Positions 1 through 64,000 of a DNA stretch of 64,000 nucleotides are shown here, one piece after another. This stretch comes from Harriotta raleighana (taxonomy: Eukaryota). Each line of letters opens with the position of its first letter. Within the stretch, counting starts at the first letter, position 1. The translations under genes were made by a program, and so were the position numbers. The notes beneath the pieces were generated by a model. That model saw only the letters and a program-made list of their open reading frames with translations. It was not told the DNA's origin and did no database searches. The stretch spans positions 1-64,000 of the forward strand of contig JBNZDD010013555.1 in assembly GCA_050575255.1 (NCBI GenBank), in the 5' to 3' direction.

Positions 1-156
1 CCCCCCCCTCACTACACTAGTGCAGTGTGAATCCCCCCCCCTCAGTACACTAGTGCAGTGTGAAACCACCGCCTTCACCACACCAGGGCAATATAACCCT
101 CTCCTTACTATACCAGGGCAGTGTAAAAAAAACCTCACTACACCAGGGCAATGTAA
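1..156. repeat. Degenerate minisatellite, ~31-33 bp unit (CCCCCCTCACTACACYAGKGCAGTGTRAA), about 5 copies, cut by the window edge
   Basis: Unit is visible directly and gives the TTPGQC repeats in ORF 20..211. Confidence 0.8.
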
Positions 157-188
157 GAGGCAGCCCAGTTATAATTGGAGACTGGTAT

Positions 189-415
189 CAACAACAAAAT
201 TACATTTATAGAGCGCCTTTCACATTGGGAGGACGTCCCACTCAATTCACTTCACAGTATATTCTGTGAAGCGCTTTGGGACGTTGATAAGATGTGAAAA
301 GCGCTATATCAAATGCAAGGATTATTTATTATAGTATATGAGACATGCTATGAGACAGCTAGAAGACGTGAAAAGCACTATATCGAATGCATGTATTATT
401 ATTATTATTATTATC
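189..415. mobile_element. L2 3' tail (minus, 189-240) abutting two SINE 3' tails (plus)
   Basis: caacaacaaaattacatttatagagcgcctttcac is the reverse of the L2 tail; followed by ctgtgaagcgc...gtgaaaagcgctatatcaaatgcaagg(att)n twice. Confidence 0.75.
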
Positions 416-683
416 AGCAGCAGTGTCCTGGAATTTTGTGGACCCATCTGGCTCAGGAACGTAACTACTGAGACCACACAAAGGGTTGATTGAATTCTGG
501 CATTTGGTTGCCAAACATGTCACCTTGTAGCCAGTTCAGCTCCATGGATATCCTTCCCCCCTCCCCCAAGGAGGATACTCTACCATCTGAGCAAAGGGAA
601 AATTCAAATACAATCATGTCAAAACAATGCCAACCATTTCATCATTAAATAACTCTTCAGCAGAATAACTGGAATATCATGGA

Positions 684-808
684 GTTATGGCGTTCTGTAG
701 CTCAGAGGTTAGAGCACTCGCCTTGCACTCGACTTCACAGTATACTCTTGAGATGTCTAGAAGATGTGAAAAGCTCTCTATCAAATGCAAGGAATATTAT
801 TATTATAT
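684..808 (+). mobile_element. Internally deleted tRNA-SINE (head fused to tail)
   Basis: ctgtagctcagaggttagagcactcgccttgca joined directly to the tail ending (tat)n. Confidence 0.7.
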
Positions 809-2304
809 TTCATCAATGGAATTAAATTATTACCTCATAATAAAATGTCAGCTCTGCCAACTGTGGGAACATGTTCGTTTTTAATTTATGAAAGGAAATG
901 GAGGTGTTCTGTACTCCCGGATATACTGTACTCTCTGTCGTCAATGGGGTAACCACCTTTAGTTACGACCTTTCTGGAGAGAAGAATAGATTACGTAAGG
1001 AGTTTAGCGGGATTCAGTTGTGAAATCATGCTGGTTAACTCTGTCCTCTGCTGAGTCAATGGGAGGACCATTGCGATTTACAAGGCAAGCTGTAAGAGTT
1101 AAAGATTCAGAACCTTTATATTGGCAAAGTATCAGATCCCTTCGTGTTGCTGGAGCATTCCCTTTCCCACTATGAATCAACGGGAGCTGGGAATTGCAGG
1201 ATTGCAGATTTACTGGAATACAGTAGAACATTTTCTGTTGCTGAAAGGATCTGTCAGACACCCCCTATCAATATTCACCATCAATTCCCTTAAATTGTTC
1301 TTTATAAATTTCTTCTTTACCCTTTGATAAAGCGAGGTTATTATAGCCTCTCTCAATTCGACATGTGCATGTTTAATAATAATGTAAAATGAATTGGCTG
1401 TATATTTTGTGGGCAAAACGCAGCAGCCAATTGTGCACAGCAGCGTCCCAAAAATGGTCAAGGATTGGAAAGCCCCATTTTTATTATTGTGTTTGTTTTC
1501 TGGTTGGGTGAGGATCACAGAGCTGTTGCGGTCTTGCAGTTAATAATTCTTGCACTTTGTATAGCTCCTTTCACTTCGGGAACATGTTTCAAAGTGCTTC
1601 ACAGAATTTATTGGAAAGTGAAGTAACTGGGTATTTTCTATAAAATTACGAAAATGGTGAAAATGGCAGTCTTTCATGGCGGTTCAACTACTCTTGATGA
1701 CTTAATGGTGAAAAGTCCTTTGACTTTGAATAGGTTTCCTGAGTTAAGAAGACATAGCGTTAACTCTTAAGTGTTATAATTTTCGCCCACGAAATATAGT
1801 CAATTCACTTGACAGCCCATCTGTGAAATGCTATATCAAATCCAAGGATTATTATTGTATAAAAAGCAGGCTTACTGAAGACGGAATCATAACTGAACCC
1901 TCTCCCTGTTCTTGTCTCATGTCTGCAGTGATTGCTGACTTGCATCAGCAGCAGAAAACTAACTGATTCTCTGCTGACTTGTCCATAGATGCGGCTGCTA
2001 ATTGGAGCACCACAACCAGCAGTCTGAAATTTGTTGACTCAGCACAGACTTGGATTTGAACCTGTGATCTTCTGTTCTTTGTGACATGACAACACACACG
2101 CACACTTTCCAACAGGTGGCTCTAATAGTTTAAAAAAAACTTGAATTCGAGCATTTAACCCATGGGATCCCTAAAGTTCATGTTCTCATCAAAATATTTA
2201 ATTAATGATGATACAAGTACTATACAAAACTGCACAAAACTCAGAAAAGTGTAAGAGATCTCTGAGTTGAAACTGTATTTTTTAAGAAATAAAAATTCCT
2301 CTCA

Positions 2305-2522
2305 TAATCCTTGCATTTATATAGCGCTTTTCATGTCTTCTAGACATCTCAAAGCGCTTCACAGAAATATACGGTAAAGTGAATTGACTGTAATTGTGTG
2401 CAAAACGCTGCAGCCACCGGCGCACAGCAGTGTCCCCACAAACAGTCGTGGATGGAAATGACCAATTTATTATAGTTTGTTTTTTGACGGATTATTATTA
2501 GGCGTGTGGAGTAAGAAAACTT
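2305..2522 (-). mobile_element. 5'-truncated tRNA-SINE
   Basis: Reverse complement of the SINE body and tail. Confidence 0.85.
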
Positions 2523-2894
2523 AACACGGTATTCTCCCCTTCTCTTATCTTCTGGCCTTGTCTGGCACATATCACACACACACCAACATTGAGTTTCTGC
2601 ATAACAATCAGATAACAGGAATCTTATTGTAAGACCAGGAAGACATATTGTAGCACCTCAGGTATTTTTTATCAGAGATCAATTAACTCAGAATATGATT
2701 CAAACCTTTGCCTTTCTGGTTTATATATCCTGGTGTCCAAGGGTGCTGCCATTAACCACTAGGGTAAACTCGGCTCCAACTTACTCAATGTGGATCAACT
2801 GTGGATATTGTGAAGAAATATGTGGATAATCCACTCGTGCCAGTTACTGCAGCCCTCAGCAATTTCCTTTAAATCCTACAAAATGTGGTAAATA

Positions 2895-3175
2895 CAGTTA
2901 ACCCTCGTCGAACGTGACTTTATCGATTGCAAATTCAAGTATATGTGACGAAACAAAAGCATCACTTTTTTGTGCAGCTTGCATAAAACGTGTGTATATG
3001 CACTGGCTGGCCCCCGTATGCATGAGCACATGTGAGGGCGCCGACTGCTCCCAATTAAATCCGATGATTCCTCGGCTGGCTGGTCCCACTCGCATGTGCA
3101 CTTTTGATGAAGCCGGCAGATCCTGACTAAAGCCGATGATTCCTCGGCTGGCTGGTCCCGCGCGCAATGCATCCT
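2895..3175. mobile_element. Tc1/pogo(Tigger)-like transposon end fragment with internal direct repeats
   Basis: TA|CAGTTAACCCTCG start; 27-bp repeat ccgatgattcctcggctggctggtccc at 3061 and 3133. The other terminus was not found. Confidence 0.45.
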
Positions 3176-3307
3176 TAGGTAAATCCAATATCTCTGAGAG
3201 AGAATCTCCTAGCACTTCAGGACCAAAGGAAAAATAATTTAACCTAGCTATGGTTTTATTGCTTTATTGCTTTCTTTTTATTGCTTTGTTATCGTTTCCA
3301 GTTTCAG

Positions 3308-3452
3308 ATCTCAGCTAAAGACCTTTCTCTTCGTCCGCGCCTTTGGTCACCCACTGCCCCTGGCTCGCCAACAGGATCTGTTATTGTGAAGCGCTCTGAG
3401 ATGCTGTCCGGCATGGAAGGCGCTATATAAATCAAAGTAGTTGTTGTTGTTT
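3308..3452 (+). mobile_element. L2 LINE 3' end (type b tail)
   Basis: aagacctttctcttcg...gtgaagcgctctgagatgctgtccggcatggaaggcgctatataaatcaaag(ttg)n. Confidence 0.8.
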
Positions 3453-4137
3453 TCTGGCAGCACAGAAAATCTATTGTTAATGTTAAAACGGGTTCCTTGT
3501 TGTATTTCCATTAGTGAGTCTGAGGCACAGCACCTCTGCTGCAATACACAGAAAGAGAGAAAAAACGCATCAATAAAAATGAGCTGGAAAGAATCTAAAA
3601 ACAATTGTTGCACAATACGTATGTAAAATGGCTGGAGCTACAAACTTATGCTACAGAAAGATGTGGCCCACATAAGTGCTATCATTTGCTGTAATGTCAA
3701 AGTGAAAACTAACAAGCTTATGTGTAAGCTAACAAGTCTTATCACCATCCTTGCCCACCAAGGTAATTTGGGATACTACAAGAGGATAACACCAATCTTC
3801 AAATCCAAGATTGATTTAACTTCCTGAAAAAATACTTTTTAAGTCAAACAAAGACAGAAGCTTTCAGAAGGTTGGCATTCAGCACGCCACCTGGTGTATA
3901 ACATGATAATTAACACTGGTGAGAATTTTCAGGTTGTTTCTTGCAAGTTTTACCCAAAGGTTTGTTGCTGTTGTTGGGGTGGGGAGTTACCCTTTGATCA
4001 AGGGAGAAGTGGGAATCCTAAATCTCTGAATTAAAAGCGTATACAGTACCTGTATTCATTTATTAGCTGTACAATGCAATTTTTTTCTGTTAAGGGAGGA
4101 GGAAATCTTTTAAACTGTGTCTATCCTCCTTCACCTC

Positions 4138-4395
4138 TTCTCACCTCAAGCTATTGACTCGCACTTAATTGAAGGACGGCACCTCCAAGAATGCAGCACA
4201 GTTAAGTGTCAGCCTAGACTATATGGGTTGAAGTNTTCTTACCTCAAGCTATTGACTCGCACTTAATTGAAGGACGGCACCTCCAAGAATGCAGCACAGT
4301 TAAGTGTCAGCCTAGACTATATGGGTTGAAGTTCTGACTTGGGGTTTGAACATACAACTTTCTGATAGGCAAGAATGCTGCTAACTGAGCTAGGC
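4138..4395 (-). mobile_element. Old Deu-type (SacSINE1-like) tRNA-SINE fragment, partly duplicated across a single N
   Basis: ggcacctcc..tgcagcac..gtgtcagcctaga and a reversed A/B-box head resemble the recalled shark DeuSINE consensus. Confidence 0.55.
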
Positions 4396-5214
4396 TGGCA
4401 CTTGCTCTATTTATGCCCTGTATTGCATAATATTTTGGAAGTGTCGGAATCTTGTACAACAATATCAGACTTGGAACAGACACTTTGAATGTATCCGGCA
4501 CATTGTGAAAGCTCTGTATCCTGTCATTTCACAGCAGGACAATAGCTCTCACTATAAGTTCAGGAAGCACCACTTACCGATTACTATCGGGGTTATTTGG
4601 GTCATTGCAGATTTCCCTTCATCTTTGAGCTGTGAATAAATCCATATTTATTTCTAGTATGTAGGAAGCATGGCCCAGTTTTTTAAGACATCAGCTCATG
4701 CTCCTGAACAATGAACAATGTATTTGGCCCTGGACAAATCTCGGCAGAGGCCATGCATCAAATGAAACCTGACAGCAAGACCTTGTTCAAACAACCTTGC
4801 TCTATGTTGACTGATGATAAGATCAAATTTAACGCTGCCACTTTATTGGAATTATTCTCTGAAGAACATGACCCATATCCCTTGCTGGTAATATTTTGCA
4901 GAATGAAAGGTAAAATGCCTTTGAACCTGATCAATCTATTAACTGATACGATGCATTAGATTGAAAGGTAACAATGGGCGACCGTCCCAATTATTCATTG
5001 GTCTCAGGATCTGGAGGTTTGTGTTGGGCGACAGAGTGTTCTGTTGGCATTCTGATCATGTCCCAGCCTGTAAGATCCTATACAAATGTAATTTTGTTGT
5101 TGTTATCTCTCTTCAATGATAGCAAAGTCTCAATATGAGGTGCGAGTCCAAACATTTCAGCTTCATGTTTTCAAGCTTGCAGTGGAAAGAATTTCTGAAG
5201 TCCAGCCTCGGTGG

Positions 5215-5382
5215 ACTCGTATTCCACGAGTATTTGTGGGACACTGCTGTGCGCAATGGGCTGCTGCCTGTCACCCACAAATATACAGTCAATTCACTTT
5301 ACAGTATATTCTGTGAAGCGCTTTGAGACATCGATAAGATGTGAAAAGCGCTATATCAAATGCAAGGATTATTATTCTTATT
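5215..5382 (+). mobile_element. 5'-truncated tRNA-SINE
   Basis: tttgtgggacactgctgtgcgcaa...aaatgcaaggattatt. Confidence 0.85.
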
Positions 5383-5624
5383 GTTGTTGCCACCTATGAA
5401 GATTGAGGTAAACCGTGAAGCTACCCTTACATGCTGATCCACCCTCCAGAACAACAGTGCGTGTTAGGGATAGATAAGGCTGGCTGTACTTTTCGGCGGT
5501 GATAATTAAGCTATGTGCAATAAATGTAAAGTGGGATTGTATTGCGGGACTCAATAGCTCAGGTTCTATTTTATTTTATCATCATTTCATTTTGAATTTG
5601 TTAGTCTGGGTATCAATCCTGTTG

Positions 5625-5960
5625 GTGTCCTTGGCGTGCAGGTTGGCGTGCTCACCTTGCGAACAAAGCGACGCGGCTTTGATTCCCAGGCTGGCACAAA
5701 ATCGCAGGCAAGTTACCTTACTCCGCACGCCTCTGTTTACCCAGCAGCAAGTAGGAACCTGGTTGTTAGTCGATTGGCAATTCACATTCTGGGGGTACTG
5801 ATCCCTTCAAAAAAAAGTTTGGTCACTCAATCTTGTTGTGGAATACTGCTGTGTGCAATTGGCTGCCCTGTTTCTCCCATCAATCAATACCCACTTTACA
5901 ATATATTCCGTGAAGCCCTTTGACAATGTGATAAAGTGTTATATCAATTGCAAGGATTTT
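5625..5960 (+). mobile_element. Older, longer variant of the tRNA-SINE with an extra central segment
   Basis: Diverged head, ctctgtttacccagcagcaagtaggaacctgg segment, then the common body and tail. Confidence 0.7.
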
Positions 5961-6264
5961 TAAAAATTCTCACCAGTGACTCTGAAAGTTAGTTTATGAA
6001 CGTAAATCTTTATTTGTAGGTTGTACTTGTGGAACTTTCATTCTAGTTTGGATAACCTTAAGCAGGATAATGTGTGTCAGACACCCAGTCAACCAAAAAC
6101 ATAATGCCCTATTTGCTTAGCTTTTAATTCCCAACTCCTTCTGTCTAACATTCTGTACACATTTGTGAGTCAGGTATTCCTGGAAAGGGGAGGGAATAAT
6201 TTGCACGCTTCCTAATTTGAGATTTTTTTTTCCCTGTGCAGTTAATTTAGTGAATAATTTCCAC

Positions 6265-6468
6265 CAAAAACCCCCCCCCGAAAATCACAACAATAAAAAT
6301 TGGTCATTTCAATCCACCACTGTTTTTTGGACACTGCTGTGCACGATTTGCTGCCATATTTCGCCCACAAATATACAGTCAATTCACTTTATAGTATATT
6401 CTGTGAAGCGCTTTGACACGTTGATAAGATGTGAAAAGCGCTATATCAAATGCAAGGATTATTATTAT
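6265..6468 (+). mobile_element. 5'-truncated tRNA-SINE
   Basis: Matches the body and tail of full-length copies. Confidence 0.85.
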
Positions 6469-7359
6469 GTGAGGGAGATTGGTTTATTGGAGAGTTGCGG
6501 ATATGGTTTTTGTCCATTTAATCCCCTTGTATTGCCAGTAGAGAGCGCAGCAGATTCAAGAAAGTTGGTGTTTCTGACTATTGGAAAGAGAACTGGCATT
6601 TCTGATAGCTGGTTACTGAACATTAATTTAACATTTGAAGCATCTACATTTGCAGAATTAATTTGGTGAAATAATGCTAGGATGAGCGATTAAATAAAAA
6701 TGAATGCTGTTACCGTATTTAATCAATCAATTTTTCAAACTCTGTCAAAGTTTCAGAACTAAGCTTGTTTTTTTAACCATGTGAATATGAAAACAAATTA
6801 GTCGTTTATTCTATCTGTTTTATCAGCCACAGAATTTAGTCGTAAAAACAAAGTGCATCAATGTATATGAAAAGTACAGTTCATATACAATATTATGAAA
6901 ACACAGGATTAACTTTTGGGAAGAAATATTGTAGGCTGTTAACATAATCACATCTAGCGCAGAGTAGGTAGCTGTGAAGGTTATATGCACTTTATGTATT
7001 GGTAATCCTAGGACAAGACCATAAACGCAAGTCACCACCAAAGACAAAAACAGTAGAAAAGAAGACGAAAAGTGGGGCCAAGGTTGAGTTGCTTAGGTGG
7101 AGCCAAGGTTGGGTTCTCAATGCCTGTAGATGTGAGGGAGAAAGGAACTCTAATGGACTAAAGGACAGTCTTAAGATCTCACAGTGCTGAGGGACTGTGA
7201 AAGATCTGAAGTAAAATAGGAGATACTGCAATTATTTTAATACAGTAAGAGTAGATAAATAAGAGCAAACAATGTGCTTTTTGAGTATTGGAGAATCAAG
7301 TAAGTCAAGTTTAAAACAGCATTAACCAAAGTAGTTTATAGTGCTGTAGTTTGTAGATG

Positions 7360-7530
7360 AACGCAACAGCCAATTTGCACACAGCTATATCTGACAAACA
7401 GCCATGAAACGAAAAAACAATTTTATTTGGGGCTTGTTGGCCAGGACACCAGGAAAAACTCTGTTTGAATAGTGTCAGGGGATCTTTAATTGGTACCTGA
7501 ACAAGCAGATGGAATCTTGGTTTAATATCT
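7360..7530 (-). mobile_element. Old Deu-type SINE fragment
   Basis: ttggccaggacacc...gaatagtg..gggatcttt...cacctga-like...ggtttaa resembles the reversed Deu domain (recalled consensus). Confidence 0.55.
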
Positions 7531-7558
7531 TAACGCATTCACCAGGTACTAATACTAC

Positions 7559-7875
7559 CAATAATAATCCTTGCATTTGATGTAGCACTTTTCACATCTT
7601 ATTGACACCTGAAAGTGCTTCACAGAATATACTGGTAAAGTGAATTGACTGTATATTTGTGGGCGAAACCAATTTGTGGGTGGCAACCAATTGCACATAG
7701 CAGTGTCCCACAAAACAGTTGTGGAGTGAAATGACCAATTTTTATTATTGTGGCTTTTTTTCAGGGAATTATTATTAGGTGTGTGGAGTAAGGGTGGTTT
7801 CGCCCTGATCTGCCTGGATTCAAACACAGGTCTCACTCTTGTTAGGCGAGTGCTCTAACCACCAAGCTACAGGTA
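7559..7875 (-). mobile_element. Full-length tRNA-SINE
   Basis: Reversed tail, body and A/B-box head. Confidence 0.9.
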
Positions 7876-8139
7876 CTGTATTGGAGTAGAGTACATCAGG
7901 GCTTTGAGCTCACAGCCTCGGTTGACAGTCCAACGGTGTGCTGCATTGTAAATGTAAATCGCTTTTAGTTATCTTGACAGCACAAAAGGGCTCTGTATCA
8001 GTAATTGTAACTATAGTATTTAATCATCCCTTCCAAGCATTGGATTGGATTCAGCCACGACACCCATTTTCACCTGCTGGAATAATCTGCTGATGTTCAC
8101 TCTCATAAGTTAATCATTCCTCATAAGTAAATCATTGCA

Positions 8140-9425
8140 TGTAAGTTTTTTGCCTCATCTTTTACTAAGGAAGAGGCAGATAAATTATTCAATCTGGAAA
8201 TGAAACTCGAAGGTGTTTAGTCATCATTTAGTTATCTTTAGGAGAGATAACTTGAGATTCTATTCACATCACTACTAGCATGGTTGCCTAACAGCTGTGC
8301 AAACGTAAGGTAAATAAATCTCAGGGGTCGGATAAATTGCAACTGAAAGGAACTAAGGGAGGAAGTTACAAGAACTCTGGCACAAAACTTCCAGAAATCA
8401 TTGAATATTGGAGAGGTGCCTGGAGAAAGACAGATGTTGCTTGTATTTTTAAAGATGTAGTAAAAGTGACCTTGGAACCTACAGACCCAGTGAGTTTGAC
8501 ATCCGTCGTCTGTAAAGTTATGGAGACCCTCAATAAAGATAAGATCATGAAGCATCTGTACAGCAATAAAATGATAAAGTCACTATGGGTGTCTGAAGAG
8601 GAACTCAATATGGGTAGTCAATATGGGGTTCTGAAGAGGAGATCCTGTCAATCTAATTTACTGGGTTCCTACTTATTCCCAGGTCAACAGCGTTGTATGC
8701 AGTAAGGAAATTTACCCGATGCTTCACACTGCTCAGAAATCAAACCCAGATCTCTTGCTTATGAGATGAGTTCTCCAACCACTGAGCTACGGGACTCCAC
8801 TTGGTGTGTACAGTTCTGATTGTCATGGTGCAGGAGGGATGAGAATAGGATTGAGAAGATTCAGAGGAAGGCAACCAGATTAATTGAGTAGATGAACGGA
8901 CTGGACTATGAGGAGTGATTAGGTAAATGGGGCGTGTTCACACTGGGAAAGAGAAAGTTGAGCGGTGATATGATGGCTGTTTTTAAGATTCTAAAGGGAC
9001 TAGATAATACAGACCATGACAAGTGAGGAGGACGAAGAGGTAGGGAGGTGCCAGAGAGTGAAAGGATTTGATCACAATCACAAATGAAGTTGATCCATTC
9101 AGTGATGGGGAGCCAGTAGAGCCTAGCCACAACTGGTGAGATGAGGGTATGGAGTTTGGTTTCATCTTGTCCAGAACAGTAGAACTGGGGACATGGCCTG
9201 CGCTTAAAGTGGTAAAATCCCAAACTAATCTGCAGAAACATTATTTCAGTGAGTAAGCGGTAAATCTAGGGAATAGGTTCCCTCAGGAGATGCTGGAAAC
9301 AAAAAGTGTTGATTCATTCAAATGCAAATTGGATAGATTTATTTCAGAAAGTTATATTTCAGGGGTAATTTGAGACAAGTGCAGTATGATTGGGAGAAAC
9401 GGGCAACTTGGACCAATGGGTTCCA
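8140..9425 (+). mobile_element. Decayed CR1-type LINE ORF2/3' fragment interrupted by a SINE head (~8660-8800, minus) and an L2 piece (~9020-9145, minus)
   Basis: Remnant motifs PVSLTSVVCKVME, QYG...RSCQSNLL, EKIQRKATRLI and RGDM-like, with many stops and frameshifts. Confidence 0.75.
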
Positions 9426-9475
9426 AAGCTTTCCACCACTAGCAGGTTACAATTGTCTCTTGCCCAAGCCTGTTG

Positions 9476-9806
9476 TAATAATAATAATCTTTGCATTTGA
9501 TATAGTGCTTTTCCCATCTTATCGACGTCTCAAAGCGCTTCACAGAATATACTATAAAGTGAATTGACTATATATTTGTTGGGCGAAACGCGGCAGCCAA
9601 TTGCGCACAGCAGTGTCCCCCACAAACAGCCGTGGATTAAAAATGCTCAATTTTTATTATTGTGGGGATTTTTTTGAAGGGATTATTATTAGGCATGTGG
9701 AGGAAGGAAACCTGCCCAAGGTTTCGCCCTGGTCTGCCTGGATTCGAACACAGGTCTCACGTTTGTAAGGCAAGTGCTCTAACCACTGAGCTGCTGGAAT
9801 TCCACA
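9476..9806 (-). mobile_element. Full-length tRNA-SINE
   Basis: Complete reversed consensus. Confidence 0.92.
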
Positions 9807-9956
9807 TTGACTGATCGAGAAAGATTGATTGTCATGATTAGTCAACACCTCCATTGTTATTGTAGCAAGCTGCCACGATGTTAGAAGGTGAACTCGACTG
9901 ACCTTGGGCATTTTTCTTCTTGCAATTCCTGTGATCCTAAAGAATAGCAACTTCAG

Positions 9957-10257
9957 TAATAATAATTATCTTTGCGTTTGATATAGCGCTCTTCACGTTT
10001 TCTAGACGCCTCAAAGCGCTTCACAGAATATACTGTAAAGTGAATTGACTATTTTTGTGGGCGAAACGCGGCAGCCAATTGCGCACAGCAGAGTCACACA
10101 AACAGTCGTGGATTGAGTGACCAATTTATTGGTTTTTTTTAGGGATTATTATCAGGAGTGCGGAGTAAGGAAACTTGCCCAAGGTTTCGCTCTGCCTGGA
10201 ATCGAACCCAGGTCTCTTGCAAGGTGAGTGCTCTAATCACTGAGCTACAGGATTCCA
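9957..10257 (-). mobile_element. Full-length tRNA-SINE
   Basis: Complete reversed consensus. Confidence 0.92.
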
Positions 10258-12494
10258 TTCCAGTAAGATATGACAGGGCTCCTATCTCCTGTAGAACTGT
10301 GCTCTAGTAGAAGGAAAAGGAAGGCAATATACCTCCAAGGGGAGAAGATGAAGAAGGATAAAGTGCAGAGTACTTGTAGTTATTGTTATTTAAGCACTCT
10401 GAGATGCTACTTGGCGTGATGGGAGCTATATAAGTGCAAGTTGTTGTTGTTAGTCTTGTAGGAGATAAGACAATAATGGGCCTTTGAGGAATTAAAAGAT
10501 AAAAGACTTTCATTGAAAGGCATGTAGGCGACTCAGGTCAGTGAACTGGCTCCCTAAAACCACCAGCAAAAAACTCCACATTGTGAACAATCGCAAGCTT
10601 CAGTTATTGCCTTGTGTCTGTGCAGCCAATTTCTATGTTTTATGAAAACTACACGTAGCATTCACAGTTACTTTTATGGTCCTTTGTGTTGCTAACTAAG
10701 TGGGATGCCGATTTATAATAATTTATACTAAATAATAATCCTTGTATAGTATTTCATGTGCAGCTTCCACATCGGGAGGACATCTCAAAGCACTTCACAG
10801 GAATGACAGTGAAGTGGAATGACAGTGTAGCCCGTAAGCTAACATGGCAGCCACTTTTTGCACAACTTTTGCTATATTTGGTAGTGTCTGTATTGTTGCT
10901 CAGGCTGAGGCCAGCGACCAAAGATGAAACTTTGATTCCTTGTGGCGTTTATGGACTTGGATCTGAACTGCACAGTTGTGGTGCCAATTATTCCATCAGA
11001 GAAGTCAAACTTGGATGGTTTTGGCTGAGGATACTTAGTATGAAGCGCTCTGAGATGCCGTCCAGCTTGGAGGGCACTATATAAGTCAAAGTTGTTATTG
11101 TAATGAGTGGTTTAGGATAGCAAAGTGTTTCTGTTCAGAGAAAAGGCTGATATTTTCTTGACTCTCCCATCCCCCCATCCCCCCTCAGTATGAAGAGGCC
11201 TAAGTTCCTGCTAGACATGTAGCAGAACTGACAACAGACTTTGAAATATATATAGCCTTAACTGCCTGTGGTGACAGCACAGCGGTTACATGGATGAGAG
11301 AAAGACAAAGAAAAATGAAAATGTGAAAACAGAGAAGTTTGCATGTATTGAGATAAACTTGGCTCGTGGATTCATAGTTAGAGAACATTTATCACAAGTG
11401 CTCAGAAAGGATTTCTAGAGGACACTTCAAAATGAAATATTTACCATTTTGAAGTCCATCTAATAGGTTTAAAACAAGTACTCTGCAGTGCTAAGGTATA
11501 GAAAAACTCATCGCCCTCAACTTTGGACTATTTCAAATGTCCGTTTACTCCCACTGATACTTGATCACTCCCGGGAGTCAGAACAAAAAACAGTCATGCA
11601 TCATAGGGAATGCAATGTACTATTCCATTACTCTTGCCAACATTTGCTTTTTGAGAATCTAAAGCATCCTCGATCTCCTTGGGGAAATGGAATGCTTAAC
11701 AGAACCAACAAATAGCCAGACAACATAAGGAATGCTTTTTGCCTATGAGATTGTGGTTGAGGCTCAATAGGGGTCACTGCAACAAATAGCTTGTATGTTT
11801 TCTCTCTGCTTTCAACATTGTACACGAACAGGTAGGGCATTGTGATCAAAGAAGGGACTATGGTATAGTCTTATCAAAATGTAAACTTTGAATTTAGTTA
11901 AATGGGCCTGTAGTATTATCCTACTCTCTCTCCACCCACTTTCCACGAGCTTCAGTATGCAAGAACAAAAGGTTAAAAGGCAATATGTTTGGCAAATCTC
12001 TTTTTTTATTGTTTCCAAAATTCCTAATATAAATCATGTTGAAACTAACTCTTGTGCCACGTGGGTTTAGTGTCACAGTGACAAAGCGCCTCACAATATC
12101 CTCCGAACTAGACTGCAGAAGTGCTTGGGAGAAACTTACCTGAAACCTTTTTCAAGAGTTAACAATCATTCGCTGTCTGTCTGTCTGAAAGGCACCGGTA
12201 TGTGCTGGGGGCAGTCTGTGGGGGATGGGTCTGTGTGTCCCAGACTCCATCCAGACAGCAATGTCAGCAACTAATAAGTGCCTGGAGATACCTGTCTGAT
12301 TCTTTTCCATCCTGTATAACTGTGTACCTAACCATTATTCTGACTTGGGCAATTTGGGATCAGCATCGAAACCAGTGGACAGGACATTCTTCTGTACTGA
12401 ACTGTTCATTTAAACTGTCTTATTTGGGCAGATGTATGACTTAGACTATTTTATGATTACAGATCAGATTTTTGCTTTTCTGGGTCTGGCCGAA

Positions 12495-12742
12495 TCCTCT
12501 GATCCACCTTCTGTGGCTGTGCCTTCAGCCACTATACCCCGAGGCTCTGGAACTCCCTTCCTCACTCTCTTTGCCTTGCCCCCTCTTTTCTTATTTTCAG
12601 GACACAGCTAAAGACCTTTCTTTTCAACCGTGCTTTTGGTCACCTTTCTCCCCCTCCCCATGGCTCGGCCCTGGAATCCGTTATTGTGAAGCGTTCTGAG
12701 ACACCGTCTGGTGCTATATAAATCCAAGTTGTTGCTGTTGTA
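12495..12742 (+). mobile_element. L2 LINE 3' end (type b)
   Basis: gccttcagccac...ggctctggaactcccttcctc...aagacctttcttttc...tatataaatccaagttgtt. Confidence 0.8.
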
Positions 12743-12844
12743 ATAAATATTGTTTTTACTATTTAACGTAGTTTGTTTTAAACTTGGGTTTAATTTTGTT
12801 CTTACTCAAATTGAAATCAGGAATTCAGGGCAGCTTCTATTGAT

Positions 12845-13270
12845 CAATCAAACAATCAATCAATCAAAATTACATTTATATAGCGCCTTTCACGGTCGGG
12901 AGTACGTCCCAAGGCACTGTACAGTCAAGTAAGGACCAAAGCCGGGGGGGAAGGGGTCGTGGGAAAGAAAGTAGGAAAAATTGACTGTATATTTGTGGGC
13001 AAAACACGGCAGCCAAATTGCGCAAAACAGTGTCCCACAAACAGTCATGTAAGTGGGTTTAAGGGAAAAGGGAGGAAAGATGGCAAGGGGCAAGGGGAGA
13101 GGTCGGGGCAGGAAAAACTGACCATATATTTGATGTAAACTTGTATGTTATTGAATTTATACTTTCTGATCCCGACCCAGCTCGGATCCGAAAAACTGAC
13201 TGTTCAACGCCTTGGGACATCCTCCCAACATAAAAGGAGTTATACTTATTCAATTTTGTTGTTGTTATTG
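12845..13270. mobile_element. Cluster: L2 tail (minus), SINE fragment (minus), L2 tail (plus)
   Basis: Outward-facing L2 type-a tails at ~12860-12930 and ~13190-13268. Confidence 0.65.
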
Positions 13271-13659
13271 ATGCTGCACTGCACATGTTTCTTTCTCTAA
13301 CTCCTTACCTTATACCACAAAGGTCAATTATAACACTCCTAGGTGCTGGTGCGCACGTCCCAGAACAGAATGGCATCATTGTACCTATATGGAGAGCTGA
13401 TGTGTGTACTGTACACTTATACACATACATACTGTATTTGTTTTCAGCTCCTGCAAGTTTGCACTATTCTTTCAGCCTTTGCCATATTAATGAAGTTGAA
13501 GCTAAGTTGCGTGTATAACATACAAGTTAAGCTTGTGTTGAAACTATGTCAAATCAATCAGCATAGCCATCATCACATAAATTATACTCATGAATGAACT
13601 CCTGATAGTCACAGCTGGATACACAGATACACACACACACACAAATACACATAATATAA

Positions 13660-14058
13660 CAATAATAAGAATAATCCTTACATTTGATACAGTAGAGCGC
13701 TTTTCNCGGATACACAGATACACACACACACACACACAAATACACATAAAATAACAATAATAAGAATAATCCTTACATTTGATACAGTAGAGCGCTTTTC
13801 TCGTCTTCTAGACATCTCAAAGCCCTTCACAGAATATACTGTACAATGAATTTACTGTATAAGTTTGTGGGCGAAACGCGGCAGCCAATTGCACACAGCA
13901 GTATCCCACAAACAGTCAGGTATAGAAATGACCTTTTTTGATTCCTTTTTTTGAGGGATTATTATCAGGCATGTGGAGTAAGGACGCTTGCCCAAGGTTC
14001 ACCCATGTCTCTCGCTTGTAAGGCGAGTGCTCTAACCACCGAGCTACAGGATTCCACA
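13660..14058 (-). mobile_element. Full-length tRNA-SINE (tail duplicated across N at 13706)
   Basis: Reversed consensus; duplicated 3' flank with (CA)n. Confidence 0.9.
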
Positions 14059-14849
14059 AATATGTGTTCAACAAGATGATATCAGAGTACTGGAAAATGG
14101 GAAATATATTTTTAGCTTCACACATATGTATGTCATTAGCCAATTAAAATTTTCTCCCATAACTCTCCCATAAAGCCTGCTGGTTATGGTACCATGAAAA
14201 CATCCCACCCATGCGTACATTACACTAGTGCTCATTTTTTACACGTGAGGCCAAACAATGGGATCTAATTTGTGGTGTTTCTCAACAGAATTTTTACTAA
14301 GAATCGGAGGTTATTGAATTTCAAAACAACAACAACAACATTACATTTGTATAGTGTCCTTCACGTTGGTAGGACGTCTCAAAGGTTCTGAGTCAAAAAC
14401 ATTGAATGTGTTGACAATACTTGCACGTTTTAGAAATTCGATAATTAAATATTTATTGTGAAGATATCTCATAAGAAATATCACAGATTACCACAACGAT
14501 GCCAACTCTTACCTTTGACTGCCTCACTTCCATTACTCTGACCAATTCTGAGGCTGAATGTCTACTCCATTGCTAAATTAGCCTCTGAGAATTTGGTTTC
14601 CCCTTTGTTTTCTGCAGAGTAAACAGAGGCATTTAAGATGAATAAATTTGGCAAACAATGGGACATATATTCAAAGCACAGGATGCTTTTTTTTGCAGCA
14701 AGTCCCCAGCCTAGGAAGTAACGAGAAACCACCAAGAATTCACAAAGGAGCCAGACTATTTCCTGTCAATTAAAAATAATCAAGATTATTAGATTTAGAG
14801 ATGCATAGATCAAAGGAATCTTGTGAGATATTGGACTCTAAAATAGATG

Positions 14850-15046
14850 GAAAATGGGGCATTTAAAAAATAATTGGACATGCAAAAGTAGCGGAAAGCC
14901 ATGAAACGGGACGGAGAAAGAATGGGAATTGGGATCAGACTGGATAGTTCGAATCACAGTGGTTATATAATGGAGCACAGTGGAGCAAACATTAACATGG
15001 AAAAATGTGCCAAGTAGCCTCCCGTCGTATCATTCTGTTTCTATGG
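14850..15046 (+). mobile_element. Decayed CR1 3' end
   Basis: catttaaaaaataattggac...ccaagtagcctcc...attctgtttctatg resembles the CR1 3' UTR at 21070-21243. Confidence 0.5.
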
Positions 15047-15234
15047 GATTATGCCAAAATAGTATAAATTGTTACAAAAGTTACTGTTAGAATTACTGTA
15101 TTATGTAAATTTCTTGTTCTGTACAGTATATACTTGGCTCAGACCCTGCAACTCCTGCCTTCGGGTCAGTGAGTTCATAAACAACATCAGGACTTTGAGT
15201 CAAAGTCTCGGATTGACTGTTGCTCCAGTTGACT

Positions 15235-15440
15235 CCTGGAGAGCGGTGGATTGCCTGAGGTGCTGGCTTTCATTTGAAATGTTAAGCCAAAGCTCTGTTG
15301 GCCTTTTCAGGTGGATATTAAAGAACCCTTTAAATGAACCAACATTTGTGGGACATTGCTTTCTGAAAATTGGCTGCCACATTTGCCTGCAATATACACA
15401 GCCACTACACTTTACAGTAATTACCTGTGACGTGCTTTAA
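15235..15440 (+). mobile_element. Old Deu-type SINE fragment
   Basis: gaggtgc..tttcatttgaaatgttaagccaa..caggtggatattaaagaaccc followed by the body/tail remnant. Confidence 0.55.
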
Positions 15441-15699
15441 TCCTTTGCTATATGTTTGATAATGCATCCATGACATTATATCAAGCTTATACCAAATGTT
15501 TACTGTGATACTGTATACTGTAGCTTGAAAATAAGAATGTTCTGATGATTGACCACTACCTCAAACTATTATGTTGTAAATCATGCTTTGCTGACAATCA
15601 CCCCCAAACAATTAGATGTTTTAAAATTTTATAACGATCTTTATATATACTGTACTATGTGCAAAGATCTTGGAATAAAATTTGACCATATGTTGAGAA

Positions 15700-15925
15700 A
15701 TAATGATGGCCAGACATGTTGAATGTGGGAGACCTGTTTTGACATTTACCTCGAGTTGGGAAATCTTGGTGGGAGTGAGGAGAGGGGACAACCAGCGAGG
15801 AAGGGGATAATATGATAAAAACTCATTTTCAAGCTGGTGAGAAATTTTAACTGCTGACCAGACACCAGCCATTCTGGAGTTGATGTTGGAGGCAGAATGG
15901 TAGAGTTGGGTGTCATCCATGCATT
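15700..15925 (-). mobile_element. Decayed L2 reverse transcriptase fragment
   Basis: DDTQLY (YADDTQLY-like) at the start of minus ORF 15621..15920. Confidence 0.5.
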
Positions 15926-16065
15926 AAGAAATGATTCATGGTGAACAGGAATCTGGAATTACTTTTGCTGGATGTGCAAAGATGCATTTATAGCATGGAT
16001 ATAGGCTACTCAGACCAACTATAATAATAATTATTATTATAATAATAATGCTTGCAATTGATATT

Positions 16066-16364
16066 GTGGAGTACTGTAGCTCAGTGGTTAGAGCATTCGC
16101 CTTGCAAACATGAGACCTGTGTTTTTAATCCAGGCAGATCAGGGAAAAACCTTGAGAAGGTTTCCTTACTCCACACGCCCAATAACAATCCATCAAAAGA
16201 AAACACAATAAGAAAATTTGGTCTTTTCACTCCACCACTGTCTGTGGGACGCTGCTGCGTTTCGCCCACAAATATACAGTCAATTCGTTTCACAGTCTAT
16301 TCTGTGAAGCGCTTTGAGATGTCTAGAAGATGTGAAAAGCGCTATATCAAATGCAACGATTATC
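16066..16364 (+). mobile_element. Full-length tRNA-SINE
   Basis: A box TAGCTCAGTGG, degenerate B box, body and tail. Confidence 0.92.
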
Positions 16365-16487
16365 ACTATAGCGCTTTTCATGTCTCCTCGACGTCTGTGA
16401 AGTGAATTGACTGTATATTTGTGGGCGAATAATGTATAATATCACGTCGGGAGGAATTTACAATGGCGGGGACGGGTGCCCGGGCCG

Positions 16488-16650
16488 CAACAGCTTTGAT
16501 TTACACAGCGGCCTCCACGCCGGACAGCGTCTCAGAGCGCATCACGATAGCGGATCCCGGGCCCGAGCCAGGGGGCGGGGGGGGGGGGGGGGGGGGGGGG
16601 GATGGGAGGTGACCAAAGACGCGGTCGAAAAGCAAGGTCCTCAGATGAGA
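16488..16650 (-). mobile_element. L2 3' end (type b) embedded in the promoter CpG island
   Basis: Reverse complement aligns by eye with 24885-25015. Confidence 0.8.
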
Positions 16651-16845
16651 TGTGAAACTAGGAAGAGAGGGGGGAAGGGGGGGGGGGGGGGGGGGGGGGG
16701 GNGTGCAGAGGAGGAGGAGGAGAAGCGTGGGTGAGCTGGGGTGGGGGTGGGTTGCAGGGGGAGTGGGCTGGAGGGGGAGTGGGNTTGGGTGGGACGAGGA
16801 GGAGGAGAGGAGGTCAGAGAGGTGTGGGGGGGCGGGGGGGGGGGG

Positions 16846-17200
16846 NNNNNNNNNNNNNNNNNNNNNNNNNNNNNNNNNNNNNNNNNNNNNNNNNNNNNNN
16901 NNNNNNNNNNNNNNNNNNNNNNNNNNNNNNNNNNNNNNNNNNNNNNNNNNNNNNNNNNNNNNNNNNNNNNNNNNNNNNNNNNNNNNNNNNNNNNNNNNNN
17001 NNNNNNNNNNNNNNNNNNNNNNNNNNNNNNNNNNNNNNNNNNNNNNNNNNNNNNNNNNNNNNNNNNNNNNNNNNNNNNNNNNNNNNNNNNNNNNNNNNNN
17101 NNNNNNNNNNNNNNNNNNNNNNNNNNNNNNNNNNNNNNNNNNNNNNNNNNNNNNNNNNNNNNNNNNNNNNNNNNNNNNNNNNNNNNNNNNNNNNNNNNNN
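16846..17200. other. Assembly gap (run of N) inside the G-rich promoter
   Basis: Continuous N run flanked by poly-G tracts. Confidence 0.99.
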
Positions 17201-17502
17201 GGAGAGGTGGGGGAGGGGGGTCTTGTGTGAACTTGGCTGAGGGACGGATGGCGGAGGGGCAGCCTGTCAGTCAGGGCTGGGCTGGGGGCGGTGATTGGGC
17301 AGAGAGAGGAGGGCTGAGGAGGCGTCTGCCCGGGCGTAGTTTGTAGTGAGAGAAGGAGAGGGAGAGAGAGAGAAGCAGCAGCAGCAGCAGCAGTAGCATT
17401 GCTTAGGAAGAGCATACGACTAGACAGTCTCACTCTCTCTCAGTCACTCACTCACTCACTCACTCACTCAGTGTCTTGCTCGCGGTGTGTCTGTGCGCAA
17501 CG

Positions 17503-17730
17503 ATGTCTGTGTGGAGGAGGAGGAGGAGGAGATGCGCGTTGCTGCTCGAGCTGCTGTTGCTGCTGTTGCTGCAAGCGGTCCCGGTGCTCCCCGTGCCCCG
17601 CAGTGAGCTGTTCCCTCACGGGGAGGGGGTGGGAGACTCGCTGCTGGAGCCTGGGGACGATGCCACCTCCCAGCCTGTCAGGCTGACCCACGCTTTGCAT
17701 TTCTTTGATCGAACAGTCAGCAGCCTGTAT
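17503..17730 (+). CDS. NID1: NID1 exon 1: signal peptide and start of G1 (MSVWRRRRRRCALLLELLLLLLLQAVPVLPVPRSELFPHG...SSLY)
   Basis: ATG with A at -3 (acgATG), Leu-rich h-region, ELFP(H)G nidogen N-terminus; donor TAT|gtgagt, phase 0. Confidence 0.88.
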
Positions 17731-18574
17731 GTGAGTATGCGTTTTATTCACGTGTTTCTGTCCTTTTTTTGGGTGGGTGGGTGTGTGGGTGGGTGATGTT
17801 GTCGGTGTCTAAAGACTTGTTGAGCTTTGGATGGGAGGAGGAGGTGGGTGGGAGGGGGGGAGAGAGAGAGAGAGAAGGACTGACTTGTCCTTAAAAGGCT
17901 TCAGATCCCACAGAAACACCTGGGTTTTGTTTGGGGTGTGTGTGGGGGGGGGTGTGTGTGGGGGGGGGTGTGTGTGGGGGGGGGGTCGAACAAGGTCTAA
18001 CAAAGAATCGGGAGAATTTCCCAGGAATGTGCTGCTGCCACCAGAGACTTGAGTGTCAGGGTTAACCCTGAGGATTTCAGATAAGATTCACTCCAGTTAT
18101 GCAATCTTCCTTTGGGCAATTTCCCCCCCCCTTCTCCCCTTCCCCCNTCTCCCCCTTCCCCCCTCCCCTCTCCCCCCTCCCCTCTCCCCCTCTCCCCTTC
18201 CCCTCTCCCTCTCTCCCCTTCTCCCCTCCACACACACACACCCACACACACCCAACCCTCTTCCAACTCTGGTTTGTCTTGGGTTTCAGTCAAATAAACC
18301 CAAGATGAAGATGAAGACTGATCATCTTCACTCCCCCCCCCCACCCCCCCATCCCTCCCCTCCCCTTTTTTTTAAAATAAGGAAGACATTCCCGGTTTTC
18401 CTAGCTAGTAGATTGGTGGGTGGATTTTTTTGAAATAAAGTTTTTCCCTTTCAGAAATTGTTGCACAACTTAGATAAATCAGCTTTATCTATTTGATCCA
18501 AGCTTTCAAAACGTTTCCCGTAAATCTTCTGGTGGAATCCGATCAAGTATTTAGAGTTTTACACCCTTCCCCCC

Positions 18575-18690
18575 CTCGCCCTGAACATTTTCCCTTGCTC
18601 GGGTCCTGAACCAATCTGTCCAGCGCCTTGGGACGTCCTCCTGACGTGAAACGCGCTCTATAAGTGTAATTTTGTTGTTGTTGTTGTTTG
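18575..18690 (+). mobile_element. L2 3' tail (type a) just upstream of exon 2
   Basis: cagcgccttgggacgtcctcctgacgtgaaacgcgctctataagtgtaatttt(gtt)n. Confidence 0.8.
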
Positions 18691-18744
18691 TGTGTGTGTT
18701 TTCTTCCAAACGCATTTCTCATGTGGTTTCTCTTCGAACCCTAG

Positions 18745-19044
18745 GTTGGCACCAATGGAATCCTCACTCCTCAAGAGCCCCCGCGGGAGGTAGATTATGT
18801 AGATCTATTTCCACCAAGGTTTGGTGCCATTGCCCCATTTCTGGCAGATCTGGACACTTCGGACGGAGTGGGTAAGGTCTTCTACAGGCAGGACTCCAGT
18901 CCACACACCCTCCAGCGTGTTGCACTAATGGTCAACCAAGGCTTTCATCAATTGAGCTTCACTCCAGAGAACGCCTTTATTGCAACTTGGCAGGATGTGA
19001 GTGCTTATAAGGAGTTGCATCGAGGGGACCAACCACAAAACAAG
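18745..19044 (+). CDS. NID1: NID1 exon 2 (G1/NIDO: VGTNGIL...APFLADLDTSDGVGKVFYRQD...RGDQPQNK)
   Basis: ctag|GTT acceptor, AAG|gtattt donor, 300 nt, APFLADLD NIDO-family motif. Confidence 0.95.
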
Positions 19045-19084
19045 GTATTTGAATCAGAACCCACCGATGGATTAAGATTGGTTG

Positions 19085-19297
19085 GGAGGCCTGTAGCTCA
19101 GTGGTTAGAGCACTCGCCTTACATGCATGAGACTTGTGTTCGAATCCAAGCATCTCAGGGGGGTGAAACCTTGGGCAAGTTTCCTTACTCCACACGCCTA
19201 ATAATAATCCCTTAAAAAAACATGACTGTTGGCTGCAATTTCGCCCACAAATATACAGTCAATTCTACATATATCAAATGCAAGGATTATTATTATT
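19085..19297 (+). mobile_element. tRNA-SINE with internal deletions
   Basis: A box, B box GTTCGAATCC, shortened body, (att)n tail. Confidence 0.88.
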
Positions 19298-19674
19298 AAG
19301 ATTTGCCATGTTATTGGGTGAAGAAGAAGTTAGTGAGGCATTCTTAGATTGGGATGATTAATTCTCAAAAAACAGGTTTAAGACGTACTGTATATTCGAA
19401 ATGATCACTTTTGTGGACATTTCTTAAATTCACTCTTAATTTGGAAATTGGTTATTTCAAGAACTCTGAGAACCGGCATCCAAATTGCGTCTTAATTTAA
19501 GAATTTTATTTCATTTGACACAACCTTAAATTTTTAAAGCAAAATAGTCTTTCAGGCTAGGGATGGGTGGAATTCAGTGCCTTCAAAGCAGCAGGTCGGT
19601 CAAAACTGGATGGAGTATTGGATGGACTAACTGGATTAACCAAAATCCTGTGAAAATCTAAATATAATATCTAT

Positions 19675-19788
19675 CCGCGTTTCCCCCACAAATATACAGT
19701 CAATTCAGTTTACAATATATTCTGTGAAGCGCTTTGAGATGTCAATAAGACATGAAAAGCTCGACATCAAATGCAAGGATTATTATTG
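19675..19788 (+). mobile_element. SINE 3' fragment
   Basis: Tail consensus. Confidence 0.8.
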
Positions 19789-20444
19789 CTTTTATATTCT
19801 TTGTCCCACTAAGTAATGCCTGGTGACAACCTAGTGAACCCTTATAGAAATTGCATGTTTTTGGACATAAGAAAAGGACTGTGTTCATCTTCCATACAAG
19901 CCTCTTCACCCCCCTCACCCACCACCAGTACTTACTGTCTTAACTCCCATATGAAGAATGTCAACTTGGCTGAATTATGTGGGGCTGCTGATTAATTATG
20001 TCCTTGCAGCTGTACATCTGACTTTTGAGAGAAAAGTTTTTTTTTCTCTCTTTTGTTTGAAAACAGTTTTTTTAAGGGGATGAAAGAAATAAACTGAATT
20101 CCTAATGAAAGATTTAATAGGTGGATTGATCAAGGAAAGAAGGGTTAGAAAATTGACCATCTAATAGTAAATGATGAAAAAAGAGTAGGTGGAACAAAAG
20201 CAAATTTCTTATTAATACCCCTGAGATACCCCTGCTACACTGCAGCTCTTGAGCTAGTTTTTTTTGCAGGCTTTACTGGATTTCTTTGAGGAATCAGTAC
20301 AGCACAGAGCATTGGGGTTGATATATACACAGATTGCTGTAACGTTCCTGTCTCTTCTTAGTGCCCCCTGAATTATTGCATTGGGAAACATGTACAGACT
20401 TGCAATCGTTCTCAACAGAAACAAAGAATACATGTAGAGCATAG

Positions 20445-21243
20445 GTGTTTCATACAGAGAAGTATGAGGTGATACACTTCGGGAGAAGAAATGAGGGGAG
20501 GCAATAAAGGCTAGATAGTACAATTTTAAGAGGTGTGAAGGAACAGAGAGACCTGGGGATTTGTGTTAGTGACTCTTTGAAGGTGGCAGGACAGGTAGAC
20601 AAAGACATTAAGAAGGCATATGGGATACTAGGCTTTATAAATAGGGGTATAGAATACAAAAGTCAGGAAGTGCTGATTAACCTCTATAGGACTTTGGTTA
20701 GACCTCAGCTGGAGTACTGTGTCCAATTCTGGTCACCACATTTTAGGAAGGATATTAAGGCATTGGAAAGGGTGCAGGAGAGATTTACTAGGATGGTACC
20801 AGGAATGAGGGACTTCAACAAGGAAAGGCTAGATAGGCTAGGCTTATTCTTTCTAGAACAAAGAAGATCGAGAGGAGACCTAATAGAGGTTTATAAGATT
20901 ATAAACAGGGTGAATAGGGAAAGACTGTTTCCACTGGTGGGCGAATTAGTGATCACAGATTTAAAATAATTTCAAAACGAAGCAGAGGGGAGCTGAGGAG
21001 AAATTTTTTCACTTGGCGGGCTGTTCGAATCTGGAATACATTGCCTGAAAAGGTGGTGGAGGCCGATTCGATAACAACTTTTAAAAGAGAATTGGGTGGT
21101 TATTTGGGGAGGATGGGTTTGCAGGATTATGAGGAGAGAGCTGGGGAGTGGGATTGACTTTGAATTGCTCGTTTCAAAGAGCCGGTGCAGACTCGATGGG
21201 CCCAATGGCCTCCTTTTGTGCCGTAAAATTTGATGATTCTATA
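20445..21243 (+). mobile_element. 5'-truncated CR1-type LINE (ORF2 C-terminus and 3' UTR)
   Basis: EQRDLGI...AYGILGFINRGIEYKS..LYRTLVRPQLEYCVQFWSP..LERVQERFTRM..RGDLIEVYKI, ending in a gattctat tail. Confidence 0.92.
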
Positions 21244-21269
21244 TTCATGAGTCTTGGATATATGGGAAA

Positions 21270-21455
21270 ATAATACTAATCCTTGCATTCGATATAGCCC
21301 TTTTCACATCTTATCAATGTCTCAAAGCGCTTCACCGAATATACTGTAAAGTAAATTGTGGGAGAGCGAAACGCGGCAGCCAATTATGCACAGCAGTGTT
21401 CCCACAAACAGCTGTGCAATGAAAATGACCCAATTTTTTTTATTATAGGTTATTT
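21270..21455 (-). mobile_element. 5'-truncated tRNA-SINE
   Basis: Reversed tail and body. Confidence 0.85.
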
Positions 21456-21758
21456 TTGGACTTGGTTCTTAATGCTTACTTCCTACACAATTGCAGCCCA
21501 TAGTTACTAACCAGAGGCAGTGTGCTTGCCTTTCTACAGTCAACTACATGGAGCCAAGAAGAGTCAAGTTCCCATTATGATTCTCTCTCCCCGCGCCCTC
21601 CCCCAATGTTTACCTGATCACCCGCAGACCAATTGTTTCAGATTAATAATCTCTCTGTGTATGTTTCCAGGCTCTCTGGTCTCTTAAGGCAGAGACCGCT
21701 TACTTAGTGTAACTTCAGTTATTGTTGTAACAATCCTAATTGTTTTGTTTGCCATCAG

Positions 21759-22000
21759 AGAAACACCTTCCAAGCTGTTCTAGCTTCAGATGACTCCACT
21801 TCCTACGCTATCTTTCTGTATCCTGAGGATGGCTTGCAGTTTTATGGCACCCATTCCAAAGCCGCAAATCACATTGACTTAGAACTGCCTGCCAGAGTTG
21901 GCTTCAGCAGGGGAGAGAGCAGCTTTGTACTGTTTACAATCAAAGGACCATCTTATGCAGTTACATCCAGCAGTGAGCAGTCTGTCAAGAACCTTTATCA
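21759..22000 (+). CDS. NID1: NID1 exon 3 (NIDO: [28 protein letters not shown]...SVKNLY)
   Basis: catcag|AGA acceptor, CA|gtaag donor (phase 2), [13 protein letters not shown] motif. Translated by hand; not in the ORF track. Confidence 0.95.
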
Positions 22001-22889
22001 GTAAGAAAACTATATTTTTGGACGAACTTAAAATTCTTGCGTCTTTAATTTTTTTTTCTCTCTTGGTTTTCTCTCTTTCTCTTCCCTCATCCTCTCCTCC
22101 CACCCCCTGAAAAAGCATTGAGGTGTGGATTGCGGTTCCATTAATTCTGGCTATATTCTGAGACCTTGTCCAAGTTGTTATATTCTGATTCAGAGCAGAC
22201 AGTGAGTGTCGGCTGACATACTGTACAGGGTGGGTTGATCGAAACCAACATCCAATCGTGGATGTACCAGCAGGGATCATTGAATAGAATGCAGAGTCCA
22301 CATTTTGTTATGTTAACCCTCTCCAGCCCAGGGAATTCTGAGACCAATTATAGTTTTCCAGACTGATGCCCAGGTGGAGATCAGCCTCTTACCCAGTTCA
22401 TTTGTTCAGCAAACAGCCCATACATCAGTGTTAGCCTGCAAAGTTACCCTATTCTGTCAGAGATTGCTGCAAAAGTGTGCTGGTATAACCACTCAGTTTG
22501 CTTTCCCAGCTTACTCAATCAGTCTTTTAGAAAGCAAAGTGTTCAGTGTAACACTCAATCATATAAGTCAAGAAGATCCCAGGTTTCATTATTGGTTGGT
22601 GCTGACTTTGCTGAAATCAGCCCCAGAACATATTGAGGCACAGTGCAACAGGCTTGAGGGGGGGCAGCATGGCCAATTCCTGTTCTGACGTGGATAACAG
22701 TGAGGGAACTTCAGTTGGCTGAACGTCACTGGACTGAGGAGGGGAATACTCATAATCACTATCTAGGGCTTGCTTGTTGGAAAGTTTACGAGTGTAGAAA
22801 GAATTATTAGGCAGATCAGTGCTTCAATAGCTTGCCAGAATCTGCTCTGGATTCTTGTATGATAAATGGCTGCTTATAATAATAGTAAT

Positions 22890-23116
22890 TTCTCATCTTT
22901 CAGCCACCCTGCACCCAACCTCTGGAACTCCATCCCGCAATCCCTCCGCCTCACCCCCTCCCTGGCCTCCTTCAAGTCCGGCCTCAAGACCCTCCTCTTC
23001 GACGGTTCCATCGGCCACTCCAAATCTCTCCCTTTCCTTCCTTACAGCGCCTTAGGACGTCCCACTTACGTGAAAGGCTCTATACAAGTGTAATTTGTTG
23101 TTGTTGTTGTTGTTGC
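22890..23116 (+). mobile_element. L2 3' end (type a)
   Basis: SFSHPAPNLWNSIP..FKSGLKTLLF L2 ORF2 C-terminus and (ttg)n tail. Confidence 0.88.
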
Positions 23117-24789
23117 TAAGGTGAGGTAATACAGTAGGATGGCCGGAATATGTATTATTAGCAGAATGTGTATTATTAGCAAGGGATGGGCAGAGGACAA
23201 CCAAACATTGAATACATTGACTCAGGTCTATGTTGGTCAGGAAAAACTTTGGTACCATTTCCATTCGGTTAAGTACAATGGCAATTAAATATTTTCTCTA
23301 CTGGAGTTTCGAGTCTCTGCACGTTGCAGTGTTTTAATTTTGTTTTGTTTTGTGGGGTGGCAGTGCTGATCTTTTGTATTCTAACATGTGGCACATTCTT
23401 TGGACTGGAACCTTGGCTCAAGAGTTGCATGCTAGTAAAATTGCTTATTTTGTTCTGTTGCTGAAAATCTTTGCAGCTGTGAAGCGCAGGACATCATTGT
23501 TCTTCACAGCTGTTCAACTTGTAATTCAGACAAGATGGGAGCTATTGAAGGGAGAGAAAAGTTTTTTTTTCAAAATATTCCTGTTATACCAAATGTGTAT
23601 TTGTAATATTGCAAGACCTATGTTGTGGCTAATAGCTTTGCATTGTATAGCCAACCGGACACAGGCTGAACGGCCTTCCTCATTGAACCTGTAGGATTAC
23701 CGATGATGAAATGTGTTTTAGACCGAGGAGTTAAATCAGAATGCCTTCATTATTTTCTTTTTTTTCTTATCAGAGCTGCAGTTTGATGGCACAGTTGAGC
23801 TTGAGTTTGTTTGTGAGAGACCACAGATATTAAACCACCAGGCTATTCTGAGCTGGTTTAACTCCCGTGTTCATTTTACAGGCTTGGTCTTTCACTTTTG
23901 GAAGAAAATGGAGTAGCTGTGGCCTTTTAACACATTTGACAAACTCAAAGTATGATATTCAACATGCGTGGTGTTAAATATATATGGTAGTTTGTGCAAT
24001 GACCCAGTTGTTTATGGTCTGATTCCTGCAAAGCCTATACGATTTAATCTGATTACATTAAAGTATTTAGAAAATTCACATTAGCCCGTAAATAACGGAT
24101 GTTTTCCTAGTCCTAGGCTTCCTGGTTATCATTTTGTTTTGAAAATGGTTGTAAATACTTGTAATCATTCAACAGTAATTATTTTAACTAATGTCTCTTG
24201 GGTGCCAACCCGAAAGATACCTTGGCTTCTAATGCACCGTTTTCTGATCTAACTCATAGTGACTGTGTCTATGGGTAACATAAGAACACGTTAGTATAGA
24301 GTTAGCAAATGCGATCTGACTTAAAAGCTTTAATGGGTAACCTGGGTGTCCTAATGTGGATTTCATGATTTTTAGCCAGATTGGCCACAAGAAGATGCTG
24401 TGGAGAAGTTTTGCACTTTCCAGAGCACAATGAACTGCAGGGCAAATCAACGTGTACTGTTCAGTAAATTGAAAGAGTTCAGGAAATCATCCTTGATAAG
24501 GAGGGAAAGGGGAGCCTGAAATTGAAGGGTTGGTTTTTTTCGGGGAGAATAAAGACAAATGGATGTGACATATCACTGATGGCTGAGATTTTATCGTGAT
24601 GCAATCATTTTTATTTCCCCACTTCTTAAAATTTAAAACAATTTGTACCAGCTTCAAATCTACATTTGTTCTGTGAAAATTATTCTTGGTTTTTACGTTT
24701 CTGTAATGGGGTGGAAAGTACTCTGCCATGACTTGTCGCTATTCCATTCCATGAAATCTCTCACTCAATGTGAATGTGTGTGTGAGTGT

Positions 24790-25018
24790 AGAATCCTCCG
24801 CTCCACTATCTGCGGCCTTGCCTTCAGCCACTACGCCCAAAGCTCTGGAACTCCCTTCCTCACTCCCTTCACCTCGCCTCTCAGCTGAAGACCTTTCTTT
24901 TCGACCGCGCCTTTGGTCACCTTTTTCCCCCTGGCTTGGGCCCGGGAACCGTTATTGTGAAGTGCTCTGAGATGCTGTCCGGCGTGGAGGGCGCTATATA
25001 AATCAAAGTTGTTGTGTT
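24790..25018 (+). mobile_element. L2 3' end (type b), ending ~40 nt before the exon 4 acceptor
   Basis: AFSHYA..LWNSLP-like end and tail. Confidence 0.85.
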
Positions 25019-25059
25019 GCTGGCGTTTTTACAAAGCTTTGTTCAATGTTGCCTTTCAG

Positions 25060-25472
25060 AGACACCAACTCTGGAAACCGAGGAGTGTGGGTTTTCCAGC
25101 TTGGGAGTTCTACTAACTCCAGCATTGTTCCTGGTGAGGTAAGCGAGCACCTTGCTCCCAGGTTCTCTCCCAATGCATTCAACATCACCACCGCCACCGT
25201 TGACCACCCGAGCAGTTCTTACTTGGACGTGGTTGAGAACGGACCAGAATATGAAGACATTGCTCAAAGTAAAGAAGTTGCAACTCCTCCGGAGCCCGTG
25301 TACTACAAGATTGACTCACAGCTAGATGTGCAAGAGCGCGCTCCACAATACCCTCACTACGTGGAACATGTTCCAGTTCCGAACCCTGTGGGAGTTCAGC
25401 CGGTCCAGTTTGAGCATCCACCATATCCAAGGGTCGAACTCTTGGATACAGGGTTTGACGTGACCGGAAATG
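25060..25472 (+). CDS. NID1: NID1 exon 4 (end of NIDO, NSGNRGVWVFQLG, plus Pro/Tyr/acidic link region)
   Basis: tttcag|A acceptor completes the Gln codon; G|gtgag donor (phase 1); GVWVF motif. Confidence 0.92.
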
Positions 25473-25743
25473 GTGAGATGAGTTGCTAACCAATAATTAA
25501 TTGGAGGATGTTAATCTACAATTCTATTTCTGGCTGGGATGTGGATCCAGGCTGCTGGCAGTACAGTAAATGCCAACATAATTACCCTTTAATGTCTTGA
25601 ACAACTTAGCTCTTCAGAGATTTAGCTAATTATTTTAAAGCCGATCAGTAAATTGGGAATTGGATCCAGTAGATGTGTATTTGTGATTTGAAATGCCACT
25701 GCCATGATTTTGGTGAGGGACAAGACTTTGTAAAGACTTTTAA

Positions 25744-26055
25744 AATAATAATAATCCTTGCATTTGATATGGCGCTTCTAGACTTTTCAAAGAGCTTCAC
25801 AGAATATATTGTAAAGTGAATTGACTGTATATTTGTGGGTGAAACGCAGCAGCCAGTTGCACACAGCAGTGTCCCACAAACAGCCGTGGAATGAAATGAC
25901 CGATTTATTTATTTATTTATTATTATTGTAATTTTTTGAGGGATTATTATTAGGCGTGTGGAGAAAGGAAACTTGCTGAAGCGATCTGCCTGGAATCGAA
26001 CACAGGTCTCATGCTTGTAAAGCGAGTGCTCTAACCATGGAGCTACAGGGCTCCA
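25744..26055 (-). mobile_element. Full-length tRNA-SINE; an inverted SINE tail follows at ~26064-26168 (+)
   Basis: Reversed consensus, then a plus-strand tail. Confidence 0.9.
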
Positions 26056-26168
26056 AGTATACTTTTGCTCACAAGTATACAGTCAATTTACTTTACAGTA
26101 CATTCTGTGAAGTGCTTTGAGATGTCTAAAAGATGTGAAAAGCACTATATCAAATGCAAATCTTATTA

Positions 26169-26604
26169 CAGTAAAACCTTGTTTATCTGTGACTCGATGA
26201 ACTGGAAAACCTGTTCAACTACCATCTCAAAAAAAAAATCCTGATTCGATGAGCCGGAAGTTATCCGTCAAATAGTGATGACGCGTTTAATGAATTGACT
26301 GTCGCCCGCGAGTACTGGTGCAGGTACTCGGGGCTGGCCGCTAGTCGGGTCTAAACTCGCTCCTGCTGTTTTTAAAAGTCTTAATTTTTTTTACCTCCGT
26401 CAGGTGAGGGCTCCCGTTACGAAGTTGAGTATAAATAATAAAGTACTAATACAATATTCTGTTATTATTTAGTCTATTATTAATATGGTATGTTAATTAA
26501 TTTTAATTTAAATAATTTTAAATTTAAAAAATCAGTTCAAGCGGAAAACCATTTAACTGCCACTGGCCAGGTCCTGTGGGTGCCGGATAAACAGGGTTTT
26601 ATTG
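26169..26604 (+). mobile_element. Tc1/pogo-like MITE family A, short copy
   Basis: TA|CAGTAAAACCTTGTTTATC ... GATAAACAGGGTTTTATTG|TA; 19-bp TIR with 2 mismatches and a TA target duplication. Confidence 0.88.
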
Positions 26605-26690
26605 TATAATTATCTGCCAAAGTTTCCATTATGGCTTTTCCCCTTAGCCTGTCTCACTGTATAACTTGTGTTTTTTCTCCCCACTCCTAG

Positions 26691-26840
26691 TATTTACATA
26701 TAATATAGAGCAACAGCAAACATGTGCCTCTAACAGGGACGTATGCTCCAATCAAGCCCAGTGTAAGGACTACCCAAAGGGCCTCTGTTGCCATTGTAAT
26801 CCTGGCTACTATGGGAATGGCAAGCAGTGCGTAGCAGAAG
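26691..26840 (+). CDS. NID1: NID1 exon 5 (EGF-like 1: CASNRDVCSNQAQCKDYPKGLCCHCNPGYYGNGKQCVAE)
   Basis: Polypyrimidine tract plus ctag acceptor, G|gtaaaa donor, EGF cysteine spacing, 150 nt. Confidence 0.96.
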
Positions 26841-27961
26841 GTAAAAGTCAATTTGATTTTGACGTTTCAATCCTTCCTTTAGAAAAATGTAACATCAGCG
26901 CAAACATAAAAATAACCAAAGATTTTTTTTTAAAAGCTCATCTTTAGCACAGCATGTAAACACTAAATGCTTCAAAAAGTCTTTCTGGTTTGGTGACACT
27001 TAAGAGCCTTGTTAGAAACTAGAGTCAACATTTTTTTTCTTGTGTAGTTTGGATGAATAGCACTGCAAATATTGTACCCTCCCCTTCCTTCTCCCATTCA
27101 ACGTCAATCTGTAACATACTATAGTGCTAGGCGTTGCTTCTCAAGTCCTGCACTGTGTGCTGGGACCTGTACTCAGTGACGAGGTGTTAGGAGCTGAACC
27201 TTACAGCAATGAATGGACTTCTGTTTTGTTCCACTCTTTTTTTGATTTGGTGAAGAAGATGTAAAAAGAGTGTGAAGGTGAGGTGTTGATAAAATCAGGT
27301 CGCGTACTGAGTTGTCTATTCAAATTGTGTGTAAAAGTGATGACCGGAGGCTAAGCTTTTCGACTCGTGTGATCCTTGATCTCTATCTAATTGCAAGGTA
27401 CGTTAACTAGTTTAGTTGTAGTGCTCTGTATCACAACGCTTGCCATCAGATCTATCTGGCCTTGAGCCATTTTATTATATACTGACAAAGAGAAGTTTTA
27501 CATTTTAAATCTTTTTAAAACAGTTGGAAGGAATCTAATGGCTTAGTTTGCAGAACCACTAACATTGTGTACCTGAGCCATAAGGACAACAGAAGGATCT
27601 TAGTTGGATCCTCAAATGCGCTTGGCAGGAGTGATTCCATATCCCACCCCCGTCCCTTCTCTCTCCCCCTGTCCCAACCTGTAAATGTGTGAGGCTAAGC
27701 TGTGAAGGGTGCTATATAAATGCCTCCACTCAGTCCATCTTCACTCTTGTGGTTGAGCAGTCTGTTGGTACAACAGCAACTTGCATTTATTTAGCATCCC
27801 TCTCACAGGGTGACATCCCAGAGGGCTAAGATACGTTATATGGCCATTTGAACAGGATACCAAGAGTGAGCTATACCCTGTACTGGATTCCAAAGGAGGA
27901 GGGAGTGGGGAAGGGAAGATATATTGTCATTTCTGTGATCATTTCATTTGTTCATTCCTAG

Positions 27962-28213
27962 GATCTCCACAACGTGTGAATGGCAAAGTAAATGGCAAGA
28001 TCTTTGTGGGTAACAGCCCAGTGCCCATGGAGATTGACGATATTGACCTCCATTCGTATGTGGTGGTGAATGACGGCCGGTCGTACACTGCCGTCAGCAG
28101 AATCCCCACGGCTCTCGGCTGGGCACTGCTGCCTCTCTCATCGGTGGGAAGCATCATTGGCTGGATGTTTGCTCTGGAGCAGCCTAGCTATGAAAACGGC
28201 TTCAGTATTGTTG
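27962..28213 (+). CDS. NID1: NID1 exon 6 (G2 beta-barrel: GSPQRVNGKV...DLHSYVVVNDGRSYTAVS...GWMFALEQ)
   Basis: cctag acceptor, G|gtcagt donor; DLHSYVV/GRSYTA perlecan-binding-face motifs of nidogen G2. Confidence 0.96.
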
Positions 28214-28839
28214 GTCAGTACTTTAATCTGCCCAAAGTGTGGATAGCTAATGTGCTTGTAATTGGTGAATTTATGCCATCTTTCCCCGCGGAGGACAGTC
28301 ATTTGTCCGTGATCCCCACAGCTGCTCTTGTTAACCACACAGCTGACTGTTCAGCGATTTGGGACGTCCTCCCGACGTGAAAGGAGCTCTACAAATGTAA
28401 TGTTGTTGTCTGTTTCCTTTTTATGGATGGTGCACATTTGAGACAGTGCTGGAAGAAGGGAAGTGGTGGGGGTGAGGTGGGGGGGTGATGAGCAAGAACA
28501 AATTATTGCACCGTGTTATTCTTGATCATCAATTGCCAGTTCCCATCATGAGCGCTGCAAGGCGACCTCCATCCACCCACCTCAGTTCATATTCTCCCCA
28601 ATTCTCGCATGTGATGATGAATATTGAAAAGACACAGACTGGGAACATCTCAAACACTTTCCATAGAGAGATGGACAGAGTGACACAGAGTGTGTGTAAG
28701 ACACTCTCTCTCTCTCTCTCTGCACCGAGATGCAATGGAGAGGGGGCACAGAGATGAGTAGTGAGGGAGAAAAATTAGGCCCATGGAGACAAACCAAAGA
28801 CAAATTCATTCACACAGTATATGCATATAATATATCCAC

Positions 28840-29162
28840 AACTGTTTGTGAGACANTCAATCAAAATCAAAACCAAAATTTTATTTATAAAGCGCCTTTC
28901 ACGTCGGGAGGACGTCCCAAAGCGCTGTACANCTGTTTGTGAGACACTGCTGTGCTCAATTGGCTGCCACATTGCACCCACAAACTATACAGTCGATTCA
29001 CTTTACAGTATATTCTGTGNACACTGCTGTGCTCAATTGGCTGCCCCATTGCACCCACAAACTATACAGTCGATTCACTTTACAGTATATTCTGTGAAGC
29101 GCTTTGAGATGTCTAGAAGATGTGAAAAGCGCAATATCAAATGCAAGGATTATTATTATTAT
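28840..29162 (+). mobile_element. SINE 3' half, fragmented and duplicated across three single Ns, with an intervening reversed L2 tail
   Basis: Ns at 28856, 28932 and 29020 with overlapping repeated sequence. Confidence 0.8.
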
Positions 29163-29835
29163 ACACAGGCGGGTACCAAAAGCTTGCATTGCATTTCTCC
29201 TTAGAACAGGCCACTTTACTAGCAATTTCTACAATTCCAATGGGAATCTTTATGAAGAAGTTTTAATTGAATGTTGAAAGTTGGTTGTAACTATTTCTGT
29301 TCTCTCTTCTTTGAAGGATACCAACTTCCACTGTCAATGCTCCCGAGCTGACCCTTAAATCCAGTTTATGCCAAGCATACAGATAGAAATGTTTTTCTGC
29401 CATTTAACATTTTGTCAGCTAATGGGCAATGTCGCCATTTTAAACTATCTGAATGGTGATATACAAGTGAACATCATATGCACATAGTATTTTGTGTTCA
29501 CGATATTTTGCTCTGATATATGGGTAGATAACCAACAAACAAATTACTTGAATGTAGCTCGTATAGCGATCCAGTCCTCAATGTGTTTATCAACACCAAC
29601 TATAGACTATGATGTATACATTCTGATGATCGCCAGGTAGTGTTTGACCTGGCATGGTAACTAACCAGCATTATTTCTGTTGTCCCAAAGTTTTCCCAAA
29701 GAAATAACCTTGTGATTTTAAACTGTTCACATAGACTTTTGTCTCAATTAATGGTTCGACAATGGAATTGCTTTGAGAACTTGATGTGTGCCATTGTGGT
29801 GGGCGTAGACTGACTGATGCATTTGTCGTTGACAG

Positions 29836-30036
29836 GAGGCGAGTTCACACGTAGAGGAGAAGTTACCTTCTCTCCTGGCAATGAGAAGCTGGCCATCACT
29901 CAGAAGTTCAGTGGGATTGATGAGCACCACCACCTCACCATTGCCACTACCTTGAACGGGCGGGTGCCTGACATTCCCGCTGAATCGAGCGTGCACATTG
30001 AGCCGTATAACGAACTGTTCCATTATTCCAGCTCTG
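29836..30036 (+). CDS. NID1: NID1 exon 7 (G2: GGEFTRRGEVTF...VHIEPYNELFHYSS)
   Basis: gacag acceptor, G|gtaagc donor, 201 nt, phase 1-1. Confidence 0.95.
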
Positions 30037-30137
30037 GTAAGCAAGCACAGGGGTTTTGATGCAGCAGTTAAAATTTGAGTAACACAGCATTTATAAAACT
30101 CAATACTCCGCTGTCCAGATACTCACCCACACAAATA

Positions 30138-31297
30138 CAGTAAAACCCCATTTATCCAGCACCACGGGAGCTGGCCAGTGGCGATTAAATGTTTTTTACG
30201 GCTGAACGGGTTTTAATTTTTTTAAAATAATTTTTAAAAATTTTTTTTAACACATACCGTATTAATAATGGACTAAATAATAATAGAATATTTTATTAGT
30301 GCATTATTANGTTAAATGTTTTTTACGGCTGAACGGGTTTTAATTTTTTTTAAAAATAATTGTAAAAAAATTTTTTTGACACATACCATATTAATAATGG
30401 ACTAAATAATAATAGAATATTTTATTAGTGCATTATTATTTATACTTCACAATCCCAGCACTGATTCAACGGAGGTAAAACAAAACGCGACTTTAAAAAG
30501 CAACGAGTTATGACCTGATTGACAGCCAGCACACACAGACACACATAGACACATAGACAGACAGACAGACACACACACACACAGACCCTCAAAGATATTC
30601 AGTCTGAANTTCACAGACACACATAGACACATAGACAGACAGACACACACACACACAGACCCTCAAAGATATTCAGTCTGAATCCATCATATACTGTAAA
30701 TTCTGTCCACAATCCTCACCCCCCCTTTCCTCTCCCTCCCTATCTCTCTCTGCATCAACCTGCCTGCTATTACTCTCTCTTTCTCTCTCTCCGTTATGCT
30801 TTCCCCCATCTCTCTCTCTCTCCCCTTTCCCCCCATCTCTCATTCCCCTTTCTCTTTCTCTGTCTCTCCATCCCCTCCCCCCTCTCTCTCCGTTTCCTCC
30901 ATCGGGGGCTTGCAGGGTTATGGGGAGAGAGCTGGTGATTGGGGATAATGAAGTGACATTACTCTGTCAAAGAGCCGGCACAGACTCGATGGGCCGAATG
31001 GCCTCGTTCTGTACCGTAATTTTCTATGATTCTATGATTTCCCCCCCCTCCCCCCACTCCCTTCCTCCCTCTCTCTCTGGCAGGATTTATTATGTACTGT
31101 ATACTTAACTTCCCAACGGCAGGCACTCATCAGAACGAGGAAAAAAAATCGACTTTTAAAAGCAGGAACGAGTTTAGACCCGACATTAAACGCGTCGCCA
31201 GATAACTTCTGGTTCAACGAATCAGAACTTTTTTTTTGAGATGGCTGTTGAACGGGTTTTCTGATTATTCAACTCGCAGATAGACAAGGTTATACTG
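30138..31297 (-). mobile_element. MITE family A, long copy in inverted orientation, with a CR1 3' end (~30905-31037, plus) inside
   Basis: TA|CAGTAAAACCCCATTTATCC ... GATAGACAAGGTTATACTG|TA; internal sequence is the reverse complement of 26169-26604 and 41066-42707. Confidence 0.85.
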
Positions 31298-31309
31298 TAC
31301 CTTAATCAC

Positions 31310-31575
31310 AGCAATCCCATACCAGGCTCCAGTGGCTCCCAATCACTTGTTTTCAAATCACTTAAATCCCTCGCACTTCCCTACCTATCTAATTTGCCTC
31401 TCCCTCAATCCCTCCATCCTCAACTTCAGATTTTGCCTAAAGGCCTTCCTTTTTGATTATGATCACCTCCCACTACCCTAGCTCCACCACAGCTAGCAGC
31501 AGAATCCCCACTATTGAGTGCTCTGGGACGCTACCCCATGTAAAGGGTGCTGTACAAATGCAAGTAGTTGTTGTA
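31310..31575 (+). mobile_element. Decayed L2 3' end
   Basis: ctccagtggctccc...ctctgggacg..tgtaaagggtgctgtacaaatgcaagtagttgttg. Confidence 0.6.
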
Positions 31576-31664
31576 TAAGGAGTAAAGAGGTTCTTTTCAA
31601 TACAGACTCTTGTGACCTGGAAACCAAAAATTCAATAGTTCCTCAAATAGTCCTTTTTTCTTAA

Positions 31665-31848
31665 AGAGGGTTGAGGGAAGAAGAAATTTCTGGAGCAAAA
31701 ACAACTAGTGTACTTTACTGGTAAATTACTTGTTTGTACATGACACAATGGTCAGATTTAGTTCATTTTCAAGAAGGAATATTCTTGTGTCAATATTCTT
31801 GACACTAGTTGTTTTTGCTCCAGAAATCTCTTCTTCCCTCAATCCTCT
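31665..31848. repeat. 47-bp inverted repeat (2 mismatches) with a 90-nt spacer
   Basis: Arms 31665-31711 and 31802-31848. Confidence 0.93.
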
Positions 31849-32049
31849 GTATTGGATTTTTTTTTTTTGTCTTTTGTTTGACCTAAACATTATTCTGTAG
31901 CAGCATCACATGCCTGTAAAGGACAAATTTGGGTTTAAATAACAATGACTGTCCAGCGACTTGGGAAGTACTCCTGATGTGAAAGGCGCTATACAAGTGT
32001 AATTTTGTTGTTGTTAAATAAGATATTGCCATTTACTGGCGAGATGTTA

Positions 32050-32446
32050 CAGTAAAACCCATCTATCCGGCCCGCTTGGGGGGGAGGGGGGGGATCGACT
32101 AATTGACTGTGCTGGATAAACGAGGGGCAAGTTGCCGAAAACCCAATATAAAAAAATAACTTATTTTAAAACATACTATATTAATAATACACTACATAGT
32201 AACAGAATATTATATGGATATTTACCAATAAAGCATTCCAGCACAGTCAGGAAAAAATCAGTAAAACAGCATTTTTTTTACCGATTGGTTTAAAAAAAAA
32301 CAAGTTTGGAAGTTTACTAAGTGCGCATGCGCACTCATTGCATGAATGCGCAAAGTGAGCAAACTTGCGATTCTGGAATGGGGAATTGCCCCGGGAGGGG
32401 TTTGAGCAATCGGTTGATCGGGTCACGGATTAACGAGACTTTACTG
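32050..32446 (-). mobile_element. Tc1/pogo-like MITE family B
   Basis: TA|CAGTAAAACCC ... GACTTTACTG|TA; internal part is the reverse complement of 42716-42830. Confidence 0.78.
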
Positions 32447-33427
32447 TATTCTGTCCCCATTAAGACAGAGCTGCCTGGATTTGCAGTCAGCAGTGTAAAA
32501 CGCTTTGAGTTGTCTTCCTAATGTGACAGATACTATTTAAAAAAAATAGATTGTATTCGTGCATTTTCTCTATCCCTTATACACTGCCCCTCCCCACTAA
32601 GGTTGCCTGGATTTGAATAGTAGATTACCACCATCACTTACAATTTAATCCCATAGTCAAGGTTAGGATTTGACCTCATAGAGTATTCAGAAAGGGATTT
32701 CATCCTTTGTGTGGGACAGTTTGTAAATCAAGTACAAAATGCCAAACTATTGATATATATATTTTTTAAAAACCTGTTTTAACAGATACCATTCCCCCAT
32801 ATTCACAAGACCTTACACATTGCCTGGTGAGCTGGTGGGGGAGGTGGATGATGGTGGTGGGGCAAAGGGGAGAGGGTTAGCAAAGGGTGAGAATCTTGGA
32901 GAGAATGAAGTTCATGTATCCTGTGTAATAGTAAAGGGTTTTATTTGCTACCCCTCCCCACCCTATCTGCACGCCTTAAATGGAGCTTGAAGGGTTAGTG
33001 GACCTTGTGTGTTTGCTTAACGCTGGCAGATAATTGCCAGCAGATGTCTTGATCCGTCTTGAGTTTTGAAGAAAAAAAACAACAACCATAAGGAGAGGAC
33101 ATGAAGTGTGTAAGTCAGCCCAAGCTTTGAAAAAGTTGTTCGACATCATGTTCCCGCAAGATGTAAATGGGTTCTGAGAATTTTTGTAAAGTAATGTATC
33201 TTGCCATCAACGTCCGTCCTTGAGGCTGTGCACTCTGGCACATGATGATGATAATAATATTGATAATAATAAATTCTTGAATTTGATATAGAGCCTATTT
33301 GTGCCTTGAGCCCTCCTCTGTTCCAGGAGGAGGTCTCGAAGGGCTTCACAGAAACTGCTGCAGTGTTCAGCCTCTTTGTTTTAGGTGAACACTGACAGTC
33401 AACTTTACACACATCAACACCTCACAA

Positions 33428-33670
33428 ACAACAACTAGTTATATTTGTATTGCGCTTTTCAAATTGGGAGGGATGTTCCATGGTACTGGACAGTCACGGA
33501 TTTGCACAAAGCTGTGGGGTATAGGATCAGGAGGAGTGGATAGCAGGTAGGGTGGGGGTTTGAGGTTGACTGAAGGTGTAGTCGAAGAGGAGGGTCTTTT
33601 GATGGATGGGCCTTGAAGGAGGCAAGGGAGTGGGCGAGGAGTACAGACAGTGGGATGGAGGCAAAAGGGC
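33428..33670 (-). mobile_element. Decayed L2 3' end
   Basis: Reversed tail and gtcgaagaggagggtctt. Confidence 0.65.
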
Positions 33671-33843
33671 TGGAAATTCGAAACAGCTCTGAAATGACTG
33701 GTTCACTTGATACTCAGGGTTTTTACTGGCAGCAATTACTCCCCACACGCTTGCCCGTGGGCAACGGGTTATTTTAATTTTGCATAAATCGAAATTGCTC
33801 ATTGTTTTTCCCTCCACCCACTTTCTCTCTCTCTCTCTCTTAG

Positions 33844-34077
33844 CCATCATGTCGTCCTCCAATGTACGGTACACCATCAAGCCTCCCAGAGGAGCCTCTC
33901 AGGAACGCTCCTTTCAGCTGAAACAGACCATCAGCTTCCACAGCTGTATCCACGATGATGCCACACGGATCATGCCGGCCACACAGCAGCTGACTGTAGA
34001 TCGCACCTTCGTCCTGTACAACCCGAGCGAGCAGATACTCCGATATGCGATGAGTAACAAGATCGGGCCAGTCCAAG
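33844..34077 (+). CDS. NID1: NID1 exon 8 (G2 end: ...TQQLTVDRTFVLYNPSEQILRYAMSNKIGPVQ)
   Basis: (CT)n tract plus tag acceptor, G|gtactg donor, LRYA.SN motif. Confidence 0.95.
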
Positions 34078-35834
34078 GTACTGTCAGTCTTGACAAGATA
34101 CTTGTTTTTTGAAATACTGCACATTACACAGTACTGGGTGGGTGGCTGAGATTGAACAGGTGGGGAGGTGGTCATCAAAATATTCTTTACACGGTGGGTG
34201 GGTGAAGGAATTCTCTGTCACAAGGAGAACCCTCAAGGAGGGTTCATAAATTCTTTTTAGAAAAGATTTGGTTAGTGTCTTGAAGAGGAGGAATATTAAA
34301 AGATGTGATGGAGTGAGATGAAAACTGTGATTATAATTGTGTGTAAATTATTCTTGTATTTGCCTTGGTGCTTTATCACATTGTCGATGTCTCAAAACCC
34401 TTCACTGGATTCTACTGTAAAGTATGGTGACTGTGTATTTGTAGGCAGGTTAGACTAGGTGGCTCATGCAGAGAAAATACTCCAGTCGAGAGTTCATGGA
34501 TCAAACAGCCCGTTTCTGTTCTGTAATGTTGTAAGATTCTATGATTTCTTGTGACTAGTGTTTTACGTTCACTTTTTAAAGCTGTTTTTTCAATGTTGGA
34601 ATTCTTGCACGGTCCAGGGCCCTGTTTTCCATCCCAGTTGTCTAGAGCAATGCATTGCCCTGTGTACACCTGTATACTCCTATATAAAACTATATGACAA
34701 CAACTTTGCAGTAATGGCATCTTGGCACGTAACGTTTGAATTAAGTGGTGGGTCTTCTATGCATTTGGTCACCAAAATGGTGTACTTTCTACCCACTCCA
34801 CCCACAAGTTTGTTGCACATTTCAGTTAGTATGCTGAAAAGGTTTTTTTCCCTCCTGCTCTCCCACAGGGAGCCAGTGCTGGGTGAATAATTGATTTACT
34901 TCCTTCCTCCAGAAAACTTGTCACTTAACCCCCACGTTGCAGATAACCGATTCCAAATCAGATATCTTTCCCAGGGTCTTGAGAATGGCTTCAGTCTTCT
35001 CCTTCAATTGGTTGATTTAAATCTCAAGCTTAGCATCACTTAACTACATTTTGAAGTCTCAGTATCTTCTTTTCAGCCTTAGTTGTTCCCCAGTCATTAT
35101 CTGGGTGTCTCAATAAACAAAATGTATATTTAAGCCAAGCCTGGCCTGAAGTGCAGACTTTCTTGATTGCTATCTCTAAGGTTGTACGTTAATGGTGTGT
35201 GTGTGTGCGTGCCTGTTGTTGTTGTTGAGCAGTTTTCCCCATGGACCTTAAAGATTTAAGTGTTTCCATAGCACAGTATTTTTTCTGAATCCTTAAATCC
35301 CCAAACCATCTCAAGAGGAAATTGCTGAGGCCCATTACATAACAACAACAAAAATCTGGGGAGGGAGTTTCCGCTTGACTCTTCCTTGTGAGCTTGTTGG
35401 AGGGAATTCCCAGATGTATGTGCTTTCCTAATTGGAAAGATGCCCTTCCCTGGAAATGTATGTTGCGCTTGAAGATCAGGCTAAAATTGGCACAAAGTGT
35501 ATTGGAAACTGGTCAAATATTTACTGTAAAACTGCAATGCTCTGCGATACTCTTAATTGGTAAATCTCTGAAAAACGTGGCCAGTTAACATTTTTATATT
35601 ATCAACCAGTGCATTCATGACTGTGACTCTTCAAGAAAACCCAACAACTTGTAGTCATATAGTGCCCTCATGCAGGGTATCATCGCAGAACATATGAACT
35701 CTCTTTTCACGTTTTATTCCCTTCCCTCCCACCCCACCTCCGACTCACACAAAGGTTTGACCACAATATAAGTTTACTTCTGTGACAAAAAAATTAGGCG
35801 GGCAGGCAATGAAAACAGATTCAGACACAACCAC

Positions 35835-35899
35835 TTAATGGCAGAATGTGACACCACTTCCAATTCAGAATTGGAAGTGGTGTCACATTCTGCCATTAA
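35835..35899. repeat. Perfect 32-bp inverted repeat with a 1-nt spacer
   Basis: TTAATGGCAGAATGTGACACCACTTCCAATTC-A-GAATTGGAAGTGGTGTCACATTCTGCCATTAA. Confidence 0.97.
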
Positions 35900-36657
35900 A
35901 TTGAGAACATCGACCAGCCATGTTTTTGTTAATTACCATCTCAGGGTTCAATTTTCATCCTGTTATTTTTATTCCCACTTTCAGTTTGTCTTTTACTTGT
36001 GCAAGTCTGCGGCAATGTCCCAGCTATGGCCGTGGTCCTTGGCTTTCTTTATGGATTGTCCTTCGGGACACTACCCCAGGAGAATGGTGTTATGCGGATG
36101 CATAAATGTTGTAGTTGTGACCCAGCCCAATATCTGACATGTACTTTATTTGAGGGAATTTCCATTTGAGATGTCAGCATGGCTTGGAAACATTCTCGCC
36201 TCTTGAGTCAGGAGCTTGAAGGTTTTGTATGCAGTATTAAGGTTGCTCAGCAAATACATTTGGTGCTAAATTGTGACTTACACACTGCATTAACACTAGG
36301 TATGTGATGGCCAGTGTTTAAAAAGCCAGGTCTTGCGTGGATGGCTGGACTAAATCCAGTGCGGTTATTGAAGCCAGAAAGTCTACGCTGAATATTTAGC
36401 TAACTAAACCTTGAAAAACTGAACAACTGTTGTTCTGCAGCCAGCCTTTCTATGACCTGACAAACTGACAGCAATAAATTTTGGGCCTTGGGATGTGCGG
36501 AACACACTTCTGGTCATGATGCCAAATAATAATAAAAAAAAGCAAGAGTTCATAAATTTATTTAGAAGGGAACTAGATGGATGCTTTATTTAAAAACAAA
36601 ATAAGAAAGTTATGGGGAGTGAGCCGCAGATAAGGATAAAAGTATGCAGTTTATTGT

Positions 36658-36902
36658 GGGGTTCTGAAGCTCAACAGTTAGAGCACTTGGCTCGCAAATA
36701 AGTGATCTGGGTTCAATTCCCAGCAGGGCGAAATGTTGGCCATGTTTCCTTATTCCACACCTCTGCTACCTGGCAGTAAGTGGGAACCTTGTTGTCAGTC
36801 GATTAGCGGATCGCTTTTCATGGGTTAATAATTCCTTTTGTAAAAAAGAAAATTGTTCTCTTGATCCATGACTGGTTGTGCCACACTGCTGTATGCAATT
36901 GA
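36658..36902 (+). mobile_element. Older long-variant tRNA-SINE (3' truncated)
   Basis: Head, then ctctgctacctggcagtaagtgggaaccttgttgtcagtcgatt shared with 5731-5775. Confidence 0.7.
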
Positions 36903-37084
36903 GAAGTGTGTGTTTCTGATCATTGTGGGGGCTCCACACGAGCAAACGAGTTCTCACAGGGAGAATCAAAATGAGAGTAAGGAGTCTGCCAGCTCTGCAA
37001 ACTGTAAAGAGGAAAGTAAGAAAAATCTAAGTCTATAAATTACTTGTTTGGGTGAATAGTAAAGATCTCAGTAAAGATTTATGC

Positions 37085-37355
37085 AGTCCTGTAGCTCAGT
37101 GATTAGAGTACTCGCATTACAAGCAAGAGACCTGGGTTCAATTCCGGGCAGGAAACCTTGGGCAAATTTCCTTACTCCACACACCTGATAAGAATTCCTC
37201 CAAAAAAAATTGTTCACTCCAATCCATGACTGTTTGTGGGCCACTGCTGTGCGCAATTGGCTTTTCACGTGTTTCACCCACAAAATTCACTTTACTGAAT
37301 GTTCTGTGAAGCACTTTGAGACGTCTGGAAGATGTGTTATGGCAATATATCATAT
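37085..37355 (+). mobile_element. Near full-length tRNA-SINE
   Basis: Head, body and decayed tail. Confidence 0.85.
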
Positions 37356-37729
37356 GTACATATAATTATTTGGAATCAGAAGGCTATTGAAACTTCCTGG
37401 GCCTGAAACCTGCTTCTGTTTTTGCGGGTGGAAGCGGTGAAATTTCCAAACAGTTTGAGTCCACGCTCACATTTTCTGTGTGGAGGTTTGGGGACTGATT
37501 GAATTAAGCATTCTTCTCGTCTTGTTTTCCTGCATGCCAAGTTCCTGGTAAAAATTTGATTTATCTCATCGCCAAACATCTTGGAAGTGCTTCACAGGAT
37601 GTACCTACCGAAAGATGTAGTGACAGCATATTTGTAGGCAAGCCATTCATTTGTGGAAATAGAATAATTACAAAAAATGTACTCCACTGCAAAAATTTCT
37701 GTAAAAAATTGCCAATTTAGGTCTCAGCC

Positions 37730-37890
37730 TGGCAGGCTCAGTTGGTAACACTCCTACCTTTGAATCAGAAGGATGTGGGTTCATGCCCATGTCAGCCTCG
37801 GTCTCGCTTACGCTCCAGTCAGTGCTGAAGGTGCCCGTCTTTGTCAGAGGTCTTTTTTCCATCTGCCTATTTAGGTGTACATTAAAGCTC
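37730..37890 (+). mobile_element. Old Deu-type (SacSINE1-like) SINE 5' fragment
   Basis: ggctcagttggtaacactc..tgaatcagaagg.tgtgggttca...aggtgccc.gtcttt...aggtgtacattaaag. Confidence 0.6.
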
Positions 37891-37915
37891 ACAGAGAATT
37901 GCTGTTACCCTTGTT

Positions 37916-38224
37916 ATAATAATAATCCTTGCATTTGATATAGTGCTTTTCACGTCTTCTAGACATCCCAAAGCGCTTCACAGAATATACTGTAAAGTGA
38001 ATTGACTGTATATTTGTGGGCAAAACGCGGCAGCCAATTGCGCACAGCAGCGTCCCCACAAACATGGATTGCAATGACCAATTTATTGTTTTTTTTAATT
38101 TGATGGATTATTATCAGGCGTGTGGAGTAAGGAAACTTGCCCAGGGATTCGCCCTGGTGAGAATTGAACCCAAGTCTCTTGCTTGTGAGGCAAGTGCTCT
38201 AACCACTGAGCTACAGGGCTCCAC
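37916..38224 (-). mobile_element. Full-length tRNA-SINE
   Basis: Reversed consensus. Confidence 0.92.
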
Positions 38225-41065
38225 AATGTCAATGAACAGAACGTAGGCAAGTTTCTCCTCAACCGGGAATTTGAGCTGGATGGGCCGCGTTTCATCCTGC
38301 AATGTCTCTGCCTGAACCTTGACTTTTTGAGTCTGCAGTAATGTCATTGTGAAGCTGTATTAGGCGCATCAGTGTGGAATGGATGGGCGAACAATAGTTT
38401 ATCAGGATCCACTGAAACGCAGTTTGTCTTCTGCATTGCTACACACAGACAATGTCCTTGCTGTGAAAACGCTTCCCGTCTGTCTCTGGCTTCAACTCGG
38501 GTCGTGTAAATTGATCAATCCAGTGAAAATCCTCATCCGCCCGAGGGAAAAACAACACCGTCACTGTCTTTATTCAGGCAATCCCAATAGTTGCAAAGTA
38601 CATCTGATTTTATCTGGTTAGACAAACTGAATACATATTGCAAAAGTATTCATGCTGTATATGTGACTAGTTGTAAGTCCTGGACCTCAGCGACTGGAAT
38701 AGGATCAAAGATCTGCTGAATTAGATTTCCACGACTGAAATATCTTTTCCTGAATTAATTCTTTTTTGTCCTGTTGACCTCAGATTTATAACTGCCCCCT
38801 GTTTATTGTAATCCGTCTTTCTACTAGCCCGAAACAGATTTGTTGCAGGAATGCCACGTTTCGCCTACAAACTATAGTCGATCCACTTTCCAGTATATTC
38901 TGTGAAGTGCTTCGAGACATCTAGAAGACGTATAAGGCGTTATATCAAATGGAAGAATTATTATTAGTTTCCATCCCCAGCTCGAGTGTTCAAACAGTAG
39001 GGTTAAGTGCTTTGCAATGTTTTCCTGACATGAAAGCCGCTGTGTAAATGTAAAATTGTATTGAATGTTCCTTCGTCATTCATCATTTATCTGAAAAGGT
39101 GAATGCAGGTTAATAGATTGAGACATTGTATGTTTCACACTAATCATGTAAGCCTTGGTAGAGATTTGTAACTTGTAAGGATTCTAGTCCTTTTAAGGGA
39201 TCCATGTTACAAATCCAGCATGATATCTGTGTCTGTTGTGAGTTGGGCAGATGTCCAAGAGAGGTTCCTTGGGTGCAAGGGATCTTGTGGTAATGTAATA
39301 GTTGAAGCGGGGAATCGTGTAGACAATTTCAGTTTAAAGCAGCGTATAATTCAGTTAAAACTCCCTGTTATTCCTCAGCAAATAACTAATTTGTCTTAGA
39401 TTGGCAGGTTAAGTAAACCACACAGAATGTTTATGGATGATCTGACCATTTGAATGTTTTGTGGCCACAGTCTGACTTGCAAATGTTTTTCTGTAGAGGC
39501 TGGTTACTTTTGTCTTGTTCAATTAACTGTGATTCTGTGATGCAAGGGAAAAGCAAATGGTCTGGTTTTAACTTTTGATTTAGCAAAGTTTGTTCATTGG
39601 TTTCCTCTGATTTGGTGTCTCCACAAAAGAGGTGCAGAAGAGAGCAACACGGCTGATTTCAAAAGCAAAGAGGATTAGGTTGAAATCTTGAGCTGTAGTC
39701 TCCATGCTAATAACGTCGGGACGTCCTCCCGATGTGAAAGGCACTCTATAAATGTAATTTTGTTGTTGCAATAAGGGGAAAGTACTTCATCAAACTATAT
39801 AAAATCAATCCTGTCCACTATGACTTGCCTTTACTCAAAAGTCACTGATTTGTAGAAAGAATCCTCTGATTAAAATGGGAAACAAAGCAAAATATTTCCT
39901 GTTATTAGTTAATTAGATGCTGTGATCGAGTTATTGTACTATAGAGGTTTTTTTTTCTCTGTTCTATCCTCTCCTCTACTGCCATCCCACACGCGCACAC
40001 ATATACCCATGATTACAGCCAAATTGCTAACCATAGGCATTTGACAGATCTGCACGGCACATAATTAAAACATGCTCTAACATCAGTGGTATAGAAAATA
40101 TATTAAAGTCTCTTTTGAGGATCAAATGATACTCGGGCAGAAAAACCTTTGTACTTGCCAGTAAATGCCAAGTTACCTGCATCTTGTTGTTCAGGCTGCC
40201 CAGGCTTGTGCCAAGAGAACAAGTGGAAGGCCTATACATCTGACAGTGGCTCTTTGGCCAGGTGTGAAGGGGAATGTTAGCGCAACACAGACGGACTCAG
40301 GCTATTTGATTTCCTCTCTCTTCCTCGTCCCCTGTCGTGAGATACCAGATTCTCTCTGCCAGACAGATCAGGAATTGAGCCGAGTAGTGATTTGAGATTC
40401 TATGTCACACGAGTGCTCACGTCATTTGGGATCATCAGGGATGTGCTGGACATAACCATTGAAGATTGTGGAACCTCAAATATACCTGTGGATATGCTTT
40501 GCAGTTGATCCCACTCATAATTGCCTGTGAAAACTTAGCTGCTGTGTTCTGTGGTCACATCTGGCCAGAGGGAAGGAAAAATTAAATAACTTCCATTTTG
40601 GTTAGGCACACATGTGGCTCAAGTTGTGTCTGGGCTTCCATCTGATCCCAGTGAGGCATCCGGTACCTTTTGAGGAGACTCTGGGAAAGAACTCTGCTCG
40701 TCTTGCAATAGAGAAACAATAGTTTAGTCTGATTTTTTAAAAAAATAGAGAACGCAGAGTTGTGCTCCCAAGTAAAGAGCCTGGGTGTGAGGAATTGGCA
40801 AATGTCATTTAGTTCACCATCTGCAGATGTCTGATATTGTTTTGAAAATTGTAATACAGTAAAAGCTTGATTATCGTGCAAACAACCAACAGGCACGCTC
40901 AACCAACCAGTATCTCCAAATATAAATAAAATTGGAGAAAACTGTACGCAGTTTTCTCCACACGTATGCTCACTTTGCGCACACACACTTATTAAACTTA
41001 TCGAACACGAATGCGCTGTTTTCAAGGAATATAACCCCCGGGATCGGCAAGGGTTGACTGTACTA

Positions 41066-42707
41066 CAGTAAAACCTTGTTTATCTGTGACTCGAAAAACC
41101 GGAAAACACGTTCAATGGCTATCTCCAAAAAGTCCTTATTCGATTAACCAGAAGTTATCCGGCGAATAGTGATGACGCTTTTAATGTCGGGTTTAAACTC
41201 GCTCCTGCTCCTTTTAAAAGTTGCGGGGTTTTTTTTACCTCCTTCGGATGAGCGCTGCCGTTGCGAAGTTAAGTATAAATAATAAAGTACTAACACTGGT
41301 GTAGGTAGTGGCCAGAGAGAGGGAGGGAGGGGTTGGGGTGGGGGATCAGGGGGTGGAATGGAGATATGGAGGAAACGGGGAGAGAGAGAGTGGGGGAGAA
41401 TGGAGAGATGGAGGAAAGGGAGAGAGAGAAGGAGGGGGGAAAGCATAATGGAGCGAGAGAGAGAGAGTGATGCAGGCAGGTTGATGCAGAGAGAGAGTGG
41501 GTGGGGGTGGATTGGAGAGATGGAGGAAAGGGAGAGAGAGGAGGGCGGTGCAATGGAGAGATGGGGGAAAGGGAGAGAGAGAGAGACACAGATGGGGGAA
41601 AGCATAATGGAGCAAGAGAGAGAAAGAGTGATGCAACAACAACAACAAAAAGATTGCATTTATAGAGCACGTTTCACGTCGGGAGGACGTCCCAAGGCAC
41701 TGGACAGTTGGTTTAAGACCCGAGCAGGGGGAAATGTTCAGGGAGGGTGGGAGTGAGGAGAGGATAGACAGTCGAGAGGGGAGCTGAAGACACGGTCGAA
41801 GAGAAAGGTCTTGAGACCAGCCTTGAAAGAGGAAAGGGAGGAAGCGAGGCGAAGGCACTGGGGGATGGAGTTCCAGAGCCTGGGGGCTGAGCGGCTGAAA
41901 GCCCGGCCGCCAATGGTAGGATGGTTAGGGCAGGGGATGTGGAGCAGACCAGAGCCAGAGGAACGGAGGGTACGGGCAGGTAGATAGGGGGATAGTAGGT
42001 CGGAGAGGTAGGAGGGAGCAAGGCCGTGAATGGCCTTGTAGGTAAGGATGAGGACCTTGAATTCGATGCAGGCAGGTTGATGCAGAGGGATGGAAAGAGA
42101 GAGGAAAGGGAGAGGGGTGGGGGGAGATGAGGGTTGTGGACAGAATTTATAGGATGGATTCAGACTGAATATCTTTGAGGGTGTGTGTGCTGGCCGCTAG
42201 TCGGGTCTAAACTCGCTGCTGCTCCTTTNTAGGATGGATTCAGACTGAATATCTTTGAGGGTGTGTGTCTGTGTGTGTGTGCTGGCCGCTAGTCGGATCT
42301 AAACTCGCTGCTGCTCCTTTCAAAAGTTGTGTTTTCCTTTACCTCCGTCGAATCAGTGCTGTCGTTGCAAAATTAAGTATAAATAATAAAGTACTAATAC
42401 AATATTCTGTTANGGGTCTAAACTCGCTGCTGCTCCTTTCAAAAGTTGCGTTTTCTTTTACCTCCGTCGAATCAGTGCTGCCGTTGCAAAATTAAGTATA
42501 AATAATAAAGTACTAATACAATATTCTGTTATTATTTAGTCTATTATTAGTATGGTATGTGTTACAATAATTTTTAATTCAATTTTTTTTAACAAATTTT
42601 TTTTAAATTATATATTTTTTTTAAATTTAAAAACCCTGTTCAATCAGAAATCCATTTAACTGCCACTGGCCAGGTCCCATGGGTGCCGGATAAACAAGGT
42701 TTTACTG
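41066..42707 (+). mobile_element. MITE family A, long copy, nested in the B-like element
   Basis: Perfect 19-bp TIR CAGTAAAACCTTGTTTATC / GATAAACAAGGTTTTACTG with TA on both sides. Confidence 0.9.
41636..42064 (-). mobile_element. L2 3' fragment inserted in MITE A
   Basis: (caa)n tail, reversed LWNSIP..FKAGLKTFLF and EFKVLIL motifs; GATGCA on both sides. Confidence 0.88.
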
Positions 42708-43599
42708 TATATATGAATGCTTTATTGGTAAGGATCCATACAATATTCTGTTATTATTTAGACTATTATTAATATGGTATGTTTTAAAATAAGTTAATTT
42801 TTTTGGTAGGATTTTCGGCAACTTGCCACTCGATTATTTGATATATTTGATTAACCGGCACTGGTCAGGTCCCGAGGATGCCGGATAACAAACCTTTTAC
42901 TGTAGATCATTTGGAAGTAGATGACTTGCTTTTAATGCTGTTTTGGATATATTCTGCCATTTACAGAGTTATAAGATAATTGAGGCAATGCCTCTGTCTG
43001 CAGTCACCAGACCTTACCTCATGGCAGTTTCTCAGCAAACCTTCATGCAGAACAATATGCAAACGCTGATTTGATACCAGATAAACCTGTCCATGCAATA
43101 GTTGTTTTAGCAGCACATATATCAATTGATTTGATCAAGGTTTTCATATTGTGCCACTTTATAGCAGCTGTTGTTCATTTTTCTTTTGAGACACCTCAAA
43201 GCGCTTCACAGAATACAGTATACTGTATTAAAGTGAATTGTCTATTTTGTGAGCATGGGCTGAATGCTAATATAATTGCAGTTGGGGTTGGTGGAGGAGA
43301 AAGGAGCACCTGCACAAAGTGGCCTGAGGCCTCTACCTTCCTGTACTGCCCAGCAATGTGTTCCACTATCAGTTGAGCAGCAGTTACAGCTTAAATTGCC
43401 ATCAATGCCTCTGCACCAGGTGTGCACTTATTGCCCCCTAGTTAATGCAGCTCATAATTGCAGGTAGGAAATTGCATTGAATGGTTGAGGTGGGGAAATG
43501 TATCTGCTATAAAATTGGTTCTGTGTTGAAGATGTGATTGTTGGGATGTGAAGACAATACAGAGTGAACAGCACTCTATTAGTACAGGCGTTAGTACTT

Positions 43600-43845
43600 G
43601 TGGAGCTCCTGTAGCTCAGTGGTTAGAGTATTCGCCTTACAAGCATGAGACCTGTGTTCGAATCCAGGCAGATCAGGGCAAAATCTTGGGCAAGTTTCCT
43701 TACACCACACACACGCCGAATAATAATCCCTCAAAAAAAAACACAATAAGAAAATTGGTCATTTCAATCCACGACTGTTCTGTGGGGACACTGCTGTGCG
43801 CAATTGGCTGCCGCGTTTCACCCACAAATGTACAGTCAATTCACT
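43600..43845 (+). mobile_element. tRNA-SINE lacking the 3' tail
   Basis: Head and body; ends at caattcact. Confidence 0.88.
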
Positions 43846-44044
43846 GACACTGCTGATGGGTAGTGTGCTAACCTTAAAGGAATGGACCAGTTCATCATTG
43901 ATTTCATACAGTAATACTGTGGAGAATACCTCCTGGGTAAACCAGACCAAATGGTGGTTTAATGACATGGGCCGGGTAGCCTGTAATTTGCATTGACGTG
44001 TGATATGTCAAGAATCTAAACACCCAAGTACGATGTGCCCTGAA

Positions 44045-44348
44045 GTGGAGTCCCGTAGCTCAGTGGTTAGAGCACTTGCCTTGCAAGCGAGAGAGCTGGG
44101 TTTGATTCCACGCAGGGCGAAACCTTGGGCAAGTTTGTTTACTCCACGCACAAACCTAATAATAATAATCCCTCAACAAAATAAACTATAATAAATTGAT
44201 CATTTCAATCCTCGACTGTTTATGGGACACTGATGTGCGCAATTGGCTGCTGCGTTTCGCTGGCAAAATATAGTCAATTCACTTTACAGCATATTCAGTG
44301 AAGTGCTTTGAGACGTCTAGAAAACGTGAAAAGCACTACATCAAATGC
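44045..44348 (+). mobile_element. Full-length tRNA-SINE
   Basis: Head with TGC anticodon-position variant, body and tail. Confidence 0.9.
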
Positions 44349-44726
44349 CCAGCGGGTGGAAATATAGGTAATACTGTACCCAAATAGTCTGAAGACAATG
44401 TGAAGAGAATTGATCATCTGGTTTTGTGTGTGTGGGGGTAATGGGTTTGCTGTGATTAATGTTATTATAGTAATGGTGCTAGAGATTTAATTAACACAAC
44501 CAAACAAAGCTTTTTTCCTAGAGAACACAGAGTTAATCTTACCCTTACTAATGTGGCTTTACATTATTTAGCCCCCCCGCCCCTGTGTTATCCTTGCAAA
44601 TGTGTGCAATGAAAGTAATTAGTGGGTTCGACAAAATTCTTGGCCGCCAATATAAACTTGGCAACAGCTGTCTGCTGGCATATTCTCAACTGCTGAGCGG
44701 GTACGAGTCTGCAGCCCACAACCCTT

Positions 44727-45183
44727 GGAGCTCCTGTAGCTCAGTGATTAGAGCACTCGCTTTATAGTCCTGTAGCTCAGAGGTTAGAGCACTTGCCTTA
44801 AAAGCATGATGTGTATTTTTCAAAGCAGATGCAGGTTGAGACAAGGAGCTCATTGTAAATTGAAATTCTTATTCCTTCAGTCCAGTCATTTTGGTTTCAG
44901 GAAATTTGTTTAATGCAAATGGATATCAATTCCAGGCAGGTCAGGGCAAAACTTTGGGCAAGTTTCCTTACTCCACACACCTGCCTGATAATAATTTGTC
45001 CAAAAAAAACAATAATACATTGGTTATTTCAATCCAGGACTGTTTGTGGGGACACTGCTGTGCGCAATTGGGTGCCGTGTTTTGGACACAAATATACAGT
45101 CAATTCCCTTTACAGTATATTCTGTGAAGCACTTTGAGACGTTTAGAAGACGTCTATATCAAATGTGAGGATTATTATTATTG
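44727..45183 (+). mobile_element. tRNA-SINE with a tandemly duplicated head and ~110 nt interruption
   Basis: cctgtagctcag..ttagagcact twice (~44733 and ~44769); body resumes ~44928. Confidence 0.8.
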
Positions 45184-45282
45184 TATCAGGTAGGTAAAAA
45201 CTCAGAAGAATTAACTAGGCCACATAGGGAACATTCTAGGATCCTGAGGAAATACCTGAGAGCCCAGATAATATTTTCAGGA

Positions 45283-45470
45283 ACAAAATACAAATTACTA
45301 CAGATGCTGGAAATCTGAAACAGAAACAGAAGTTGCTGGGAAAACTCAGCAGGTCAGGCAGCATCCATGGAGAAAGGAAAGTGAGTCAATGTTTCGGGTC
45401 CACGACCCTTCGTCAGAACTGGGGCAGGTTAGGAGGGAGAGGTTTTTAAGGACAAGTTAGAGAGGGGAAG
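45283..45470 (-). mobile_element. Penelope-like retroelement terminal-repeat fragment with a hammerhead-ribozyme motif
   Basis: cagatgctggaaatctgaaa..cagcaggtcaggcagcatc..gtttcgggtc..gacccttcgtcagaac resembles an abundant shark repeat (recalled). The minus strand reads CTGACGA-a-GGGTC-gtg-GACCC-GAAA. Confidence 0.6.
45384..45420 (-). ncRNA. Minimal type I hammerhead ribozyme motif (probably decayed)
   Basis: AGUU/GACU stem I, CUGACGA core, GGGUC/GACCC stem II, GAAA, then CA-UU. Confidence 0.55.
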
Positions 45471-46267
45471 GCAGGACAAAAGGAAGACAAAGAAGACAGA
45501 AAAAGAAGACAAAGGAGAGAATGTATTAATTGATGGGTGATGGTGTGAAACAAAAAGGGGTGGGAAGAAGAGGTGGGGAGAAGAGGAGTTTTTCAGGAGT
45601 TGAGTAAACATTGAGGACTGGAGGAGAGCAAATGTTATTTACAAGAAAGAGCAAGACTTGAGCCCAATGTTTCAAAGAAAGCAATATTACAGGGTGTGGA
45701 GAGCAAACGATAGAGTGATATTAAATCAAGTGGTTCAAGTTTCTGCCTCTAAAAAGCTAAGGTTCTCTGATCCGATGTGTGTGAAGGGGGCAGAAATACT
45801 TGGGAGAATTAGCTACAGTAGAATTAAATCCAGGTTACTCTTTAAAGTGCAGACAATAAATGCACAATCACCAAATTGATCGTACCTCTTGAATGGTGAG
45901 AGCAGGGAAGTGAGAAAATGGTTCAGATCTTTGAAACGCTGAGAAAGGTTTCCGATTTAAATGAGCAGCCTGATTCGAGGAGCTGGATGAAACGTGTTTC
46001 ATGAATTCAATGACTTGAACAAGATACAAAATTCTCTCTTTCACTCCAGCGAGATAGATTTACCAACAGAAGTAGAACAAAACCAGGTAACCGTCTGCTT
46101 TTCCGAGTGAGGGGAATGGAATTTTGGAAAGTCAGCCGGGGGTCTCGCAAATGTGGAAACTCATCATCTGTATCTAAACCAGACTATCTGTGAAGCTCAG
46201 CCAACATGAAAGGCTCTATTAACAAATGTGACTTCCTTATGTGATGTTCTTAACTCTCCTTTGACAG

Positions 46268-46411
46268 ATGGCTCAAATGGATTGAACCAGAACCCGTGTT
46301 ATACTGGGAGCCATAGATGTGACACAAACGCAGTCTGCCGGCCTGAAGAGGGAAATCGGTTCACTTGTGAATGTTCTGCTGGCTTCTATGGGGATGGGAT
46401 GAGCTGCTATG
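46268..46411 (+). CDS. NID1: NID1 exon 9 (EGF-like 2: [16 protein letters not shown]...[13 protein letters not shown])
   Basis: ttgacag acceptor, G|gtaaga donor, six-Cys EGF, 144 nt. Confidence 0.96.
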
Positions 46412-47002
46412 GTAAGAAAATAATATATATAGTACACACAAAACACACACACATCATGAAGCCCTGTTATAATATGGTGCATAAGATCCATAAATACCAT
46501 CCTATAATGAGGAGCGATAGACGCTCACTGGACATGTACTGCGAGCCAACCCTCTCCCTACATTCCAACCAGTTCTCCGCTTGAATTTTTTTCTTTTTAA
46601 AAAGACCCAATTCCAGGTTCATCAGGTTTCTGTCGGCATCATCTCCTCAGTATTCTGTGTGCGAAAAGCAGGATGGTTAATTAATAGTACAGATGTCGGC
46701 CATTTAATTCAAGAGAACTCGAGCGTGCTGGAAGTGTGTGGACTGTACAACAACAACAAAATTACATTTATAGAACGCCTTTCACATTGGAAGGACATCC
46801 CAAGGCACTGTACGCATATGCAATGAATGCGGTCCACACCTCAATTTGTGTTACAACATAATTCACACTAAAGTTGGGCAGTACTATTATTATATTTATA
46901 ATATGGCACCACTTGTGGTAAAGCATCTCACTTTTCAATTCATATGGAGTATTCATTTGTAAATCTTGGTACTTTCACTTATTGACTTGTAACAACATGG
47001 TT

Positions 47003-47337
47003 GAGCTCCTGTGGCTCAGTGGTTAGAGCACTCGCCTTACATGTCTTACAAGCATGAGGCCTGTGTTCGAATCCAGGCAGATCAGGGCGAAACCTTGGGC
47101 AAGTTTCCTTACTCCACATGCCTAATAATAATCCCTCCAAAAAAAACTACAATAATAAAATTGGTCATTTCAATCCATGACTGTTTGTGGGGACGCTGCT
47201 GTGCGCAATTGGCTGCCGCATTTCGCCCACAAATATACAGTCAATTCACTTTACAGTATAATCTGTGAAGCGCTTTGGGACGTTGATAAGATGTGAAAAG
47301 CGCTATATCAAATGCAAGGATTATTATTATTATTATA
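47003..47337 (+). mobile_element. Full-length tRNA-SINE
   Basis: A box, B box GTTCGAATCC, body and (att)n tail; short duplication in the anticodon-like loop. Confidence 0.93.
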
Positions 47338-48910
47338 ATGCTATAATTGGTAACAGACAGTTCTATAAGTGGATCCTCTTACATGAGAATAAAGTAGATG
47401 GATTATTTTGAGTATGTACTTGAATTGTAGCGAATAGCTACTATTTTCTTCTTTGTTGCCTGTGTTGTAATGGCATTAGAATTGTTTTTGCAACTAAGCA
47501 ACACAACATAGAGAGAATTTCACCTGTTTATTGTGTCACTCTTGACTGATTTTACCCAATCCCATTCATTGTTCAGGAACACAAGTCCAATTGCAACATG
47601 AATACCAACCAACGCAGATGTGATAACAGACACTATAATAATCCTTGCATTTGGCAGTCTTGTCATGCCATCGAAACATCTCAAAACAGGATTCAACTAA
47701 TCTGTTAAAAATATAGTGACTCTTTTCTGAATTCAGATTCCCCTTTTTTGAAGTTCCTTTTCTGAAGTCGCTGCCTTATGTTGTATGTCGCCCAAGTGAT
47801 CATTTATGTTTTAGCTTGACAGCTGAGTGTCTTCAAACTATTTCATCTGTGCTAGTGACGGGATTGGGCAGTGTGAAAGAGAGATGTTGGGGTCCATCAN
47901 GAATATAGTGACTCTTTTCTGAATTCAGACTCCCCTTTTCTGAAGTTCCTTTTCTGAAGTCGCTGCCTTATGTTGAATGTCGCCCAAGTGATCATTTATG
48001 TTTTAGCTTGACAGCTGAGTGTCTTCAAACTATTTCATCTTTGCTAGTGACGGGATTGGGCAGTGTGAAAGAGAGATGTTGGGGTCCATCAACTAAGCTC
48101 TATCCTGCTTTCACCTGACATCCACTTTCTACTGGAAAACTATCGAAATGTTGGTGCTTTGCTGCAGTTAATATTCGTATAACATCTCCCCACCCCCCCA
48201 CCCACCGTCCGATGGCATTAGTGGCAAGCCTATCTTGCAGCTCCCAAACCAGGTGCAAGGTTTTGATGGGTTCATTACTCATGTTGAATGTCTTATGAGA
48301 TTGAGCCATTTTAGTTGACTTGTTGATTGTTACAGAGCAGTGTTGCCAGAGGTCAAGGAGTAGCCAGGCAGCTCAATGGTATGTCTGGTGGGAATGGACC
48401 CCAAAGGATAATTCTTTCTTGCACTGCAGAAGGGAATTTTTCTCAAGAGTGCCTAGTGGTTACTGGATTTAGAGGTGCATTGTGTAACAGCGGAAAGTTT
48501 TGATTCTGACATTTGAAATACTAAATCACGTGTGATTTTTCATTTCACTGATGTTGAAATGGATCTGTTTGTTTGTTGCAGACGGGAATGATGTCAGGGA
48601 TTGCTGGGAATCTGTGATAATTTCTGGAAAGAGAATACCAAAATGATCAGAATATTTTCTAACCTTGACACTTCCAAAAGATAATGTCAGGTTCTGTAAA
48701 ATACAGCTTGAGTTACTGAACAGATTTATGTTGTACATAAACCAGATTTCAGAATTAACAGTGTTCGAGATGAATTTGGTAGTTGAGCAATCTCCCAGTG
48801 GCAATAACATTTGATCCCAGTACTGTATTTACAAGTTCTTGTTGCATAATCCACAGGCAGTTTTTTTTGTCTACAGACATTTCCAGACCAGTGCTTCAGT
48901 TTTACGTGTA

Positions 48911-49707
48911 CAGGTATCACCCAATTTATGACAGAGTTGCGTTCCTGAAAAATGTCACATAACTTGAAATGTCATAAATCGGAAGGCAGATTCCCATGTG
49001 GTCCCATCATATAACCCAAGATGTGTTCTTTTGACAAAATTTTAGCACCTTAAACCCATTAAAATAACACACAAAACACACACATAACATAGAAAACACA
49101 CAAAATAACACACGCAGGCAAGACTTAGTATCTAAAGTAATGACTTCGTGTTTTTTTTACCACTAGCGGTATTACTGCTGCTCATTTACCTTATCGGTCT
49201 TCTGACATTGTAAAAATGCGTTAAGAGGCTGTAAATCACTCAAAATTGAGTGGTGTCTCTTCAAAAGAAGCTAGCTTTTAAAACACTAGAAAAAAGCTTT
49301 TACCGCTTNGAAAAAAAAGCTTAGAATGCTAAAAAAAAAAGCAACACAGCTGACCAATTTGTATAAACAGTGTACTTACAAAAGAGCTGAGTCCACAAGC
49401 TGAGCATCAATCATGATATCGCCCTCTAGTGGTGGGAGGCTAATTTGGATTGCAGCAAAAAATGGTTGGGAACCACTGACGTAGTGACATGCTATTGGTC
49501 AGTTCAAACGCTTGGATACACTAAACGACTGCAATTTTAATGCAAAATACACTATATACTGCGCAAGCGCAAAAAAGATGCGCCAATTTTTTTGTCGATA
49601 AAACAAAATCAAATGTCATATGTCGATTTTTAATAAAGTGTTATAAAATTATGTTAGTTAAATCGAAACAGTGTAAATAGAACAGTCTTAAATGGGGGGG
49701 ATACCTG
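48911..49707 (+). mobile_element. Tigger/pogo-like non-autonomous element (family D), long copy; right end re-assembled again to 49828
   Basis: TA|CAGGTATCACCCAATTTATGAC ... GTCTTAAATGGGGGGGATACCTG|TA; contains a hAT-like end (gttgggaaccactg, ending 49478). Confidence 0.8.
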
Positions 49708-50214
49708 TACTCCAAAGAATTAGGCTGTGGAGCTATGATTTAGANCGATTTTTAATAAAGTGTTAAAAAATTATGTTAGTTAAATCGAAACAGTGTAAAT
49801 AGAACAGTCGTAAATGGGGGGATACCTGTACTCCAAAGAATTAGGCTGTGGAGCTATGATTTAGAGCTGTCGATTTTGGGTTTTTAAAAAAATTTCTGAA
49901 GGCAATANAGCTGTCGATTTGGGGTTTTTAAAAAAAATTCTGAAGGCAATATTTCGAGGCGAGTTCCCATTCTCTGCTCCACATTCACCCCATCCCACCC
50001 CAACCAATCCGTTCACTTTTTGTTTTTTTCAACAAGATTTGAAGCCAGCAAAAATGTGTCAGCTAAGAGACTTGTTTTACAACAACCAAAAAATTATATT
50101 TGTAAAGTGCCTTTCACATCGGGATGACATCTCAAAGCACTAAATTCTAATTTTACATCAGGGAGCGAAAACTGAAACATCCCAAATGACTTTTATTTGA
50201 CATCACAATTTGAT

Positions 50215-50458
50215 GAGGTTGCTACAGTATTCCCCGTACCAAACTTTGTTCCCCCATTACTCCAGTCTTTGCCAGACTTCACTGGTTCCCTATCTCAGAG
50301 GATCAATTTTAAGATCCTCACCCTTGTTTTCAAATCCCTCCACTCCTCTGCAACCCCCTACCTCTTGGACCTCTTCTTTCCTCAAACCAGCACCAGTTGC
50401 TTTCGCTCCCCTGGGTCCGGCGTGGAGAGCGCTATATAAATCAAAGTTGATGTTGTTA
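50215..50458 (+). mobile_element. Decayed L2 3' fragment with internal deletion
   Basis: QRINFKILTLVFKSLH...PYL and a type b tail. Confidence 0.75.
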
Positions 50459-50922
50459 CAGAGGCCCTGAATTGTACAATATTACATGCACTTATACCAT
50501 TGGGTTGGTGCATGTTGAATTTCTCTTTCTAATTTTTTTTACACACTGATCAAGATGATTACTCAAAGATTGAATTTCTATATGTTCTTTGTTTGGGGAA
50601 TGTATGAACTTATTATTATGTCCCCAGTGACCCACTTCCTGATTCATGCCAGGTTACAGTGCCATGGGTATAAGTCACCCTTCAGGACATTTTTCATGCG
50701 TAAATGTATCTGTTTTGGCTACCACGGCCAAACCTTCTACTTTCTCTCTCGCCCCCCCCCTCCCTTTGTCTATCCTTGGGTACTGAAGTGAATTGTTGCG
50801 TATTGTGTTGTGTACCTGGGACCTCTAGGTCTGAGCATGATCCAGTTTCACGCTGTGCACTGGCTTTGGTGGCCGACCCATTTGAGGAGTTTTGCTGACC
50901 TTTTCTTTTTGTTTTCCCACAG

Positions 50923-51048
50923 ATGTTGACGAATGCAGAGAAAGTGCAATCTGTGGAAACTATGCAGACTGCAACAATCAGCCCGGCACCTTCCGATGTG
51001 AATGTTTTTCAGGTTATCAGTTTGCAGATGATGGGCGAACTTGCGTGC
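50923..51048 (+). CDS. NID1: NID1 exon 10 (Ca-binding EGF 3: DVDECRESAICGNYADCNNQPGTFRCEC...)
   Basis: cccacag acceptor, C|gtaagt donor, DVDEC cbEGF consensus. Confidence 0.96.
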
Positions 51049-51454
51049 GTAAGTTGTTTGTTATTCCATTGTTCTCCCAAGATCATGTAAAAATGTCTGC
51101 AATTTCATGACTTCCACACTGAAAGCCCATAAAAACTGACAGTTTCTCTATCAGAATTAACATGTCCATGTCGTGTTGGGAGCCTTTTGCTTGTTGTACA
51201 ATTAAGTGTTGTTTGACTACCCGTGGCTTGATTTTTTTTTGCTCCGATACAGTATTGCACTGATCTAACCTCTTTGAACACACAATGAAGAATTCACTAT
51301 TGTACCATGCTGGTGACTTGGGGAAACAAATAAACCCTTAGTTCTAATGAAGGGTCTTGGATCCGAAATGAAGTTCATAGGTTTTTCCTTGTCCACTTAG
51401 AGATAAAGGCCTGTCATTACGAGATCCAAGCAGGGAGACCAGAGCATCTAGCAT

Positions 51455-51645
51455 AATAAAAATAATAATCCTTGCATTTGATCTAGCGCTTTTCACATCT
51501 TATCAATGTCTCAAAGTGCTTCACAGAATATACTGTAAAGTGAATTGACTGTATATTTGTAGGCAAAATGTGGCCGCTAATTGCGCACAGCGGTGTCCTA
51601 CTACTAGTCATGGATTGAAAATGACCAATTTTTATTATTATGTTT
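51455..51645 (-). mobile_element. 5'-truncated tRNA-SINE
   Basis: Reversed tail and body. Confidence 0.88.
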
Positions 51646-51983
51646 TTAGTGGGAAATTCCTACCCATGGCTCCTCTTTTCCAACTAAGGGCAGGATATAT
51701 TACTTCGTGGATAAATGGTGTCATATAAGGATCATTCGGTATCTTTTATATTGATTTTCACCCTTTAAATATGCACGTTTTTCAGTGAGTCAATTTTGAA
51801 GCAATTTTTACTGAAGAATTTAAAAAAAAACTGAATTTGCCAAATGAGAAAAAAGTGTCTGTGATAAGGCCAGAAACCTGCTAGCTAGTGGGCCAGTTGA
51901 AGAATAGTGAATAAAGCCGACTTTAAGGGTCTTTCACTCCAGGTCTTATGACTAAAGGAGACAATCCAAGATATTGATATCTT

Positions 51984-52302
51984 GTGGAGTCCTATAGCTC
52001 AGTGGTTAGAGCACTCATCTTACAAGCATGAGACCTGTGTTAGAATCCAGGCAGATCAGGGCGAAACTTTGGGCAAGTTTCCTTACTCCACATGCCTAAT
52101 AATAATCCATCGAAAAAAACCACAATAATAAAATTGGTCATTTAAATCCATGACTGTTTGTGGGACACTGCTGTGCGCAATTTGCTGCCACGTTTCACCA
52201 ACAAATATACAGTCAATTCACTTTAGAGTATATTCTGTGAAGCGCTTTGAGACGTCGATAAGATGTGAAAAGGGCTATATCAAAATGCAAGGATTATTAT
52301 TA
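51984..52302 (+). mobile_element. Full-length tRNA-SINE
   Basis: Complete consensus. Confidence 0.93.
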
Positions 52303-53533
52303 TATTCATATTTTTCCCATGGTCTACTTGTAATTTGGGATGATATTCCTTTTGGGGCAGAATTCTTCCTAAAAGAGGAATTTGGACTTGGAGGTGAAGA
52401 ACCTTGGTACTGTACTTGGGTAATTGAGAATATTCCCAGGTGGAAGGGGAATTCCAGTTTCTACCCTAACTTTGTTCTCCAGTGGATGGGAGGAAGGCAT
52501 GACACTTGTGGTGGTCTTAAAAGTAGCTTCAATCTAAAGGACAAGCTCAAGATGGTGATGACATTGTTCAGTTAGTGGATCCTGGATAGTGGCTGACAAT
52601 TTTGTCCAGGTTGTGTTCTTTGACCTAGGGGTTATCTGACTGAAAGTACTTGAGAATACATTTGTTTATCCAATGCTCTGCATTTGCAGTGCAGCATAGA
52701 CAGCCAATCTTGTGACGACATGAAATCTGACAGAGGTAAAGTCAACCAGGGCACTTTCGCCCCATGTCAGGGTTGTGCAATGGGTTCAGCTGCTGCCGAC
52801 AGCCAAATATACACTGCTCATGGGGAAGGGGGTGTTGTCATTGTGTGTGACATCTTCAGTGCACCTACATGTCCCATGATTGAGGTCAAATAAGGAACTG
52901 GGCTGCAGGTAAAACAAATCAATGGTGGTATCCAGCAGTGCCTATACTTTTGCGTTACTCTTGTCAATGGCACAAGTTAAAGACGTAGTTAAATGGGTGG
53001 TGCCTGTATTTAGAGGTAAGATCTTTGTCTGAAGAATGAAATGATAACAGCAAAGTTGGGTTCTTTGCAGATCTATTACATTCTTATCTTCAGACATTCA
53101 CCCTTTTGTCATGGATTTTGTTGATGAAAGCAATTTCTTGTCCTGCCACTTAAGCCTCCATTCGGCATAACACTTTAAAGTAATGTTCTTTGAAGTGCCT
53201 CCTTGCCTGTAGACAAAACTGCACCACAATGAAGCCATTGATCCCATTATTCCGGACTAGGATTTGCTGCTATGCACTGGTTCATTGGGAAACCTTATTG
53301 AAAATGTGTATCAAGATGATGCCTTTGTGGAAATAAGTGGGCGACTGCCTTTTAGCACTTAAATATCCAAATGGCAACATTTTAGAGTGTTCAAAGGGAG
53401 ATCTGGTTGTGCAGTAGGAAAGGGGTAGAAGTGCAGTTAAAATACCTTCACAAGAGGAGAGAAGAAAAGTTGAAGATTTTTTTTAATTCCACTAAAATGA
53501 TGTGTTCTGAAATGTTCCCTTTTTTTTTTTAAG

Positions 53534-53677
53534 CGATTCAGCGGCCCGTGAACCCCTGTCAGACCGGTACTCACACCTGTGACTCACCAGAACGGGCTCG
53601 CTGTATTTACACTGGTGGCTCGGACCATATATGCACCTGTTTCCCTGGTTTCTCTGGAGATGGCAGGTCCTGTGAAG
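53534..53677 (+). CDS. NID1: NID1 exon 11 (EGF 4: [48 protein letters not shown])
   Basis: Poly-T plus aag acceptor, G|gtatgt donor; translated by hand. Confidence 0.94.
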
Positions 53678-55829
53678 GTATGTAATTCTGTATCTTAATA
53701 TCCATTTGAATGTAATCCTGATCATCAATGTACTAGTGCAACTCAAATGTAATTAACTGTGGGAAGTTCCACGAGTCTTACAATGTGGGAGCTGAGCTCT
53801 GCTGTCTTCACTCGGAGGGATTATGAAGGATGAGGATTGCTCTGCCCCAGAAAGCTTGAGAGATGGATTTAAGTGGAGATTAAAATGGAGATGGACAGAT
53901 ATTTGAACAGTTGAGGTGTGGAAGGGTGTGGCGAAAGAGTGGAACATTCGGATGAAAAGTTTAAAATAAACTAGTGGAACGGACTCAATGAGGTGATTGG
54001 CCTCATTTTCCTATGTGACTTTGAAAGAGAGTTAATTGATGGTATTTTGATTCCTATGAGTTTAACAAGATGTTTTCAGACATCTGTAATTACTATTGCA
54101 GCAGGTAGTTTAGGGGAGATGCCTTTTGCCATATGTTGCACAACATTTTGGTGGGAGGGAGAGGAGGCTTTTGATATTGACAAAACAGATGCATCAATGC
54201 ACTAACTATAGCATTCCAACAGCAAGATTCACCTCGTAGATCAGTCAAATTGAACTTGTAGTAAAACAAAAGCTTAAAGAGCTGCTGCAGTAACTGTGGG
54301 TGTGAGTACCCATGATAGTTTTGCATTTATTGCTTTTCTGCAGGTGCTAGTTATTTGTACCTCTTTTGTGCCACTTCTCTTTCCCAACACAAAACAAATC
54401 ATCAGGAATTGAGCTACCCTAAGGTCTATCTCACCTACTTGTATTCCATTGGTGTGTTTGTGTTGCCGCTGACCTCAGCCTTGACTTCAGGTAAATGAGC
54501 TGGTAAATGCCTCTTCAGGTTCTGAGACCCAGCTAGAGATGCCCTACATGGAAGCTATGGTAGTAGAAAGTCTGCAGCCCCTGAGATGGTTGCAATCTTC
54601 CTGGGCCACTGTTAGACATGCCCACTAAGTCTAGCAGTGCAATTTTATGGTGACTACTGTATAAAGCTTTTGGGGTCAGATAATAGTCACACACAGAATT
54701 CACATTCCATTGAATGCCACCAAAATGTCAGGGTGTTGCATAACTAGTGAAATAGTTCTATTGTACCATAATTCCTCACTTGTTTTGCAACTGAGTAGAG
54801 TCCATTATATTAAGACATAAACGTTTTAATCATGTACTGTCCAAGTAGCAATAAAAATGTTTGTTCTCTGATCATGTTGACTTTGCCTCCTTGTAGTGTA
54901 ACTTCCTTATGTTTTACTTATTCACTGAAATATATTTACTCTGCCTTCAGGAAGGCTCCAAAATGTTGAGTTTGTATTGTCTTATGTACAAGAGGCATAG
55001 TCAGAATAATACTGTATCAAGCAGTGAATTATGTTCTCTGATGAACAACCATTTTGTAGTAATATTTAATTCATTGTAGCTGTGTTTTTGTTGGTAGAGA
55101 ACATGTACTTCTATGAGTTACGTTCAGCAGGCTCTGGCCTGCTCCACATCCCCCAATCTTCAGTCACTCAGTCCTCAGCCTCTGGAACTCCATCCCGAAG
55201 TTCCTCTGCCTCGCCTCCTCCCTGGCCTCCGAGTGTGGGAGTTAGCTAATTTTGGAGTAAAATCTCGCTAAAAATCCAAGGAGAAAAGTAAAATAATAAT
55301 CCTTATTACGTCAGATTATCAAAAAAAATTGTGCTCAGATCAGTAACTTCTGCTTATTATAAGAGAAGGAGTGTGCAACAGTTTCACTACGTTTTTGTAT
55401 CACAAGTGAGATTTAAACCCCTTTGATGGTACATAAATCAGCCATTTGACTCATTTGTAAGAGCAGTTCAGTATATAAGCGTGGTTACATGACTCATTGT
55501 CTGCGGTTCTTTTGTTTGGGGAGTGGGGGAGTAGGCTGAATTTGAGGCTATAGTAACGCACAACTATAATTTTCTAGTATGTGAATGCTTTAAAAAAAAG
55601 GCCCCGCGGGTGGTGATGAGGAGAGGTGAGCTAGAAAGATGCTTTACTTTACACAGAAAGATGGCAGCATTCCCAGCACCATATACTGTAATCCCATTTG
55701 AGGCATCCTGCTTCTGCAATTAGCAGTGAAATATTTCCACTTACACAGCAACTGTGAAAGACCTGTGGATGAAAACTAACCCAAGTAGAACAGAGGGAGA
55801 TATGTTTTAACTAGCAAAATATTCCCTTT

Positions 55830-56303
55830 CTTCTTCCACTCATCCATGCATTCATCATATCTAGGCTCGATTATGGGAATTCTCTCCTTGTTGGCCTTCC
55901 CAGATCCTCCCTTCACAATCAACAGATTATTCAGAACTCTGCAGCTCGTGTACTCTCCTGCATTAGGCTCCGCAATTACTCCCACCCTCGCCCTTCTCCA
56001 CTGGCTCCCCATCCCCCAGAGGACTGAATTCAAGATCCTCGTCCTCACCTTCAAGGCTATTCACAGTCTTGCCGCCGCCTATCTCTCTGACCTGCTGTGT
56101 CTCTATCAGCCGGCCCATCCCTTCCATTCAGCAACCTCTGGCCTGCTCTGCGTCCTCCATCCTAACCGCCCTACCATCGGTGGTTGGTTTTTCAGCCTCT
56201 CTGTCCCAACACTCTGGAACTCCATCCAACAATCCTTTCTCCTCACTTCCTCCCTTTCCTCCCTCAAGGCCGGTCTATAAATGTAATTTTATTGTTGTTG
56301 TTG
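55830..56303 (+). mobile_element. L2 ORF2 C-terminal fragment
   Basis: ITPTLALLHWLPIPQRTEFKILVLTFKAIH...LWNSI...SSLKAGL. Confidence 0.88.
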
Positions 56304-56404
56304 TTCAAATATTTCAGCAGCTATGAATGTTTTGGCACAATTGTGGATATTGGATATTCGAAGCAGCTTTCAATAGTTGATGTTGCTGGGTGATAAGGTG
56401 ATAA

Positions 56405-56513
56405 AGTCGCCCACATATATACAGTCAATTTACTTTACAGTATATTTTGTGAAGCGCTTTTGAGATGTCTGGAAGGCTTGGAAAGCGCTATATCAAATGC
56501 AAGTGTTATTATT
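56405..56513 (+). mobile_element. SINE 3' fragment
   Basis: Tail consensus. Confidence 0.78.
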
Positions 56514-56987
56514 AAAGTGCTTACGAGACGAAACTGTTATAAGGTCGTGCATAGAGCACGATGTGAGTTATAATATGGATCTTCTATGGCCTTGTGATCC
56601 ATGGAATTGTGGTACACTTCCGGCTTCCTGCCCAGGACCACAGGAAGGAGCTCTTGTGATTGTTTGTAACACCAGAAATACTCAAGAGCAGTGTTGGCTG
56701 ACCTGCTGACTTCTTACATGCAGGTAGATGGGCAGGCCGTGTTGAAATTGACCTCAGTGGTGACCTGTCTATAATTTATTTGGGGTGGGGACCCAAAGCG
56801 TCTTATTATTATGGAATGGCCCTGTATATAAAATGAAACGTGTAGGTTTTGAAAGAGAGAGAGAAATAAAAAATCATTTAACCACGAGGCAATTCCGTTC
56901 GGAAAGCTCTGGAGGCTTGGGAAAATCTACCCAAAGGAATTTGTGCGTAGTAACCAATTAAAATAAATGCCTATTGTCTTTCTCTAG

Positions 56988-57104
56988 ATATTGATGAGTG
57001 CCAGCCAAACCCATGCCACCACTATGCTCAATGCTACAATACTGTTGGATCCTTCAACTGTCAGTGCGGACCTGGTTATCAAGGTGATGGGTTCCGGTGC
57101 ATAG
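56988..57104 (+). CDS. NID1: NID1 exon 12 (Ca-binding EGF 5: [39 protein letters not shown])
   Basis: tctctag acceptor, G|gtaagg donor; translated by hand. Confidence 0.95.
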
Positions 57105-57909
57105 GTAAGGATGTAGTTGGGTGCACAAAGCTGCTACAATTACATTGTACAAATTGATGTCCAAACAATCGCAGTTTGTCAAAGTACAATCTTGTTTAGG
57201 TTTCCTTCTCCATTTCTGTTATAAATAAGAACTTTGTTGTGAGTCACACTTCCCTTTGTTCTCTTTCCTGCTCCTGCCGTTCAGTTGTCTTTGTAGGACT
57301 GAGGAGTTATCTCTTGCACACAGCTCACCAATGTTGACAGATCTGACCTTTAGCCCAGATACAATAATTACTGGCTGACCCATTGACTGTTTGAGCGAGT
57401 TGAAGTGGGTGCTCGGGTATCATTGATTGACCTATCAAGGGTGATGTGCCAGGACATCGAACTCTGAATCTTAAACAAGGAATATAGAAATACATCATAG
57501 ATAGTTAAAATGACCACTGTTTGATAAATGTGTAATTGTATCTGGCAAGAATTGTTGTTGAGGTGTGGACTGAGGTTGAAGATATAAACGACCACGTTTG
57601 AGTCATGTCTGGACTGCAGTGTTATAATTCAAATTAGATCATTTGGAAGCAGCAGGTATGGAATGCACCCCCCAAGAAGCTATAAATGAAATCAGTGTGG
57701 GATATAAGAAAGAGGAGGACTAATAGTTGGTGAGTAAAAATTGTTTGGGGAATGTTGTGAGGAAGTTTGTTGTTCATGTGACGAATAGTATGTGGCAGAG
57801 GGGAATAGCTGGGCCAAATTATCTTCTGTTCTTAATATTTGATGGTGTTGTGCTACTTGTCCATCTGACTGAATCTCTGCTGTGGCAGGAGATAGTGGGA
57901 TTCACAGTA

Positions 57910-58141
57910 CAGGTATTCCCCGATTTACGACAGGGTTGCATTCCTGAAAAATGTCACGTAAATCGAAACAACGTCAATCCCACAAAATACACTATGTACT
58001 GCGCATGCGCAAAACAGATGTGCCACATGTGTTTTGTCGTTAAAACAAAACCAAATGTCATATCGATAAAAGGTGTTAAAAAATTATGTTCATTAAATCG
58101 AAATGATGTAAATAGAAGTGTCGTAAATTGGGGGATACCTG
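57910..58141 (+). mobile_element. Tigger/pogo-like MITE (family D), 232-bp short copy
   Basis: 23-bp TIR CAGGTATTCCCCGATTTACGACA / TGTCGTAAATTGGGGGATACCTG (2 mismatches) with TA flanks; co-linear with both ends of 48911-49707. Confidence 0.88.
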
Positions 58142-58621
58142 TAATTAGCTGTGATCTTTTGCTGGTCACTGAGTGGATCCCCCACTGGAGTTGGATCTTG
58201 TTGTGTACCTCTTCTTCTTCAACCCCAATGCATTCTTTTTCAGAATCGCTCAGTATAGCTTATAAACTTCCCAAGAAGAGTAGGCATTTTTTCCCTCCCT
58301 TATTTAATACTTTTTCTTGTCTGCTTCTCCTCCCCCGACATTCCGATCAAAAGCAGGTTTGTTGAGAACATAAGGAGTTAGGAACAGACCATTCAGCCTG
58401 TTCAACCATGTTATGCCCTGGACCAATGGAAAAATGTGAAATATTTACCAAAAATTATGGGGCATTAAACAAATTTTGCAAAAAATTGCAGAGAAATTTG
58501 TAAATTGCAGAGGGTGAATGAATTAGTGTTCTTGAGAGAGGGATTTTGTGAAACATCCCAGATAAAAACTATAGGTATATTTCCTGAACATGTGGTTTTA
58601 TACATATACATATATATGTAT

Positions 58622-59142
58622 AATAATCCAGAACTCTGCAGACCGTGTCCTTTACCGCTCCAAGCTCTGTGACTCCTATCTCCCCCATCCTCACCTGACT
58701 CCATTGGCTCCCCATCAACCAGAGGCTCCAATTCAAGATCCTGGTCCTCACATTCAAAGCCCTCCATGGCCTCGCCCCACACTACATCTACGACCTCCTG
58801 ACCCCCTAACAACCTGCCAGCCCTCTCTGCTCAGCAGGCTCTGGCCTACTCCACATCCCCCAACCTATCCTCCCCAGCATTGGCAGGTGAGCCTTCAACC
58901 ACTCTGCCCCCAACCTCTGGCACTCCATCTCGCAGTCCTGCCCCTCCCCCCCCCACCCAGACCTCCTACCAAGTCCCACCTCAAGACCCTCCTCTTCAAC
59001 GGTCCCATCAGTCACCCCAAATCCCCCCTTTTCCCTCCACGTTCCCCATCTCCAATCCCAGCTCGGGTCTGAAACTATCCAGCACCTTGGTCCGTCCTCC
59101 AGATGTGAAAGGCACTAAACAAGTGTAATTTTGCTGTTGTTA
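58622..59142 (+). mobile_element. L2 3' fragment (type a)
   Basis: IQNSA.RVL...LHWLPINQRLQFKILVLTFKALHGLAP...KSHLKTLLF and tail. Confidence 0.88.
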
Positions 59143-59989
59143 TGTTTAATATACAATAAAAGTTAATTTGAATAGAACAGCATTCCCGGTGCCCATGGCC
59201 TAACCTGAGCCGGGAGATAATTTACTGCTCGAGTGGCTTCCGCGATCCCATTACTCCCTGTCCTGCATATGTGTGATGTGAGCCACTCCACCCACAGTTG
59301 CAGCGCCGAACAAACAGCGTTCAGAGATCCGGGGCCTAGCACACTGTGTGTAATGCGCTCTGACAAGCTACCCTACTTGGAGGGTGCTCTAAAGGTGCAA
59401 GTTGTTGTTGTCATTTTAGTACTGGGGGGAGTTTTGTAGCATGCTTGTAGCTGATTTTGCGGAAAAAGTATAGCCACACTTCTATTGGCGCACTTTATGG
59501 CAAATCTACAACTCAGTGCCGTTGCCATGCCCTTTTACCATATTCCTTAAACATCTTCCCAATCCTTACTCATCAGTTTATGTCTTAAATACTTCAATTG
59601 ACCTGGCATCTACACGCTTCTGGAGTAGGAATTCCATATTTCCACAATTAGTGCATTTGGAAGGATAGCCCCAGAGTTACTAATGATTCCTCTGACTGCT
59701 TGGTCAAGCTTTTTTCCTTTACAGACTAAATAAATGGTATACCCAAACAGTCGGTCTTGTTCCCACAGACCAAGAATGCGCATGCAGCGATAGCAAAATG
59801 AGCCTCTCACCACAGGATAATGATGGATGTCAATCTACCCTTAGTTCTCACTGTGGGGGTGTAAAGGGTGAATTATTTGACCGAAGCTACAAAATAGTTG
59901 TGGCACTCAAGTTAACTGGTTTGTGGTGGGGGAGGTTAAACTGTCACCAGCTGACAGTAAGTTGATGAGCCAGCATAAAATAATCCCTA

Positions 59990-60165
59990 ATAGAATCATA
60001 GGACTTTATAGCACAGAACAGGCCATTCAACCCAATTGCGCTGTGGCTTTTTGAAAGAGAAATCCATTCAGTCCAATCTGCCTGCCTTTTCTCAATCTCA
60101 CTGCAAATTACTCATTTTTGGATCTCTATCTAGTTCCTTCTAAAAAAAAGCTAATATGAATCCTG
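59990..60165 (-). mobile_element. Decayed CR1 3' end
   Basis: atagaatcatag...acagaacaggccattcaaccc is the reversed CR1 tail. Confidence 0.65.
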
Positions 60166-60416
60166 GCTTGACAACAACAACAGCTACAAAAATTACATTT
60201 ATGCTTATCTGATGACAGTGCAGAGGTTCATTGACGACGAGCTCAGGGAACAGCATATCTCCTTCTTGGCCAGTGCATTTGATGATAGGAGCAATAAATA
60301 ACACAGCAAATTGCATACATGTTGAAGCTGGGTAGATCAGTGTGACCACAAGTTTAACTACCTCATTTTGCTGCATTTGACTTCTGCAAGATTGTCTTGA
60401 CCATCACAGCTTACCA

Positions 60417-60417
<1 letters not shown>

Positions 60418-60449
<32 letters not shown>
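60418..60449. repeat. (ATT)n microsatellite upstream of exon 13
   Basis: About 10 perfect units. Confidence 0.95.
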
Positions 60450-60451
<2 letters not shown>

Positions 60452-60514
60452 GCTGGTTTTAAGAAAAGATAGTTCTCATAAACCCTGCACTTGTATGTTT
60501 GTAACGTTGGAAAG

Positions 60515-60739
60515 AAACAACAGGCTCAGAGGCAACTCAATGTCAGCGTCACAGGAGCAGTCTCTTGGGAGTCCTGCAGCCAAGAGGACACAGACCCATC
60601 CGCTACATCCCTCAATGTGATGAGAATGGGAACTATGTGCCTACCCAATGCCATCAAAGTACAAGCATCTGCTGGTGTGTGGACAAGAATGGTGAAGAGA
60701 TTCCAGGAACCAGGACTCACCCTGGAATCCGGCCCCCGT
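60515..60739 (+). CDS. NID1: NID1 exon 13 (thyroglobulin type-1 domain: TQCQRH...QCDENGNYVPTQC...CWCVDKNGEEIPGTR)
   Basis: QC..G.Y.P.QC and CWCV motifs; donor T|gtaagt. The 5' boundary is ambiguous (60515, 60524 or 60530, all in frame). Confidence 0.9.
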
Positions 60740-62237
60740 GTAAGTACCAGAAATCCTATCGACCATTAGTGACCAGGTTTGTAAATGTTAATGAAATAAA
60801 CTGGAGCAATTCATACAGGTTTAGAACTGCAGATGCATATGCATTAATTTAGGGAGATCTATCCCTCCTCCCCCCATATGTTTCCTGTTAGCCTCTTCCA
60901 AGCCAACTTTCCTTTCCTCTTGCCTGTGATATCTATCACTTGGATCTTAGAGTTTGAGCCTATAATTTCTGCCAGGAGCTTCACTACATAATCAGTATTT
61001 GGTCCACAACTAGCAACACTGTTGTTCTCCCAAAGCTGTGTATATAGTGGCCTCTTGACATCAGTTTTATCAGCCAAATGTGATGCATAAACACTGGACG
61101 AGGTGGTTTCAGGAGCAATGAGATTCATACTCATTGGTGCAAATTGCACATGACTCACTTTTCCACTGCTACATTCAAAGGCCTATTCCAGAAACCTTGA
61201 GTGCAGTAATATTAACATTAGTATATGGCGAAGTTACTTTTAAACCTTGGGAACAGCCAGAAAGACTGCCGTGATCTTTTTCCCAGTCCTGTACATTGCT
61301 CAATTTTAGCTTTCTGGGATTTTTTTCCAGCCTGATTGAAAGAGATGAGGAGCGGGTAGGCTCCACATTTCTAACATTGCTGGGAGCTTAATCACATCTA
61401 AGCAGCACATGGAAGAGTGCCTGAAAACAAAGTGCTGCCCAATGGGCTGATTTTTTTCATGGTCTGAATTCTCTTTAGATCCCGCTATGTTTACGAAAGC
61501 CAGTAGTATTTCTGAAATGTGAAGAATAGCATTTTGGAAAAAGTAGATGAGATCCATTCACAGCAGTATTGCAATTGAGATCAGATTTTTTGGAAATACT
61601 TATAAGGCAATGAATGTCACAACAGCATTTCATTTTCTGGGCTGTTTTGGCAGCATATTGAAAGCTATTTTAAGTAAGCATAATTAAATTGGCATTTCCA
61701 AACTTTCAACTTGCATGAAGAAAATTGCTTGCCACTATGCCAGTTTGACTATGTTGTAAATAAACTCGACAGAAACAACTTCTTAACACGTTTTTGTAGG
61801 TAGTGCCTTACTTGAAAATTAGAACCATTTACCAATGGTTAATTGCGAAAGTACCCATGTAATAAAAAGTTTTTTGATTTAATAGCCGACTTCCATTTGT
61901 AGCTGGATGGCACAAGCCAATAGTTAACAGCCTGTGTTCTGCTCCTGCTGTGCAAGTTCTATTTCTTCCTGACAGATGGGGAAAGACTTGGCAGCTGTGG
62001 AATGTATGAACTTTATCAGACCTCCAGGGAAAGCTCCAAAAATGTTAATGAAATAAAACTGTACTTTAAAAAAAAGTTGTTTGTGACCATCTTCACTGTC
62101 CGACAATGTCCAACCTTGAATCCCTAAAGTTCCCTATTTGGTGGTCTGTTGTGTGTAATCTGATGATTCTACCTCTATGACTTAAAACATGGAAGGAAGT
62201 TGAAACATAATTAACTGTACAAGAACCTCTACTTGGA

Positions 62238-62468
62238 CAAAACAATAACAAAATTAGATTTCTAGAGCGCCTTTCATGTTGGGAGGACGTCCCAAGGCAC
62301 TGAACAGTTAGGTCGGCACCCGAGCAGTGGGGGAAGAGTTGGCGGAGGGGCAGGGGGAAAGAGAGTAGGAAAGGGGGGAGAGTTAGGGGAGCAGAAGGCA
62401 TGGTTGAAGAGGACGGTCTTGAGGCCAGCCTTGAAGGAGGAAAGGGAGGAAGCTAGGCGAAGGGATAA
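62238..62468 (-). mobile_element. L2 3' end (type a)
   Basis: SLRLASSLSSFKAGLKTVLF and reversed tail. Confidence 0.85.
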
Positions 62469-62800
62469 CAATCGTCTTATGGCCCATTTGTATCCCGTGT
62501 TCTAACTGTGCGCAATAGAATAGATGAATACAATTTTTCTCTGGGTTAATTCAGTTTTATATTTTTGACAGTACAGTAATTGTAAATTCACTCTATGCCT
62601 TCAATGTACTGTGGTGACTTTCCTGCTGGAAAACCTCTGCGTTCCACATGAGTGACCGTTGTTATGTTTTTCCTTCATCTGAGCCTTCTTGTATTTCCAT
62701 GGAAGACACCACTGAAGTAGTTAACTTGTACTTTGTTTCAACCTCATACGATGTCGTCTTGTTCAAATGGAACATCTGGTTTCTTTGGCTGTTCTGACAG

Positions 62801-62973
62801 GTCTTGCAACAGTAGTTCCTCCTGTCGTAGTTGGGCCTACGACCAGACCAGATGTCATTCCACTCCCACCAGGCACCCATCTACTTTTTGCACAAAGTGG
62901 AAAGATTGAACACGTTCCCGTGGAAGCTGCCGGACTGAAGAAAGGGGAAGCAATGACTTTACTGCATGTTCCC
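62801..62973 (+). CDS. NID1: NID1 exon 14 (start of G3: CLATVVPP...PLPPGTHLLFAQSGKIEHVP...LLHVP)
   Basis: ctgacag acceptor, CCC|gtaagt donor (phase 0), NID1-type PLPPGTHLLFAQ. Confidence 0.95.
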
Positions 62974-63127
62974 GTAAGTAATGTTAAGCGCAAACAATTA
63001 CAAAAGTTTACATTTCGTACTGTGACTGCTGATTCCGGGATAGTTCCTTTACTAACTCCAGTAAATACCTACGGCATATCAATGCACCTATTCCTTCGCT
63101 GATCACTGAAAGATGTCACATTAAGCG

Positions 63128-63346
63128 TGTGTGCGTCCATCACACTGGTCCTTATCAGATCCACTGCCTCCACCTTGTCCCCTCCCTCTCAATTTTCAAA
63201 TCCCACTTAAAGCTTCCTTTTCGATTGTGCTCATGGTCACCTCCCCCATCCTTCTCCCCCTGGTTTGTTGTGACATTCCACCACCACAAGCTCTCCAGGA
63301 CAATACTCTGCATGGAGGGTACTATATAAATCCAAATTGTTATTAT
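63128..63346 (+). mobile_element. Decayed L2 3' end (tail duplicated across N at 63410)
   Basis: FKSHLK-like end and ggagggtactatataaatccaaattgtt. Confidence 0.6.
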
Positions 63347-64000
63347 CATAGAAGCAGCCTACAATTTAAATCCACCCCATAGATTATCTTGACTATTAAA
63401 CTTATCTTTNGATTCCACCACAAGCTCTCCAGGACAATACTCTGCATAGAGGGTACTATATAAATCCAAATTGTTATTATCATAGAAGCAGCTTACAATT
63501 TAAATCCACCCCATAGATTATCTTGACTATTAAACTTATCTTTTTAATTCTGTTTGCACCAAACTGTAGTTGTTTAAACACGTGATCCTTCAATATTTAC
63601 CCAGTTGGAAAACATCTATGAATCCACAGTCACCACAATTCACAGTATAATTAGGGCTTCTGATTTTTTATTTTGACCCAATTTTTAAAATGTTTATGTT
63701 TATCCAATAAATACCAAAAACAGTGGCTCCTGGTGTGCCAACTGTGCATGCGTTGCTCACCCCCTCTCCCTCGTCTCTGTGTACGCAGGCACGTCTGGTG
63801 AAGTGTATGTGTGAGAGGAGGGCAACACAGCACATGCGTGAACGTGCTTCTCTCCCATTCTATTTACATCAATGAAAACCCTGGGGAAAAAAACAATTTG
63901 TAAACATTCTAAAGTTCCTTTTTTTTAAAAAAAAACCCACAAAATCAAACTAACAAATCCCAAAGTCAGAAGCCCTAAGTAGAATTTGGTGAAGTGCTTT

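What the first reader, a model, noticed from the sequence alone, without database searches (positions are those of the whole stretch)
45384..45420. Hammerhead ribozyme motif, antisense in NID1 intron 8, inside a Penelope-like repeat
Seen: the minus strand reads AGUU-CUGACGA-A-GGGUC-GUG-GACCC-GAAA-CA-UU-GACU. That gives both conserved hammerhead boxes (CUGANGA, GAAA), a perfect 5-bp stem II, a 4-bp stem I (one G-U pair) closing after a UH triplet, and essentially no stem III. Known: Penelope-like retroelements carry minimal type I hammerheads that are proposed to cleave as dimers through a palindromic stem III, and an extra nucleotide between A9 and stem II occurs in natural hammerheads. Inference: the ancestral sequence was GAAACGUU (palindrome AACGUU), and this copy lost it by a CpG transition. 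The family, rather than this copy, may be catalytically active.
Basis: partly seen in the sequence, partly recalled or inferred. Interest (0 to 1): 0.7.

Follow-up and report, generated by a model that had tools for sequence, protein, structure and literature searches.

The report
Dead Penelope end with minimal hammerhead
The motif is a real minimal hammerhead ribozyme sequence in a 307-base leftover of a Penelope-type jumping gene, lying backwards in a nidogen-1 intron and likely inactive; the one unusual point is that most sister copies begin right at the ribozyme's first bases, likely because the element's transcript starts there.

Summary
The motif sits in a 307-bp 5'-truncated end (45283-45589, 9-bp target duplication) of a Penelope-like retroelement. 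Other copies join it to RT, a Cx4CxxC linker and a GIY-YIG-type endonuclease (Neptune-type). An older subfamily swaps stem II G-C for A-U. The copy is antisense in nidogen-1 intron 8 and has no same-strand partner, so it is likely inert. Such hammerheads were described in 2014, and the scan noted this family eight times in this genome, once with the same 5' edge. Added here: 47 of 88 unbiased copies start within 45412-45421, at stem I, with no pile-up at the cut site. The edge matches an initiator motif. A G absent from longer copies precedes it in 83 of 152 non-C cases genome-wide, as expected from a copied cap. Short copies are likely whole cDNAs of the capped, uncleaved leader. No RNA start was shown.

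The parts
45283..45589 (-). 5'-truncated 3' end (pseudo-LTR plus tail) of a Neptune-type Penelope-like retroelement
   Evidence: Homology to genome copies runs 45283 to about 45590; same end joined to EN/RT in L061, L171/L184, L306
45384..45420 (-). Minimal type I hammerhead motif; predicted cut between 45388 (U17) and 45387
   Evidence: Sequence, fold, family columns; numbering from established hammerhead knowledge
45389..45392 (-). Positions 15.1-16.1, the dimer palindrome: ACAU here, ACGU in the family majority (CpG decay at 45390)
   Evidence: G in 61, A in 15, T in 5, gap in 2 of 83 copies; 6-nt self-duplex +2.8 versus -3.5 kcal/mol for natural copy L005
45396..45408 (-). Stem II hairpin, 5 bp with 3-nt loop; first pair G-C here, A-U in an older subfamily
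45416..45422 (-). Initiator-like CCAGTTC (YYANWYY, consensus recalled); A at 45420 is the first base of stem I and the inferred +1 of the element's transcript
   Evidence: 5' ends of copies pile up here; extra G before the A
45283..45316 (-). Optional tail of about 33 nt between the two clusters of 3' ends; in fuller copies it runs on about 36 nt to the ORF start
   Evidence: 3' ends cluster near 45283 and 45314-45320; tail-to-ATG junction in L196, L213, L192 and L276-L305
45421..45589 (-). Part of the element's 3' untranslated region upstream of the hammerhead
   Evidence: Aligns to L004, L016, L027, which continue into the endonuclease stop
45274..45282 (+). 9-bp target-site duplication, first copy
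45590..45598 (+). 9-bp target-site duplication, second copy
34078..46267 (+). Nidogen-1 intron 8 (host intron)
   Evidence: GT and AG ends read; exon count; identity

Best explanation
This is a 5'-truncated, CpG-decayed end of a Penelope-like retroelement that carries the family's minimal hammerhead motif, inserted antisense in nidogen-1 intron 8 and likely inert. Shown: family membership, boundaries, target duplication, orientation, loss of the ACGU palindrome. Inferred for the once-active family: two hammerheads in tandem ends would pair through ACGU to form stem III and cut after GUU. Transcription likely began at the A of stem I (45420). Reverse transcription likely began internally at the two tail sites, 104-138 nt downstream, and usually ran off the capped, uncut 5' end, giving the many short solo, fold-back and tandem copies (about 55% confidence for this step). 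Copies like this one, which run on into the 3' UTR, would come from read-through or cut-and-religated RNA.
For: At least 1383 candidate copies and 456 exact hits of a 39-mer. One locus holds RT, linker, EN and this end (L171/L184); L306 holds end, tail, ATG, RT and EN in order. Homologues of the EN region carry PF01541, PF26215 or PF00078. CpG positions are substituted in 123 of 571 cells (21.5%) against 5.6% at other non-core sites, as for neutral decay. Stem II pair 1 is A-U in 13, G-C in 10, G-U in 3, A-C in 1 and other in 3 of 30 loci with stem II unconstrained. 5' ends: 47 of 88 in 45412-45421, hazard 0.093 per nt against 0.008 upstream and 0.004-0.014 downstream; 3 of 88 near the cut site. 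The older subfamily has the same edge, and so do reads or contigs of other organisms. G before A45420: 83 against 69 A/T genome-wide; 17 of 73 short against 1 of 69 long copies. Untemplated G at full-length L1/SVA insertions is attributed to cap copying (PMC3287187, passages). Internal RT starts at the tail and uncut RNA as the dominant template were shown for an anole element (PMC11167929, parts 1-2 of 4).
Against: No cleavage assay and no RNA start: stranded reads of a related organism cover the repeat on both strands about equally and show no place where many molecules begin. In the strictly unbiased subset the G excess is absent (2 of 6). 44 of 73 short copies have C, not G, before the A, so many templates reached at least one base further. 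T precedes the G in 58 of 83 cases (hand count), and the few cases with an exact target duplication show TG, GTG, TTG or nothing rather than a lone G (5 of 40); fold-back on stem I could also give TG or GTG. The stem II covariation is one historical event. Pfam did not score the decayed EN pieces, and RT only at E 0.006. The Neptune label rests on the linker motif, with no tree.
Confidence: 0.9

Rival explanations
1. The short copies come from a separate non-autonomous master element (SINE- or retrozyme-like) that happened to begin at the hammerhead, not from the full element's own transcription start.
For: 53 of 88 copies start at 45412-45428 and are 100-145 bp; 15 of 53 have a shared flank of 7 nt or more. 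Non-LTR retrozymes are described as non-autonomous derivatives of these ends (bioRxiv 10.64898/2026.07.22.740005, parts 1 and 3 of 5 and passages).
Against: The same edge occurs in the older subfamily (only 1 of 29 flagged with upstream sequence by script, 2-3 by eye). Copies that start at the edge also run on into the ORF start (L279, L283, L292, L303). No head-to-tail arrays were seen: same-strand neighbours are isolated pairs 94-1738 nt apart.
Confidence: 0.25
2. The 5' edge marks a 3' splice site (pyrimidine tract, CAG at 45421-45419) or a back-splice junction, as in Drosophila virilis, where the intron end maps to the 5' end of helix I.
For: The sequence upstream is pyrimidine-rich and has a branch-like CTAAC. 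PMC4209133 reports the coincidence for D. virilis (parts 1-2 of 4). At least 12 of 28 distinct ORF-start loci join the ORF's first 109-582 nt directly to the edge.
Against: No shared upstream exon precedes the edge in short copies. ORF-side junctions vary, and the commonest (about +227) has a CCCAG microhomology with no GT donor after it. No spliced joint appeared in the listed read joints (some rows were not shown).
Confidence: 0.12
3. This particular copy is a functional, co-opted ribozyme acting on an antisense RNA or, in trans, on element RNA.
For: All 11 scored core positions and both stems are intact here; only 20 of 52 copies reaching 45417 keep the full core.
Against: It is antisense to nidogen-1, so the pre-mRNA cannot form it. 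The dimer palindrome is broken. No same-strand partner lies in the window. Single minimal motifs showed no cleavage in vitro and dimers little (PMC4209133). Six differences in 158 positions from the majority fit ordinary decay.
Confidence: 0.03

Closest known systems
Minimal type I hammerheads of metazoan Penelope-like elements (Cervera and De la Pena 2014, PMC4209133; parts 1-2 of 4 read, 2 of 3 supplement files searched)
   Same: Both core boxes, extra base between 9 and 10.1, G10.1-C11.1, short stem I, no stem III, palindromic 15.2-16.2, location in the pseudo-LTR, mostly solo copies
   Different: Cartilaginous fish are not named in the parts read or supplements searched. Stem II is 5 bp. 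The paper calls solos probable truncations and, in the parts read, reports no preferred 5' edge.
Poseidon element PAc of the green anole (Frangieh et al. 2024, PMC11167929; parts 1-2 of 4 read, supplement search empty)
   Same: Two RT start sites define an optional tail downstream of the hammerhead; uncut RNA is the main template; no read ends at the cut site
   Different: There the ATG lies in stem II and the tail is coding. Here the hammerhead and tail are upstream of the ATG and the protein has a Neptune-type linker.
Neptune clade of EN+ Penelope-like elements (Craig et al. 2021, PMC8557442; passages read)
   Same: RT, CX2-5CxxC linker, C-terminal GIY-YIG, hammerhead near the 3' end, 30-40 bp tail, inverted and partial-tandem insertions
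   Different: No intact ORF among the copies examined; no phylogenetic placement made
Drosophila virilis Penelope (Schostak et al. 2008, PMC2377424; passages read)
   Same: Transcription starts inside the pseudo-LTR at an initiator, upstream of the ORF
   Different: There a 46-nt exon and a 75-nt intron precede the hammerhead. Here the inferred start is the hammerhead's first base.
Non-LTR retrozymes (bioRxiv 10.64898/2026.07.22.740005; parts 1 and 3 of 5 and passages read)
   Same: Short non-coding hammerhead-bearing derivatives of pseudo-LTRs; reported in one chondrichthyan genome
   Different: Defined as tandem arrays; this copy is a solo insertion with a target duplication

Membership tests
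Minimal type I hammerhead of PLEs | Core CUGANGA and GAAA, U16.1 and H17 | tested here: met
Minimal type I hammerhead of PLEs | Stem II with G10.1-C11.1, extra base after A9, short stem I | tested here: met
Minimal type I hammerhead of PLEs | Palindromic 15.2-16.2 for dimer stem III, in the family majority | tested here: met
   CG in the majority, G in 61 of 83
Minimal type I hammerhead of PLEs | Palindromic 15.2-16.2, in this copy | tested here: not met
   CA; self-duplex +2.8 kcal/mol
Minimal type I hammerhead of PLEs | Covariation in the stems | tested here: inconclusive
   One compensatory change (G-C to A-U, Fisher p 3e-4 but one event) and G-U versus A-U in stem I; other pairs do not covary
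Minimal type I hammerhead of PLEs | Self-cleavage as a dimer | not testable with these tools
   Needs an in vitro assay
Rfam hammerhead families | Score at the family threshold | tested here: not met
   No hammerhead hit
EN+ Penelope-like elements | Single ORF with RT and C-terminal GIY-YIG joined to this end | tested here: met
   In other copies, broken by stops and shifts: L171/L184, L306; absent from the window copy
EN+ Penelope-like elements | Pseudo-LTR, optional 30-40 bp tail, inverted and partial-tandem copies | tested here: met
   inverted neighbour flagged in 37 of 88 copies
Neptune clade | CX2-5CxxC linker between RT and EN | tested here: met
   C-x4-C-x2-C in several copies, e.g. 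L162, L170, L171 variants
Neptune clade | Placement in an RT phylogeny | not tested
   No reference set was available; no tree was built
Non-LTR retrozymes | Head-to-tail arrays with a hammerhead in each unit | tested here: not met
   Solo in the window; only isolated pairs in fetched loci; no genome-wide array search

The most novel reading that the evidence does not exclude
In this family the hammerhead is the first 37 nt of the capped transcript. Because reverse transcription starts internally just downstream, the element mostly copies only its own leader, from the tail to the cap, and then inserts, folds back or jumps to an RNA further along. That would explain the thousands of solo minimal hammerheads in animal genomes as whole cDNAs of uncut leaders, make dead copies a fossil map of the transcription start, and leave ribozyme cutting and rejoining as the route to the rarer long copies.
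Probability: 0.5. Interest if true: 0.55.

Novelty: new member of a known kind. Interest (0 to 1): 0.3.

Why it matters
The locus itself is ordinary and gives no reason to think nidogen-1 is regulated by a ribozyme. The family statistics bear on an open question: what the Penelope hammerhead does and which RNA is copied. They predict a capped start at the first base of stem I and uncut leader RNA as the main template, which 5' RACE or CAGE and the published in vitro system can test directly.

Tried and rejected
Rfam scans gave no hammerhead. Fold z-scores do not separate the motif from shuffles. Selection on the core among copies: 15 of 561 against 114 of 2053 substitutions (p 0.004), set aside because local alignments end at mismatches near the 5' core and base composition differs. 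Pile-up at the cut site: not found. Back-splicing at the commonest ORF junction: no GT donor. A templated G from a subfamily: 1 of 69 long copies. No listed holder of the stretch is on record as RNA; the raw RNA reads laid are one sample of a related organism with fixed differences in nidogen exon 9. Alignment A1 had two mis-specified rows and was not used. A second frequent box-pattern repeat (L307-L312) showed no stems by eye. Lunse et al. 2017 is not held and is known to me only through the review PMC6765202 (passages); a guessed id gave an unrelated paper. Paper searches for a reported start or 5' edge at the hammerhead found none, and none treating shark elements; Repbase, Dfam, subscription papers, figure-only supplements, one file of PMC4209133 and the bioRxiv supplements were not seen and may hold it.

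Full report
Observation. It folds into stem I and stem II, though no better than shuffles. The two boxes alone are chance-level in the window, 7 against 5.7 expected, and Rfam reports no hammerhead. The host gene is nidogen-1 on the plus strand. Exons read from translated frames at about 17.5, 18.7, 21.7, 25.0, 26.7, 28.0, 29.8 and 33.9 kb precede the intron 34078-46267, which is therefore intron 8 (my reading). The organism is likely a cartilaginous fish: a skate protein is among the element's homologues, and earlier scan notes say chimaera (not tested).

What it is. The motif lies in a repeat spanning 45283-45589, flanked by a 9-bp duplication. The genome search gave 1383 candidates, and a 39-mer downstream of the cut site has 456 exact hits with none for the reversed control. 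Longer copies continue upstream into a GIY-YIG-type endonuclease end. L171/L184 holds RT motifs, a C-x4-C-x2-C linker, the endonuclease and this same end in one run. L196/L306 shows the other junction: 3' UTR, hammerhead, tail, about 36 nt, then an ATG leading to the N-terminal region, RT and EN. All long copies examined carry stops or frameshifts. Homologues of the EN region carry PF01541, PF26215 or PF00078; Pfam scored my decayed pieces weakly or not at all. This is the layout of EN+ Penelope-like elements with a Neptune-type linker (PMC8557442, passages).

The hammerhead in the family. I took 90 of the 456 anchor places in contig order, which gave 88 distinct copies. Of 52 copies reaching 45417, 20 keep the whole core, 14 also the palindrome and 8 also all of stem II. 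An older subfamily has A-U at the first pair of stem II and a Watson-Crick stem I. With stem II unconstrained, pair 1 is A-U in 13 and G-C in 10 of 30 loci. That is one compensatory event: supportive, not strong.

This copy. It is antisense to the host pre-mRNA, has lost the dimer palindrome (self-duplex +2.8 against -3.5 kcal/mol) and has no same-strand partner in the window. Single minimal hammerheads did not cleave in vitro and dimers did so weakly (PMC4209133). It is most likely inert.

The 5' edge. Of the 88 copies, 47 begin in 45412-45421, 6 in 45422-45428 and 12 further upstream; 18 begin inside the core and 5 in 45378-45393, of which 3 lie near the cut site. The chance of ending per base is 0.093 at the edge and 0.004-0.014 elsewhere, apart from the 7 nt just upstream (0.057). 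The older subfamily shows the same edge. In reads of a related organism, depth drops about tenfold across 45420. Contigs of another organism have 141 and 182 loose ends at the matching two bases. The edge matches an initiator consensus with A45420 as +1 (consensus recalled).

The extra G. I first saw a G before that A in ORF-junction copies, then tested it. It was 15 of 24 in all loci then held and 11 of 17 without the discovery set, but 2 of 6 in the strictly unbiased set. Genome-wide, of 613 exact motifs, 83 are preceded by G (CG cases not counted) and 69 by A or T, against about 28% G expected from flanks. G precedes the A in 17 of 73 short and 1 of 69 long copies. Against a simple reading, C precedes it in 44 of 73 short copies, T precedes the G in 58 of 83, and only 5 of 40 G cases had an exact duplication, with extras TG, GTG, TTG or none. 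T is also common just before other start positions, which would fit untemplated A added to the cDNA end (inference). Untemplated G at full-length L1 and SVA insertions is attributed to cap copying (PMC3287187).

Mechanism. In the anole element, reverse transcription starts at two internal sites that define the tail, and uncut RNA is the main template (PMC11167929). Here the 3' ends cluster near 45283 and 45314-45320. If the transcript starts at the hammerhead, copying from the tail reaches the cap after 104-138 nt. The product can insert, fold back (inverted neighbour in 37 of 88) or jump: at least 12 of 28 distinct ORF-start loci join the first 109-582 nt of the ORF straight onto the edge, and such joints also appear in another organism's contigs. 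Long seamless copies like this one would need read-through or cut-and-religated RNA. These steps are inferred. The RNA laid, one sample of a related organism, shows both strands about equally over the short unit, a sense bias in the upstream 3' UTR and no start pile, so it neither shows nor excludes the start.

Novelty. Minimal hammerheads in Penelope ends, tails and inverted copies are in print (PMC4209133, PMC8557442, PMC3846280 passages). The scan noted this family eight times in this genome, once with the 5' edge; my reading was recorded before I saw these notes. Searches found no paper reporting a start or cap signature at the hammerhead, but the library is incomplete. Verdict: real, correctly interpreted, a new member of a known kind; interest 0.3, carried mostly by the family-level lead.

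Noticed in passing
window 51340-51368 (+): A second, short and more decayed piece of the same hammerhead, sense to nidogen-1, with G5 changed to A and nothing matching after GAAA, so not a working motif.
   Followed up: yes
window 36660-36731, 37087-37153, 38149-38220, 43601-43845, 44049-44348, 44726-45182, 47001-47340, 51449-51654: Many copies of a tRNA-derived SINE; five pass Rfam's tRNA threshold. One ends about 100 bp from the Penelope remnant.
   Followed up: no
L277, L279, L282, L284, L285, L289, L291, L292, L295, L297, L303, L305: Partial tandems in which the ORF's first 109-582 nt are joined directly to the hammerhead's 5' edge, with clusters near +110 and +227.
   Followed up: partly
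L307-L312 (small contigs): Another repeat family matching both hammerhead boxes (about 10 of the first 100 rows) but without evident stems; near-identical flanks suggest a satellite or other repeat.
   Followed up: partly
L196, L213, L192, just upstream of the ORF's ATG: A pyrimidine tract ending in AG lies two bases before the ATG, and another at window 45316-45315; either could be an intron acceptor, but no donor was identified.
   Followed up: no
L326 (G000:C13090): One copy appears to end on its 3' side exactly at the predicted cut site (45388); single case.
   Followed up: no
window 20508-20966 and about 8292-8702 (+): Stop-free stretches that look like CR1/L2-type LINE fragments (resemblance recalled).
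   Followed up: no
window 47710-48091, 42295-42531, 49624-49821: Near-identical local duplications of 76-190 nt, possibly assembly artefacts at gaps.
   Followed up: no
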